From contig NC_042997.1 in the NCBI RefSeq assembly GCF_006345805.1, positions 163,556,001 through 163,620,000 of the forward strand: a DNA stretch of 64,000 nucleotides. The letters run 5' to 3'. This DNA comes from Octopus sinensis. Taxonomy: Eukaryota. This document shows positions 1-64,000 of the stretch, in pieces. Made by a program: the position numbers and the translations under genes. The notes beneath the pieces are model-generated. The model had not been told where the DNA came from, did not search any database, and worked only from the letters and a program-made list of their open reading frames with translations. The number at the start of each line of letters is the position of its first letter. Positions within the stretch are counted from its first letter, which is position 1.

Positions 1-815
1 TTTGGGGTGGGTGTTATGAAAACAAAGGAGAAGAGATGGGGAAGAGTAATTTCAAGAATTAGTGTGAAGCAGAGCGGGGACAGAGTAAGTTGAGATGGTG
101 GACTCAGTGATGAGTAGGTGGATGGGTTGGATCAGTTTGTTTGCCATGACAGCTTAGGGTGGGCAGTTTATGAAGGTTGGATTTACAAAGGTTTATTGTT
201 GAAAGAGGGTTGTAAGAGACAAACTAACAGAGATATTGTTAGGGAAGCTGGTAATAAGGTGGAAAGTATTAGGTGGTTAGTGAGAGTTAGTTAGAATGAT
301 AGGTGGGAAGGGTTGAGTAAGAGAACATATAATGCTACCCCACATTATGTATGGATGGGTAAAGTGATGCATGAAGGAAAAATAAAATAGAAAAGGTTAA
401 TAGGTGGTATTAATGAGAGTCAAAGTGAAAAGGTGGTGGGAGGAAGTGGGGTTGAGTTGGAAGAGATGCAGTGTTACCCTACTTTTTGTATAAGTGGGTA
501 AATTGGTGCATGGAAAAGAGACAAGATAATGGTGAAGGGCCAGGGTATATCTCAGAGAGTATGCCAAGAGAATCAGGGCGGGTGAAGGTTGGTAGAGTGC
601 AATCCCCACTACTCAGGCTTCATGATTTGGGAGAAAAGAAGTGAGAGAGGTAGCGGAATATAGGTGATGGGGGTATGAGGAAGGGAGATATCCAGTATGC
701 ATAAATCAAGTACTCACCTCTCAGTCTGGTTGGCGGGGCACAGTGAGCAGAAGAGATGAAGGGCAGATGAGAGGGTACAGAATAGACAGTTGTTAAGAGG
801 ATAGATGGTGAGTGA
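1..815 (-). mobile_element. Ancient LINE remnant (also about 2470-2910)
   Basis: Strong purine skew, with fragments resembling an AP endonuclease (VLDLCIL; LLLTGT). Very decayed. Confidence 0.4.
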
Positions 816-1199
816 AACATCCTGCCTTGTTGCTTTCTTGTCTTTCACATGTCTTCTTTGCTGAAAGCCCATGTCTTGCTGCTGTGCAGCAATGCACTTT
901 GCATGCAAGCATAAAAAATTCTTCCCTTGATCAAGATGGATAAGCACTTTGTTGCTTGCAAAGATAGTAGCTTCCTGAACTTGTTCTTATTCTAGCTACT
1001 ACTCTTTTGCAACATTCACCTCCACTGCTAATTTCGTCACATAAGTAGCAAAAGCTGTCAACTGCTTCTAGAAGCTGATCGCCATTTGAGAGTATCTGTT
1101 TCCCAAGCACTCTTATGCTTACTGTCTCAGTACACCTGCTGCATATGAAATCTATTTTCTCTTTTAACCTGCCTTTGATGACACTACACCTTTTATGTG

Positions 1200-1468
1200 T
1201 CTATTGACTGGCTTCTGTGCCGGTGGCACGTAAAAAGCACCAACTGATTGGGGCCACTGCCAGCCTCCCCTGGCACCTGTGCCAGTGGTACGTAAAAAGC
1301 ACCCACTACACTCACGGAGTGGAATGGCATCCAGCTGTAGAAACACTGCCAGATCAGACTGGAGCCTGGTGCAGCCTCCTGGCTTCCCAGACCCTGGTCG
1401 AACCGTCCAACCCATGCTAGCATGGAAAACGGACGTTAGACGACGACGATGATGATGATGATGATGAT
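1200..1468 (+). mobile_element. Retroposon family C (RTE-type 3' end with (GAT)n tail)
   Basis: gtggcacgtaaaaagcacc...ggcatccagctgtagaaac...ccaacccatgctagcatggaaaacggacgtt followed by (GAT)n. Relatives at about 31670-31850(-), 32297-32490(-) and 60090-60303(+). Confidence 0.85.
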
Positions 1469-4400
1469 TGTTTATAATGTACTCACCTTACAGAATTTCT
1501 ACAAACTTTTTTATTGGAAGATTACAGTTATTTCCCTGATGATGAAAGTATTCTGACTTCCTTTGTTTTTGCTCAGTTTACTTTTAAGGACCTCCAATTT
1601 CATATTTTTATTTCTTAGTCTGGAACTTGTAAAATGATGATGATGATAAATATATTTATTATCGTGATGTTATAAACTCACATGAAATTAAATATATCTT
1701 CAAATTAGCTTAAAGATTTGAGCCCAAACACACATGCATGCTTTTTCTCTGTAATGATTCTTACCAGGAGCAGTTTCATTTTTGTTTCTTTGATGCTGTG
1801 TTTAATTCGTTTTGTAGTTCAACTTACGACACTTGAGATTAATAGCTTTGTGTATTAGTATTTACATTAAACTTTAAAGGCAACAGTTATTCCTGTTTAA
1901 CATCAAAATGGTAGCCACATGCAATAAGTTATTATCTTCCATTTTTGAAATTTTTTCAGTGTTTTATCTGGATTAAATATTTTAAAGATTAATTACAATA
2001 CTGCAAAGAAAAAATTTGGTTGAAAGTTAGATTTTGGAGTTAGGTTTAATGTTGGGTAAGAGTTTAGGCTTAGGTTTACACAGAGAGGGAAAATAATTAA
2101 AAAAGGTGATTGAACTTCTGAATTTTTTTTCCACACAATCATAATCTTCAGTATTTAAAGCAGAAGATTTAAAAAATATTTTCCTAAATAAATGCAAAAG
2201 GTACAAGGAAGGGAAATATTTATTACAATTCAAACATATATTTTATATCAATATACATTTCATATACCATTTAGTATATACAGTATCTAAATTCAAGCCA
2301 TTAATTTCATAGTGTGAAAATACAATAAACTGACAAGCTTATGAAGCATTTCCTAGCAATCTTTCAAACCTTGTATTCCCAAATTATCTTTCAGATTCAA
2401 ATATACAATATAGCTGGTCATTTTTGATAAAAATGAGAAAGGATGCTGTTCTTTGAAAAACACTCCTTTGCTTAATAGCTGGTGTTGAGGGATAAGTAGG
2501 GGAGAGTAGATGACAATGGTAGAAATTTAGGTAGGGTTGTGAAGGGTGGGAGAGTGTCCAATGATACATATGAATTGCTGAGAGGTGGGGGGGGTAGGGA
2601 ATGACTGGCAGTATACAAAAAGGAAGGGTGAAGAGCAGTAGAATAGCAATAATATTAGTATTATTGTTGAAGGGGATGAGAGAAAGAGCAGAAGATGATG
2701 TGTGGTTGTGAGTGATCAATGTAAAAAGTGAGTGGCGAGGACAGTATTTAAGAATGAAGGATGGATAACAAGTGACATGGTTCCAGTTAGTAAAAGCTGG
2801 GGAAGTATGTTGTTCAGCTCACATTTAATTACACTAACAGAACTGTAGTTAGTGAGAAGATGGGTGGTGAGAATGTCTTGAGGAGGAAACTGGATGGGCA
2901 GGGGTATTTTGGTATTGTGTTTGTGTATACACCCACATACATACACACTCACACAGTCAAATGATGCTTAGCAGGTTGAAACTTTGAAGTCACTATTAAT
3001 ATTTGTCTTGGTAAAGAACAGTGTATTCTACAAAAAGTATGGAGTAATCCTTCAAGTTAATATAAAACTGTTTTCTTTATAACAAGTGGCTGCGCGCGCA
3101 CACACAGACACACACACACACATTGTGCTTTCAAAAACTTAGTTTTGTCAAGATGGGTAGGTTGTCTTGAAAACTGCATACTGCTTGTCATCTTGGTCCT
3201 TTGTCATCACCTCCATGAGATTTAAGGCCCTGAGATTAACCTTCACCACTTCATCTCATGTCTTCCTGGGTCTCCATCTTTCACAAGTGACTGGCACTTC
3301 TTTATACAGCTGTTCTCATCCATATGCAGACTATTCAAGTGCAGTTTCCTTTCCTGCACACTGCATATAATTTCTGTTATGCCTAGATTTTCTCAATGTA
3401 TTTATCCTTTGTCATTAATATACACTTACACTGCATTTCCAACAGAACATGCCAGTTTCATTTCTTTTCAGTTTTCTTATTCTCTGCATTCATGGCCCAT
3501 ACCTCACAGCTTTGTAGCATCACAGTTCTGTCACAAATGTCATACAATCTGCCTCTACCAATGTTAGCATCCCCCTTGTGAAGAATATATTATAAAATGG
3601 TTATATTTTAACATAGATAATATATATTTTGTCATTTGAAAGTCTACACTTTGAAATAGCATATTTGACAAAGGTGTTTTTGCATTATTGAAAAAGAGTA
3701 CCTCCTATTCCTCTTGTTTGTTCTTTCTTGTATGTTAAACTTTGGAATGAGACTTTGAAAAATCGTGTTGCTTGGCTTTGATTGCATATCATTCCCATTA
3801 ACAAATTAGAGAATAATTGGCAGTAGTTCAGGGCTCTGACATTGGTTATTTGTTAGGGGAATGTTTTGTTTGCAATCTTTTCAGTTGGGAGCTAAGGCCT
3901 CTCAGTAAGAAGCAATAATTTAACCTATTCAAAATGAAGGATTTCCAGAAAGTCAACATTGCTGTTGGATCTCTCATAGTAAAAGTTCTTAGTGTTTTAT
4001 TTTGTTGGTTTTGGCAGGTTGTTGACAGTCTGTAAATATATTTTAAGATCCATGTGTAGATATATTAACACCAAAGTTGCACTTATGTTCAGAATTTTGA
4101 ATTGTTTCTTTGTTTGAAGTAAGGTAAAACATCTTGTTAGTGATTTTCTGCCCATCACAATGTCTCATGGTTTAAAGTTAAAAAAGAAATATGTACTTGG
4201 TTTTATTACTTCATGAAAAAACAGACAAATTTTTTTCAGATTAGAGATAAAAATGATTGTGCTAGATACAATCACAAACGATTTTCAGCTCTTCAAATTT
4301 TAGCAAAAATATCAAATGCAGCTGGAAATACTTCCTTTTTCAATGTCAATAAGTGTCACTGCGTTTACTCATGTCAAAAATGAAAAGAAAAAAAAAAAAA

Positions 4401-5011
4401 GGATAAAGAAAGAGAAGAAAAAAGAATTGCAAACAGAACAAGCATGAATAATATGGTTTATGAGTGAGTTGACTGATTGTCAAATATCAACATATTGTAG
4501 TCTTTCAGCCTGACCAGTTAGGTGTTTTGTTTGATAAGTACTTAAACAGCTGTGTCAGCGTCAACTGCAACAATTGGCATTTACAGACCATATAAATAGA
4601 AGAACGATTTCTTTTTAAACATAAAATATAAATTTAAGGCAAACTTTAAAAACTTTTATTGATTGTAGATCATACATAAAAAGATGTTTAAGAGTCCTTT
4701 TTGTTTAATCCTATAAAACAGCTCTTATCTAGTAGAGATGTAAAAATGACTTAATGGCAGGTGTTTCTGTACAACTTTGGCTATCATGTTTATTGGCAAA
4801 CATGGTAGAATTTTGTGTTTGTTCAATTCTGGTGATTTACTTTGTTGCTACTCATGATTTCTTATCTTTCAGTGACACCTTGAAGATCACAATATGTATT
4901 TAACACCTTTTATCTTGTCTGTCAAACAAAAGGTATGTGTGTCTGTACACACACACATGCATGCATATTCATATATATATATATAATTACAAATTGAGAT
5001 AGGGGTTGTGA

Positions 5012-5012
<1 letters not shown>

Positions 5013-5077
<65 letters not shown>
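5013..5077. repeat. Compound (TA)n(GA)n microsatellite
   Basis: Directly visible. Others at 12890, 13087, 18834-18886, 20745, 21808-21840, 22105-22131, 22699-22723 and 60053-60092. Confidence 0.95.
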
Positions 5078-5082
<5 letters not shown>

Positions 5083-7376
5083 GACATACAGACTGATAGA
5101 TAGACACATGTTGATTTTGTTATGTATTCACATTATTTGTAACAGAACTGCCATTGATATTGGTTTACTGGAAGGATTCTTGGAATGTAAAGTAAATCAT
5201 ACTTTGTCTAGGAAGTATATATTGAATTCTGTTGAGTGTTGTTTGGAGAGGGTATTGACCATGCTATTTGCAAGGAGCTGGTGAGGTAGAGCTGTCATTA
5301 TAAAAAAGTACAGCATCATAGAAAACAATTCTGTATTTTAAGTGGTAGGTATTGTTAGTTATTATTATAAGTAGGTATTATAAGTGGTTGGATATATTTC
5401 TGTGTTTATGTTTGTTTTAATGAGTTGTCTGATACTCATATCAATGAAAATAGCATTCAGCATTTAGTGAATTTTGTGGTAATATTTTTACTTATATTTC
5501 GAGGGGGCTCAGCTTAGCTTTCCAAAACATTCAGTCTCTCTACTCCAATATTATAAGTACAGTTTTTCTAGTTAATTTACCTCCTTTGACTTACTTCCTA
5601 TTTCTCACACGCATATACAATTGATACTAAGTTGTTAGTAATAGGGATCATGAGTGCTAAATTATTGTTTTATTGCAGCACAGTTGTGAGGTTCAGGTAC
5701 TGGATTTCTTACTTAGAAATTATGATTTCAAACCTTACCATAGCTGTATTATTTACTCTTTGTGAGAACTTGCATGGGATAATAAATGTATAGTACATGC
5801 ATGGATTAAGCTAGTTGAGTGCATATAGTTTTGGATGACTAGCTCATAAACCTTGAGTTTTACATATTTCAATTTATTTAAGTATAAATATTAGATTATC
5901 TGGGAATGTTTTCTGAGAAAGACTGATGTTTTGTCTCATACTCTCTTAATGTCAAAAAGTGCAGTGTAGTTGTGTGCTTGATATTCAGAACTACACATAA
6001 AGTTATGAGATTTAAAGAAAGAAATCAAGAATAAGTGGTGAGAAGAATGAAGCAAAGTGAAAGTTTGCAAGTTCAGAAGAACTATGAATTTGAGCAGCAG
6101 TTGAAGCTAAGGCACAGTTGAAGTTGCCTAAAGAATTGAACATTTCAATAAAAAAATGGTAAAGTTGGTTTCTGGGTAATATTCTATTATTGTTTAGTCT
6201 CAGGTCAATTATGATCAATAGCGTTCACCTGTGACCATTCCATCTTTTATTCAGATATAGTGTGTTGAAGACCACTGTATCTTTATTACCTGGGACCAAT
6301 GTATCCATATTTCTTTTGACATGGCCTGAAAATCTAGTTAGTATTTCTAGCCAGTTGTGTGATAATGGAAAGCTTCTTCATAGAATTCATCCAGGTGATG
6401 ATGTTAGGGGAGATAGAGAGTCCTGCATTTCTTGAGTTGCCTCTATGTTGGGAATTGTTCATAGGAAGTAGGTTTATGATGCTGTCTGTTCTCTTGAAAA
6501 AATGTTCTGTTATTAATATCTAGCTCTAAAAGCTTCATTGGACTATATGAAAGCTGGTATTGACAAAATGTGTAAATCTGGCGGAAACTACTTATTTCTG
6601 TAGAGTACAAGATGTCACACTTAACAGAGGCAAAGCAGTGAGAGTTGTGATCATCGCTAAATAATTAGTGGTTATTGACTCAAAGAAAATCAAGCACATG
6701 AAGGATATGAGAACTTATTAGTAAAAGAGTTTTAAGTTTAGATATTTTTTTTTCTTGTTGCATCAAAAAACTGGTTGTAAAAAGATTGTTAGAACCTTGA
6801 TGTTATGGTTCCTTCACATAGATGATTTCAAGAGAAAGGAGAAATAACCCCAGTACTTGATGAGTACTTTATTGGCCTTGAAAGGATAAAATGCAAAGTT
6901 GGCTTCAGGGGAATTTGAGCTCAAAATACAAAGATTTAGAATAAATACAAGGCATTCTTTTCTTGATTCTCTTAATGACTCTGCCAGTTGCTGCCTTTTA
7001 AATTTATTACTTTTTACTATAATAATTTATTGGAAGGATGTTTGATCAGCTAGTTTGCATGCTGCTAGTTGCTGATGGCTTTACTAATATATCATGAATG
7101 TGGGGCATTTTCAAATTTACTGACATGAATATAAAAACTAGGTTAAAAATATGGTAAAATGAGGTGCATCATTAGATAAGGTGTTTTGTTTATCTACTTC
7201 AGTGCCTGAGGAAATGTTTCAAAAGATTAACTAAACGAAAATATCTAAGATGTGTTCAACATCTAATATCCAATACACCGATACACAGTGTTGCTCAAAA
7301 GAAAATGCAAGAAACAGTTATTTTTAAATTGTATCATAGAATTTTATTAGTTGTTTGGAGCAATACAGCCAATTCT

Positions 7377-8070
7377 TATGTTCTGAGTTCAAATTCCAAC
7401 TTCGCCTTTCATCCTTTCAGGATCAATAAATCAAATACCAGTTGCATACTGTAGTCGATCTAATCGACTGGCCCCACTTTCCAAAAATTTCGGGCCTTGT
7501 GCCTAGAGTAGAAAAGAGTATCCTTTCATCCTTTCAGGATCGATAAATTAAGTACCAGTTGCGTACTAGGGATCGGTCTAATTGACTGGCCCCCTCCCCC
7601 CAAATTTCGGGCCTTATGCCTAGAGTAGTGAAGAATATTCGAAGGCGGCGAGCTGGCAGAAACGTTAGCACGCGGGGCGAAATGCTTAGCGGTATTTCGT
7701 CTGCCGCTACGTTCTGAGTTCAAATTCCGCCGAGGTTGACTTTGTCTTTCAGCCTTTTGGGGTCGATTAAATAAGTACCAGTTACGCACTGGGGTCGATA
7801 TAATAGACTTAATCCGTTTGTCTATCCTTGTTTGTCCCCTCTATGTGTAGCCCCTTGTGGGCAATAAAGTAATGAGAAACGTTAGCACGCCGGGCGAAAT
7901 GCGTAGCCGTATTTCGTCTGCAGTTACGTTCTGAGTTCAAATTCCGCCGAGGTTGACTTTGCCTTTCAGGATCGATAAATTAAGTACCAGTTGCGTACTG
8001 GAGTCGACCTAATCGACTGGCCCCCTTCCTCCAAAATTTCGGGCTTTGTGCCTAGAGTAGAAAAGAAAAG
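7377..8070 (+). mobile_element. Four head-to-tail units of tRNA-derived SINE family A
   Basis: Repeated gttctgagttcaaattcc...gcctttcatcctttc...gtcgat(a/t)aa...gtaccagtt core, which resembles the Nin/Deu SINE domain from memory. Units at about 7377-7519, 7520-7639, 7641-7875 and 7876-8070. Confidence 0.9.
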
Positions 8071-8379
8071 AATACAGCTAATTCTGAAATAGTTAAAAAT
8101 TTCTTTTCGAATTAAATCATAGGAGTAAATAAGAATGGGAAATGATTATATTTAAACTTTTCTTTTCATTGTATACTATTATTATTATGTAGGTAGAATA
8201 AAATAATAGTGGGACTATTATAATTGCAAAATCAAGTAACGATAAGTTTTTTATGAATGTAAAACAAATTTTAAAATGATTGTAAAATATCTCTGCATTG
8301 GCAAGTTTTATTTAATTTTACTTTACTCATCCTAACTTATAAATATTCTAGAAAGCAGGGAAGTTATGTAGCCAGAAAC

Positions 8380-9300
8380 ACGTCCCTTTGACTATGTAAC
8401 TATGTAAACTGTCAATATTGTCCCCTTTCCACATTGTTTTTTAAAGAAATGTCATCCACTTAAACCTCATCGTACTTCGTTAATAAACGATGCACGAAAA
8501 GAAAACCCGTTAAAAGATCACTCTATAAATTGTGTAGATATCTTCCCAGTTATTCGTGTTTTAATTTTAATTGTTTCGTTAATATTTATCAACATTATCA
8601 GTTCATTAGAAGTTATTTTTCCTCCCCCAGGTTTCGGTTTCGTAAATATTTACACTTTTTTTCTTGTTTATTCTGTATTTTCCATTACCCACTCGTAAAA
8701 CGTTCTCAGGTGTACATGATTAGATGTATGAAGTTTTATCAAGTTGTTCGCATTACCTTTTTTCGGTGCTTGTATAATTTGTATCTCAAGTGAGTAATTA
8801 ATTATATTTTTCGTAGTATTAATTAATATTGTTTTTTATCGAATTAGTCAATGTCTTATTTTTTCTTGCTATTTTGTAAATATTTCAAGCTAAATGTTGA
8901 GACCTTACTTGGGAAAGCAATTATTATTTCATGAACATGTTTTCTCTTAAGTTTTAAAATTCGGCTTGATTCGTTGCATGATTAAATATATCTACTTTGG
9001 ATAAGATAAGTGAAAATTCGTTCGATCGTAACTGTAAACTAGTATATTTAATCTATTCACCTCATTAAAATATCTATTTTGTTATTACTTAATTGCTCAT
9101 AAATATTTATTTTATAAGCCAAGCACACACACAAGGAATTCTCTCTATCTCCCCTCCTTTTTCTCAATTACGCGCGCGCACACTAACTCCTTTTTCCTGC
9201 TTGTCTGAACGTCTCATATAGTTGCTCCAGGCAAAACTAGATTTGACCCTGACTTATTTTTTATGTTAATTTTAATTCCCATACTAACACTCCGTGTTTT
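8380..9300 (+). promoter_or_regulatory. CpG-retaining putative promoter and first exon ending at 8789
   Basis: About 25-30 CpG by eye in 0.9 kb of AT-rich unique DNA, versus about 4 in 14041-16000. TATAAA at 8524, Inr-like TCAGTT near 8598, donor AA|gtgagt at 8790. Confidence 0.55.
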
Positions 9301-12300
9301 TTGTGTGTGCTTTAAATTTCAGCAATATACTATTTCTTTCCTTTTCTCTGTCCTGAGATCAGAGGTATTCCAGCTGTGACTATCCTGCCTTTTTAGAGAG
9401 ATATAGGATTACATTATCTACATAATGTCTTTTTTTTGTTGTTTAAAAGAGAAGGATGTGATTTAAGGGAAATTTGGCTGTTATTTGTAGTTTGGTGAAC
9501 GACCATGTAGAGCTTCCCTAGTTGGTTCGTTAGCCTTTTTTTTTTAATTTACAAAAGGGTGCAAGCGGCTGATGGTTGAATCAACAGGTCGGACTTCCAG
9601 CGGTAGCAGGGGTGATGATTCTATCTCGTTACCAGTACTAAACTCTTACCGTGGAAAAAGCGCAGCCCACCTTGTTAGATGTAGACACAGATCCACGATG
9701 TATGCAGTGTAATTTTCAACAGAAGAACTGAAATCTATGAATTTTATTTCAAAATATTCTGAGACTAGCAAAATTACCAAAATTCAATATTATATTAACC
9801 GTCAATAATTATATTATATATTTTTTGTGTCGGTCATTAGACTGCGACCATGCTGGGGTACCGCCTTGGAGAATTTTTTAATCGAATGAATTGACCCCAT
9901 CACTTATTATTTTAAGCCCCGTACTTATTCTATCGATCTGTTTTGCCGAACTGTTAAATTACAGGTACGGAAACACATCAGCACCGGTTGTCAAGCGGTG
10001 GAAGGGGGAAACACTGACACAAAGACACGCACGCACACACAACGGGGTTCTTTCAGTTTCTGTCTACAAAATCTACTCACGAAGCTCTAGTCAGCCCGAG
10101 GCAATAGTAGACGACAATTGCCCAAGATATCACGCCTGTATTATTTAAAAATAATTTGCAGGAAGCTGCTTAAATTCCATCAAAGCCTTCAATCTAACAC
10201 ACCAACTAGGGAACCTCAACATGGTCATTCACCAAACTACAAATAACAGCCAAATTTCCCTCAAATTACATTCTTCTCTTTTAAACAAAGAAAGACTTTA
10301 TGTAGATAATGTAATCCTTGAGTAACAGTCAACTGGAATCAATTTAACTGACTATATTTTCCCTCTAAATTGTAAAGCATTATGCCAGTGTTAGAAATTA
10401 AATATTTATTATACTAGAAATATATCTAAGTTATTTAAAATTTTGTTTTAGAGTTAAAATTTTGCATTGATTTTGTATATAATTCTATATACTAGAAATG
10501 GGTAGATGATTGAAGGATTAGTTAAAAAAAATAATGGAAGAAAAAATCCACCCAAATCTGTGAGAGGCTGTACTCAGAGTCTATATAGCATAGATAAAAT
10601 GCCTTTCCATGGTTGCATGACCTGCTAAATTTTCTCAAATGACACTATCCAGAAATAAAAGTCGGGGCAGGATACCTTGGATAGTGTAGCACTAGATATA
10701 TAAAAGATGGGATGTTCATGGCTGAATAGCCTTTGATGATACATTTTCTTGTCAGGATGACATGGGCACCAAACAACGCTAATTGTAAAACAATGTCCAA
10801 TGATGACAGTGTCACTGAATAGGAAGAAACTTGTCTTTGAAACCTCACATATTTAGCAACAGGAACTTTCTCACCTATAATTGATTATTTGTGCAGGATT
10901 GGATTCAAATTGGTTATGTTTGTATTATTTTCACAGACATGTGAAATAACAATGTGTCTATTGCAGAGAAGTTGGAAAACTGTATTCAATACAATGTAAC
11001 AATAATGTTAAAAAAAAACTGTATTCAATACAATGTAAACAAATGTGGTAACATAAAAACAAAATCTATGTAACATGTGGAAGTCATTGCACATTCTTAG
11101 AATTTAATAGAATTTGGGAATGGACTATTGCTAAAAATGAATGAAATAAGATAAACTTTTGGAAGATGCATCTAAAAAAAAATTGTCAAGATAAGTATTG
11201 CTAATCTGTTTTCTTAGTAGAGCTGGTTTCTTCAGTATGAGAAAAAAAATTTGTTAAAAATAGAGAAAGCAACCAACAATACCAATGGTTAAACTGTCTC
11301 AGTAACCATTCTCTGGTGGCAAGCAGCAGCTTATTTCTGTTGGCTGGATTTCTTCACAGCAAATTGTACTTGCTTATGGATGAGTGCACTGTTGTTATTG
11401 TAAGAGATGTCAACAGGAATACTGGATGGTGTGAAATCAAAGGACAAAGACAGCTAGAAGCAGATGTCTCTGATATGCTAGTAGAAAAGAGACAGGATGT
11501 GACTCTTATTTATTTTATATTGTAATTAATGAACAATAATAGTTTTGCTTATGTATATTGAATGGGGCAATTACTAGTTCACTGCATTTCAGATGGTGAG
11601 AACAACAAAACAGTATCTTAAACTTGGTGCAAAACAAATATTGCAAAGGGCTTGGTTCATTTTGTTGTAGATGTTTACATCCTTCTCCAATAATTGTTTC
11701 AAACTTTGACACAAAGTCAGCAATTTTAAAGGGAGAAGCCAAGTTAATTACATTGACCCCAGCATTTGACTGGTACTTTATTTTATTGACCCTAAAAAGA
11801 TGAAAAAGGAAAGTCAACCTTGGTGAGATTCAAATTCAGAATGTAAAGAGTCAGAAGAAATGCCACTAAGCAATATGTCTGACATGCTAACGTTTCTGCC
11901 AGCTTGCTACCTTAATCCTTCTTCATAATAATCTGTGAATCTACAAGGCACTGGTCAATCTGAAGTATGTTAGAAGACATTTGCCTAAGCAATCAATGCT
12001 GTGTGTTGGTTAATGTAGTATTTCTCTTCATATCTCTTACAATTAAAAACATCTAGTATTTTTTTCTAATGAAATAATATACTATTTAAGAGGGATGATG
12101 AAACGACAAGCATGCTTTGTCTGTTTTAATAATTGCGGCTGAAATCTGTATTTGTTAGAGACGGCCTTGAGACTAGGTGGAGAATTTCTCTTAATGCTCA
12201 TACATAGTTTGTGAAAGGAAGAGTATCCAGTTATAAAAACCAAGCTGCAATCATATGAAGTGAAAGAGAACAAACATTACATTGGAAACGTTCCATTCTT

Positions 12301-15300
12301 GCTTGTTTGGAAAAATATATGTAAAAGTTTTGTAGCTCAAATTAAACATTAACAAAAGGAAGAAACTTTACTGTTAGAAAATATAAAAAAATATGTTTCA
12401 TCCCAGAATATTATAATGGATCTATTTTTCAGTTTTAATTTAGATATTTGCTCACATCCATTTTAGTTTAGTGTTATAAATTCATCTTGAGAAATATTTA
12501 GTTGTAGGTTCTAATATTTTAAAAACAAAATGTGGAATTCCCTTCAGATAGGGTGTGTTCCTTACATTGCTAACATAGTTATGTTTAACTTACTTCAAAT
12601 CTTAAATTTCCAGAGTCTGTTTGCTTACAATCTTATAGTCAAACATACTATGAATACTTTATATATATCATCTCAATATTTTATAAAGTTTTATGCCAGT
12701 TAATGAACTAGGAAGGAATTATGATTACATTTAATGACTTATTTTTATTTGTGTCTGTGTGAAGAATATTTGTTCATAGCTCATTTTTATTCTGATTTCT
12801 CAATTTTACATTTAATTAATGACTACTCAAGTGAATTTGCTTGCTATTTTTGTACTAGAAAGAGAATAAAGCTGCTGTGTCTATGTGTTTACACACACAC
12901 ACACACACATACACACATACAACAACACACACACAGAGTCATGGTTGTGTGGTTAAGAAATTCACTTTCCAACCACTTGGTTTTGTGTTCAGTCTCACTT
13001 CTTAGTACCTTGGGCTGTCTTCTTTAGCCTTGGGCCAACCAAAGTGTTGTAAGTAGATTTGGTTGACAGAAACAGAAACCCGTAAATGTGTGTGTGTGTG
13101 TGTGTGTGCGTGCGTGCATGCATGCGTTTGTGCCTCCTTGTCTTGATACTGTGAAGGTGTTGTTCCTTTCCAATCTTCTGTAAAAACACATTTGGCCTTG
13201 CTTCAAAACAGGTGAAGGTTGACAGCAGGAAGAGCAGCAAGCTGTAAAAAATCAGGTTTTTGTTGGTAATGCTGTTCTTTAAAATTATATAGTGCTATTT
13301 ACATATTAAACAGATATAATATGATTGGATACTCAAGAATATTCTCATTCTTTCTGCATTAATTTTTTTATTCAGTACACAAAGAGTGACTACTACTAGT
13401 ATTTGAACAATGGTATATTACTGGCACTTATTTTATTGACTCTAGAAGTATGACAGCTGAATTTGATTTCAGTAAATTTTGACCATAGAAGAATGAAACA
13501 AAATACTTTCGAAGCATTTAATCAGTAGTGTATTGTTTCTACTCCTTGGCTTGTAATAACACTTCTGGAAAACTCTGTAACTTTAATGTCACGTTTAAAT
13601 TTCTCAAATTCTATTCCAACCTCATTTAATCATTATGTTTATACTTGTCAAGTCTTAACTGAATGTAAAAATTCTATATCTCTAGATATGGAAGTTTGTT
13701 GTATGAACTTGTTATTAAAAATATGGCCCTATTACACATAGAGTGTTATGTTCATTCTTATTGAGTGTTACATTTAGGGTAAAACTGTCAGTGAAATATT
13801 TAGTCACCTATATCATAATTCAATGAGTAGATATTTCCATCGACTAACAGTTGGAACAGCATTGCTGAAATTGAGTTATGCAAACCTTTGTTTTGATTAA
13901 TGCTTTTAACAATTTGAAAGTTAGCTTTCCTTTCGGAAACAATGATAAAGGTTAGTGATGCAGATAAAATGTTATGCAATATTATCAGATCTACACCAGT
14001 TTGAAAAATCAAGGGGAAAATGGTTGCTGATGTTGATATATTATTTTTCTATATATGTAACAATTTTAGAAAATGCAATTAAAATTACAAAGAAAGCAAG
14101 CAAGAATATCATTCTCTGTTATATTCATTTGTATAAAAATTTATCCAGTTTACATACTTTAGTTAACAGACATAGTGGATTCCATATTAGTTGTAAAGAT
14201 TTCAAAGAGTAAATGTTATGCTTTTACATTTTCTTTTACTTTGTTGAGAAATGTGCATTTCTAATTCAAACTGAACACTGGATAAAATTACTTGTTGAGT
14301 TTCTTTGCAGTTTCAGAAATACATGTTGGTAAATATTTAGTTGGTTTATCTTTGTCTTAGAATAGCATTTTTGGAATTATTGCCAACTTAGTTTGAGACT
14401 GGTGTCTGTTTGTAGAGAACTGAGTGAGGTATTTTGAATATAAATTGTTAGTAAGAGGATAATCCAATCATTAGTTCATAAATACAATTGCACTTAATGA
14501 ATTTAACTTAAAATAGATTAATTTAGATGTTATAGCCTTCACCTAATTATTGTGATAAATCCTTTCCAATGTATCTTTGTTTTACGAGTTTAGTAGCTAT
14601 TTGCAATCTGATATGTGGCAAATTTAGCTTGATATTCTGTAACATTCTTTAGTGTTTATATTTCTTTGGGGAAAGTTTTTGTTGTTGTTTGTGCTAGGTT
14701 ACTGATTGCAGAAGTTTCTAATGTGAAATACGTTTTCCTTTCAAATTTTTGGCTCATCTTATGCTACACTTCTTGCTTGTTAAGCCTTAAATAACTACTG
14801 CAATATCTTCTTGAAATGTTTCCAATTTTTTCTCAGTTTACATGTGGAATAGCTCTCAAATTGTGAGTGCTTATCTTACCTAAGCTTTACGTAAGATATC
14901 AGTCTTTTGGATTATCTAACTCTTTATGCATTATTTTACTTCAAAGAGTAAATTTGTGTTTTTACTTTTGGCTTTAATCTTAGAGATTATCTTCTGCAAA
15001 TAATGTTTTTTTTTATTAAATTTATTTTTTAGTGCTATCCCACAACAAAATCATAAGTAAATCTGTGTCTATGTGTATGTAAAATAGTTGTTTAATTACT
15101 AATTTACATAAATTTCAATACAACTAATCATTACCTTAACATTTATTATTATTACATAGGAAAGGTGATTTCTTAAATATAGTTTTACAACTATGAAATT
15201 AAGATGTTAGTATTTGTGAACTTTTTAAGAGTATTTTTTTTTACTTAAAATTAGAGTTGAAGGAATGTAATGTAAATAGTTTTTTGTCTATTTATAAATG

Positions 15301-18300
15301 TTGAGCACTTTCCAAAGTGAAAAGCAGAGTTGAGATATCTTGATCTAACATAATACTTTAGAAACCAAAGTATGGCAATTTAAGAACTCTGCCATTTGAC
15401 TTATTTCTGATATCTTTTCTTCAACATTAGTGCCCACCTATAAAATGAATTCAAATTTATCTTAGGTCTTATCACTCCATTAGTAGCATCCTTGTTTTTG
15501 TTGCTATGTAGCTGTTAGTCATCTCTGATTGAGCAGTTTTAGTCATCCAAATGACAAAACACAAACTACACATCCACCTTCCCAGTTATATTACATTTCT
15601 ACATTGTTTGAGGACCATACTGCACATTCTAACATATAGTCCTGAATCATACAGAATGCAGTGACATAAAATCGCATGACATGTGATGAAAACTTTTATC
15701 AAAATATTTTCAAAGGGTTCAAATAATTTGACCATTAGAAGTGAATGGGAGGGATATAAGAGGTGGTAATAATCATCTCAATCATCAGAGATTAAATGCA
15801 ATTAAGAATGATATATACAAAATTTAAGTTTCCATGGAATAGGAATCTGAAATAGTTTTCACATTTTCATTTCCTCCTGGTATTATTTTATGATTCATAC
15901 TGTATAACCTTGTCTTGCTTAATAGTCTCAAGGTTATGGTGATTTGTTGTTATACCTATCCCTTCTTGTAAAAAAAAAAATGAAATGTAAAATTCTAAAT
16001 ATTGGGTAACTTTGTTCACTTTAAATTAGTTAACTGTAACACCCCCTACACACACATACCCACCCACCATTACTATCAGCATTTCAATGTTTGTTTTATC
16101 ATACTAGCACTGATGGATGGGTTTTATCCAACACTATGTTGATAGTCATCACAGTTCTTTGTTATCACCTTCATGAAGTGTATCATCCTCAGGTCAGTTT
16201 TCACCACTTCATTCTTGGTCTTCTCATAGACCTTCCTCTTCCTCATGTTTCTTTCACCTTGACTACCCTGCATTATTTTATGCAGCTGTTATTTGCCATG
16301 TGCCTATACCAGTGCAGTCTTCTCACTTGCACTTTATATCTCATACTTATATTCAGTTTTTGTTTCAGCTTACTTGTGCCCTTTCATTCATACATATTAA
16401 CTGTATTTATCTATCAGATTATGCTTGCTTCATTTCTTTCTAGTCTATGCAAATCCTCTGTATCTAAGGCCATGCCTCCTCATAACACAACATTGTTGTC
16501 CATACACCAGTATCATATATAATTTACTCTTCACTTATGAGGTAATAGCAAGAGTAATAGCTCATTGAACATTTTCCACCCTGTTCATACTCTCGCCATA
16601 ACCTTTTTAATCAACTCAATCCCATTGCTTAATTATGTTATCTAAGTAACAGAAGCTATCACCTACGATTATATAAATTTCCATTCAAGTTGGTGAGCTG
16701 ACAGAATTCTTACTGCACTGGAAAAATTGCTTAGTGGCATTTCTTCTAGCTTTGTGTTCTGAGTTAAAATTCTGCTGAGGTCTACTTTGCCTTATGGGAT
16801 TCATAAAATAAGTACCAGTTAAGCACTGGGATTGATGTAATTGACTAGCACAACCTCCTCCAAAATTTCAGGCTTGTGCTTATAGTAGAAAGGCTTATCA
16901 TATTTTCATTTGGTTTTCAAGCAAATATTTTTTATATGAAAAAAATGTTACAAACTTTTGTTAAACTAAGTACTGTAATTATGATACAAATCTATTTTAA
17001 CATGTGTGGTGTCTTACAGAAATATTATTATAGTATACATACCTGACCTAAGTAATGACGACTTGAAAACTGTTGCAGCATGTTGTTGTATCCACCATTT
17101 GTCAGTGATTCTCTACTCCTGGTGGATGACACCTTTGTACTACTCGGCCTCAACCCTTCTACCCATGAGTCTCTTTAGGTAGTTGCTACTAGTGAGAGTT
17201 TTACAATGTCTGAGTTCAAATCCTAGCTCAACCTCTTTTAGTTGCCTTTTACAACATGCAGTGGAAATGATGGGTCTATTCTTTGGCATACCAATTGCCA
17301 CATAGTATCATGACTATATATTTAACAGATTTTCCTTTAGGTCATTATTTGTAATTATGTAAATTATATTGACCAAAAGTCTTTGTAACTGTTTTTTCTT
17401 GTTAAAATTTCTATTGACAGATCAAAGCAATTTTGAATTAGATTCTGAAGTTTTTAGTAAGATGAGGTGTAATAAAATTGAAACATGTCCGTAGCTGTTA
17501 TCTTGATTCCTAACAAAGATCAGGTTATTTCCTTCAGCATGAAGTTAATTTTTCTGGAAAAATGGTTTTTAATTTCTTGAAATTATCTCCTCTCTCTTTT
17601 CTTTAAGAGTGCCTAATAATTACTGTAAGGTTTTTTTGTTTTCTTTCTCCAACTAAAAGGAACATTGCAATTTATTAAGAATTTTTAGCATGTCATTTAG
17701 TGCAGCACTATCTACTTGACAGATAAGTTGGTTTCTTGTCATGAGTGTTATGCTGGTCCTTGAACTCCTTCAAACATGTTCCCGCTCCTGTTGTTGAAAT
17801 AGAGTAACAAGGAAAAGTATGTTTTGGCTTTAATTCTTTGACTTGACTGTTTATTTGAACAGTTGTTATTTGGTGGATAATGAGTTCAAATCCTGTCAAA
17901 ACCAATTTAGCCTTATCTGAAATCCTTTGTTGTTGTTTAGTCCTAGTTAAAAGTTTTAATTGCTGTGGCCTTTCCATCTAAATTTCAAGCTTTAAAGTGC
18001 ATCTAGGAGCACATTATCCAATATTTCTTGTCTTTTTTTAATTAAGTGTGATTTGAAAGAAATTTAGTTCTTAGCTAGGATTCAATGAGGTTGGTTACTA
18101 GCTAATGAAATTTGCTGAAAATTTGATGATTACTAAATTTATCTCAGTTCATATTCTTGAGATGTTTTTTTATAAGAAATATTGAAAAACACAGTTCACT
18201 ACATGCACCCTCTTGATAAAATATATTTAATGTATTCTTTTCATGAAACAAAGAAAATGAACAAATTAAATCAGATACAGTTGGGACTTTTGGGACAGTG

Positions 18301-19609
18301 TTTTAGTGCCAGAGCCCAAAACCATTTTTGAAATGAAGTAATTAGGGATTATTGGTTTCTTGAGTGTCAGCTTATGTATAATGTTTGGAAATTTTCAACT
18401 GCTTAGGTTGTGATCCAAAAAAGTTTGAGTGGGGACAATGTTTGATGCTAGTTTGGTGGCAAGAATTGATGGAATTAAGACATCATTTCACTGCCTAAGA
18501 GCTTCCATTCTAGATTTTCTGCTTACATTTAGTTCCTTAGCTTATGCTTAGATGTATCTTATATATATGAAATCATCATCATCACCATAATGTCATGCAG
18601 CCATGCCTGTATCTATGTATATATATTTATGGTTAAAAAGTGACTATACATATGTATGTGTGCATGTGTGTGTCAGCATAGCTGTGTGGTTAAGTTGCTG
18701 GACATGTGGTTCTAGGTCCCATCTGTGCCACCTTGCGATATTTCCTCATGACCAGACATGTTTTTGCAGAAGATGGGAAGTAAACATCAATTGTATGACA
18801 GTGACATTCATTAACAACTACTATACAATATCAACACACACACACACACACACACACTCACAGAGAGAGAGAGAGAGAGAGAGAGAGTATTCTTTCAATT
18901 TTTATCTACCAAACTCACAAACTCACTCACAAGGTTTTGGTTGACCCTAGACTGTAGTAGAAGAGTAGAAAATACTTGTCCAAGGTGCTGCTCATGGGAC
19001 TTAGCCTGAAAGCATGTGGCTGGGTAGCAAACCTCCTAAGCACATGATAAATGTATGTGTTTCATTTCCCATAGACCACATTACTTCAAAAGTAGCCCAG
19101 CATAATATTATTGACTCTTGGTTAGTCAAGATACCCTTGATCTTGTTTCAATTTGTTTTATGCTTTTGGTTAATTAGAATGCTGCTTTTTATCTATATCC
19201 AGAAAGGATCATATGGTTAAGGAAAAAATTTATATTAACCTAAATCTAGTTTTGTTTGAAATCTTTTAAATGGGAACTGACACTTCAATGATATAAAAGC
19301 AGAATTTGTATGAAAAAAATATATAATTTTAAAATTTTGATATTCTTTTCCTTCAGAATTCTATTTTGATATGAAAGAAATATTAATTTTGGAATTGAGC
19401 TTTTACTCTTTTATCGAGGAATACTTTTTAATTTGTTTTTTTTTGCCTTTATAATATATTAAAAAAATTTTCATATATGATGCATTTTCAATTAAGCTCT
19501 GAAATGTTTTTGTTTGTTTTATATTTTAATATGAAATGATTTTGTTTGTTTTATTTTTTAATTACTTGTTGCTTACAACTAAATCCAAATAAATTGTTTG
19601 TGTTGACAG

Positions 19610-19694
19610 GAAGGAATTACAGTTACAGTGGATACTTAAATACATACATTTTCCAAAGCAATTTATGGAGGAAATCAAGCTTAACTTTTTAAAA
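19610..19694 (+). other. Candidate non-coding 5' UTR exon
   Basis: T-rich intron-like run ending ttgtttgtgttgacag at 19609 and donor AA|gtgagt at 19695, in non-repetitive sequence upstream of the ATG exon. Confidence 0.4.
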
Positions 19695-20060
19695 GTGAGT
19701 AAATAATCTTTTCAGTAAAAAGGTTTAATCGGAAAGTAGCTAACCTTATTTATTCATTCATGTTCAATATGAAAAATTTAATATGGAACATCAAGATGAA
19801 AATTGTCGGGAAACATATTCTCATGTAAAGAAAAAAAAAAAAAATTAAAAGTGGTTAAAATATGTTATTGATTTTCATACACTAAAAGGGCTCACATTAT
19901 ATTCAAGATTGCATTGTATTCAAGTAAAAACAGTATATCAGAAATACTATCTATTAGGAGTCTACACATACATATAAATATATGTACATTTATATATCGT
20001 ATGAAAATGTTATTATGGTTGCACATACATTATATATATATATATATTATTATTATTATT

Positions 20061-20291
20061 ATTAGACAAAAACAGATAACAAAGCCACGGCTGTGAGGAG
20101 TTTTCAGGATATTTATAAGGAAAGAAATAGTCTTACAGCTGTTTCTGGGATATTATGGATATCTTTTCATCAGAGACGATGTGAGAAAAATAAATGGAAA
20201 AGGAGGAGATAGGGAAAATAGAGGGAAATAAGAGAATGGAAGTAGAAATAACATATAAAATATTGTAGTTGCAGTTCCATTATTGTCTAAT
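20061..20291 (-). mobile_element. Penelope-like terminal-repeat fragment in (TA)/(TTA) microsatellite
   Basis: Contains a hammerhead motif, has short inverted ends (ttagacaa ... ttgtctaa) and microsatellite flanks. Family assignment is an inference from this architecture. Confidence 0.6.
20130..20177 (-). ncRNA. Minimal type I hammerhead ribozyme motif, canonical C3-G8 core
   Basis: Minus strand gtct-CTGATGA-aaagatat-ccata-atatccca-GAAA-CAGCTG-TA-agac: helix I gtct/agac, helix II gatat/atatc with an eroded base, palindromic helix III, GUA cleavage triplet. Confidence 0.75.
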
Positions 20292-20739
20292 ATATATATG
20301 CAGGCCAATACAAGACCCACATTAAACTCCTAACTCGTATCACAATCGAACCAAGAGTTTAGTTATGGTCTGTCCTTAGCAATTAGCATTATCTGCCACT
20401 CTTTGAGTCTTCTAGATACCAATACACACGTACATGCACACACGCATGCACACATAATGTCAATGGTATCACCATTAGTACCTTGCTGCTAACATTCCTC
20501 TGGCTTCCCCAACTTGTGCACCCTCTCTCTTCAACCTTTCTCTGTCTTTATAGATGTTGCCTACCTACCTCCCTCTCCTCCATACACTCTTGCACTCCCC
20601 TCCATACTATTCTTCTTACCTGAGGTGCCACCTGGATACCTCATCACCAGTATCTATCTCTTTGGCAATACTACCAGTCCATTCTCTTTCACTCTCTCTC
20701 CTGAATGTGAGTAGCTGTGTAGCTCCTCTCATTGGCTAC

Positions 20740-20774
<35 letters not shown>

Positions 20775-21141
20775 AATGTGAATGAATATTGACATTAAAT
20801 AGCTTCACTTGTTACCACTTGAAATGGTGCTGTGATGTTTATATTCCTTGATAACATTATGACCAGTCAGTGTGTGCTTTTGAAGACCTGTGGAATAAAA
20901 ATATCCCATACTTAAAAAGCAGCTAAGAGTTGGCAACCAGGAATAGTATCTGGCTGTAAAATCCTGCTTCTATTAACTTTACTTCAACCCCATGGTTGAA
21001 CAAAAGTTAATATGAAAAACATGGATGTTAAATGCATGAACATGTATATATATACAAAAACAATTGCAGTGTGGGAGGTGTTTATAAACCATTTACAAAA
21101 CACACAAAAACTGTTAGATTCACTTCAACATTTAAATTTAA

Positions 21142-21192
21142 TTTGTCAAAATATTTTCGTCATTTTGAAACCACGACCTGTTCACTGACAAA
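21142..21192 (-). ncRNA. Minimal hammerhead motif with swapped G3-C8 core
   Basis: Minus strand tttgtca-GTGAACA-g-gtcgt-ggtttcaaa-atgac-GAAA-ATAT-TT-tgacaaa: 7-bp helix I, 5-bp helix II, palindromic 4-mer helix III. A more decayed mirror copy lies at 21212-21262 (+). Confidence 0.65.
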
Positions 21193-21277
21193 ATTCCATG
21201 CAGCATGGAATTTTGCCAGTGAACTGGTTACTGTTTCAAAACAATGAAAATATTTTAACAAATTAAATTTAAATGTT

Positions 21278-21682
21278 AGGAGTGGCTGTGTGATAAGTAG
21301 CTTGCTAACCAACCACATGGTTCCGGCTTCAGTCCCACTACGTGGCATCTTGGGCAAGTGTCTTCTGCTATAGCCCCGGGCCGACCAATGCCTTGTGAGT
21401 GGATTTGGTAGACGGAAACTGAAAGAAGCCTGTCGTATATATGTATATATATATGTATGTGTGTGTGTGTGTTTGTGTGTCTGTGTTTGTCCCCCTAGCA
21501 TTGCTTGACGACCGATGCTGGTGTGTTTACGTCCCCGTCACTTAGCGGTTCGGCAAAAGAGACCGATAGAATAAGTACTGGGCTTACAAAGAATAAGTCC
21601 CGGGGTTGATTTGCTCAACTAAAGGCGGTGCTCCAGCATGACCGCAGTCAAATGGCTGAAACAAGTAAAAGAGAAAGAGAGA
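21278..21682 (+). mobile_element. tRNA-derived SINE family B (CORE-like, internal TA/TG microsatellite)
   Basis: ggagtggctgtgtg...ggttccggcttcagtccc (A/B-box-like), cttgggcaagtgtcttc core, gaaacaagtaaaaga tail. Relatives at about 9830-10135(-), 12935-13230, 18680-19045, 42972-43250, 46400-46530, 53548-53900, 58155-58405(-) and 62480-62720. Confidence 0.9.
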
Positions 21683-21805
21683 AAGTGAATCTAATGGTTT
21701 TTGTGTGTGTTTTAAAATGGCTTATAAACACCTCCCATGCTGCAATTGTTTTTGTTTCAGCACACAATCTCAGATCAAGTCACTTGCTATGCAAGTACAT
21801 CTCTG

Positions 21806-21844
<39 letters not shown>

Positions 21845-21872
21845 AAAAAGGAGATGTGGAACATGAGTTGTG

Positions 21873-22098
21873 ATATATAAAAGAAAGGAAATGAAGAAAA
21901 TGCTGACAAAATAATTTAAGTAAGGGAGAGTGTATTTAATTAGGTGAAAGTTCTTTTTACCGGTTGCGCATTTGTTATGCTTAAAAAAATATCTTTTGAT
22001 AAGCATAACAAATGCGCAACCGGTAAAAAGAACTTTCACCTAATTAAATACACTCTCCCTTACTTAAATTATTTTGTCAGCATTTTCTTCATTTCCTT

Positions 22099-22110
<12 letters not shown>
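21873..22110. repeat. Perfect 111-bp inverted repeat with 16-nt spacer (probably Penelope-like)
   Basis: 21873-21983 is the exact reverse complement of 22000-22110. This explains the twin ORFs 21842-22039(-) and 21944-22132(+). It lies between (TA)n runs. Confidence 0.95.
21992..22031 (+). ncRNA. Hammerhead-like motif with U3-A8 core and GCAA in place of GAAA
   Basis: tctt-TTGATAA-gcat-aacaa-atgc-GCAA-CCGG-TA-aaaaga: helix II and palindromic helix III fit, helix I is weak, A13 is substituted. Confidence 0.45.
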
Positions 22111-22134
<24 letters not shown>

Positions 22135-22444
22135 CTACCCATGCATGTATGGAAGATGGACGTTAAATGATGCCTGCTCATCTAGCCAGTGGGATGACGT
22201 CATTTAAAGACGAAGATGATGCAAAGTGCATTGTGACCAGCAATGTGTAACAACGTCTGATAGTCTGGTTGGTCATGTGGTCACCTGATATGCACACATA
22301 CACACATATCATTGTCATCAAGAAAAAAAATAGGTATATGTAAGTGTCATTTTAACTGGATCACAAACTAAAATTTAAAATTTGTGAACATTTATTTATA
22401 CTAGGCCTTTTTTCTACACAAGGTGTGAAATACCTTTCATAATC

Positions 22445-22650
22445 CATTGATAACTATGGCCAGGTATTGCAATAACTTAGGATTCAAATTCCCACCACTT
22501 TTCAATATCCTATTGAAAGACTTAAGGGATCTACGTAATATGGATGTAGATATCTTCAAAAGAACAACTGGAACTAGAATTACTGATGAGCCTATTTTGC
22601 AGCAAGAAACATTACTGAAGGCAACAACTTCAAGATCCTTCATTCTACAA
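22445..22650 (+). mobile_element. 3' end of CR1-like LINE
   Basis: RYCNNLGFKFPPLFNILLKDLRDLRNMDVDIFK...DEP resembles the LFNxLP...FK...PDEP terminus of CR1-group ORF2. Confidence 0.65.
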
Positions 22651-23924
22651 ATATATGTATGTGCGTGTGTGTGTGCAGGCATGTGTGTTGTGTCACGCAG
22701 AGAGAGAGAGAGAGAGAGAGAGAGGGTGGGTGGTGGAAGAATAATTCAATTTGATTTATTTATTTTGATCACAAAATTAGAGCAAATTACAATATATAAA
22801 TGCACTGGAGTTATATTCTAAAGGTCATAGGTCTAAATTTTTCTTATAGGAAATAAAATATTTTGAGTCATTAATAATTTTATCTGTAATTAAAATGAGT
22901 AATGCATAACCATCCCAGTTCATTCATAATCAGGAGAAAACATTTTGTTGAAACACCTATTTTAAGAACAAATACAAATGTCAAATATAATATTTTTAAG
23001 TTGTCGAATGTATATATACACATGTGTATGTGTGTTTGCTTACTCTCCTAGAAAGAACTAATGTATTCTTTTATTGGTTCCAATCAATGGATTGTGGCCA
23101 TTGTGGGGTACTGCTTTTTAGAGATTTAGTTAATCATATTGGACCTGTTATTTATTTCAGTATTGTATTTTTCTATTGATCTCTGATTATTGAATGACTA
23201 AGTTACTTTTGACATAAAGGATCAAAACTCATTGTGCTGTTTTACATTGGTATGCACACACACACACACTGCACTCTGTCTCTGCCATATTTCATTCATA
23301 ACGCATTGATCAACCCATTGCTGCATTCACAGACTCTTTCCCAAGGTGCCATATATAGGGATCAAAGCTTTTTTTTAATATTTAATCTTTTGTTAGCAAT
23401 CAGTCCATCTCCATAAATTTCAATAGTTTTCATTCAGCTGAATGAAATGTCATAGTAACCTAGACGCCTTGTAGTAAATATTAGGGAAATGTTCCTGATA
23501 CTTACAATTTTGTAGGCAATCTCTGTTACAATTTATTTCAAATTAAATCAGTTAGTGTCTTGACTTTAAAAGTAGTGAATATTAATAATAGTTACTGAAT
23601 AAATTGCATAGTTATTATTAGTTGTATCTTTCTAATCATTTTACTTCTTCCAGTCTATTGGACTACAGCCATGCTGAGATAGTAATTTAGAGACCTTATA
23701 GTATTTTTTTTTGACATTCTTCATCAGAACTTTCCAAGCACATCACTTAGGAAATTATCAGATTCATATATGCTGCTATTTTGATTGTACACTAGTTATA
23801 AATAATTGATAATACATAATTGTGTTTTATAAATTTTAATAAATTGAGCAAAATCAAAATATGCTTAACATTTTAATGAGATGCTTGTATGTAATTACCA
23901 CAATTCCTGAATAATTGTTGGAAT

Positions 23925-24300
23925 ATTCATCCGCTGGATGTGTAATTTCAGTGTGCATACATGACAGAGCGTAAGTGCCCTGAGAGAAAAGTTAGACTTA
24001 AGAAGCGTCAGATGTGGTGTGCAAGAGAGACGACTGTGTTGGTATGGTCATGTGTTGCGAATGGATGAAGATAGCTGTGTGAAAAAGTGTCACACCCTAG
24101 AAGTTGAGGGAACATGTGGAAGAGGTAGACTCAGGAAGACCTGGGATGAGGTGGTGAAGAACGACCTTTGAACATTGGGCCTCGCCGAGGCAATGACAAG
24201 TGACTGAGACCTTTGGAGATATGCTTGAGAAGACCTGGCAAGCCAAGTGAGACTGTAACTGTGGCCTATGCCAGTGCAGCATAACCAGCCCATTTAAGAG
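23925..24300 (+). mobile_element. RTE-clade LINE, ORF C-terminus and 3' UTR
   Basis: Translates RWMCN...LREKLDLRSVRCGVQERRLCWYGHVLRMDEDSCVKKC...GRGRLRKTWDEVV, the RLRWYGHVxR / RGRPRKTW signature. Confidence 0.9.
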
Positions 24301-24789
24301 TACCCTTCAATCATTGGGCAGTAAATTGCAAAGACCTGTTGAGGCAAGTGAAATTTTTGTCATGGCTGATGACAGTACTGCCTGATTGGCATCTTAAGAG
24401 TGCTATTCGAGTGTGATCGCTGAAATGTCAATCCAGAAACTAGCTACTTCACTCACATATATATCAATTATATACACCAGTTATCTTTTATTTCAGTGTT
24501 TCTTCTTTCATTAGTATAAAGTTAGTTGTTGTTGATGGAATATCTAGATTTCTGATCTAATTGTATTCTTTCATTTTGGTATTAGGGAAGTAATTATTTG
24601 CCCACTTCTCAAGCATTGCTAAATTATTAAAAATTAAAGGACTATCTCATTTTAAGTTGCATTCATAGGTTTTGGAAAACATTTGAAGAATTTTCTATTT
24701 CAATTTTCTTACCTATTTTTTCTCTCATTGTGCAAATCTTATCTTTTCTTTCCCCCCCCCCCTGCATTTTAGTATTTATTTTATTTAAA

Positions 24790-25940
24790 TGTTAGGAAGA
24801 TATATGTTAGAAATGAGTGTGAAAAATATATTAATTTTGTGCACCAAAACTCATTTTGAAGTAAATCACAAAATTCAATTTGACAATTCTCTTGTAAAAG
24901 TATAAACACCATTCTCTTATATCATATACACAACAAAGCACTTGACCTCTTGAGAGCCAATGAACTTCATTGCACAAAATCAGTTTTATAACCTTGCTTC
25001 CATCTTTTCCTAAATATGCGAATGAACTTGTTTCAAGAGATCTACTTTTAACATAATTAGGCTTTTTAATAACTTGTTCCATAACTAATTTTGATTTATT
25101 TATAATTGTTTTGGGCAACTTATATGTCATGATGTGAAAAGCAATTAATGGTTAGAATATTTACAACTTCTGTTTTTGACAATGCTGTAAAGCCATTTGA
25201 TAAACCACTGATTGAAAGTGCATCGTCTGTACATAATTTTATACAATTAGTTCATTGCAAAATGTTTTTCTTCAAAAAGCTAAAATTTTAAATACATGTT
25301 CACTTCTGCTTTTTAAGAGAAATTTTTGAATGAAACATATAAAGCAATTTTTGTGCTGACTTACATCTGTTGACTCATCTATGTGTAATGCAAACATTCT
25401 ATTATCGTTTGTTAAAATATTTTTCTTATGCATTTTAATATCTTTAGACATATCTCAAATCTGTCTTTCAATCTTATTGTGTGTTAAAAGAATTCTTTTA
25501 TTTTTTTTTATTTTGAATTCAAATTTGGATCCAAGTATTGTTAAAAACTGTTGCACAACAAGGTGGTTTCTGAAACTGTATATGGGTCCTTGTTTTAGGC
25601 TATTAGCTAAGCAACCAAGTAACCTGATTTAAAAAATTTTCTTAATAAATAATATGGATTATTTCATAGATTTTGAAAAGCTCTTTGAAGTATTCTCAGA
25701 GCTTTCCTGACAGACAATTATATTTGGGGATAAAATGGGTATTCATTATATTTAGTACCATTTGCAACTACTTCACCACAAATCAAAAACACTCAAAACC
25801 TGTTTCTTGCAATCTTTGAAAAAGAAAAAAAACTTAGAAATTTTGCATGTACATTTCTTACCTACAAATGCTTTCTGTATTGGATTCTTCACAAATTTTA
25901 TTTGTTGGTACTACATTCCATTAATTTTCACAATTACTTT
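24790..25940 (-). mobile_element. Decayed hAT (Charlie/Buster, ZBED5/SCAND3-like) transposase
   Basis: Minus-strand motifs FALHIDESTDVSQ (about 25350-25395), CTDDALSISG (about 25205-25235) and NEVHWLSRGQVL (about 24935-24970), corresponding to DESTD, CTDGA and EVRWLSRG. Many stops and frameshifts. Confidence 0.85.
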
Positions 25941-27799
25941 CAACAGCTTTTTGTTTCTTAACTAAAATTTGACACATTTTTATCCAAGAGCTTTGCAAAA
26001 ATTGTAACTCAAAACTAGAAAATGAGAGAAGATTGGAATAGAATGATTTTAGTAGCTTGTTAAAAAAAAAAAAAAAGACAAAAGACAAAAATTTTCCTAC
26101 ACACCTGCAGAAGTTTGTGTCCAAGTGGACAGCATTCCTCCCCCTCCTCTTCCTGCTACTAATACCACCACCACCACTACCACCACCATCACAATCATCA
26201 TGCTCTCTGTAGAAATCCATTAAGTTGACAGTGACCCTGCCACAAATTTGACCTCAGTTACTACTGAACAGATATTGTCTCCCCAAATATTACTTCTGGT
26301 CACACATCCATTGAACTTGTAACAGTCTTTCTGATGAACAGGGAACATATAAAAATAATAGTATTTATGAATATTTATGAATTTATGAATAGTATTTATG
26401 CAAATATCAGTGTTTAAACCCCCAAATTAAATTCCTAAATAAATTGTCTGTAAAAATTCAACAATTCAACAAAATATTTGACTTTTGATAACAAGGCAAC
26501 AAGTATTAGCGAAAACATCTAAAACTTGTAAAATTTAAATCTTATCATAATAATCTTTGTATTATTAGTAAGATGTAGAAAATTCTGATAAAATATTGTG
26601 ACAAAACTGTGTGCAACAGGCGATATTTGTTTTTGGAATTTTGTTAAAGCTTATAGCTGTCCTCTTTTTTGCTACTTACATTGTTTTAACACTCCCATTC
26701 CTTTGTGTATTGACGTCTAACGACAAAGAGGTTTTGATTGAACAAAGTACCAGTCAAATTTAAATTGTGGTCTCAAAACTTTAAAATATGATATGAATAA
26801 TAATGGTACTTTCAGTGAAATTATATAGTAATATAAAATTCATAAGATTTGTCTTAATTTCATGACACACCTAAAGATTATTGGCCACACAACTTAGAAA
26901 ACTCTGCTCCAAGTTTTGAGATCATCTTTCAGCAAAAGTAGCACCAGTGTTGGTCTTAGCTTTAAATGGCTATAAACCTCTCTAAAAAACTATCCTTAAG
27001 TCTAGTTGAAGGAGATCATTATTATCTATATGATGAATAATCCTCTTAATTTGTTTTAGATTATTTCATGCAGTTTCATTATTTGTTTTACTGTCTTTTT
27101 ACACCCAACCCTAGTATTTGGAAAGCAGTTAAGTTAAATTACTGTCTTTAAAAACAGAATTTGTAAAGCAGGAATTGCTTTATTTTACTAACCTGGAACT
27201 TAGCCAGTAAATCTGGCTAAGTTCCAGTACCACACTACCTAGAAAAGTTTGATCTTTACTTGGAAATCCTGAATTTTCATGTATAGTAAATGATTATTCA
27301 TCTGTAATAGCCCTTAAGAATAAACTTTTGTTCTCAAATAGACTCTCTCCTATTTAGCTGTTGTTCATATGCATTCTAGTCATTTGTAATAATGGAGACT
27401 AACAATAGTGGAGACTTCAGCTAGGTATATTTTTCTTTGATAAACCTAAAAATAAATTATTGTATTGTTTGTAAATGCTTTCTTCACCTTAAGTTCTTTG
27501 TAATATTTTTTTATAACACTAGATTTGTTTTAGTGAGTAATATTTTAGTGAATCACTGTGGTCTTTATGATGAGATTGTTCATAAATATTTTTTTAAATA
27601 AAATCCACATGGAAAAGCAGATGTAAAAATATGGTGATAATTTTGAAGTTGAATAGATTTGATTTATAATAATGAGTTACTGTAATAAACATGTATGTTT
27701 AGAAATTCTGGTTTTGAAGGTAATAATTAACTCCAGGAATATCATAATGTATGTACTAATGAATAGTATGAATCAAGGAATTCATTAACATTTCAAAAA

Positions 27800-30140
27800 T
27801 GTCTTTATATATAAACAATTCACCCACCTCTGACCTGTATCTGTGGACTTCAATCCAGTTTGGATCTTAACAACCATCTTTTATGGTTGATGATACACAA
27901 ACTACACGTCTTATTCTTCTCTGGGACACAAATCTCTCAACCACTTTCTTTAATCCATCTCTGCTCTTCAGGTTACACTTTATGTCATAACTATTTTCAT
28001 ATACGTGGCATCTCTCTATATAGAATACACTCTTCCTACCACTCACTTGAACTTCAGCATCAATGTCTATCTACTACTTACTCTAGTTGAAAGTTACTCT
28101 TTTCTGTTTATCCATGTTAATTCATATCTACTGCTCGTCAAACTTTCTGAACAGATAATAACTATTCAACTATCCTCATTGAGGGCATCTATCTCAATTC
28201 ACCTCTCTCTGATGTCCTCATCTTTGGTGATTTTAATACATATCATTCTTCTTAGTTTTTGCACTCTCTCCCACACTCATACTGTTAATGTAGAGGCTAG
28301 ATCATTTGCCATTCTGAATAATCTCCCTTAGTTAGTATCCTCACCTGCCCATATCACAGACTGACTCACAAACATTCTTGATCATTTTCTCATCTTCAAT
28401 ATCAGATTTTTCTCAGCCATTACCATCTCTGTACCTGTCAAGATAACATCTCTGATATTTTCCTCTCACACAAATAAGTTAACTAGTTGGAGCTGCATTA
28501 GTTGTATGCTAATTATTCTTGACAGGAAATGTTCTTGACATTTGACCTATCCGAAACAGCTAAGCATGCAACTGAAAACCATCCTCCTAGCATGTAACGG
28601 GAAACCATCTTCCACATTCTACACCCTCAAGTAGCAACACAACTTACTGTTCATCTACAATGGCAAGGCTGCACTACAAACAAAAAAAAAAAAAACAACA
28701 AAACACTGCCTACAACACCTGGAAAAAGTTACCCATTATCACCAACTGGAAGTTATGTAGCCATCACTGCAAAACAATCATCAAGAAAGAATAAGATGGA
28801 CTTATGTACCACATAACCTGCAAACTTTATTGCTTCATAAATTATAGCAATGCCAGAAGGTATTGCCTTTGCAAGAGTGTCTGTACTAACTTGCAGAGTC
28901 CTCTTACTTGCCATTCTTCAACTAAGATAGCTCTCTTGCTCTTCAATTTGCTTCCAACTCCACTTTTTACACTCAGAACAAAATTCTTGCTAACTCCTCT
29001 TCACTCTACTTGTCTCAATACTTCATTACCAAGTGCAAAAAGTTTTCTGATTGCTTTATCTTAACAAACTGGATGGTTCTGACAGTATGTCTACCCATTA
29101 CCATCAAAAGGTATATTCCATATCTTGTTCCTATCCTCTACAAACACTTCTATTTTTGTATCTCTACAGAGGTCTGTCCTAATTTATGGAACCTTTAAGG
29201 ATGAAATGTTTTCTTTTATATTATATATAAGCATCATCAAAACTACATTGCATACCCTTCATCACCAGGGCCATAAAGTACTTCAGCTTTGATTAGTTAC
29301 TGATGCTCTACAGAGCTCAAATATGACCCACAATGGAGTACTGCTCGAAATATCTAGAAAGGTATTGCTACTATTTAGTCAAATGTCTAGACTGTACCAT
29401 ATACATCCTATATCAGTTGACATTGACCATGCATTTGCACTTATGTGTGCAGTCACTGCAAAATAGCTTTTGTGGAAGACTTGCAGTTGCCTATGCATGC
29501 AAGTCTTTTCTCTGCACACTAATTTTTATCCAAAGAAAGGCTGCTGACTGAGGCTGATACAGCTTGGTATGAGTATCATTGCAAGTATTACTGTCAGAAT
29601 GTCAAGTGGCACATCAGATATCACAAAGTGCTTTTGCCAACCCTCTAACATTTCTGCTAATTCACTGCTCTGGATTGGTGCATTTTTATAAACTTTGGAA
29701 GAATGAAAGGCACAGTTAACCTTGGTAGAATTTGAACTCAGAGTGCAGAGAGCAAGGACAATAACTTCAAGGCATTCCATTCAATGCTTTGATGACTTGA
29801 TGCTGTATTAAAAATATTCAGTTGATTAGCAAAAATTTACTTCCCCAATTCATGAAAAACTAGCTTAAGGCACTTTGATTCATCTCTCTGCTGCTCCATC
29901 TAGTTCTTCATACCTGTCTCTCCTACTCTCATTACCCCTACCATTTTTTACCTCTCAAATTCTTCTCTGAGCATTGTTTCTAATCATTTCTCCTCAGAGC
30001 TACAACAGTTTGAAATTTTATCCTTGTCACACTTTTCCTACAAACCTTTTGCTACCTGTGTTCAAAATCTCACCACTGTCAGGACATCTGTGAAGATCAT
30101 GAGCACTATCTGTATTCTAACTTGTAAAAAAAAAAAAAAA
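27800..30140 (+). mobile_element. Fragmented CR1/L2/Jockey-group LINE
   Basis: APE motif DVLIFGDFN (about 28211-28237), LHVLFFSGTQIS (LTET-like), C-terminal LLMLYRAQI*PTMEYCS (about 29297-29347), poly(A) at 30126-30140. Confidence 0.8.
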
Positions 30141-32501
30141 TTCATGTTAATAATCTTCTGCTATTTAATGGGATTTACTTATACTTCATCGAAGATGACT
30201 AGAAGCATTTTAGTTTAATATCTTGTACTCATGATTAATAAAATATATATAGTAATTATGATCTTTATAAACAAATATATTCTCTTTCTGTACCTAAATG
30301 CCATTCCAAATCTTCTTACTTCCTTCATATCTAGTACTAACATTTAACTCCTGGTATATTTATTATTAGATCTGTACTGCATATGATTTTTATCTATACT
30401 AATTTGTTCTTTGTTCATACCATTTTTCACAATCATTCTTTTCATTCCACTAAACCATCGTTAGAGCATTTTTTTTTTGTTGCCAATGTTGTATTCTATA
30501 TCTAATTCTCTATGTTTTCCCATACATTTTAATTGATCTTTATCCTTTAACTTTCTAAAATATTGATATCCTATCCCACATCTTATTATTCCATAATATT
30601 TTCCATTTATATCATGATTTATTTTGTTTAGAGTTCTTATATCTTTCAACCCTATCTCATTTGCTGCATTTGTCCTTGCAGTTCTTAATAAATTGTTTAT
30701 TTCTGTTACATTGTTAGTGATATGATTGATGACTGTTAGTTTTCTTTGTGATCTCATTAAAACATTTCTGAAAGATGCGTAGCCATCGTAATCATTGTTT
30801 TTCATAAGTTCAACTATCATTGTCATTATCGTTTGATTATCTTAAGTAAATATATCTCTATTTTCTGATAATTCTATCTCTGATTCTCTACATCACCAAC
30901 CTTGTATATTCTGCAATCTTTAACATTTGTTAGCTCCTTATTAAAACCACCCATTGCTTTATTTCTTCAAACTAATTCTTTCAACTATCCATTTTCCCTA
31001 ACTGCCCTATCTTGATCACAAATTCGCTACTCTTGATCTCTACCTCTATTCTCTCACTGTAATTCCAACTAGAGTCACTGGGTTACTTTGATAGTAACAT
31101 CATATGTTATCAAAGTGGGTGCTACTGCCTCCTCCCCTCAGTGGGCATTGAGATGGTCCAGGTGGGTGCTGGTGCCTAAGGAGGCGGTGGGGGGGGGGGG
31201 CGGTAGAGAAAAAGGAAGTGTTGGGAGGAAGGCAGTGGATTGGGGGAAGCTATGAATTTATTATAATATTATTATAGTTTTGTATACAAATTATATAATA
31301 TTATATTAAATATAAAATGGTTCATAGTATATATAAATCAGTGAAATATAAAATATTTATTTATACATAAAAATAGGGGTGGAAGCACTGAGGGTATTAT
31401 GTGGCCATGAGGGTGTTATGTGGCCATGAAAACCTGTTCTATATCAATAACATTTGAACAGGTGTGGGTTTTGTTTGATAAGGATAACACCAACATTTAT
31501 CCTTCTCCTCTTTGTCGTCGTCGTTGTCACCACCACCACCACCATCATCATCATTTATGTCTGTTTTTCCATGTTTATATGGGATGGACAATGCTCCTCC
31601 ATTTAATTTTTCCTGGACATATATAGTTTATGCATAATTTTGAACAAGTTAACTTTGGCTTCAATTCTCATCAACATCATCATCAATTAACATCTGCTTT
31701 TCGTGCTGGCATGGTTTTAATGGTTTGACATGGAGCTGGCTAGTCGGGAGCTGTCCTGACTCCAGCTGTCTGTTGTGGTATTGTTTCCATGGCTGGATGC
31801 TTCTCCTAATGCCAACCACTTAACAGAGTGTTTTGGGTGCTTTTTACAAGATAATTGTCCATAAGCTGTACTGATGAGATATAAGATTATTGAAAAGACT
31901 GAGGGAAAAAGAGAAAGAAACAATATTAAATATGTAACTTAAATTAGAGTTGAACTTTCACTCTGTGCTTTAAATTAAAAGTTAATACAGATGATGGAAG
32001 AAAAAGAAAGATTCTTTTAATAAATATAGTACAAAATACTAAACTTCAACTGTATTTAAATTTTACCTCTACACTTTACTTTGAATGGTAATTACTTCTC
32101 TCCCTCTACCAAACAAAGAGTACAAGTAAATCATTCTTCTAGATGGAAGACAGTAGGAGAGGGAAATAACTTGCTACTGGAATGATACAGTATATGTGTG
32201 TTTGTGTGTGTGTGTGTGGTGTGTGTGTGTTTGTTTATATATATATAACAGACGTTAAACAATGGTGATGATGATGATGATGATTGTGTGTGTGTATCAT
32301 CATCATCATTTAACATCCATTTTCTATGCTGGCATGGGTTGGATGGTTTGACTGGAGCTGGTAAGGCCAGGGACTGCGTCAGGCTACATTGTCTGTTCTG
32401 GCATGGCTGAATATCCTTCTTAAAGTCAACCACTGGGTGCTTTATTATGTGACACAAGCACAGGTGCTTTTTATGTAGCACTAGCACATGCTACTTATAT
32501 A

Positions 32502-32881
32502 TCTCTCTCTATATAAACGGCAGTTTGTCTGTGCGTTTTCTGTGTGTCTGTTTTCTCGTACCCTCACCCTGACCACGGCTTTCAACCGATTCTGATGAAA
32601 CTTGACACACACATAGCCCAATGTCATAATTCAAAACTAACGCAGCGAAAATTTTGAAAAGTTCCCCCAGTTCTGAAAAAATCGATAAATTCGACATGGG
32701 GTCGAGAATCAGAAACCCAAACCACAGACCGTCTAGGGGACGCAACTCCACCTTTTTAACTCTCAAAAAAATTTACCATAATTTTTTTTCCATTTTTTGC
32801 TATTTTTTGGCTATAACTCTCTAAAAATGCTTTATAGTTATTTCCCTTACAAACCTGAGCAACGCCGGGCGATACTGCTAG
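32502..32881 (+). mobile_element. Non-autonomous Helitron, 380 bp
   Basis: 5' TC after A, 3' CTAG (32878-32881) before T, subterminal GC hairpin cctgagc-aac-gccggg (32854-32869), no TSD, CpGs largely intact. Confidence 0.85.
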
Positions 32882-33158
32882 TTTTGTATAATTACATCTC
32901 CTAGAGTTGTATGAGTAAATTCTGATAGCTTGCATAATGTGCTTTGCAGAGTTTGACAAAAATAATTTTCATGGTCAAAAAATATATTTTTAATTTTATA
33001 TAACTTTTACTTATAATCTTGTTAACACTTTGATCATTTTATGTTGTTTAATTTTCAAAATGTAATAATTAATGATTTGCTTGCTCTTTTTTGTTAGGTC
33101 TTTCAAGAACTAATAGTCACCCCATTAACAATTTTGCAATTATTTGAATACACTAAAT

Positions 33159-33316
33159 ATGTCCCACTACAGCTCTAAAAGAGAAGATGGTACTAAATTC
33201 CTTGAGTCCAACAGAAAAAAAATATCTCTAGGAAGCAGTGATAAGTTAACAGCAGAGTTTACTAATCAAGAAATTCCATCCCAAGAGCAGGTTTCATCTG
33301 TCTCTAGAGCTTCAAG
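33159..33316 (+). CDS. SVIL: First coding exon of supervillin-like gene (exon 33098-33316 including 5' UTR)
   Basis: Acceptor ctttttttgttag ends at 33097. An in-frame TAA at 33126-33128 precedes ATG 33159. Open frame MSHYSSKREDGTKFLESNRKKISLGSSDKLTAEFTNQEIPSQEQVSSVSRAS runs to donor AG|gtaaaa after 33316. Phase 2 matches the acceptor of the large exon. Too short for the ORF track. Confidence 0.75.
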
Positions 33317-33899
33317 GTAAAATTCTTCAAATTTAATTTTGATCAAAACATTTCAATTTCATGGCTAATATGTATCAGAATGATTAAAGCCATGAGATTA
33401 TAATTATCTATACTTCATTTGAAAATAAATGAAAAAGATCAGATGTTCCCCACAATCTGCATATATAATTGAAAAGGGTTGTAATATCTGTTCAAATAAT
33501 TCCAACAATTCAAAATAAATTTACATAATTTTGTTGATTTAAAAAAGTTTACTGATTTACAATAAGTAAAAATTATTTCTGAATTCATCTTCAGATAGAT
33601 TAAATATAATTCATATCTTAGGATCTTAACTGACAGAAAGATTTGAAAACTGTTGAAAAGTGATTGATTTACATGTGGAATATATAAACATTTTATGTTA
33701 AATGGATCTGTAATTTAACAACATTGCATAGGTAGTTGAAACAGGCACCTTGTAAAAACAATACAGAATTTCTAACCCATGCTAGCATGGCAAAATGGAT
33801 GTATACCAATCAAACGAATTAGAATTATTAATTGAACAAAATACTGGTTCTATGAATCCCTTGTGCAAGGTATTTCATGAACTGGAAATTTCAGTGATC

Positions 33900-35230
33900 A
33901 TATTTGGAAATAGCAGGATAGGTACACTAGTTATATGAAGGCTGTTGTTGTACAAAGTCTAAAAAGTAATCAAAGTTCCTGGAATTTCTTTGATGCAAAT
34001 AACTCAACCATTGTAACAATGAGAACACCATTCAAGCAACTAATAATTTTCTACTGATGAGGTAGGTACACGAAAGCCAGAGAGACTTTGTTCTTACCTA
34101 AAAAAAAAAGGTCAGACAAATGATTGTGAATATCAAATCTCTGCCTGGTGAGGACTGTACTCCCCAACATAGGTTAGTGATTATCAATTTTCAAGATGAG
34201 GATTAGAAGATAATAAAGGAAATTACCATTAAGAGAAGGAAGATATGAAAATTAAAACATCCTTTTATTAGATATAAACCCCAATTAGCACCAAATGTTT
34301 TGTTCCTGTTTAGATTAGAAGACAGGAGAGATGGAGAGCTATAATATTAAAGACAGTAAGATGATCCTAAGGACCACACTGCAGAAAATTGATTGGTAAA
34401 ATAGCTCCAGTTAAGATGCCATTGTTGAGGAATTAATATAGTAGACAGGGCTACATAAGCTAAATAATAGAGTAGGAAGGAAAGGGAGAAAGTAGGTAAC
34501 AAGGAGTGATATCAGGAAGTTAGATTATCCATTCAGGAAAAAGATTGAAAGGCAGAAGTTTGTTAATGTTCTATGTCATGGAGATAGAAAGCATTATGTA
34601 TTTTGATTGTGAAGCAATTTATTTGCACAAACATAGTTTCATAGATATAGGATCTGAAATAAGTTAAATGTTCATTAATTGTTAATAGTAAGGGGTTTTG
34701 TGAGCTACTTAGATGGCTTGCTAGATTTGATGTAATTAATACTTGAGGTAATTGTAGTTAGAACAAAGGAGCTAGAGTATGAAAGCGGCTTCAGGAGCTG
34801 GTACTCTCTCCATGGAAAAGGTATACCGTGTGAAGAATGTATTAAGAATTTGATGTTGAGTTGCAGTGAAATATGGTCACTGAAAGTGGAAGAACTGCTG
34901 AAAATGGACAGAAATGAGAGGAGTATGAGCTACAAGGTATACAACATTAATTTGCATGAAATATGGAGCTAAAGTGACCTGAGAGAGCATCTGGGCAATA
35001 ATGATATCAACCAACGTGTGCAAGACATTTGGTTATTATGCATACAGATCATAGATGCTAGTTAAAAAAACAAAAAGATGTGTATTCACCATAGAAGATA
35101 CTAAAGAGAAAAGAAGACAGATATGACATGGGGAAAAGTGAAGAGGTCAGATTTCATGATACCTTACAGTTGAGATGATATGTTGGGATATTGGCTTGTC
35201 TAACAAAAATGATGATAAAATGATGATGAT
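33900..35230 (+). mobile_element. Highly decayed, internally deleted RTE-clade LINE
   Basis: Endonuclease C-terminal remnant NIKSLPGEDCTPQHRLVI (about 34128-34185), purine-rich + strand, GAT-type tail near 35215. Confidence 0.65.
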
Positions 35231-36249
35231 TGTGAATATCAACTATTGTGAAATGAAAGTATTAGCTATTTTTTCAAGCAAAAGGAAGAGGCTTAAATAG
35301 TATTAACACAATAAATCTCAATCTAATGAATAGTGCTCATAAGTTTTATGCATATTGAATTTATTTATTATTTTTATCACATACTAGACAATTTTGTTAA
35401 TTCTCTAAACATAAAAAAATGTAGCAGTAATTTTTTTGAGCAGTTGAATATCAATTTGTCTTTTCTAGTTCATGGGTAGTTTAAGTATTGATGCTTTTAT
35501 TACTTTTTTTAAGGATTAAGCTTTAGATTTAGAGAAAAAGGAAGTGCAAATTAGCTGTGCTTATACATTTCCCTAAGTTTTTAACACTATAAGTGATTCC
35601 TTAAATGAAAGAATGGTAAAAGTAAAATGTAGAAATTCAAAAAGCTTATACAAATTTTGTATTATTTAGATGAAAAGAATATGTGTTTAGTATATTTTGC
35701 AAAGATACAATTTTTACCTTTTCATGTTTCAGAATTTAAGTTTTTGTTATGGTTAATTAAAAATTGAAAGAGATCTCATTTGATTTCTGATATTATAATT
35801 CCTGATGCTTAATAAATCTATGATGAAAATTCAATGGAAAAAAATTATGGCAACTAACTTAAAATTAGTCACTCTTGTTGCAGTGTTTGTGAAAGTATCA
35901 GAAAATATTTCATTATTGGAATCTTTATGAATATTAGATAAAAGCTAATGACTAAGGAAAATGCTCAAGGACATTCTCTGCTTGAAAACTTAAATGATAC
36001 TAAATGAAGTAAGCTAGGAAGTGTTAATTAATTAAAATTACTTGTAGTGAGGGGTAAGAATCTTTAGCTTAATGGTCTTTTCTGAGATAACCCCTGAAGT
36101 TTTAATTTATTTAAATTAATTAGCGATAGAATGTGGACAATAGAGTGATTATGATCTTGGTAGAATGGTAGCAGATCTACACATACCTTCTTGACAAACT
36201 ATAGCCTTTACCAATGTTACCAGATAAAGAACACATAATATATTATTAT

Positions 36250-37340
36250 CATTCTTACATCATTTTTACATCCACTTTTCCATGTTTGCATGGATCAGTG
36301 GGTCTTCTCTAGTATACAGAATCTTGCCATTTGTTGTATTCTTTTGTCATTTTCTTTGTGTAGTTCAGCATCCTGATATCAGCTTTCACCACTTCTGCCC
36401 AAGTTTTCCTTGGTTTTTCTCTTCCACAATTTCTTTCTGTTTGGATGTGTGAACCATGTTGCTCATGCACACTGACATAGCATATTCAGTAGTGCATGTT
36501 TCATGTTCCTTTAACTTTTGCATATCCTTCACAGTCAATGCCCATGTCTAATTTACTTTCTGTACACAAGCAAAGCTCAGCCTATGCTTCTCTTGAAGGT
36601 ATAATCCCTTTGTTGTCAACATAGGTAATAACTGCTTGAACTTTTCCACCCTGTTCTTATTCTGGTTGCTAAGCTTTCAGAGCACACTCCTTCATAGCTG
36701 ATCAGGTTACCTAGATAAAAGAAGTTATCAACTTCTATGGAGCCATCTAAGCTTTGAAAAGATTTATTTTACTAGTGCTTTGATTACTCACTACTCCTAC
36801 TGTGTATAAAGTCTATTTCCTTTGTTAAGATGCTTGTGATCCTAGTACACTTCTTGTGTGTCCATAATTCACACCGTGCACACAATATGGAGTTTATACC
36901 CACTTGCTTTCTGCATATCTAGCACAACCATTTTCTCGAATGTAGCAGAATCTTCTTTCTCATTTACTATAATTTTTGTCTTTTCTAAGTTTACTCTGAA
37001 AGCCTCTCAGTTCTATGTTTTGTTTCTATACTTGGAATTTATCCCCTAAATCTTCTACGGCCTTCACTATAATGGATAGATCATTAGCATACACAAGTTG
37101 CTGTAGACAGTCTGTCATATTTTGAAGAGGGCTGAGAATCAACCCTTAATGTACACCTACCTGCATGCTAAATTCCTCACTGACATATTGCTAACCTTCA
37201 TTTTGGTTACGGTATCTCTGTACATGACTTGTACTGCCCTTACAAGCCAAGCATCTACACCTAATTTCCTTAAAGACAACTCAACTTTAGATTGAGGTTC
37301 CTTGTCCAGATCAATTAATGCTAGTTACAGAAGTTTCCTC
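36250..37340 (-). mobile_element. Decayed RTE-clade LINE (RT to 3' end)
   Basis: Minus strand VYANDL (YADD remnant, about 37077-37094) and DNFFYLGNLISYEGVCSESLATRIRTG. Similar pieces at about 940-1145(-), 3150-3580(-), 16150-16660(-) and 55960-56270(-). Confidence 0.8.
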
Positions 37341-38233
37341 TTAGCTATATATATATATGTGTATGTGTGTGTGTTTGTGAACACATGCACACACAAGCTC
37401 ATACATACACACACACACATATTGTAAATTATATTGAGTAATATCCTAAAAGGATTTAAGGTACAGTTCTATTTGTGTTTTGAAAGTTGGCATCCATATA
37501 ACTATGTTTAATTTTGTAACAGGTAATTATTAAACTGATGTGTCCTTCCTGGTGTCATGTGCTTTAACAATCACCTGTTAGATTAAGGAAAGACAAATAG
37601 GTGTCTTGACAACACTGACTTACATCCATAGTGTCCATTGCCGTAGCAACAACAGCATCATGTTGTTAAGTCTCATCATCATTATTATCATCAGTAACAG
37701 CAGTGTCAGTAGTGGCAGTGCAGCATCACTGTTGACTTTATTAAAAAGATCTACTAACCCACATATGCAATGATTGGATTTATCTGCTTGTATCTGTTGA
37801 TGAAATGTTTTATAACTATAAACTTTTTCTAACAATTTACAACAGCGAATAGGTGAATAATTACTTTCTCTCTTAGCAAATATATTAAAGTTTCACTTCC
37901 AGGGATACACTGTAATACATCCAAAGAGTTTTATTACTGCTAAATAAACTTTGTGTTCATCACTTTCACCATTGATCCATATCTGAATATATTTTTTCAC
38001 ATCAATCACATAATCATTTAAATTTGTTTCAGTACATAACTGTTGATTATTGCTTTGTATACAGGTTGTTAGTGAAGCTTATTTTTCTGCATGGTTTCTT
38101 GTGGTACTTTTTTTTTTTTTTTTAGAAAATCTCAAAAAATTCACATTTTAATCTCAATATTTTTTTGTTATTGTAAAAGAATACATCACATAAATTTTGT
38201 TTTCAGAATTATCATTTTGTTTTTCTTTTCTAG

Positions 38234-40663
38234 TTTCAGTGCTGGAAGATGGTTGTCCAGTAGGAAAAATGAGACCACAGAGACAGAAGCTGAATCCCTC
38301 TTGAAATCTCCTAAACCAAGCTGTATTCCTTCAAGTGGTAGGGAAGTAAATCACAGTAGCTTCGGCTGGCCACCATCTCATAGTTTTACTACTTCAGATA
38401 AGACTTCACTAGACAAAACAGCTTTGGGTGAAAATTACCATCAAAGAAGCTCATACCTAACACATGGTAAAATGTCAAATGTGCCTTCATTTAAGCATAA
38501 AGGTATGACAGAAAGCTGTACTAAAGAAGATAATATTCGAGATTTAAGAACTGACAGATGTTCTGATAAACTACACAAGTCCATTCAACAGGCTGATGCT
38601 AGTTCCTCCCGTAATATTCCTTTGAGAGCATCTGTTCGTAAAAGTCATGATTCTGAAAGGAATAGTGATTATGGAATAAGCAAATCTTCATTACACAGTA
38701 ATATGCCTCATAAAAGAAGTCCCACAAAGTCTTCTGAATCTAGTAACACTAATCAAAAAACACCCAGAATTGTTGCAAAAGAAAGATTATCTGGAGATCA
38801 TGACTTGCAAATGGCCAATATTGAAAGTTCTGTTTCTCCAGCAGGATTAAATGTAAATAAAAATAACAACGATCTCAAGTCACTAAGAAAACCTGTTACT
38901 TCTGGTAGAGTAGCTGAAGGTTTTGCAGATCAGTCATTTGACCGTTCAGATGTAAAATATAATTCATGCAGATCCCGTATACCAACTCCTAATTCTCCTT
39001 CAAGTTCACATAAAGCTGAATCACATAAACTTTCATCACAGAGCTTTACTTTTTCTAGAGGTTCGGATACAAACAAAGCTAACATGGAACAGAGTGGTAA
39101 GGAAACAAATGAAAGTAGAGCTGAACGTATTGCTCGTTATAAACAAATCAGACGAAATGAACTGGCTTCAATAATTAAGGCCAGACTAGATGCTAACGGT
39201 GGTGACAAAAAGGAAGAAGATGAAGATAAAAAGTTGAATTTGAAACAGAATCTTTATCCAGAAATAGCAAAAGAAAGTGAAACACAGTTTCCAATCTCAT
39301 CTCTTACTGAAAAAGGCAACTTGAATTTAAGAACAGAAGGCATTGAGCCTGAGAGTTCAGATTTAAAGCTGAATAGATTGCAACAAAAATCCAGAAATGT
39401 GTCTGAACGGTCCAAAAAACGGCAAGAAAGAATGCTACGAAATAGTCAACATTTATCTGCTGATCTTATTGGTCAAACTACAAAAGGTAGAATTCTTAGT
39501 AATAAATTGGATACATCCACAAGTATAGACTCTAGGAATATTCCTCCTTCTATTGCTGATGATACTCAACCATCTTTAGAAGCTGAGAGAGCAGTGAGTC
39601 TGTCATATGATGACAGAAGTCAGCTAGCTCAGTTAAGAAGCAATGAAGTAGGAACAGACTTTGCTTCAAATGTTACTAATATCTCTTCTGAAATCCCCTG
39701 TAACAAAAATCTTTCCAACCAGCCATCAGAATCCATTGGTGCTAAAACTGGGATAGAAAATGAGAAAAGTTCTTTATCATTATCAAATGACAGGTTCATA
39801 GATAAAGGTTATAATAAAGATTTATATACTCCTTTAAGAAAACAAAATGTACAGGAAAAGCCAAATATCATTGGTAGACAACAAGAAAAGTGTAGGTTTC
39901 AAAGTAAAAGTGATGGATATTTAACATCAGGTTCTGAGGCTGGATTTTCTGATAATATTTTTGACTACTCCATATCTGAATCAGATAATTTTAGGAATTA
40001 TAACATCGACAGTGAAACAGACATACAATTATACTCTCAGATGACAGCTGACTTAAATGAGAACCCTAGATCCTCAACATCTTTCGTAAAATCAAAACAA
40101 CTACCTGAAAGTGCTGTTTCATATAGAAAACAATTGTTGCAGGATCTGAATGAAAAAAGTGAGAATAAAAAAATTGAGAATGAATATAAGAAAGATATCG
40201 ACTGGTTAGAGCGTAGAAAGTTTGAATACATGATTAAAAAAGCTGAGAAGGAAAAGAAATTTTCAGTCTTAGACAAGATTAAAGCTGCTGAAATAAAAGC
40301 TCATGCAATTAGACAGAAAAGAGAAGAAAATAAGGCACAGAAGCCTCTTGAAAGAACAAAGAGTGAAAGTCAAGTTAAGATGCCTTTAGAGGTTTGTCAA
40401 GAAACTAATCGAAAAAATACTAACTTGGAACGGGCTCAATCTTTTGGATCTGCCCCTGTGAAGAAAATTGAGGAACTTCTTTTCTCTCCTAAGTATGAAA
40501 GTAACTTGGATGAGCTTCTTTTAAAGAATGCTGCTTATTTAGCAGATGAAGAAACAGATTTGCCATCGCAGTCTGTAAGGAATTTACATCCTAAAGAAAA
40601 TTTAAAGCTCAGGAAGTCTGTACGGAAGAAAAAATTAACCAAGCTTGCCAGTGTGTCAGAAAG
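38234..40663 (+). CDS. SVIL: Giant coding exon (2430 nt) of supervillin-like protein; Ser/Lys/Glu-rich, probably disordered N-terminal region
   Basis: Core of the 858-aa ORF. Pyrimidine tract plus tag at 38231-38233 (alternative cag at 38237-38239). Strong donor AG|gtaagt after 40663. ESRAERIARYKQIRRNELA (39111-39167) matches the human supervillin N-terminal ESKAERIARYKAERRRQLA as I recall it (14/19). The exon is near certain. The gene name rests on this one motif, and no gelsolin/villin domains are visible in the window. Confidence 0.8.
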
Positions 40664-40847
40664 GTAAGTTTGATATTATTATATATTTGCTTGTAAGATG
40701 CAATTTAAAGTAAAAATAAAAAAAGTGATACAAATATTTTTATGTAAGCTAATAAAGTGAAAAGAAAATTATTTCCATACAAACAATTAATTAGTTACAT
40801 CTCTTGGAAAAAGTCAAGATCTTGTATAAAGCTTGAATATAATATTG

Positions 40848-41053
40848 GTTTCAAATTTTGGCACAGGGTTTTGGGGGAAGGGGTAGGTCGATTACATCCT
40901 CCCCGGTGCTCAGCTGGTATTTATTTTATCAACTCCGAAAGGATGAAAAGCAGTGTCAACCTTGGCGGAATTTGAACTCAGAATATATTGACGGACAGAG
41001 TACTGCTAAGTATATTGCTTGGTGTGCTAACAATTCTGCCAGCTCACCACCTT
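40848..41053 (-). mobile_element. SINE family A
   Basis: Reverse complement of the family A head and core. Further copies at about 6840-6995(-), 11695-11915(-), 13395-13500(-), 16690-16895(+), 29690-29790(-), 46150-46300(+), 48995-49155(-) and 58935-59135(-). Confidence 0.85.
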
Positions 41054-41069
41054 AAAAAGAAAACATGCA

Positions 41070-41142
41070 TTCCCATGCCAGGAATCAAACCAGGGCTGCT
41101 TTGGTGAGAGCCAGGAATCCTAACCACTAGATCACATAGGGA
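41070..41142 (-). pseudogene. tRNA-Glu(CTC) pseudogene
   Basis: Minus strand TCCCTATGTGATCTAGTGGTTAGGATTCCTGGCTCTCACCAAAGCAGCCCTGGTTTGATTCCTGGCATGGGAA aligns with eukaryotic tRNA-Glu. The anticodon stem is broken (CCTGG/CAAAG), the B box is CpG-decayed (GGTTTGA), there is no CCA, and TTTTCTTTTT follows. Confidence 0.85.
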
Positions 41143-41194
41143 AGCCAAAAGTTAACCATAATATTGATATAACTAATATTAATACCAGAGAGAA

Positions 41195-41676
41195 GGTGGT
41201 GAGCTGGCAGAAACGTTAGCACGCTGGGCAAAATGCTTAGTGGTATTTCATCTGTCTTTACGTTCTAAGTTCAAATTCTGCCGAGGTTGACATTGCCTTT
41301 CATCCTTTCGGGGGTCAATAAATTAAGTACCAGTTGCATACTGGGGTCAATCTAATCAACTGGCCCCACTCCCCCAAAATTTCGGGCCTCGTACCTAGAG
41401 TAGAAAAGAATATAAAAACATTTCTCATGGCACCAGAAAACAATTTACAGATGCTTACATTTTAAGGCAGCGAGCTGGCAGAAACGTTAGCATGCCGAGC
41501 GAAATGCTCAGCGGTATTTCGTCTGTCTTTATGCTCTGAGTTCAAATTCTGCCGAGGTCAGCTTTGCCTTTCATCCTTTCGGGGTCAATAAATTAAGTTC
41601 AGTTGTGTACTGGGGTCGATCTAATCAACTGGCCCCCTACCCGAAAATTCCGGGCCTCGTGCATTGAGTAGAAAAG
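41195..41676 (+). mobile_element. Two full-length SINE family A copies with a spacer of about 53 nt
   Basis: Both start gg(t/c)(g/a)g(t/c)gagctggcagaaacgttagca and end gagtagaaaagaata. Flanked by a 20-bp direct repeat. Confidence 0.9.
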
Positions 41677-42451
41677 AATATTAATACCAGAGAGAATTTT
41701 GAGACATGAAATTGGAACTACTCTTTAAAACTACATGAATGCTTTTAAAATAGGATATTGAAAAATTTCTAAATGTACTATTTTATTCTAATTTTCAAAT
41801 GTCTATTATAGAATTTATCATTGATATAATATGTATACTTTCAGGTTTTTAAGTTCTTTTAACACTATTAACAGACATAGATTAGTGGAATTGTATTAGT
41901 TACTCTTAATACTATAGGGCCTAACATCTTTGCAATTAAATAATGTTGATAGGATTTTATATGATTATAATAATATTGATCTCCATTTACTGTTATATGC
42001 TACTTTAATTCTTTAGGGTATGTAACAGTTCTCTTTCATTGTGGTAAAACTAATTTATTACAGTGTCATTCAAGGATTTAGTGTATTGATTATCAATTAG
42101 AGCTGTTGTAATATACACGAAGATAGCTTGGAAAGATAATTAAACAAAGAAAATAATCAAATTTTGAAGTGTATTTATAAAGTCAATATCAGTTCATAAT
42201 GCTTTATATGAAATTGGTTGACGTACACTTGTTTTCTACAGAATAGATATTTCTTTCGAACTAAATTTAGGTTTAGAATTTCTGTTTGACTGGAGTGCAA
42301 TAAGTATACATCAAGATGTAGGTAGAATGCAAGTGCCATTTTAGCCATTTAAGAATATATAAGTTTATTTGCCTTTCATTTATTTCTTGAGCTGTCTTGG
42401 TTTTCATTTTTCTGAGATCCTGTCCCTAACACAATTCCCCTGTTGTTGCAG

Positions 42452-42514
42452 TGAAATTATATCAGTGACAAGTTTACAGAGATGTGACGAACATCTTGAT
42501 ATCTCAGTAAATAA
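42452..42514 (+). CDS. Candidate 63-nt symmetric (phase 2-2) cassette exon
   Basis: Branch-like ccCTAAC at 42424-42430, acceptor tgttgttgcag, open frame (S)EIISVTSLQRCDEHLDISVN continuing the giant exon, weak donor AA|gtaaaa. Confidence 0.4.
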
Positions 42515-44334
42515 GTAAAAAGTAAATATAACTGTCTATGTGTACTTAAATGGTTAAAATAGCTATAACACAGTATAATTGCTTAAGTTTCAATGCATTT
42601 TCTTAAAGCAAGTCACTTGCCAAACACATACAGTTCCAAAATGTGGATAAAATTTCTTATTATTCATCTTTGATTTTCTTTTTAATTGAAATGTGATTAT
42701 ATTATAATTTAATATAACTCATCAGACTGATTCAGCTACTATTAAATTATACTGAGAGCTGAATCACTCTGACAGACATGGAGAAAGACATGTAGCTATG
42801 TTGCCAGACAGTTGCAACATAGCTCCATGTCTTTCTATCTCACATTAATTCAAGATTATAAATTTATACATCTCAGTGCATTTTCAGCTTCTTTCTTCTA
42901 TATTTCTACTCATATGGAATAAAATATCTTTGTTTTATTTATTGACACATACACACACACATACATACATGTGAAGGTGCATGGTTCAGTGGTTAGAGTG
43001 TCAGGCTCACAACCATGAGGTAGCGAGTTTGATTATGTGTGTGTGTGTGTCCTTGTCTAGACTTTATGTGATAGTTGTAAAATGAATGTCACCATCATGC
43101 AAGTCATATCCTTTATTTTCAATCTTCTTTGAAAGCATATCTGGTCATGGGAAATATTACCTTACTTGGAAACAACTTAAGGTTGGTAACAGGAAGGGCA
43201 CCCAGTTACAGAAAATCTACCTCAACAAATTCTGTCCAACCCATCCAAACATTCTATTATCAATGTATTACCTGTATAACATTGGTAATAATATACTGGA
43301 CATTTGGTTAACAGTTTGAATTACTGGGCTACCTGCCGTGCCAGAAATGGTAAGATGAATGCAGAAACAGTTGGTGGCGTAATTATTTAGCTGAAAACTG
43401 ATATGCAGTTTCAAAATTTACATTGTTGAAACTATCTTGTGCAAGAATGGGTGAATTAATGAAATCTATAATGAACATGTTGAACCTATTTGATTCTCTA
43501 ACATCATTGTTTTTAGATTTACTAGTAACTTGTAATGTATAATCACACATTCCCCCACCACAAGTTCTTGTTTTTATTCTGTGTAACTCTGTATGTTGAC
43601 TGAAGTAATAACACTGCATACTAATAAATTATTTAGTACATTTACAATAAAATAATTGTTTATTGCCAGTTATACTGTTATAGCAGATGGCTAGTAACAA
43701 ACAGAAAAGCCTTTTTTAACTCTGCCTTTATTGCCTACTTTTATTGTGATTTATATTAATGTTATTTTACTAAAGTAGCATTTAAGCAGTTATTGTATTA
43801 AGCTGTAACAATAGATAAATTTACTCACTCTTTACTGTGGTTATTGAGTTCATGAAGTATGAGGTCAAATAAGTGACTTGAAGAGCTCAATAACCTTAAA
43901 AGTGGAGTGGGAATATAAACAAATGGATTAATGTATATATGAAAACATAAACTTTCAGTGAAGTTCTTGCAAACAGACAAAGGACAAATAATAATAAAAA
44001 GAGGACTTTAACAAGTGAAATACATTTAGGTTTACTGTAGGATATTTTGCTTTACGTACATTTGTCTCATTATTTAGTTCTAGGCCAATCTTAATTTGGT
44101 AGACTTATGATCAAAGATGTTTCAATTGTAACCATCTTGCTTTATTCTACCTTTTATCCAATACGACATTATCTAATGTGCTTTGCCCCTCATTGATTCT
44201 AAGCTATGTATATACTGCTTTGTATATAATAATTCTCACATTAATTCAAGATTATAAATTTATAGAAATGGGTTATGATTGACTGAATAGATCCATACAT
44301 TGAATATATTACTAATATGATGATTCACTTTGGA

Positions 44335-44625
44335 AACATGGGTGTGTCGTTCAACATCCTTAACCCTTATTCAGTAACCTTTTGAGCGGAATGGGCTACT
44401 TAACCTAGAGAAAATTCTAACTGGGCCCCACCTGCAAGGTCATGTGCTGTTTATCTTGATATGAGATCACCATGTTTCTCACATATGGTTGTGATGCATG
44501 TGCCTGGTGTACCCTTATCAGATGGGTAGTTATGATGAGTATACTGGGCTTCGTATATTTTACCCCAGTGTCACTTTGATGGCATGCGTTGCTCTCTCAC
44601 TCAATAATAATAACAACAACAACAA
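44335..44625 (+). mobile_element. Retroposon 3' fragment with (AAT)/(AAC)n tail
   Basis: Abrupt GC rise and simple-repeat tail. Recognised from memory as a common repeat of this lineage. Single copy in this window. Confidence 0.55.
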
Positions 44626-44889
44626 TTTAACATATGCACAGAGTTGCTATTTTTGAAAGGGAAAGGATTAATCTTAACTAAATTAACCTCAGTACTTAGC
44701 TGTTAGTTTATTTTATTGACCCCAGAAATATCTTCTAAGATTGGCATAAAATTACTATATAATAGTAAAGGTAAAGAGATGTTAAGAGTATAATCATATA
44801 GTTGTGAGGAGGCTTAACTTTCATGCTGTATAGTATGTAAAGCCATGTAAATGCTTTCATATAGAATAAATACAGTTAATTATTCTTCC

Positions 44890-45390
44890 TCCTCACTCAA
44901 ATGCCTGTAGACACATGCATATTGACTTGATGTGCTAATGTAGCAACCAAATCCTTTCTCAATGAATTCCTCATCTTCAGTTATACAAAACTCAAATCCA
45001 AATCTCAAATGTACCACACAGTGAAATACTTTGACTGCACATACAATCATCCTAAACTGCATTCAGTAAAAGCTGTCTTGCTAATTGGCATGAAGTTGCT
45101 TGCCAGTGCATTACAACTCTGGCTTGCGGATGTGCTATCTGCTCATTTTGCCTCTTTTATCTCAGAGCTGGCTGGTCTTGTGCCACCTCTGTCTAGACTA
45201 GATCTACTTATTCATCTCTTTTGTCACCTATATTGTGTCCAACTTCCAGATATTGCACTAACTTTTTTACCCAGTCTTTCCTCCCCTGAACATTTTTCCT
45301 CTGGAATACACTCCCTGCCCATGTATTTCTAACTACTATATTGATCTTAATAGTCTTGGAGAGTTTGTGAAGATCATGGGCATAAATCTT
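44890..45390 (+). mobile_element. 3' end of CR1/L2-group LINE
   Basis: LWNTLPAHVF (WNSLP motif, about 45299-45328). Shares gtgaagatcatg(a/g)gca with the end of the 27.8-30.1 kb element. Confidence 0.7.
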
Positions 45391-48300
45391 TCCTTTAGAT
45401 CAAAAACATAAGAGAAAAATATTGATCTTGGTTTGAATACTCAATAAATGATGATGTTTTTTTCTCATTTATGTATTTGGTAATGTAAGCTCTTGTTCCA
45501 TAATGTTCAGTTGGTTCTCTCTGTTCTCTTTGTGTTCTAGAGCACAGCTGACTTGAACCACAGCAAAAAGGGCAGTTTTATTTTCTGGTCTCTTGTTAGT
45601 GTATTTCCTCTGACTTTTGTAAATCTTCTTGCTTTCTTACATCATGACCATTTTAAACTAAAATTGCTATGAGTTACCTCATTCTTATCTTAAGCTTTTT
45701 TGCAAACGTTTTGATTATGTAATGATTTGATATCAAACCTACATTCACATAGTGTCCCTAAATTAATTCTCATCTTGGAATATGGGAATATGAACTTTCG
45801 TGGCATGTCTGCAGTAAAATATATCTGAATTTTCAAACTACTATTTAATCCTATTTCAAATATCACTCAGGTTATAGTTGAATTTATTAATGAATAGTAT
45901 CTTGGTTATCTGGAATATCTTGTTTTGAATGATTAATAGTGTTAATTTAATAAGTAGGAATGTTTAACAATCTTCTGTGAAATGTTGCAACTTTTTTGTG
46001 AAAGCAAAATTGTTCAGGAAGTCTTGTTCAAGACTAGCATAAGAATTCTCTAAAATTGTTGGTATATTATCACTTACTAGCTGCTCCATTTCTGCTTGTG
46101 TTACTGTTGTCCTTTCCAATCCTGTTTCCAGGAACTTCTACATTGCATAATGTTTTCACATTCTGAGTTCAAATTTTACTGAAGTCAACTTTGCCTTTCA
46201 TCCTATCCTTTCAGGGTTGATAAAATAAGTACCAGTTGAACACTGGGGTTGATGTAATTGACTTATCTCCTTCCCCCCAAAATGCTGCCTAGATTTGAAA
46301 TTATTAGAGATCTGCTTGCCTGTCTATATCTACTTATAGGAATACAGCCTTCTCTCTAATTTTGTCTGTTTTCCCATTGGAAATACTATATAATGGAAAT
46401 ATGGTTGTGTTGTTAAAAAGTCACTTTGCAATCACATGGTTCTGGGTTCACTCTCACTGCATAGCACCTTGGACAAGTGTCTTCTGCCATAGTTGGGTTG
46501 ACTGAAGCCTTATGAAGTAAATTTGGTAGCTGTGGTGTGAAATTTGTGTAGAGACCAGGTGCTCATGTTAAACATATGAACAAACACTATGTATTGAATA
46601 TTATCTTTGTCTTTTAGTACAGAGAGATGACACAGTTTGTACAATGGTAAGAGGGGGTGCTATGCTCAGTGAAGTTAAGCTAAGTTAAGAGGAATGAACA
46701 GATAGAAGGAAGTGATAATTAAGAAGTTAACAATTAGGAATTGGGAAACCAAAAGCAAAGAATGAAAGATGACGATTGAAAAATGAAAAAATGATGGAAA
46801 ATGTAGAAAAATGACAAAATGAAATAATGAAAAAATGAAAAGATGAAGAGAAACTGAGGTAGTGTGAAAGGTTATCCTGTTATCTCTCTGTACTAGACCA
46901 CAACTATGTTGCCTGAGATACACCACTATCTTATTTTTGTCTTTTGTTTATAAACTGTAACAATGTGTGTGTGTGTGTGTGTTGGCATGGAATGAACAAA
47001 ATCAGTGTGTCAAACAAAAACATGTCTCCTTTTATCCAAGGCCATCTTTTCATTATTAACAATATTGCTAAAATAAATACCAAACAACATACTGGAGCTA
47101 TATAATCGTCTATGGAGGTAGTGCCCCAGAATGGCCACAGGCCAAAGATTGAAACTGATGAAAAAATAAAAAAATCGTTATTGTAACTTCTGTTTTTTCC
47201 ATTAACAAGAATCATTTGCAACTGCTATGCCAGACACCTTATCTACAAATTGCTCTTAGGAATACCTTACAAGTGCTTAACTATTGATTACTCTTAAGAG
47301 TTTGATGGCTATCTCTGTATCGTAGGTATATTAAAACACAGATAAGTGTGGGCATTTAACAACTATACCTGTTATTGTTTTTCTTGCCCCCGTCATCTAA
47401 ATTTTAATAATTGTATTCTTTTCTTGTTTATCTCATGTCTCTAAACGTTCATTCCTGCCAAGTTGTATCATTCTCAAATCATCATGTCTCTTGAAACTTG
47501 TTTTCAGTAATAACTAAACTGTTCTATCAGAAAAGTTTTTTTTTATTAGCTACAGACATTTTCCCTCCTAAATAGAGCACAATAAAACCACAAACTATTG
47601 AAAACTGTATAGCAGGTTGAATTCAGTTATGTTTTATTATGAGGCTCCCTTCCTTTCACATGAAACAAAGTCAACTTTGTTGGGAAAAGATTACAGTTGA
47701 TAATAGTGTTTGATCTGCCAACTACCTTTGAATTGTCTTGAAAGACAATGAACAAAATCATCTACCTAATAAATGATTATTTTCTTTTCTCATTATAAAA
47801 ACTGACATAACCTGAAAAAAAACTGAGTAAGCGTAAAGATTTATAACATTATGTATTGATTTCTAACGTTGACATTTAGCCACAAATTTATAGGAAAAGC
47901 ATAAAGTTTATTGAATTAACAGTACCCTATTGGTACTTATTTTATCAGCCCTGGGAAAACAAAAGATATTTTCAGCTAAATTTAATCTGAGAACATAAAG
48001 TGATGCAGCGCAATACCACAAGACATTGATGAGTGTAGTATTAGCCCAAATAATTTCACTTATGAAATTTTGAAAATCTCAACTAACAAGTTAACTTGGA
48101 AGGTACCCAAGGGTCTCTAAGATATACAATATAAAATTATTTGCTTACTCAGGAACAATTCATATTATGCGGGAAGTACTGATGTAGCCAACCTCAATTT
48201 AAAAATCATTATGATGTTCAATTTCTTGCTGTTTACGAAACTGAACTGCATCACTGATATTATATTCTTATATATTCTTACAATATAGTGGACCGACTTG

Positions 48301-48631
48301 CTAATGGTTAGTACTTTTGTCATGACACAGTGCATGTTTGATTATATAGTACACATTGTAGAACTTAAACATTTTGTTACTTTTTAGAAGTTAGCTGTAA
48401 AAAATTGTAAAATTAGAGCAATTGATAAATTAGGAGGATACTCCTATGGCCCTTGTTTATAATAGTATCGCATGATTGGCTGCTTGAGGACTCCTGTATG
48501 TAGAAGATTAAACAGGATTGAAGGGTAGTATTATCTGCATATAGGCAGAGAACTTAGCAAGGAGGCTGGTTGTTGTTGTTTAGTCTCCAGGTCAGCCCTG
48601 ACTGGGTAGGTTTATGCTCAAAGGCATTCAA

Positions 48632-48860
48632 AGGTGGCAAGCTGGCAGAAACGTTAGCACGCCGGGCGAACTACTTAGCGGTGTTTCATCTGCCGTTCCG
48701 TTCTGAGTTCAAATTACGCTGAGGTCAACTTTGCCTTTCATCCTTTCAGGGTCGATTAAATAAGTACCAGTTACGCACTGGGGGCGATATAATTGACTTA
48801 ATCCATTTGTCTGTCCTTGTTTGTCCTCTGTGTTTAGCCCCTTGTAGGTAGTAAAGAAAT
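48632..48860 (+). mobile_element. SINE family A nested in a family D repeat
   Basis: TSD aggcattcaa at 48622-48631 and 48861-48870. The host repeat resumes on both sides. Confidence 0.9.
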
Positions 48861-50559
48861 AGGCATTCAAGCTATGACCATCTAGAACCACATTATCTCT
48901 GTATCTTTCTCTTTTTAAAGATAGTAAGGTGCTATTTGAGGGCTAGTTTGGCTGCTATTTTAAGCATGTAGAATCTCTTTTTGGTTTGTTCAGATATTCT
49001 TTTCTGCTCTAGACACAAAGCCCAAAATTTTTGGGGAGGGGGCCAGTTTATTAGATTGACCTCAGTATGCAACTGGTACTTAATTTATCGACTGAAAAAC
49101 AAAATACCACTAAGCATTTCTCCTGGCATGCTGACGTTTCTGCCAGCTTGCCTTGCTGAGTCAAGGACAACAACGTTGCTTTCATTGAAGTTCTTCAGAA
49201 TGAGACATCAGTGATGGAGTAGTGTAGGAGAGCAAGTTCCTTGTAGATCTGGTCCTATAAAAAAGACATACTGAAATACTTAGATCTTTTTTGTTATTCT
49301 GTAATGTAAATGCATTAGAGCCACTTGTCTTTGTAAGCTAGTCAGAATAGGAGGGGCAATTTTGCAGGCCTTCTCAGACTGGTGAGCAATTGTTGTTACT
49401 ATTGGCCAGCCTAAACATCTGCAAGAAAAGATTTTAGGGTCATGTAAAGAAATGAACAGAGAAATTCTTAGAAGGATGGTATCGGTCACCAGCTTAGTAG
49501 TTTTAGATGGGTCATACGGGGAAGTGTAAAATTAATCAGTAGAATTAGTGGTGTGCTGAGTTCACAAACTTAAAGTACCAGAAATTTGGGTGGCGGCAGC
49601 TTGTGTAGAAGGAAGTGTTGAGATAAGTTTTCTTCTTTAAGCTGTGGTCAGATATTTCTATGTTGACAGATGGAGATGGTAGGATAATTTGGTTGTTATT
49701 ATTTAGTCCCAGATCAGCTATAGTTGAATAGACTTGTGTGCCTTTAATTTTTTTAAAGGATTCACTTAAATCACATGATTTGGTTGTGAGTTGAGAGAAT
49801 TTGGCAGCTATTTTGAGCATGTTGTGACTATTTTAGAGATTTCCTCATTGGTTCAACTGAACAATAGATGTGTTTTGAAAGTTAATGTGTCGGTGAGTGG
49901 TACAAGTAGAGAAGGATACTAACTTTTATAAATGACAGGTCAGAATAGGAAATTATTTGGCATTTACTGAAGTGATGCAAGGAATCAAGTTGAGTTGTAT
50001 GCATTGAAATCTGTAAAGGTGACGACTAAGGTAATATGAAATTGTTGTCCCAAGCTAGGATAAGAGATAGTCCTCAAATAGTTGCAAGAATAAATGAGAT
50101 ACTTTAAGACAGTGTATTTGTGAAGATTAAGAAGTTTAGTTTGCATATTAGTGATTGGTAGAATGAAGATTGGATCCAGATCTATGATATTGGTGTAGAG
50201 AAGAGATTTTTGTTGTATCGTGAGAAAATCTGAGCTACTTTTTATGTAAGTTAGTGGAAGAGGGATATTACCCATGCCTTTTGCAGGTCCCCCAAGTTTG
50301 GTCTAATTGTGGCAATGACTTGTGTAAACATTTGCTGGATAAAGATCAATGGAGACGGGATAAAAAAATGACTTGTATTGCTTGCAACAGAGTGATCTCT
50401 TATGAAAAAACCAAGGGCCAGATATTGTTGAACAGACTAGTGTATTAGGCCTATCACCCACAAAGAAGAATAATGCCTTGATTATGTTCATAATGGTCAC
50501 AGTTTAGATGTATTAGGGTACTGTGCATTTGCTTTATTTTGTTAAGGTTCATAATAGAA

Positions 50560-53260
50560 TTGTTTAATCGCGAGTGCACTGGCATAAAAATTAAAATCAA
50601 AGCCTTTCATACATATGTCATTTTTGTGAGGGTTTTCTTTTATTTTTAATATCAAACACATAATATTCAGACATGATGGAATGAAATAAGTAAAAAAATA
50701 AATAAATAAAAAAAAACCCAAAACAACAAACAATGAAAACACACAAAACAACAAACCATCAAATTAATTACATATCAGGATTAAGAAGCCTTTAACCTCG
50801 TTGTTGTCTAGATTCGACTCTGACATTTTGGTACACTGGACGCTACCAATACCCACGAGTTCTTATCGACGATTCAACAGGAGAAAATCTTTGTGGTTAC
50901 CCGATCTACCAAAAAAATAGTAACCAAATTAACCCACTGTCTTTTAATAAAATTAGATTATGTATTCCTTAAAACACTACGTCTGCAGAAAGACACTTTG
51001 GTCACCCTTGGAATGGTTTTGATCATAGATTTATTCGATCAAGGAGGAACTAGTGCTAAACTACAATTATTATTGAGCAATTCTGATAGCAGTGAACATA
51101 GTTAACAATAAATATTGATAATAATCGATCTTCTAACGCAAACCTCTATTTTCCTAGCTACTCACGCAATACATTTACTACTAACTTGTCCAAGCCAACG
51201 AGGAGGCTTCTACACAGTCGTTCGATTTATTAGAAATAGCACTTAAAATCTTCCTCAGATTACACCATGTCATCTTGATAAGAGAGGGACTCGGGATATT
51301 TTAAAATTTCTTCTTACTACCTCGTATTTTAACCCCAAAAGAAAAAAAATTACTTTTGATGTAGTTTTACTTGCCAACAGTTGGAAGAAATTTAAAAAGA
51401 TCTGGGACTCGTAGGATAATGTGGTTCCAGATACAACCACAGTAGGGGATGATCACGACTGGAACACCTTTAGTCATAGGCCAGCACAGTCAGGTTTAAC
51501 TTGTGGTTGAACAACAACTAATTTGCTTTTTTTCTTTTACTTTGTGTTACATTTTTTAAAAGTTAAACAAAAGTAAACATAAATATAACCGGTGCTGTTG
51601 GAAAGATAGACATTAATGCTCTTATGCACGCACGCACCTACACATACGCGCACGCACAGACACACATACACACAGAACTCAAGACACTCAAACACACAGA
51701 CAAACAATGTTTTTCTTAAGGCTTTGACAGGGAAAGAAGAACAGTGCCCATGACCTTTTTGCAGGACCTCCGAGAAATAGTGATGGAAAGGGAGGAAGAA
51801 ATCATGACTCATGGATTTCGTTGTTTAGCCCCAGGTTAAACCCCGATCGAGAAAACATCTAATTAAAGGGATTCCAGTGTGACTATCTTGTCTTTCATTC
51901 AGAAATTATCTATTTAGGACTCTATTAGTTCCTCTCCTTTCTTTTTCGTAACTGCAGGGTGTGATTTTGGAGAGATTTAGTTGCTATTTCTAGCAGGTCG
52001 ATCGTTGGCTTGCCAAGTCATAGGTTGCTGCAGTAGGAAGCAATGCAGCAAACTCGAGTTATACTCCAACTGCAGACTTGGTTCGAATGCTTGCAACAAA
52101 GTGGATTCGGCATCGGACAGTATATTAAATTTATCACCCAAGAAAAGGTACAGTTCATTCGACAGGCTTCCGTATTATTTATTTCGTATACTCAGTTTTA
52201 CTCATAAACCCTGGGTTACCCCCAATACTATGCTAGACTCTTGGACTAACAGCAAAACCTACAATCAGATATTCCAAAACTTCATTGTTGTTTATATTTA
52301 ATACCTCAGGCTGGCTCTGATCGAGCAGACTTGTGATCAAAAAGAATTCCAGCTATGATCAACTAATTTTTATTCATTTATTTATATTTTTGTATTTTAG
52401 GCGTAATATCTCTAAGTTTAAATAATCTAAATTATACTTAATTGAAAAATTTTTTAAGACAACAGGGTATGATTTGAGAGAGATTTGGCTGCTATTTCTA
52501 GCAAGTCAAGCGATTACATGACTGTATGATGTAAACAATTTCTTACTTGATCGTCAGCTTCGGAAAATAGGAGGACCGATGGAATGAAGGCAGGAACTAA
52601 TGTATATATAGTTCCCAGTTCATCTGATCACGTCTTTCGATGTTCTATTTGGGGAGAGAAAGATAAAAAAGACTTGATAAATATTATTAGTAAAAATGAT
52701 GAGTTATCATATATCCAAACAGCAAAACAAAAAAGTTAAATTATTCATATTTAGTGTAAATGTAACATTTTTACGTATTGAGCAATACTTTATTTCATTA
52801 CTTATACCCGAATCTTAAGATTTTTTAAAGGATCAGAATTTTTTAAAATTAAAAATAAGCAATCAAATTACTTTTTCTTTTTTGTGTGTCTTGATAGTAC
52901 ATATGGGAGGCAATATGAATAAAAGAAGCCATAGTTACGTCCCTTATACTGCTGTGACTCATGCTTTACAACCTTACTTTTCTCTACACGTTATGTGATA
53001 TAAACATTACTGACACCGATTTAATTTTGTAGGGCAATAACCGTTGGTTTAGTTGTTAGTGTTTTCATTTACTTTTTATTATTATTATTAGTCGGGTGTT
53101 TGAAAGCATAGGTAAATCGATAACTGAGTCTATTATTAAAAAAAAATGTTTCGTGTAGAGCTAAACAACTAGTAGAAATAATTTAATAATTCGATTGCCA
53201 ATCTAAATCCACTGCCAATTTTTTTTTTCTTTTTGGTTCGTATTACCGTAGTATCCTCTC
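50560..53260. promoter_or_regulatory. Second CpG-retaining island, putative internal promoter or enhancer
   Basis: Roughly 55-60 CpG by eye in 2.7 kb with CpG-poor flanks. TGACTCA at 51805 and 52955. Donor-like AG|gtaaat after 53111. Confidence 0.5.
51818..52012 (+). repeat. Dispersed repeat family D (about 250 bp, class unresolved)
   Basis: ttgtttagccccagg...gatcgag...attccag...gtgattt...agattt(a/g)g(c/t)tgctatttctagcaggtcga. Copies near 6200, 9230, 10200(-), 17930, 44075, 48570, 49750, 50900-51500(-), 52300, 53980, 59360 and 61480. Confidence 0.75.
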
Positions 53261-54359
53261 AGCATTTTAAGAGCCAGTGTGAGACTATTCCTAAATAAAG
53301 ATTAAAAACTAGATTCATAATTGTAATTTGTACCAAGTGTTCTCTTTGTAAATATTCAGTCTGAAGTTCTTGAAATTCACAAGTGACTTGACCCAACACC
53401 ATGCATTTTATAATCATTTTGCAATGTGCAATTATTGTTTTGGTCTATTGGCCAGAACTTCAGTTTTCTTATTTTTTTCTTTTAGAAAAATGTTTTACTT
53501 GCCCTATTGATTTAAAATTATTTTAATTTAAGATTATAATTATATGGATGCAGGTATGGCTGTGTGGCAAGAAATCTGCTTCCTAACCTCATGGTTCTGG
53601 ATTCAGTCCCACATTGTGGCACCTTGGGCAAGTGTCTTCTATTATAGCCTTGGGCTGACCAAAACCTTGTGAGTGGATTTCCTTGTGACAAAATCTGAAA
53701 GAAGCCCGATGTGTGTTTGTGTTTGTTCCTCACCACCACTTGAGAAATGTGTTGGTTTGTCTATGTCCCTATAACTTAGCCTTTCAGCAAAAGAAACTTA
53801 TGCAATAAGTATTTGGGTTGATTCATCGAAATATAAATTCTTCAAGGTAGTGTCCCAGCATGGCTACAGTCTAATGATTGAAACAAATGAAGATAAAAGA
53901 TATATATAGAATAAATAAGTTTGGTTAATACAATAGTTATGAAACAGTTGATGTCATTAACTTTCTATTTCTCATTCATATTGTTGTTTAGCTTCAGGTC
54001 AGCCCTGATCAAACAATGTCCCATTTATCATATATTTAAGATGATAGGGTGTTATTTGAAAGAAATTTAGTTAATATTTCTAGCAGGTTGATGGTCATGT
54101 GGAGGCTCCTTGCAAAAAAAAAGAAAAAGAAAAGAAAATAGAGCCATGCCAATCCCGTAATTTTTCAGGCTCATGTTTACTTTTGTAAGAGAGCAGAGTG
54201 TGATTAAAGGAAGTAATACTCTAAAATTAGATGTTCTGGATTTAAATATTGAATTACAATTTCTTTTAAGGGGGGAATGTCATTTTGGATGACAGTAATT
54301 TAGTTTTGACTCATTTTTATTTATATTCATGCATCAACTTTTGAATGTCTAATTATAAA

Positions 54360-54806
54360 TAGTGTTTCAATTTTTGGCATGAGGCCAACACTTTTAGTGG
54401 GAGGGGTGAGCCATTTCATTGATCCAGATGCTCAACTGGTACTTCATCTTACTGACCCTATAAGGATGAAAGCAAAGTTTGACTCAGCTGGGATTTGGAC
54501 TTGGAATATAAAGAGCCTGAAGAAAGACAGCTAAGCATTTTGCATGATGTGCTAATAATTCTGCTAGCTCACTTGCCTTAATGTTTAATTATAAATATTG
54601 ATTTTAAATTTAGGCACCAGGCCAGTAAATTCAGGATAGGAGTTAAGTCACTTACAGTGACCTCAATATTCAACTGGTACTTGCTTTATTGACCCTGAAA
54701 AGATGAAAGTTGACCCTGGTGGATCTTGAACTCAAAATATAAAGACGGATGAAATGCTGCTAAGCATTTTGCCTGGCATGCTAATGATTCTGCTTGCCCA
54801 CCACCT
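54360..54806 (-). mobile_element. Two tandem older SINE family A copies
   Basis: Two diverged reverse-complement copies, separated and flanked by ttataaata-containing repeats. Confidence 0.8.
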
Positions 54807-56938
54807 TATGTTTTGTTATAAATATTGATAATGTTAATTAATTATTTGGTAAAATAACTGGTCTACTACTTAGTTTTCTGTTGTATTGTCCTCCTTCTTT
54901 ACTTTGTCTCTATATCTCCTTTTTTTCTTTTTCTTTCTTTCTTTGTAAGAAAGGAAATTGTAAAGTAGCAGTAACAAAGTGATGAAACAATTTCACAGTA
55001 TCCACTGTATTAGTATTTTTTGTGTGTGGTACTGCAAATCATGCAACTAGGTTTATGTACTGTTTTCAAGATAAATTCTATGATTGTCACCTCTTCCTAT
55101 TTTTTCCCCTTAGTTCCAGCTCATAGCTGCGGCCATACTGATGCACTGCCATTTCCTATTTTCAACTATTTTACAGAGTGTGTAATGACTGCATTACACA
55201 CTTTTTTGATATCAGCACTAGAATAGTTGTTTTGCCCTGGCAAGACTAAAGAGGCGTCTCTATACTACATTGCCATCATCTGTTCCACAATCATTTCTCA
55301 GAGTGTACTAGGTGTATTTTATCATGGCACCAGCATAAGAGAGGTTGTCTTGTCTCTGGCTTGTGGCTAAGGAGTCTTCTTTACTCCATATGTTTTCATT
55401 CATTTGTTCACTAGCTCTGGAAAGTTGTTTTGTTGTACTTGGCACAAATTTGAGAGGTTTGTTTTGTCTAAAGCAGATAATGTGAAGAGGACAAAGGCAA
55501 AAGGGTGAATAAGGAAGGAATAGTGGAAGAGACAGGGAGAGTGGTAGACAGCTATATGCCAATTGTTGTTAAGGAGACAAGATATAAACAACGTATGTGG
55601 TGTAATTAATGGGAGGAAGCAACTTGATAGGAAGGAAACAAATTGATAGTAGAAGAGTTTTCAAAGGGAGAGAGAAAGAAAGAGTAATAAGTAATAGTTG
55701 AAGGAGTAGTGAGAGAGTGAGGGGTATCAATTATATTGAGAGTGGGAGTGTTGAATATCAATAAGTTGTAAGTGAAGGATGAGTGAGTGAGTGAGAGACA
55801 GGCAGAGAAAGAGAGAGAGAGAGAGAAAAGGGATGGTGGTAAAATTGAATACAGGCAGATCCAATGCAGTGCCATCCCTCATTGCACAAGTGGATCAGAG
55901 AGATAGTGTGACAGTAAAGAGACATGTTGATAAAGGAGAAAGTAAGTGACAGATAAGAAAGTGATGAAAAGACAGGAGAAACACAAATGTAGGTATTTAA
56001 ACATCTCAGTCTCTGTTGTCATTAGCAGGATAATCTTTTACATGTGTTTTCTCATGCTTGCATGAATTGGTTAGGACTTTGTCAACACAACACTTTGTCA
56101 CAACTCGTGCTTCTTTGTCATCTAATTTTTCTCATATCCAATTTTTCTCTCAGTTTATTGTATTTTGTCATTCATGCACACTAATACACATCCCACAAAA
56201 CATGTTTGCTTCGTGCCTTTCCAACATTTGCAAATCTTCGATTTTCTAGAGACAAAAACACTGTCTCATAAATAAAATATTTAGTTTAACAGCTTTGCTT
56301 GTATGATCAGTAACGAGTTAATTTTGTAACATGTCATTCTTGCCACAGCTTATGCTGTTTTTATTGTTTTCCCTTAAGGTATTAGGAATAATTGCACACG
56401 TGCACAACATACACACACACACAGCAGTTTTGAAATAAATAAATAAACACAAGTGAAAAAAGTTAATATCTGTTGAGACAAGAACCCATGTGTTCAGTTG
56501 ATGTATAGGTACACTGGCTACTGTTTTATGTACACTCATAGAATTCAATTATCTAACTTTAAATGTAATTTATTTAATTCTATTGTACTTTTGTTTTCCC
56601 ATTTTGGCATTTAAGAAATTATGAGTTTTTTGCCTTTGGGAAAAAAATATTAAGGAAAATTGTACTCTCATTACTTTCTTTCAGTGTCAATTAACCGAGT
56701 ATATATTTTGTTTTTGACAATTTTTCTCTCCCACTCTCTTTCATTTTATGATTTCATCTTGATTTTGTTTTATATATTTAGTTTAAGATTTCAATATTTT
56801 CTTTGTTAGAAATAATAACTATTTGAAATATTACAGCGTTATTATTTGTAAATTATAAGATCAGTATGTAGAGTAGTATACTTGCCAAAAGTTTTGACAA
56901 TCTTTAGTCAAAGAGAATATTTACATAGTTCATTTCTA

Positions 56939-58151
56939 TTGGGTCATCTCATAAATAATGCAATTCAAAATTAAGATAAAGTTCATTTTTAATCTGCAAT
57001 ATACTCTCTTTCATTTTCTACAATGTTCTTCCATCTATCTGGTAGATTTACAAAATCCCTCTTCCAAAATTCACTTGTCCGTAAAGAAAAATACTCCTCC
57101 AGTGCTGTTCTCACCTCATCTACAGAATTCATATTTTTTCCATCCAAATGATTTTGAAGACTGCAGAATAAATGATAATCAGATGGGGCAATGTCCAGCC
57201 AATATGGTGGGTTGAGCATTGTTTCCCATTCAAACTGCTCCAGCCTTTGGAATATCATCCTCACTGTATGTGGCTGAGCATTATCTTGATGGAAGAACAC
57301 CTTTCATCTTGAAACCAAAGATGGTCATTTTTCTTCTAATGCTGACTTATGTCACTCAAGCTGCTTGCAGTAGATCTCTTTTGTTATTGTGTGGTTTGGG
57401 TTTAAAAGTTTAAAGTGGACTAAACCTTTCATATCCCACCAAACAGATAACATCTTAAATGGGTGAAGACCTTTTTTAGCCTGAGGTGCTGGTGTTTCTC
57501 CTTTCCCTGTCCACTGACATAGAGAATCCATTTCTTGTCACCAGTCGCTATTTGGTCCAAAAAATGTTCATTTGTGAGACATGGCAATAAAGAAGAGCAC
57601 ATATTCACTCTCTGCACATGGTTAGACTTGGAAAGTTTGTGAGGGACCCATTGAGCCAATTTGCTGAATTTACTGATGGCATGCAGGTGTCAATGACTGA
57701 TTGAATAATCTCAGCTTGTTCCTCAGCAGTTACAATAGAATTTTGTTCCACCAGGGTTTCCAGGATGTCCTTGTTGAGCTCTACAGATCTTCCAGGATGA
57801 GGCTTGTCTTCTAGGCTGTAGTTTCTAGCTTGGAATTTCTTGTACCACCATTGACACTGGCTTACGCTTATTGTCCAATCTCCATATACTGCATTAATAT
57901 TCCTCGCACATTCCATTATGTTATTGAACTCATAAAATATGCCAAATATGCTCCCTTGCCATTTCCATCGTAGCTTTGAAAAAATAACTGTTGAAATCGA
58001 ACTGCACTCTTCAAAACTTGCACTAAGAATAAGTACAAGGTAAAATGACTACCTGCTTTTATAACAAGTTGATGCAGGTAGTTAATCCCATCCCCCTCCA
58101 ACTTTTAGTTCATGCAATTGAAAAAACTGCACTATTTATGAGATGACCCAA
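56939..58151 (-). mobile_element. Full-length defective mariner (D,D34D) transposon, 1213 bp
   Basis: TIRs begin TTGGGTCATCTCATAAATA at both ends, with TA at 56937-56938 and 58152-58153. Frameshifted transposase with WVPHKL, TGDKKW, HQDNAQPH and DIAPSDYHLF (ORFs 57605-57916, 57429-57659, 56989-57300). Confidence 0.95.
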
Positions 58152-60049
58152 TATTTTACTTGTTTCAGTTATTAGACTGTGGGCCTTCTTGGGCACTGTC
58201 TTGAAGGGTCTAATAAAACAAATCAACTCCAGTACTTTCATTTTTTTTAAAGTCTGGTATTTATTCCACCAGTCACTTATTGCTGACCTCCTAAGTTTTC
58301 AAGTAGTGGTGGGTCTCTCTCTCTCACACACACACATTCTGGATTGAACCTAGAACCATGTGGTTGGGAAGCAGACTTCTTTACCACACAGCCATGCCTG
58401 CACCTATATAATGAGACAACTGAATGCAGATCTGTTGTGAAATAATTATTAAAAATTCCAACTTAAATCTTACATGGAAAATTCCGAATAGTTATCTGAT
58501 AGGAAATATTTTTTAATCATTGTTATGTAAAAACTTGTAAGGTTAGAAATGTTTAAGATTGGAACAGGGAAGAATTTGGACATAGTAAATATTTTATACA
58601 TGTGGTAGATAAAGAAAAAGCAAAAAAGAACCAAAAAAAAAAACAATTTTAAAAACTAGTACTTGCAGTACATTTTACAAAAAGGTATGATGAAAGCTTT
58701 AGGGTATACAAAGTTGCTTCTTAGTTCTACATTGTGCTGGAATCAATGATGCTTCCAAGCAAATAAGTACCAATAGCATATTGGTATTGATTATATGGTG
58801 CTGGACTTTATAGCAGACTGGTTTATTATCTGCTATATTTTTTTTTTCTGAAAGAAATGATTTTCCACTTCATATAAAATCCAATTGTTTGGAAGAAAGA
58901 AGGCTATTACATTGGCTTTATTTTCATTTAGATAATAGTTTCTAATTTAGGCACAAAGCCAGTGGTTTTGAGGGGATGTTGTTAGTTGATATCTTTAAAC
59001 CCAGTATTTGACTGATATTCTGTTTTATTGATTTTGGAAGGATGAAAGGCAAAGTTCACCCTGGCCAGAATTGAACTCAGAATATAAATGATTGGAAAAA
59101 TTTGTGTGACACTGTAATGATTCTGCCAGCAGTCTGCCATTTTGATAATAAACAAATTCATGTGTTCAGTGATGAAACATCTGGCTATGGGTTATATCAT
59201 CTATATTCTTAAGCCTAGTCAAAAGAAATTTCTGTAAATAAAAGTTCAACTATATGGAGAAATACTGTGAAGTTGTGCTCTTAAGAATAGTTTCAAGTAA
59301 TTTGAAAACTATCCTAACAAAGACAAAAGAAGCAAAATTTGAATGTATTAATATATTTTGTTGTTTAAGCCAAATTAAACTCTGATACAGCAGAGCTATG
59401 AGAAAGATGTTCCCTGTTGTAACAAGCCTCCTTTCATCCGGTCATTGTATATAATGACTGCATAATCCAGTGTATACTTCCTTTATTTAGATGGCATCTT
59501 TTGATTTGAGGGATAATTAGTTTCTATTTTCAGAAGGTCAACTGATTGCATAGAAGCTCCTTATTAACTCAAAATATTTCTTTTTGTTAAGGGAAAATCA
59601 TATATCTCCGAATAGCATTTTGTGTAAGAAAGCCAAGGGAAATAACTCATGTTGGCCAATGACATGAAATTAGATAATTCAGGTAGATGATGATGTGCTA
59701 AATGACATAGGCTAAATTTTCTTCATTGCTTTAAACTTGAAGAAGAGAAACAAACACCTAGTGCCAGTTATTAGCAACTCTTGAAGGAAAGGAAAAAATA
59801 ATTTGATGGAATTAATTAATTTCACAGGTAACAGGTAACTGAATTTTTATGTGTAAAGAAACACTAATGAAAATCCCTTATGGCATCTGAAGATATATAT
59901 AAATATATATTGAATATTAAAAGATTCAAATTATTAATTACTTAGATATGATTGACATGTTTTTAGTGGTTATGGACAGATTTTTGAATTTTTATCCAAA
60001 GCAACTTACTATCAATATGGAAAATTTTAATCAAAGCAACTCTGTATCA

Positions 60050-60097
<48 letters not shown>

Positions 60098-63000
60098 AGC
60101 ACTTGTACTTGTGCCAAGCAAAAAGCAGCTGTGCTGGTGACATGAAAAGGGCATCCAGTTTGCTCTGTAAAGTGGTTGGTGTTAGGAAGGGCATCCAACT
60201 GTAGAAACCAAGGTGTAACTCTTTGGTTTGTCAACTCCTGTTGAACTATCCAACCTATGCCAGCATAGAAAAACGGATATTAAAAGATGATAATGATGAT
60301 GACACATGCACGCTCAAGAGTTTAAATTTAGGACAGATTAGAAATAGAACAGACATAATTGTAAAGATCAGAAAATTACAGTTTTAATGACTTACAGAGT
60401 AAAATATCAGATAAAATGGGCAGTTAGTTGTTGGACTCCGTCCAGTAGAGCCTTTCTCTGATGTAAAATTCTGATTACGAATGATAGTGTCCTGTTGGTA
60501 GCTATGTAAATATCTTTATAGTCTTTTTCTTTTTTTTCTCTGTTCAGGTTTTACAAATTGTTAACTGTTTCTTATCTTATTAACCAAACATTTTCCAGGA
60601 TTATACATTTTAAAGTTTTATATATATTTTTTTTCATGTTTATAATGGCTTAGACAGAATAGGAAGTACAGTGTCCCATCACCATTCTCTGCAACTCTTT
60701 AGATTAGTAGAAGAGAAGTTATCCTAACACTGGAAACTGGTCTGAATGCGTTCAGTGGAATGAACTTCATTAAAAGCCTCAGTGGACCAGATGGTGATTT
60801 TTAAAAACAAATAATCTCCCTGACAGATGTCCACGCAGTTTCTGTCCACCAAATTTGACTCAAGGCTTTAGTCGACCTAATGAATAACTGAAGATGTTTA
60901 GCCAGAAGTTTGCTTCAAAAAATAGTTTTTAAGTCAAATTCTTAATTACACAGCCTTATCTTCAAGTTCACAACAAAATTTAAAATAGTGTTTAAAATTT
61001 CTTGGTTCAAGCATTTTTTGTTGTAATGTATGTACCACTTTATCACAATCAAAGAAGTTTAATTCAAATGAAATTCCACAGTTAACTCACTGTCCTAAAT
61101 AAACCATTTTATCTGTTCCCACTTAAGGTCATTCATATACTTTGCATTGTTAATTTTCAAATAACTAGGTAACTAATACTTACTTTTATTATCAGTTATG
61201 ACTTTTTTATTGTCAGGAATTTATGTTCTACCAAGATGCATTATCATTTCTGAATTTAGTAGAAAGAAACCTAAATGAATCTTATATAAACTTCTTTAAT
61301 GTTATATTGATTTGAACTTGTCTTTAATATATATTTAGTCAAAGCTTTTCTGATATTTTTTATTTGCATTGAGTTAAGAAATACTTATTTGTATTGAAAT
61401 ACTTTATTTTCATTGAGTTAAGAAAAAAAGTAACTTTTGGTTTTGAAACTGAATTATTTGTAGGTAAATTTAGATTTTAATAATGTAGTCCTAAGCAAAT
61501 GTTACTGGAGATTGTTGACCTATGATCAAAGTTGTTCTCTCTCTAATCATTCCATCTTATTTTAGAAGTGGTGTATCCATGACTACATTATCCAATTCAT
61601 CTTTACAATTGTAAGATGATAGGATATGAGTTGAGGGCTATTTCTAACAGGTTTAGCAACCTCCAGAATTTACCTGTCAACTTGACTAGAAATTGTTACT
61701 CTTAGTGTATGAACTCTAGAATATTCATAGCAATCTGATGTTGTTGATATGTAATCTGAGGGAATTGCAATTTTATTTTTGATTAATACATTGAATGAAC
61801 TGTTCATCTAAAAATAAAAATTTGGTTCACAGTAACAAATCAGTGATAGTAGATTTGAAATACTGATAGTATGTAATTATAGAGAAATTATCAGTTACAA
61901 AATCACTCATTGTAACATATCTAAAAAGGAAATTTTCCACTTGAGCAATTATACCAGTTTTGTTATACAGTGCTTGGAATTCCTGTTGTACTTATTTTGA
62001 AAACAAAAGCTAATTAAAAGCCCAGACATTTACAGTTTTTATCAATTGTATTTATTTATATCTGCAATAAATATAAATATTGAAATATTTTTCAACTGTT
62101 AAAATGATGTACTAACATCTTCTTTACAACTCATAGAGATTTATCATGCATTTAAGTTAGAAGTTGGGGTCATATAATAATTAGAAAATTCAGTAGGGGC
62201 TCAGACTACCTAATGTTAAATAGGTTTGTTTAAAAATAACTGGGTCTTCTAAAGAGGGAGAAAACTCTATCAAACCTTCTGTATCTTTCAAAACCATTAA
62301 CTGTTTCTATCTTCTCATCCAGTTATATTAATCTAAGTTTGGATTCACACATACATAATAAATTTTGTTTGGCCCTATTGGAGTTATCTCTCTTACTAAT
62401 TGGTTCAGCTGTATTGTTGATATTTATCACCAGAAGCCCTGCATTTCCTCTTCTTATATAAAAGTTTACTTTACTGCTATGGAATTTTATGTTTGATCCC
62501 ACTGTTCAACTTGGCCAAGTGTCTTCTACCATAGCTTTGAATTGACCAATGTGTTGTAAGTGAAATTTTGGTTGATGGAAACTGTGGGAGCTATCCAGGA
62601 ACTGTTCTTATTATTGGATAGTAGACTTAATCTGGATTTGGTTCTTGCCTTTATCAAAGGTAGCACTGCTGTAAGCATTCAAGCCATGCCTCCAGTCTGA
62701 GTAAACCATTGAAAATAAAAAAAATACACTCCTGGAATATGCATCTTTATTGAAAAATGATCAATATTTAACAATGTATCAGTTGCTCAACTTATTTTTG
62801 GAATTGATTAAATCACTTCATGTAATCTAGTTAGTATTCAATTTATGCTATGCATTAATTACCATTACTTGTAGGAAATAGAAAAAATGTATAAATTAAC
62901 CAAGAAAGTTTTTAAAGAATTAATTGCTCTTTGGAGATTAAATTGAAGGGGTTTTACTGATAAAGAAAATTCTAATTTATTCTTCTTGTAATTTATATCC

Positions 63001-64000
63001 TGTTTCTATTTATGAAGATGTTAATTAATGATCCTACCAGGCCAAGTTATTTTGTGTTTAGTTGTTTGAATAATGATAGCTATTTCTATTTTAAGAAATC
63101 ATTAATAAAAAAGAAATTATTCTTAACTTACTCCTACATTTATATTTTCTATCATCAGCTGTTGTAAGTGAACATAATAGTTCACAACTCTTATTTATTT
63201 TTTATGTTTAAATAAATAAAACTTTAACAAGAAATGATTTTTTACAAATTATAGTTTCTTAATTTTAAATTCAATTGAATTATCTAGTAAATAATTTTGA
63301 ATATACATTCAATTTATGTAGATTTTATTTTGTAGTCTACATTAAAAATGAAAAACATTTTATTATAATTTTATTTTTCTCAGATGATATTTATTTATTT
63401 ATTTATTTATCCGTTAGAAATGTCATGGAAACATGTGTTAGAGGTCAAGTAGTTAATCTTAGCCACCTTTAATTTCTTGGGTATAAAAAATAAGCAAACA
63501 AACAAATAAAAGTTCAAAACTTCTCTACCTATTTATACACATGCAAAATACAAATTATTGTAACACTTGCAATGTAGCAAACACATAACACAATCATAGC
63601 TGTATATAAGCTGGCAATATAGTTTTTCATTTCTTTACTTCACACAGAAGAATTGCCAGCTATCTGTTCGTCAGTGTGTTGTTAGCCACCCAGTACGTTT
63701 GATATTCTTACCTTATTACAGATGTTAAAAGTGTATAAATACTATTGATAACATACTGGGTGTGCCCAAAGTTGTTCTTTTGGGATGGTCTTGCTTAACA
63801 CTATACATTATAAGTAGCTGCTGTATTGTTCCATCACAATCAGAAAGAAATTCATCTTTTTCTTATCGCTTGGTCAGTTTGTGATACTGTATATAAAAAC
63901 AACTAAGGATTTGGGATTTTACTTGCATTACTCAAAACACTTAATAATTTTCATCCTTTCACTCATTTTACCTATGTAACAGCTGATTAAGTAAACCAGG

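Follow-up and report, generated by a model that had tools for sequence, protein, structure and literature searches.

The window analysed here is a 64-kb stretch of the Octopus sinensis genome (C1:163556001-163620000, in a source genome of 2.72 Gb and 13,516 contigs), in which a first-pass annotation had placed three hammerhead cores with different 3:8 pairs within 2 kb, each in a different repeat. The places and core letters of the three motifs were exact, with N3 at 20173 (−), 21185 (−) and 21996 (+), and the repeats were mutually unrelated, their families coming from three groups of Penelope-like elements (PLEs). The first repeat, family A (20062..20284, −), is the 5′-truncated 3′ end of an element assigned to the Hydra clade, with a TA/TTA tract at its end; it was placed by 91% identity to the copy at L003, by an alignment of 30 loci and by an endonuclease upstream in longer copies. 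It carries motif 1 (20130..20177, −), a C3-G8 minimal hammerhead with an A·A mismatch flanking helix II and a 6-nt palindrome, of which helix II has decayed in this copy. A TA tract follows at 20285..20425 (+), together with a stretch that is also seen 3′ of family A ends elsewhere (e.g. L002, L006, L013, L017 and L019) and that likely represents the PLE tail of a second copy, short and in inverted orientation.

Family B, a Nematis-like PLE, occupies two arms. The left arm (21054..21206, −) is a 3′ end in the short form without a tail and contains motif 2 (21142..21192, −), a G3-C8 minimal hammerhead with a 7-bp helix I, an extra G after A9, a 5-bp helix II, GAAA, an ATAT palindrome and UU. 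The 5′ part of the right arm (21198..21277, +) holds the motif a second time in decayed form (N3 at 21219, A9 changed) and is interrupted by a SINE-like repeat (21278..21682, +; repeat family D13); family B resumes at 21683 with the 3′ part of the arm (21683..21807, +), which includes an optional tail of ~55 nt and ends at (TA)17. Family C is likewise present as two arms. Its left arm with tail (21842..21992, −) is truncated inside the hammerhead core, and its right arm (21986..22104, +), the 3′ end of a young Neptune-type PLE with ORFs in L091 and L092, is 99% identical to 29 other loci, ends at (TA)14 and bears motif 3 (21989..22031, +), a hammerhead-like U3-A8 motif in which position 13 is C and helix I spans 2 bp. 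Neptune and Nematis are reportedly among the PLE clades of Arkhipova's 2006 work. Elsewhere in the window, an Rfam tRNA match just above the gathering score (41070-41141, −; 32.5 bits), with no ARAGORN call, is likely the head of a SINE, and a 100-nt inverted repeat (9434-9533 and 10194-10293; 90% complementary, 660 nt apart) is possibly MITE-like.

The hammerhead architecture attributed to all three motifs was complete in motif 2, whereas helix I of motif 3 comprised only 2 bp and helix II of the window copy of motif 1 was damaged. A strict minimal-hammerhead descriptor (helix I of 7 bp, helix II of 5 bp, GAAA, 4-nt palindrome, UH) matched the window once, at motif 2, compared to no match in 20 shuffles. 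A relaxed descriptor, allowing G[A/C]AA and a helix I of 2 bp, gave two matches by adding motif 3, with a shuffle mean of 0.35 (7 matches in 20 shuffles), such that motif 3 is weak when taken alone. Both descriptors missed motif 1 because two G are lost at the base of helix II in the window copy. Searching the window against Rfam returned no hammerhead at E ≤ 5, and there was no PLE reading frame inside the 64 kb. Motifs 2 and 3 each lie within a head-to-head palindrome, with arms of 75 and 117 nt, respectively, and both palindromes are predicted to fold into extended hairpins (−92.5 and −173.2 kcal/mol) that contain no hammerhead. RNA read through them would thus probably stay uncut, and motifs 2 and 3 are likely inert as they stand in the window. 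In copies elsewhere in the genome, each motif lies 95–150 nt ahead of the 3′ end of its own family and ~0.9–1.9 kb downstream of a GIY-YIG endonuclease frame. Truncation at the 5′ end, inverted pairs joined head to head and a 3′ tail that may be missing were seen among the copies, as is typical of PLEs.

Family A comprised 1,973 first-look candidates, with copies 81–92% alike to the window copy. Its majority motif consists of a 4-bp helix I, C3-G8, A, a 7-bp helix II, A, GAAA, a 6-nt palindrome and UA, and C3-G8 was found in 49 of 55 distinct copies. Walking ~1.9 kb upstream of motif 1 led to a decayed endonuclease, the translations of which (L247-L259) have a CxCX5C linker, no CCHH (one cysteine lies inside GIY-YIG) and a CxxC before a conserved E; motif 1 or its UTR was located downstream on the same strand in 9 of the 20 loci found with this endonuclease. 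Passages of Craig et al. 2021 (PMC8557442), the source of the Hydra-clade definition, which includes RWK and DKT motifs in the RT, give the same CxCX5C linker, lack of CCHH, CxxC before the conserved E and (TA)n target for that clade, and by its linker, its lack of CCHH and its CxxC family A, known from its endonuclease alone, would belong there. Hammerheads in the portion of File S2 compared here resemble motif 1 in their C3-G8 core, mismatch on both sides of helix II and ACAG..CUGU helix III, and motif 1 is an ordinary, already published type. Relative to the Hydra-clade elements in those passages, family A has a longer UTR (~1.9 kb), and it differs from Hydra-1_Obim in hammerhead and linker, so that it is not that listed element. 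A different endonuclease, at L094, was rejected as the family A parent, as none of 30 loci of its family had motif 1 at their own 3′ end, and it represents a separate family, D.

The family B motif is abundant, with 1,226 exact 35-nt matches genome-wide and 6,255 exact 19-nt matches carrying C8 (control 0), and G3 was present in 97 of the first 100 of the latter listed. Among 100 distinct copies selected in part by their core, 95 had the G3-C8 pair, as did 23 of 27 copies picked via an anchor outside the core, with all core letters intact in 20 of the 27. Across the 100 distinct copies, the core showed no minor allele of at least 10%, stem variants gave G·U pairs, loop II and the flanks were variable, and no double compensatory change was seen within the family. 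Likewise, no letter at position 3 or 8 varied at or above 5% of contig depth in family B contigs of four public runs from three organisms. Motif 2 has U4 G5 A6, A9, G12 A13 A14, A15.1-U16.1 and H17, and in geometry it agrees with the minimal consensus in print, having a helix I of 7 bp, a single extra nucleotide, G10.1-C11.1, a helix II of 5 bp, GAAA, a 4-nt palindrome and UU, while the 3:8 pair is present as G3-C8 compared to C3-G8 in that consensus. The palindrome is all A-U and the cleavage triplet is UUU.

Most family B copies end ~24 nt ahead of the core. Because none of 60 copies seemed to extend, we considered whether family B might be a circular RNA or a non-autonomous element of 210 nt whose 5′ end is fixed; a non-LTR retrozyme made of non-coding head-to-tail tandem units was considered as well. 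Both ideas were rejected: direct head-to-tail tandems, which could supply a partner hammerhead, gave 0 junction matches, and an extended form leads to a coding parent. In this longer form (598 matches), a low-complexity UTR is followed within ~1 kb by a GIY-YIG frame (L264) that is part of a 722-aa RT-EN frame (L265). A Pfam search of the protein found no family; by eye it resembles printed Nematis sequences, with a short CX3CxxC linker and a similar endonuclease, and has DKS instead of DKG, so that "Nematis-like" denotes a by-eye match. Among metagenome contigs, 21 pattern matches to the protein were obtained, with no relative confirmed. One family B palindrome recurs with its flanks many times on the chromosome-scale contig C1 (L129-L131, L146-L149, L151, L152 and L157) and was therefore copied within a larger duplicated unit, and a 457-aa C2H2 zinc-finger frame lies beside a nest of family B palindromes at L098:7374-8744.

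We also assessed sister families of B using a pattern in which the helix starts of B were kept and G3 and C8 were forbidden. This gave 96 matches, compared to 8 for the control, and a hand count of their 3:8 states yielded U·G in 50, C-G in 11, U-A in 8, A-U in 6 and no pair in 21. Twenty loci fetched from this list comprised one B copy and otherwise older families that mostly share helices I and II with B, and a tail related to that of family B was present in 4 of the 20. These older sisters (L283-L302) mostly carry U3·G8 and some C3-G8 or U3-A8, and several have a non-palindromic GGAC in helix III, from which tandem G·A pairs could arise upon dimerization. Since the helices are shared by sisters that carry C3-G8, U3-A8 or U3·G8, G3-C8 constitutes a double change relative to them in this limited, biased sample; an earlier idea that it arose by register shift of a family D-like motif was dropped once these closer sisters were found.

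The first-pass annotation had read the three window motifs as showing Watson-Crick covariation between positions 3 and 8. That comparison is not in itself evidence, because the motifs come from different clades, and strict Watson-Crick pairing has not been kept throughout the B lineage, as U·G wobble is the commonest sister state. In an alignment of 12 sequences from B and its sisters, 90.6% of helix cells were paired, a value reached in 0 of 500 shuffles, and all 12 had a pair at 3:8 (C-G in 6, G-C in 2, U-A in 2, U-G in 2), with scores inflated because the sequences were hand-picked using a pattern in which both helices are partly fixed, and with G-C coming from one family. Pairs in helices I and II of motif 2 were kept in this small, biased alignment, with mostly one-sided changes.

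Family C is young, with 99% identity among the 30 loci taken from 815 candidates. A near-full element (L092) consists of ORF1 (465 aa), an overlapping RT-EN frame, a 0.9-kb UTR, the motif, the tail and (TA)n, and the tail doubles as the ORF1 leader. Within L092:4677-8286, ORF1 is separate, has no Pfam match and overlaps the RT-EN frame, suggesting a frameshift. Pfam matches to L092 were obtained for RVT_1 (E = 3.6e-5) and GIY-YIG (E = 5.8e-4), neither reaching the curated cut-off. Sequences at L091 and L092 contain GxKF, DKG, a CX4CxxC linker and CCHH, with two cysteines inside GIY-YIG, and the sharing of GxKF, DKG, the linker and the two cysteines with the Neptune clade, as given in passages of PMC8557442, points to a Neptune-type PLE.

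Motif 3 has U3-A8, a paired helix II, a 2-bp helix I and GCAA instead of GAAA in 30 of 30 distinct family C copies, and hence departs from the invariant G12-A13-A14 (A13C); a family C motif with GAAA exists at only one place genome-wide. A13 is generally regarded as essential in the hammerhead core. The sister families D and E have U3-A8 in 26 of 29 and 18 of 18 copies, respectively, with intact GAAA and a 3–4-bp helix I at the same position. Because family C combines A13C with a 2-bp helix I while its sisters retain GAAA, motif 3 is likely a decayed member of the known U3-A8 subtype, judging from sequence, and its element nonetheless still multiplied. Family D (L099-L128) is a very abundant young Neptune-type PLE, with 17,824 candidates, several open frames of 784 aa and an intact U3-A8 motif.

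Searching for GIY-YIG gave further PLE families, and 11 of 12 family references parsed as minimal hammerheads, the exception being family H. Each of the 11 has its own helices and palindrome, and their 3:8 states were C-G in three, G-C in one, U-A in six and A-U in one, such that all four Watson-Crick pairs are present within one genome; pairing at 3:8 was Watson-Crick in every reference copy across the 12 families, a biased set found partly by eye. The A-U state is that of family G (L203:2067-2105; L223-L242), which is young (1,281 first-look candidates) and carries A3-U8 in 16 of 16 distinct copies, with a 6-bp helix I, a 2-bp helix II and a CCGG palindrome, 0.3 kb downstream of its endonuclease. 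These results bear out the expectation that several families with variant 3:8 pairs exist and that a CUGANGA search would miss them, e.g. the G3-C8 family B and the A3-U8 family G. Predicted dimers formed the palindromic helix III for families A, C, D and E, and not for B or G. Additional PLE hammerheads were observed at L197, L198, L199 and L216, with a 10.1-11.1 mismatch (C·A, U·U) and a helix II down to 2 bp.

The proposed targeting of microsatellites was evident for family A, in which 25 of 30 copies ended at (TA)n compared to 3 of 30 in the background, and for family C (30/30 vs. 6/30), and was weak for family B (9/30 vs. 2/30). Among 249 loci retrieved for a given family and totalling 853 kb, 28 contained a motif of another of the 12 families, or ~33 per Mb, which is a lower bound as to families, yet biased upward since the loci are insertion flanks. 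At this density, ~60 two-kb bins with three motifs are expected in the genome by chance, before any (TA)n targeting, so the 2-kb cluster calls for no special cause. PLE density together with (TA)n targeting would be expected to produce clusters of this size, and the cluster is an insertion hot spot rather than a system.

We consider it probable that the three motifs are hammerheads of three PLE families, represented here by 3′ ends that were truncated and lie in an AT-rich hot spot for insertion. On this reading, motifs 1 and 2 likely go back to functional ribozymes, whose cutting would be slow and dimeric and probably aided by the element's protein, and motif 3 is likely broken. In the source elements, two hammerheads would pair their palindromes into helix III and cut after N17. 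The ancestor of family B would have passed from C3-G8 to G3-C8 with both letters changed, helices I and II kept and a competent core retained, and this change of both 3:8 letters with the helices kept points to selection for the 3:8 pair in source elements. The source element of family C would have carried A13C, with the core lost, and its recent multiplication in that state suggests that insertion does not depend on cutting. As regards family B, the all-A-U palindrome, the UUU triplet, the missing helix III in the predicted dimer, the 0 matches to direct tandems, the frequency of U·G in sister families and a decay of position 8 at about the neutral rate in inserted copies count against the preferred reading. 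A broader reading, that octopus PLEs use all four Watson-Crick 3:8 pairs, with B an active natural G3-C8 hammerhead and G a natural A3-U8 hammerhead, neither described before, while a young sister jumps with a dead core, so that the series would tell selection for cleavage apart from a requirement for it in transposition, is put forward tentatively, as we judge it somewhat less probable than its opposite.

An alternative that we regard as unlikely, though it fares best among those considered, is that the family B motif is kept as a fold bound by PLE protein or marking the template rather than as a catalyst, with G3-C8 reached by drift through an unpaired state. Passages reporting low activity of metazoan minimal hammerheads and cleavage that is dispensable in vitro (PMC4209133; PMC11167929) are consistent with it, as are the multiplication of family C despite A13C and the frequency of U·G in B sister families. 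In family B, G3 with a letter other than C at position 8 gave 368 matches (G 42, U 41 and A 17 among the first 100 listed). The G3-G8 state makes up ~2.4% of copies, an excess of about 2.5-fold or more over the ~1% C-to-G background at other sites. However, this state recurs in all subfamilies, and 20 fetched G3-G8 copies were spread over all of them, so an ancestral intermediate subfamily is not supported. The other core letters and both helices of B are intact, and 3:8 is Watson-Crick in the partly eye-picked references of all 12 families, both of which count against this alternative.

A second alternative, that all three motifs cut, with the A13C and short helix I of motif 3 tolerated or else rescued by protein or a shifted helix I, appears distinctly improbable. 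The youth of family C and fixation of the motif in all 30 distinct copies would fit it, as would a helix II wholly unlike that of the sisters and yet paired, and there are precedents in the passages compared for a 2-bp helix I, in Drosophila Penelope (PMC4209133), and for core variants that cut weakly (PMC3088659). Against it, GAAA is present in all 56 motifs aligned in PMC4209133, none of which has C at position 13 as motif 3 does, and in all 10 other families parsed here. Finally, chance look-alikes in palindromic, DNA-transposon-like repeats, as the long palindromes of motifs 2 and 3, the empty Rfam search and the relaxed-descriptor background might suggest, can be given almost no credence and were rejected, since the centres of the palindromes vary, their tail is optional and they trace to RT and GIY-YIG frames, and the motif lies at the matching place in sister families. 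The hammerheads thus belong to RT/GIY-YIG PLEs and not to DNA transposons, and the upstream frames foreseen by the first-pass annotation were both present for C, were found as an RT-EN frame without a Pfam match for B, and comprised the endonuclease only for A.

The preferred reading, of slow dimeric ribozymes in source elements, bears on whether animal PLE hammerheads do anything, given poor cutting and the insertion of mutants in vitro. If it holds, the 3:8 swap with the rest of the core kept would be natural evidence of selection on the active fold, and the young A13C family C would serve as a natural negative control. Patterns restricted to CUGANGA or UUGANAA would then overlook thousands of motifs per genome.

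Compared to known systems, the octopus motifs share with PLE minimal hammerheads described in passages of Cervera and De la Pena 2014 (PMC4209133) a position in 3′ repeats, a short helix I, an extra nucleotide after A9, G10.1-C11.1 and a palindromic helix III; the minimal type I hammerheads of metazoan PLEs reported there cut weakly, as dimers. U3-A8 is already in print, both for PLEs, including Schistosoma Cercyon, which is of the same subtype as motif 3 (PMC4209133), and for other hammerheads (PMC3088659). The passage of Perreault et al. 2011 (PMC3088659) considered here names U3-A8 only among 3:8 variants, and it describes U3-A8 covariation, a 10.1-11.1 mismatch and a 2-bp helix II, as found here. 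The cores of the 56 motifs aligned in PMC4209133 are CUGA.GA, two UUGA.AA and one UUGAAGA, with no natural G3-C8 or A3-U8, and neither pair occurs in the portion of PMC8557442 File S2 compared or in passages of PMC3884650, PMC6155905, PMC6765202, PMC10085705, PMC13725137 and PMC13282606, a coverage that is incomplete and does not establish absence from print; Lunse et al. 2017 may hold such variants. Novelty rests on motif 2 and family G, while the clustering, U3-A8 and the link to PLEs are not new, and motif 2 is likely a new natural variant of the hammerhead and a putative self-cutting RNA. The closest counterpart is an engineered one. In the Poseidon PLE hammerhead of Anolis, according to passages of Frangieh et al. 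2024 (PMC11167929), cleavage depends on the PLE protein and dead mutants still insert in vitro, and either C3G or G8C kills cleavage, whereas having both changes (C3G/G8C) partly restores it. The swapped pair is the same as that of family B, being a laboratory mutant in Anolis and natural in thousands of copies in the octopus.

What the first reader, a model, noticed from the sequence alone, without database searches (positions are those of the whole stretch)
21142..21262. G3-C8 swapped hammerhead with predicted UUU cleavage site, present in both palindrome arms
Seen: the minus-strand copy has intact helix I (tttgtca/tgacaaa), helix II (gtcgt/atgac) and GAAA-ATAT-TT. The plus-strand mirror keeps GTGAAC and GAAAATATTTT but has lost A9 and helix II. 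The swap therefore predates the inversion. Inference: it is a family trait rather than decay. The copy on the host pre-mRNA strand is the disabled one, which could reflect selection or chance.
Basis: partly seen in the sequence, partly recalled or inferred. Interest (0 to 1): 0.7.

Follow-up and report, generated by a model that had tools for sequence, protein, structure and literature searches.

The report
Octopus Penelope hammerhead with swapped core
An abundant octopus jumping-gene family carries a hammerhead-shaped RNA motif with two paired core letters swapped as its majority form, so it is likely a natural ribozyme variant that standard searches miss, though self-cutting is untested and this particular copy is predicted to be dead.

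Summary
The motif is real, and the G3-C8 swap is a family trait. Contigs from four DNA runs (four organism labels; 2,232-10,297 contigs laid per run) show no other letter at 5% or more anywhere in the core, and majority letters repair helix II.

The palindrome is a head-to-head stub of an Octopus Penelope-like element (PLE). Its outer ends encode the first 13 and 29 codons of a protein whose longer relatives carry RT and C-terminal GIY-YIG motifs. Extra nucleotide, palindromic helix III and U17 are normal for PLE minimal hammerheads; UUU occurs in an oyster PLE.

This locus is predicted dead on both strands. The 'intact' arm misfolds (helix II probability 0.04 versus 0.99 with majority letters) and the arms pair with each other. 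The strand-selection idea is unsupported: 8 versus 2 private changes (p=0.11), mostly CpG, and intronic status is not shown.

I found no natural G3-C8 hammerhead in the papers I could search, but a key survey (Lunse 2017) was unavailable. This scan noted G3-C8 before in phages and protist PLEs. Cleavage is untested. Verdict: new variant of a known kind.

The parts
21054..21206 (-). Left arm: one pseudo-LTR (pLTR) copy of a Penelope-like element, read from the centre outwards, ending after codon 13 of the element ORF, next to a (TA)n stretch
21142..21192 (-). Minimal type I hammerhead motif with G3-C8 core, extra G, 5-bp helix II, palindromic 6-nt helix III and 7-bp helix I; helix II partly decayed in this copy
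21179..21185 (-). Core G3 (21185) to A9 (21179), with C8 at 21180; family majority in 4 of 4 runs
   Evidence: tables 2 and 3
21148..21149 (-). Predicted cleavage site after U17 (21149), 57 nt ahead of the ORF start codon; not shown to cut
   Evidence: hammerhead numbering
21054..21092 (-). First 13 codons of the PLE ORF in the left arm
21198..21206 (.). 9-nt self-complementary centre where the two arms overlap; many family copies end near 21206
   Evidence: tables 2, 5, 7
21198..21277 (+). Right arm, first part
21212..21262 (+). Decayed mirror hammerhead motif: G3 and C8 kept, A9 to U, helices I and II broken
21278..21682 (+). SINE-like repeat inserted later into the right arm (boundaries approximate; 7 related matches elsewhere in the window)
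21683..21755 (+). Right arm, second part
21717..21803 (+). First 29 codons of the PLE ORF; 25 of 29 residues identical to the N-terminus of Octopus protein P0033
21756..21805 (+). One-sided 50-nt extension ('tail'), followed by (TA)n; also seen as loose ends in 23-41 contigs per run
   Evidence: (table 7)

Best explanation
This palindrome is a head-to-head stub of two pseudo-LTRs of an abundant Octopus Penelope-like retroelement whose majority hammerhead motif carries G3-C8 in place of C3-G8, and that motif likely still self-cleaves slowly in the source element, while this genomic copy is predicted to be dead. Shown: motif letters, majority state in four runs, head-to-head layout, one-sided tail, (TA)n flanks, and overlap with the start of an ORF linked by homology to RT plus GIY-YIG proteins. 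Inferred: in the source RNA two motif copies would pair through the palindromic helix III. G3-C8 would form the tertiary pair that places the 2'-OH of residue 8 as general acid, with G12 as base, and the cut would fall after U17, 57 nt before the start codon, probably with help from the element's protein. The stub would arise in one insertion at a (TA)n site, with reverse transcription starting at two nearby sites (after codons 13 and 29, giving the tail) and turning back at the short palindrome at the pLTR 5' end. A SINE inserted later, and CpG decay hit both arms.
For: Family majority: one search shows no other letter at >=5% across 21176-21193 in X1, X2, X8 and X10. Of the four majority differences inside the motif, three are in helix II and raise its probability from 0.04 to 0.99; the fourth is in loop II. 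The one common helix I variant (21146, 18-40%) gives a U.G wobble. PLE link: window 21687-21803 hits P0032 residues 1-25 (E 5e-4); 21717-21803 is 25 of 29 identical to the P0033 N-terminus. P0034 overlaps these (E 2e-30). Of its 29 longer homologues, 29 have two RT motif patterns, 25 a CX2-5CxxC linker and 24 a GIY-YIG pattern; P0033 against P0035 gives E 8e-26. Layout matches Arkhipova 2013 (PMC3846280 passages: pLTR includes the first 12 codons, 22 with the tail; arms overlap; head-to-head) and Craig 2021. 12 of 15 listed joints change strand, 10 of them at 21192-21212 with variable partners. Engineered C3G/G8C partly rescues a PLE hammerhead, which needs protein (PMC11167929). A related PLE (L122) has a motif of the same layout 227 nt after its stop codon.
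Against: No cleavage data. Rfam gave no hammerhead hit at gathering or at E<=10. The extra nucleotide is G, against a published consensus of H (G in 1 of 56 rows). Double-mutant rescue is only partial, and cleavage was not needed for insertion in vitro. The L122 motif has A at position 5 and U15.1-A16.1, which suggests relaxed catalysis in this lineage (one copy only). No covariation at 3-8 was seen inside the family. Depth-weighted contig counts favour high-copy subfamilies, and only contigs >=80% alike were laid. No full-length Octopus element with the motif and a whole ORF was seen; the link is a chain of partial proteins, and Pfam RVT_1 and GIY-YIG each matched only 5 of 29 homologues, all below cut-off.
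Confidence: 0.62

Rival explanations
1. Same origin (PLE pLTR motif, family-fixed G3-C8), but it no longer cuts at a useful rate. The fold is kept as a dimerisation or protein-binding signal, or the swap was simply carried by a successful master copy.
For: Hammerhead cleavage was dispensable for Poseidon insertion in vitro, and Naiads thrive without canonical hammerheads. The related L122 motif has A5 and a flipped 15.1-16.1 pair; that G5A usually inactivates is recalled, not from a call. PLE minimal hammerheads cut poorly in vitro. Thousands of copies from few masters give little independent evidence of selection.
Against: The 3-8 pair is reported in the active, tertiary-stabilised fold and not in ground-state structures (PMC3884650 passage), so a double change that keeps it is easier to explain by selection on the active fold. 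All other core positions are canonical. The core stays unchanged while X1/X2-specific alleles arose at 21116, 21117, 21136 and 21194.
Confidence: 0.29
2. One reading: the copy on the host pre-mRNA strand was disabled by selection against cutting the host transcript.
For: The plus-strand copy has 8 private changes versus 2. The nearest mapped gene is on the plus strand, and its first coding exon begins with a splice acceptor, so an upstream exon probably exists. Retrozymes are depleted from Xenopus introns (10.64898/2026.07.22.740005 passages).
Against: p=0.11, and most changes are at CpG sites. The minus-strand copy is also predicted to misfold. Either transcript buries the core in the long hairpin, and each strand has only one sense copy, so no partner in cis. 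Intronic status is not shown.
Confidence: 0.05
3. A chance hammerhead look-alike inside a short DNA-transposon-like repeat (MITE).
For: Many copies end near 21206 with mixed flanks. A possible 7-8 nt match between the two ends was seen by eye in low-agreement loose ends. No Rfam hammerhead hit.
Against: The element's end encodes the N-terminus of a PLE-type ORF. Variable head-to-head joints, the one-sided tail and (TA)n flanks are PLE traits. The chance rate is about 1 per 100 Mb, and the majority letters improve the hammerhead fold.
Confidence: 0.04

Closest known systems
Minimal type I hammerheads of metazoan Penelope-like elements (Cervera and de la Pena 2014, PMC4209133; main text parts 1-2 of 4 and supplement file 2 parts 1-2 of 3 read)
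   Same: Extra nucleotide between 9 and 10.1, G10.1-C11.1, palindromic helix III, U-rich 5' and AU-rich 3' flanks, frequent U17, location in a pLTR, many solo copies, pairs on opposite strands; a U3-A8 core variant is already known.
   Different: G3-C8 is in none of the 56 aligned rows, though their descriptors favoured C3 or U3. The extra nucleotide is G (1 of 56 rows). Helix I is 7 bp, longer than the 4-5 bp of the Schistosoma families.
Insertion unit of endonuclease-bearing PLEs (Arkhipova 2013, PMC3846280, passages; Craig 2021, PMC8557442, passages and supplement searches)
   Same: Head-to-head inverted pLTRs overlapping at a short palindrome, optional tail at one end, pLTR includes the first codons of the ORF, (TA)n target.
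   Different: No ORF body between the pLTRs here; the tail is 50 nt, not 30-40; no clear target-site duplication.
Poseidon element PAc of Anolis and its engineered C3G/G8C hammerhead (Frangieh 2024, PMC11167929; parts 1-2 of 4 read)
   Same: Same G3-C8 pair in a PLE hammerhead, with partial rescue; insertion ends about 85-95 nt after the cut site; tail explained by two RT start sites.
   Different: There the swap is a laboratory mutant. The PAc ORF starts inside helix II, whereas here it starts 57 nt after the cut site. The endonuclease region of the relatives here looks Nematis-like by eye.
Natural hammerhead core variants (Perreault 2011, PMC3088659; section 8 and passages read)
   Same: Covariation of the 3-8 pair in nature (U3-A8); U15.1-A16.1 variant active at low rate.
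   Different: G3-C8 is not named in the section I read; figures were not visible.

Membership tests
PLE minimal type I hammerhead | Core C3 U4 G5 A6 N7 G8 A9 (or U3-A8) | tested here: not met
   G3 and C8 in the window and in the family majority
PLE minimal type I hammerhead | Watson-Crick pair possible between 3 and 8; U4, G5, A6, A9 kept | tested here: met
PLE minimal type I hammerhead | G12 A13 A14 A15.1 and U16.1 H17 | tested here: met
   21158-21155, 21150, 21149; only a 4-6% CpG-type minor allele at G12
PLE minimal type I hammerhead | One unpaired nucleotide between 9 and 10.1 (consensus H) | tested here: inconclusive
   Present but G; G in 1 of 56 published rows
PLE minimal type I hammerhead | G10.1-C11.1 and a stable helix II | tested here: met
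   Majority letters give 5 Watson-Crick pairs, probability 0.99; this copy 0.04
PLE minimal type I hammerhead | Palindromic 15.2-16.2 and loop 3 allowing a dimer | tested here: met
   6-nt palindrome; predicted duplex energy only -0.2 kcal/mol on its own
PLE minimal type I hammerhead | Lies in a PLE pLTR | tested here: met
PLE minimal type I hammerhead | Site-specific self-cleavage (as dimer or protein-assisted) | not testable with these tools
   No assay; no raw RNA reads laid
Rfam hammerhead families | Match to a covariance model | tested here: not met
EN+ Penelope-like element | Head-to-head inverted pLTRs with a one-sided tail | tested here: met
EN+ Penelope-like element | pLTR plus tail contain the first codons of the ORF | tested here: met
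   13 and 29 codons; 25 of 29 identical to P0033
EN+ Penelope-like element | Single ORF with RT and C-terminal GIY-YIG | tested here: met
   In homologues only, not at this locus: RT patterns 29 of 29, GIY-YIG pattern 24 of 29; Pfam hits below cut-off; best PDB profile hit is an RT
EN+ Penelope-like element | Target-site duplication or microsatellite target | tested here: inconclusive
   (TA)n on both sides; no discrete duplication readable
Nematis or Neptune clade | CX2-5CxxC linker before the endonuclease | tested here: met
   25 of 29 homologues; resembles Nematis rows by eye
Nematis or Neptune clade | Placement in an RT phylogeny | not tested
   No reference clade sequences were held as files
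Non-LTR retrozyme | Head-to-tail tandem units each with a hammerhead | tested here: not met
   Head-to-head here; none of the 15 listed joints (of 37) goes back on the same strand
MITE (DNA transposon) | Terminal inverted repeats with a target-site duplication and no retroelement ORF | tested here: not met
   The end encodes a PLE-type ORF start; terminal match seen only by eye

The most novel reading that the evidence does not exclude
A Nematis-like PLE lineage carries its own rewired hammerhead subclass: extra G, 5-bp helix II, 6-nt palindromic helix III, and pair-preserving core flips (G3-C8 fixed across Octopus; A5 with U15.1-A16.1 in L122). It is active as a dimer or with the element's protein and invisible to CUGANGA descriptors. 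The G3-C8 state was reached through an inactive single-mutant step and then kept, which would be natural evidence that PLEs are selected for the catalytic fold, and some PLEs called ribozyme-less may simply carry such variants.
Probability: 0.3. Interest if true: 0.72.

Novelty: new variant of a known kind. Interest (0 to 1): 0.52.

Why it matters
What PLE hammerheads do is open: they cut poorly in vitro, and cutting was dispensable for insertion in one assay. The 3-8 pair belongs to the active fold and each single change is inactive. A high-copy animal family with the double change as its majority form is therefore a natural test of whether the catalytic fold is under selection, and a four-construct assay settles it. 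It would also show that searches anchored on CUGANGA, as used for Naiad and Chlamys, miss whole families. The palindrome, the UUU site and the arm asymmetry are ordinary.

Tried and rejected
No whole genome was held, so no copy-by-copy alignment, covariation test or intron strand test was possible.

Metagenome scans: the full pattern gave 0 hits. One viral hit is a bare pattern match with no wider similarity to the element. Related-locus scans found none in viral contigs and one in genome contigs.

Rfam hits at E<=10 were generic hairpins. Short motifs of this family were absent from the Craig 2021 supplement; line breaks could hide matches. The Atlas search of P0032 gave only 0.75. P0030 and P0031 are repetitive proteins and were dropped.

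Rejected ideas: (1) U17 as a special adaptation to avoid a G3-C17 trap. It is compatible, but U17 is common anyway (24 of 56). (2) A short intron after the motif, seen by eye; the protein frame reads through the candidate acceptor. (3) A non-autonomous MITE.

A loose-end consensus hinting at A3-U8 (X1, 30 contigs, agreement 0.53) is too weak to use. Summed contig depth is not used as a copy number.

Not readable: Lunse et al. (about PLE hammerhead variants) and Przybilski and Hammann 2007; only their titles were seen in reference lists. 'Not in print' rests on searches of open-licence papers. Figures, file 1 of the Cervera supplement, bioRxiv supplements and the O. vulgaris repeat supplement were not seen and may bear on it.

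Full report
Setting. The window is octopus DNA. Two exons (33159-33314 and 38229-40664, plus strand) are 100% identical to O. sinensis supervillin-like LOC115211517. None of the 29 protein records mapped has a matching exon upstream of 33159. The start-codon exon begins with a splice acceptor, so an untranslated upstream exon is likely, but its place is unknown. That the finding lies in the host pre-mRNA is therefore not shown.

Observation. The minus strand at 21192-21142 has the layout of a minimal type I hammerhead: 7-bp helix I, G3 U4 G5 A6 A7 C8 A9, an extra G, 5-bp helix II starting G10.1-C11.1, GAAA, a 6-nt palindromic helix III and U17. A descriptor allowing any Watson-Crick 3-8 pair found only this site in the window and none at helix II >=5 and helix I >=5 in 150 shuffles. 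At >=5 and >=7 it found 2 in 205.8 Mb of simulated sequence. The descriptor is post hoc, and a scan of many windows would meet such motifs by chance, so the family test below carries the weight. Rfam gave no hammerhead match.

Anatomy. The palindrome is centred on 21202. The left arm runs to 21054. The right arm is split by a SINE-like insert (about 21278-21682), resumes to 21755 and carries 50 further bases to 21805. Both outer ends abut (TA)n. Both arms read in hammerhead sense away from the centre and overlap in a 9-nt self-complementary stretch.

Family test. Contigs of four DNA runs with four organism labels were laid on 21000-21230 at 80% likeness: 10,297, 7,097, 2,232 and 4,611 contigs (4 of 24 listed runs). 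Depth over the core is high in all four. No other letter reaches 5% at 21176-21193, so G3, C8, A9 and the extra G are the majority, and a C3-G8 form is below 5% of depth. Inside the motif the majority differs from this copy at four places. Three lie in helix II and make it five Watson-Crick pairs; one is in loop II. With these letters the hammerhead register has probability 0.99 and G12 is free. The window's own copy has 0.04 and slips into a register that pairs G12. This is a test the motif was not fitted to. The one common helix I variant (18-40%) makes a wobble pair. Alleles at 21116, 21117, 21136 and 21194 are common in X1 and X2 and near absent in X8 and X10, which suggests amplification went on after these lineages split, with the core unchanged. 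Caveats: depth favours high-copy subfamilies, is not a copy number, and gives no covariation.

What the repeat is. Depth falls about 17-fold after 21207, where loose ends are mixed and AT-rich. Part of the fall reflects the reference turning into the mirror arm. Twelve of 15 listed joints (22 more not shown) change strand, 10 of them at 21192-21212 with partners from 21128 to 21162. Earlier scan notes on PLE stubs led me to Arkhipova 2013, where pLTRs include the first 12 codons of the ORF, 22 with the tail. The right arm has an ATG at 21717 open for 29 codons. A search with 21687-21803 hit O. bimaculoides P0032 from its first residue (E 5e-4); two repetitive proteins were dropped. P0032 led to O. 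sinensis P0033 (25 of 29 identical to the window's frame) and O. vulgaris P0034. All 29 longer homologues of P0034 have two RT motif patterns, 25 have a CX2-5CxxC linker and 24 a GIY-YIG pattern. P0033 aligns to the N-terminus of P0035 at E 8e-26. Pfam support is weak: RVT_1 and GIY-YIG each 5 of 29, below cut-off. The endonuclease region looks Nematis-like by eye; no tree was made. The left arm holds the same start at 21092, 57 nt after the predicted cut, and ends after 13 codons. The palindrome is thus a PLE pLTR stub. A full-length Octopus copy was not seen.

A relative. The one related locus retrieved, L122 (34% identical over 719 residues; filed in a bacterial genome bin, probably stray eukaryotic DNA), has a motif 227 nt after its stop codon. 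It shares the extra G, 5-bp helix II and 6-nt palindromic helix III, with a 6-bp helix I, but has C3-G8, A at position 5 and U15.1-A16.1. A relaxed, post hoc descriptor hit 7 of 20,000 shuffles of that region. Its predicted minimum-energy fold keeps helix II but not helix I. This supports a hammerhead-shaped motif at this place in the lineage. It also warns that the core may be relaxed. It is one copy.

This locus. In 21127-21201 the arms share three departures from the majority, consistent with one template. The right arm has 8 private changes (5 at CpG) and the left 2 (both CpG); p=0.11. The right copy has also lost helix I. A transcript of either strand pairs the core with the mirror arm at probability near 1, and each strand has one sense copy only. 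Both copies are predicted inactive, so selection on the host strand is not needed to explain the asymmetry.

Mechanism. Shown: sequence, majority state, layout, ORF overlap. From the literature: G12 as base and the 2'-OH of residue 8 as acid (PMC6155905 passage); the 3-8 pair forms in the active fold (PMC3884650 passages); C3G and G8C each abolish, and the double change partly restores, cleavage of a Poseidon hammerhead that needs protein, and cleavage was not needed for insertion (PMC11167929). Inferred: the source RNA dimerises through helix III and cuts slowly after U17; the stub came from one insertion with two RT start sites and a turn-back at the pLTR 5' end. I put PLE origin with family-fixed G3-C8 at about 0.9, and useful cleavage given that at about two in three.

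Comparison and novelty. The extra nucleotide, G10.1-C11.1, the palindrome, solo copies and opposite-strand pairs are published PLE traits. In the 56 published rows, by my count, U17 occurs 24 times, UUU once (Crassostrea), an extra G once and G3-C8 never; their descriptors favoured C3 or U3. Natural U3-A8 is known. In ten searches of open-licence papers I met G3-C8 only as a laboratory variant (among them). Lunse et al., the largest survey of PLE variants, was not held, so prior description cannot be excluded. Unchecked notes of this scan report G3-C8 in phages and protist PLEs. The motif works like a PLE minimal hammerhead but fails the C3-G8 or U3-A8 core test, so I file it as a new variant. 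What is added here is majority status in a high-copy animal family across four organism labels, tied to a PLE ORF.

Noticed in passing
L122:2535-2577: Hammerhead-shaped motif behind the ORF of a related PLE, with extra G, 6-nt palindromic helix III, A at position 5 and U15.1-A16.1. The contig sits in a bacterial genome bin and looks like stray eukaryotic DNA.
   Followed up: partly
window 21873-22110: Second palindrome, 117-nt arms 98% complementary, 70 nt from the first, with (TA)n nearby and a short one-sided extension. No hammerhead descriptor hit and no other copy in the window; possibly another retroelement stub.
   Followed up: partly
P0033 (O. sinensis LOC115227545): The gene model joins about 224 residues of the PLE ORF N-terminus to a methyltransferase fragment; either a mis-annotation or exonisation.
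   Followed up: no
window 21161-21190 (run X1 loose end): Low-agreement consensus (30 contigs, 0.53) reads like an A3-U8 core; too weak to use but worth checking in assemblies.
   Followed up: no
window 21116, 21117, 21136, 21194: Alleles common in runs X1 and X2 but near absent in X8 and X10, suggesting lineage-specific subfamilies.
   Followed up: no
window 21100-21160: Contig depth peaks here at about four times that over the core; unexplained (related subfamilies or alignment bias).
   Followed up: no
window 9434-9533 and 10194-10293: 100-nt inverted repeats 90% complementary, enclosing 660 nt that include a reversed SINE copy.
   Followed up: no
window 33098-33316 and 38229-40664: First two coding exons of a supervillin-like gene with a very long N-terminal exon; splice acceptor before the start-codon exon.
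   Followed up: partly
window 57608-58048: Mariner-type transposase remnant (Pfam HTH_48, E 4e-9).
   Followed up: no
window 41070-41141: tRNA-like sequence just above the Rfam threshold (32.5 bits), possibly a SINE head.
   Followed up: no
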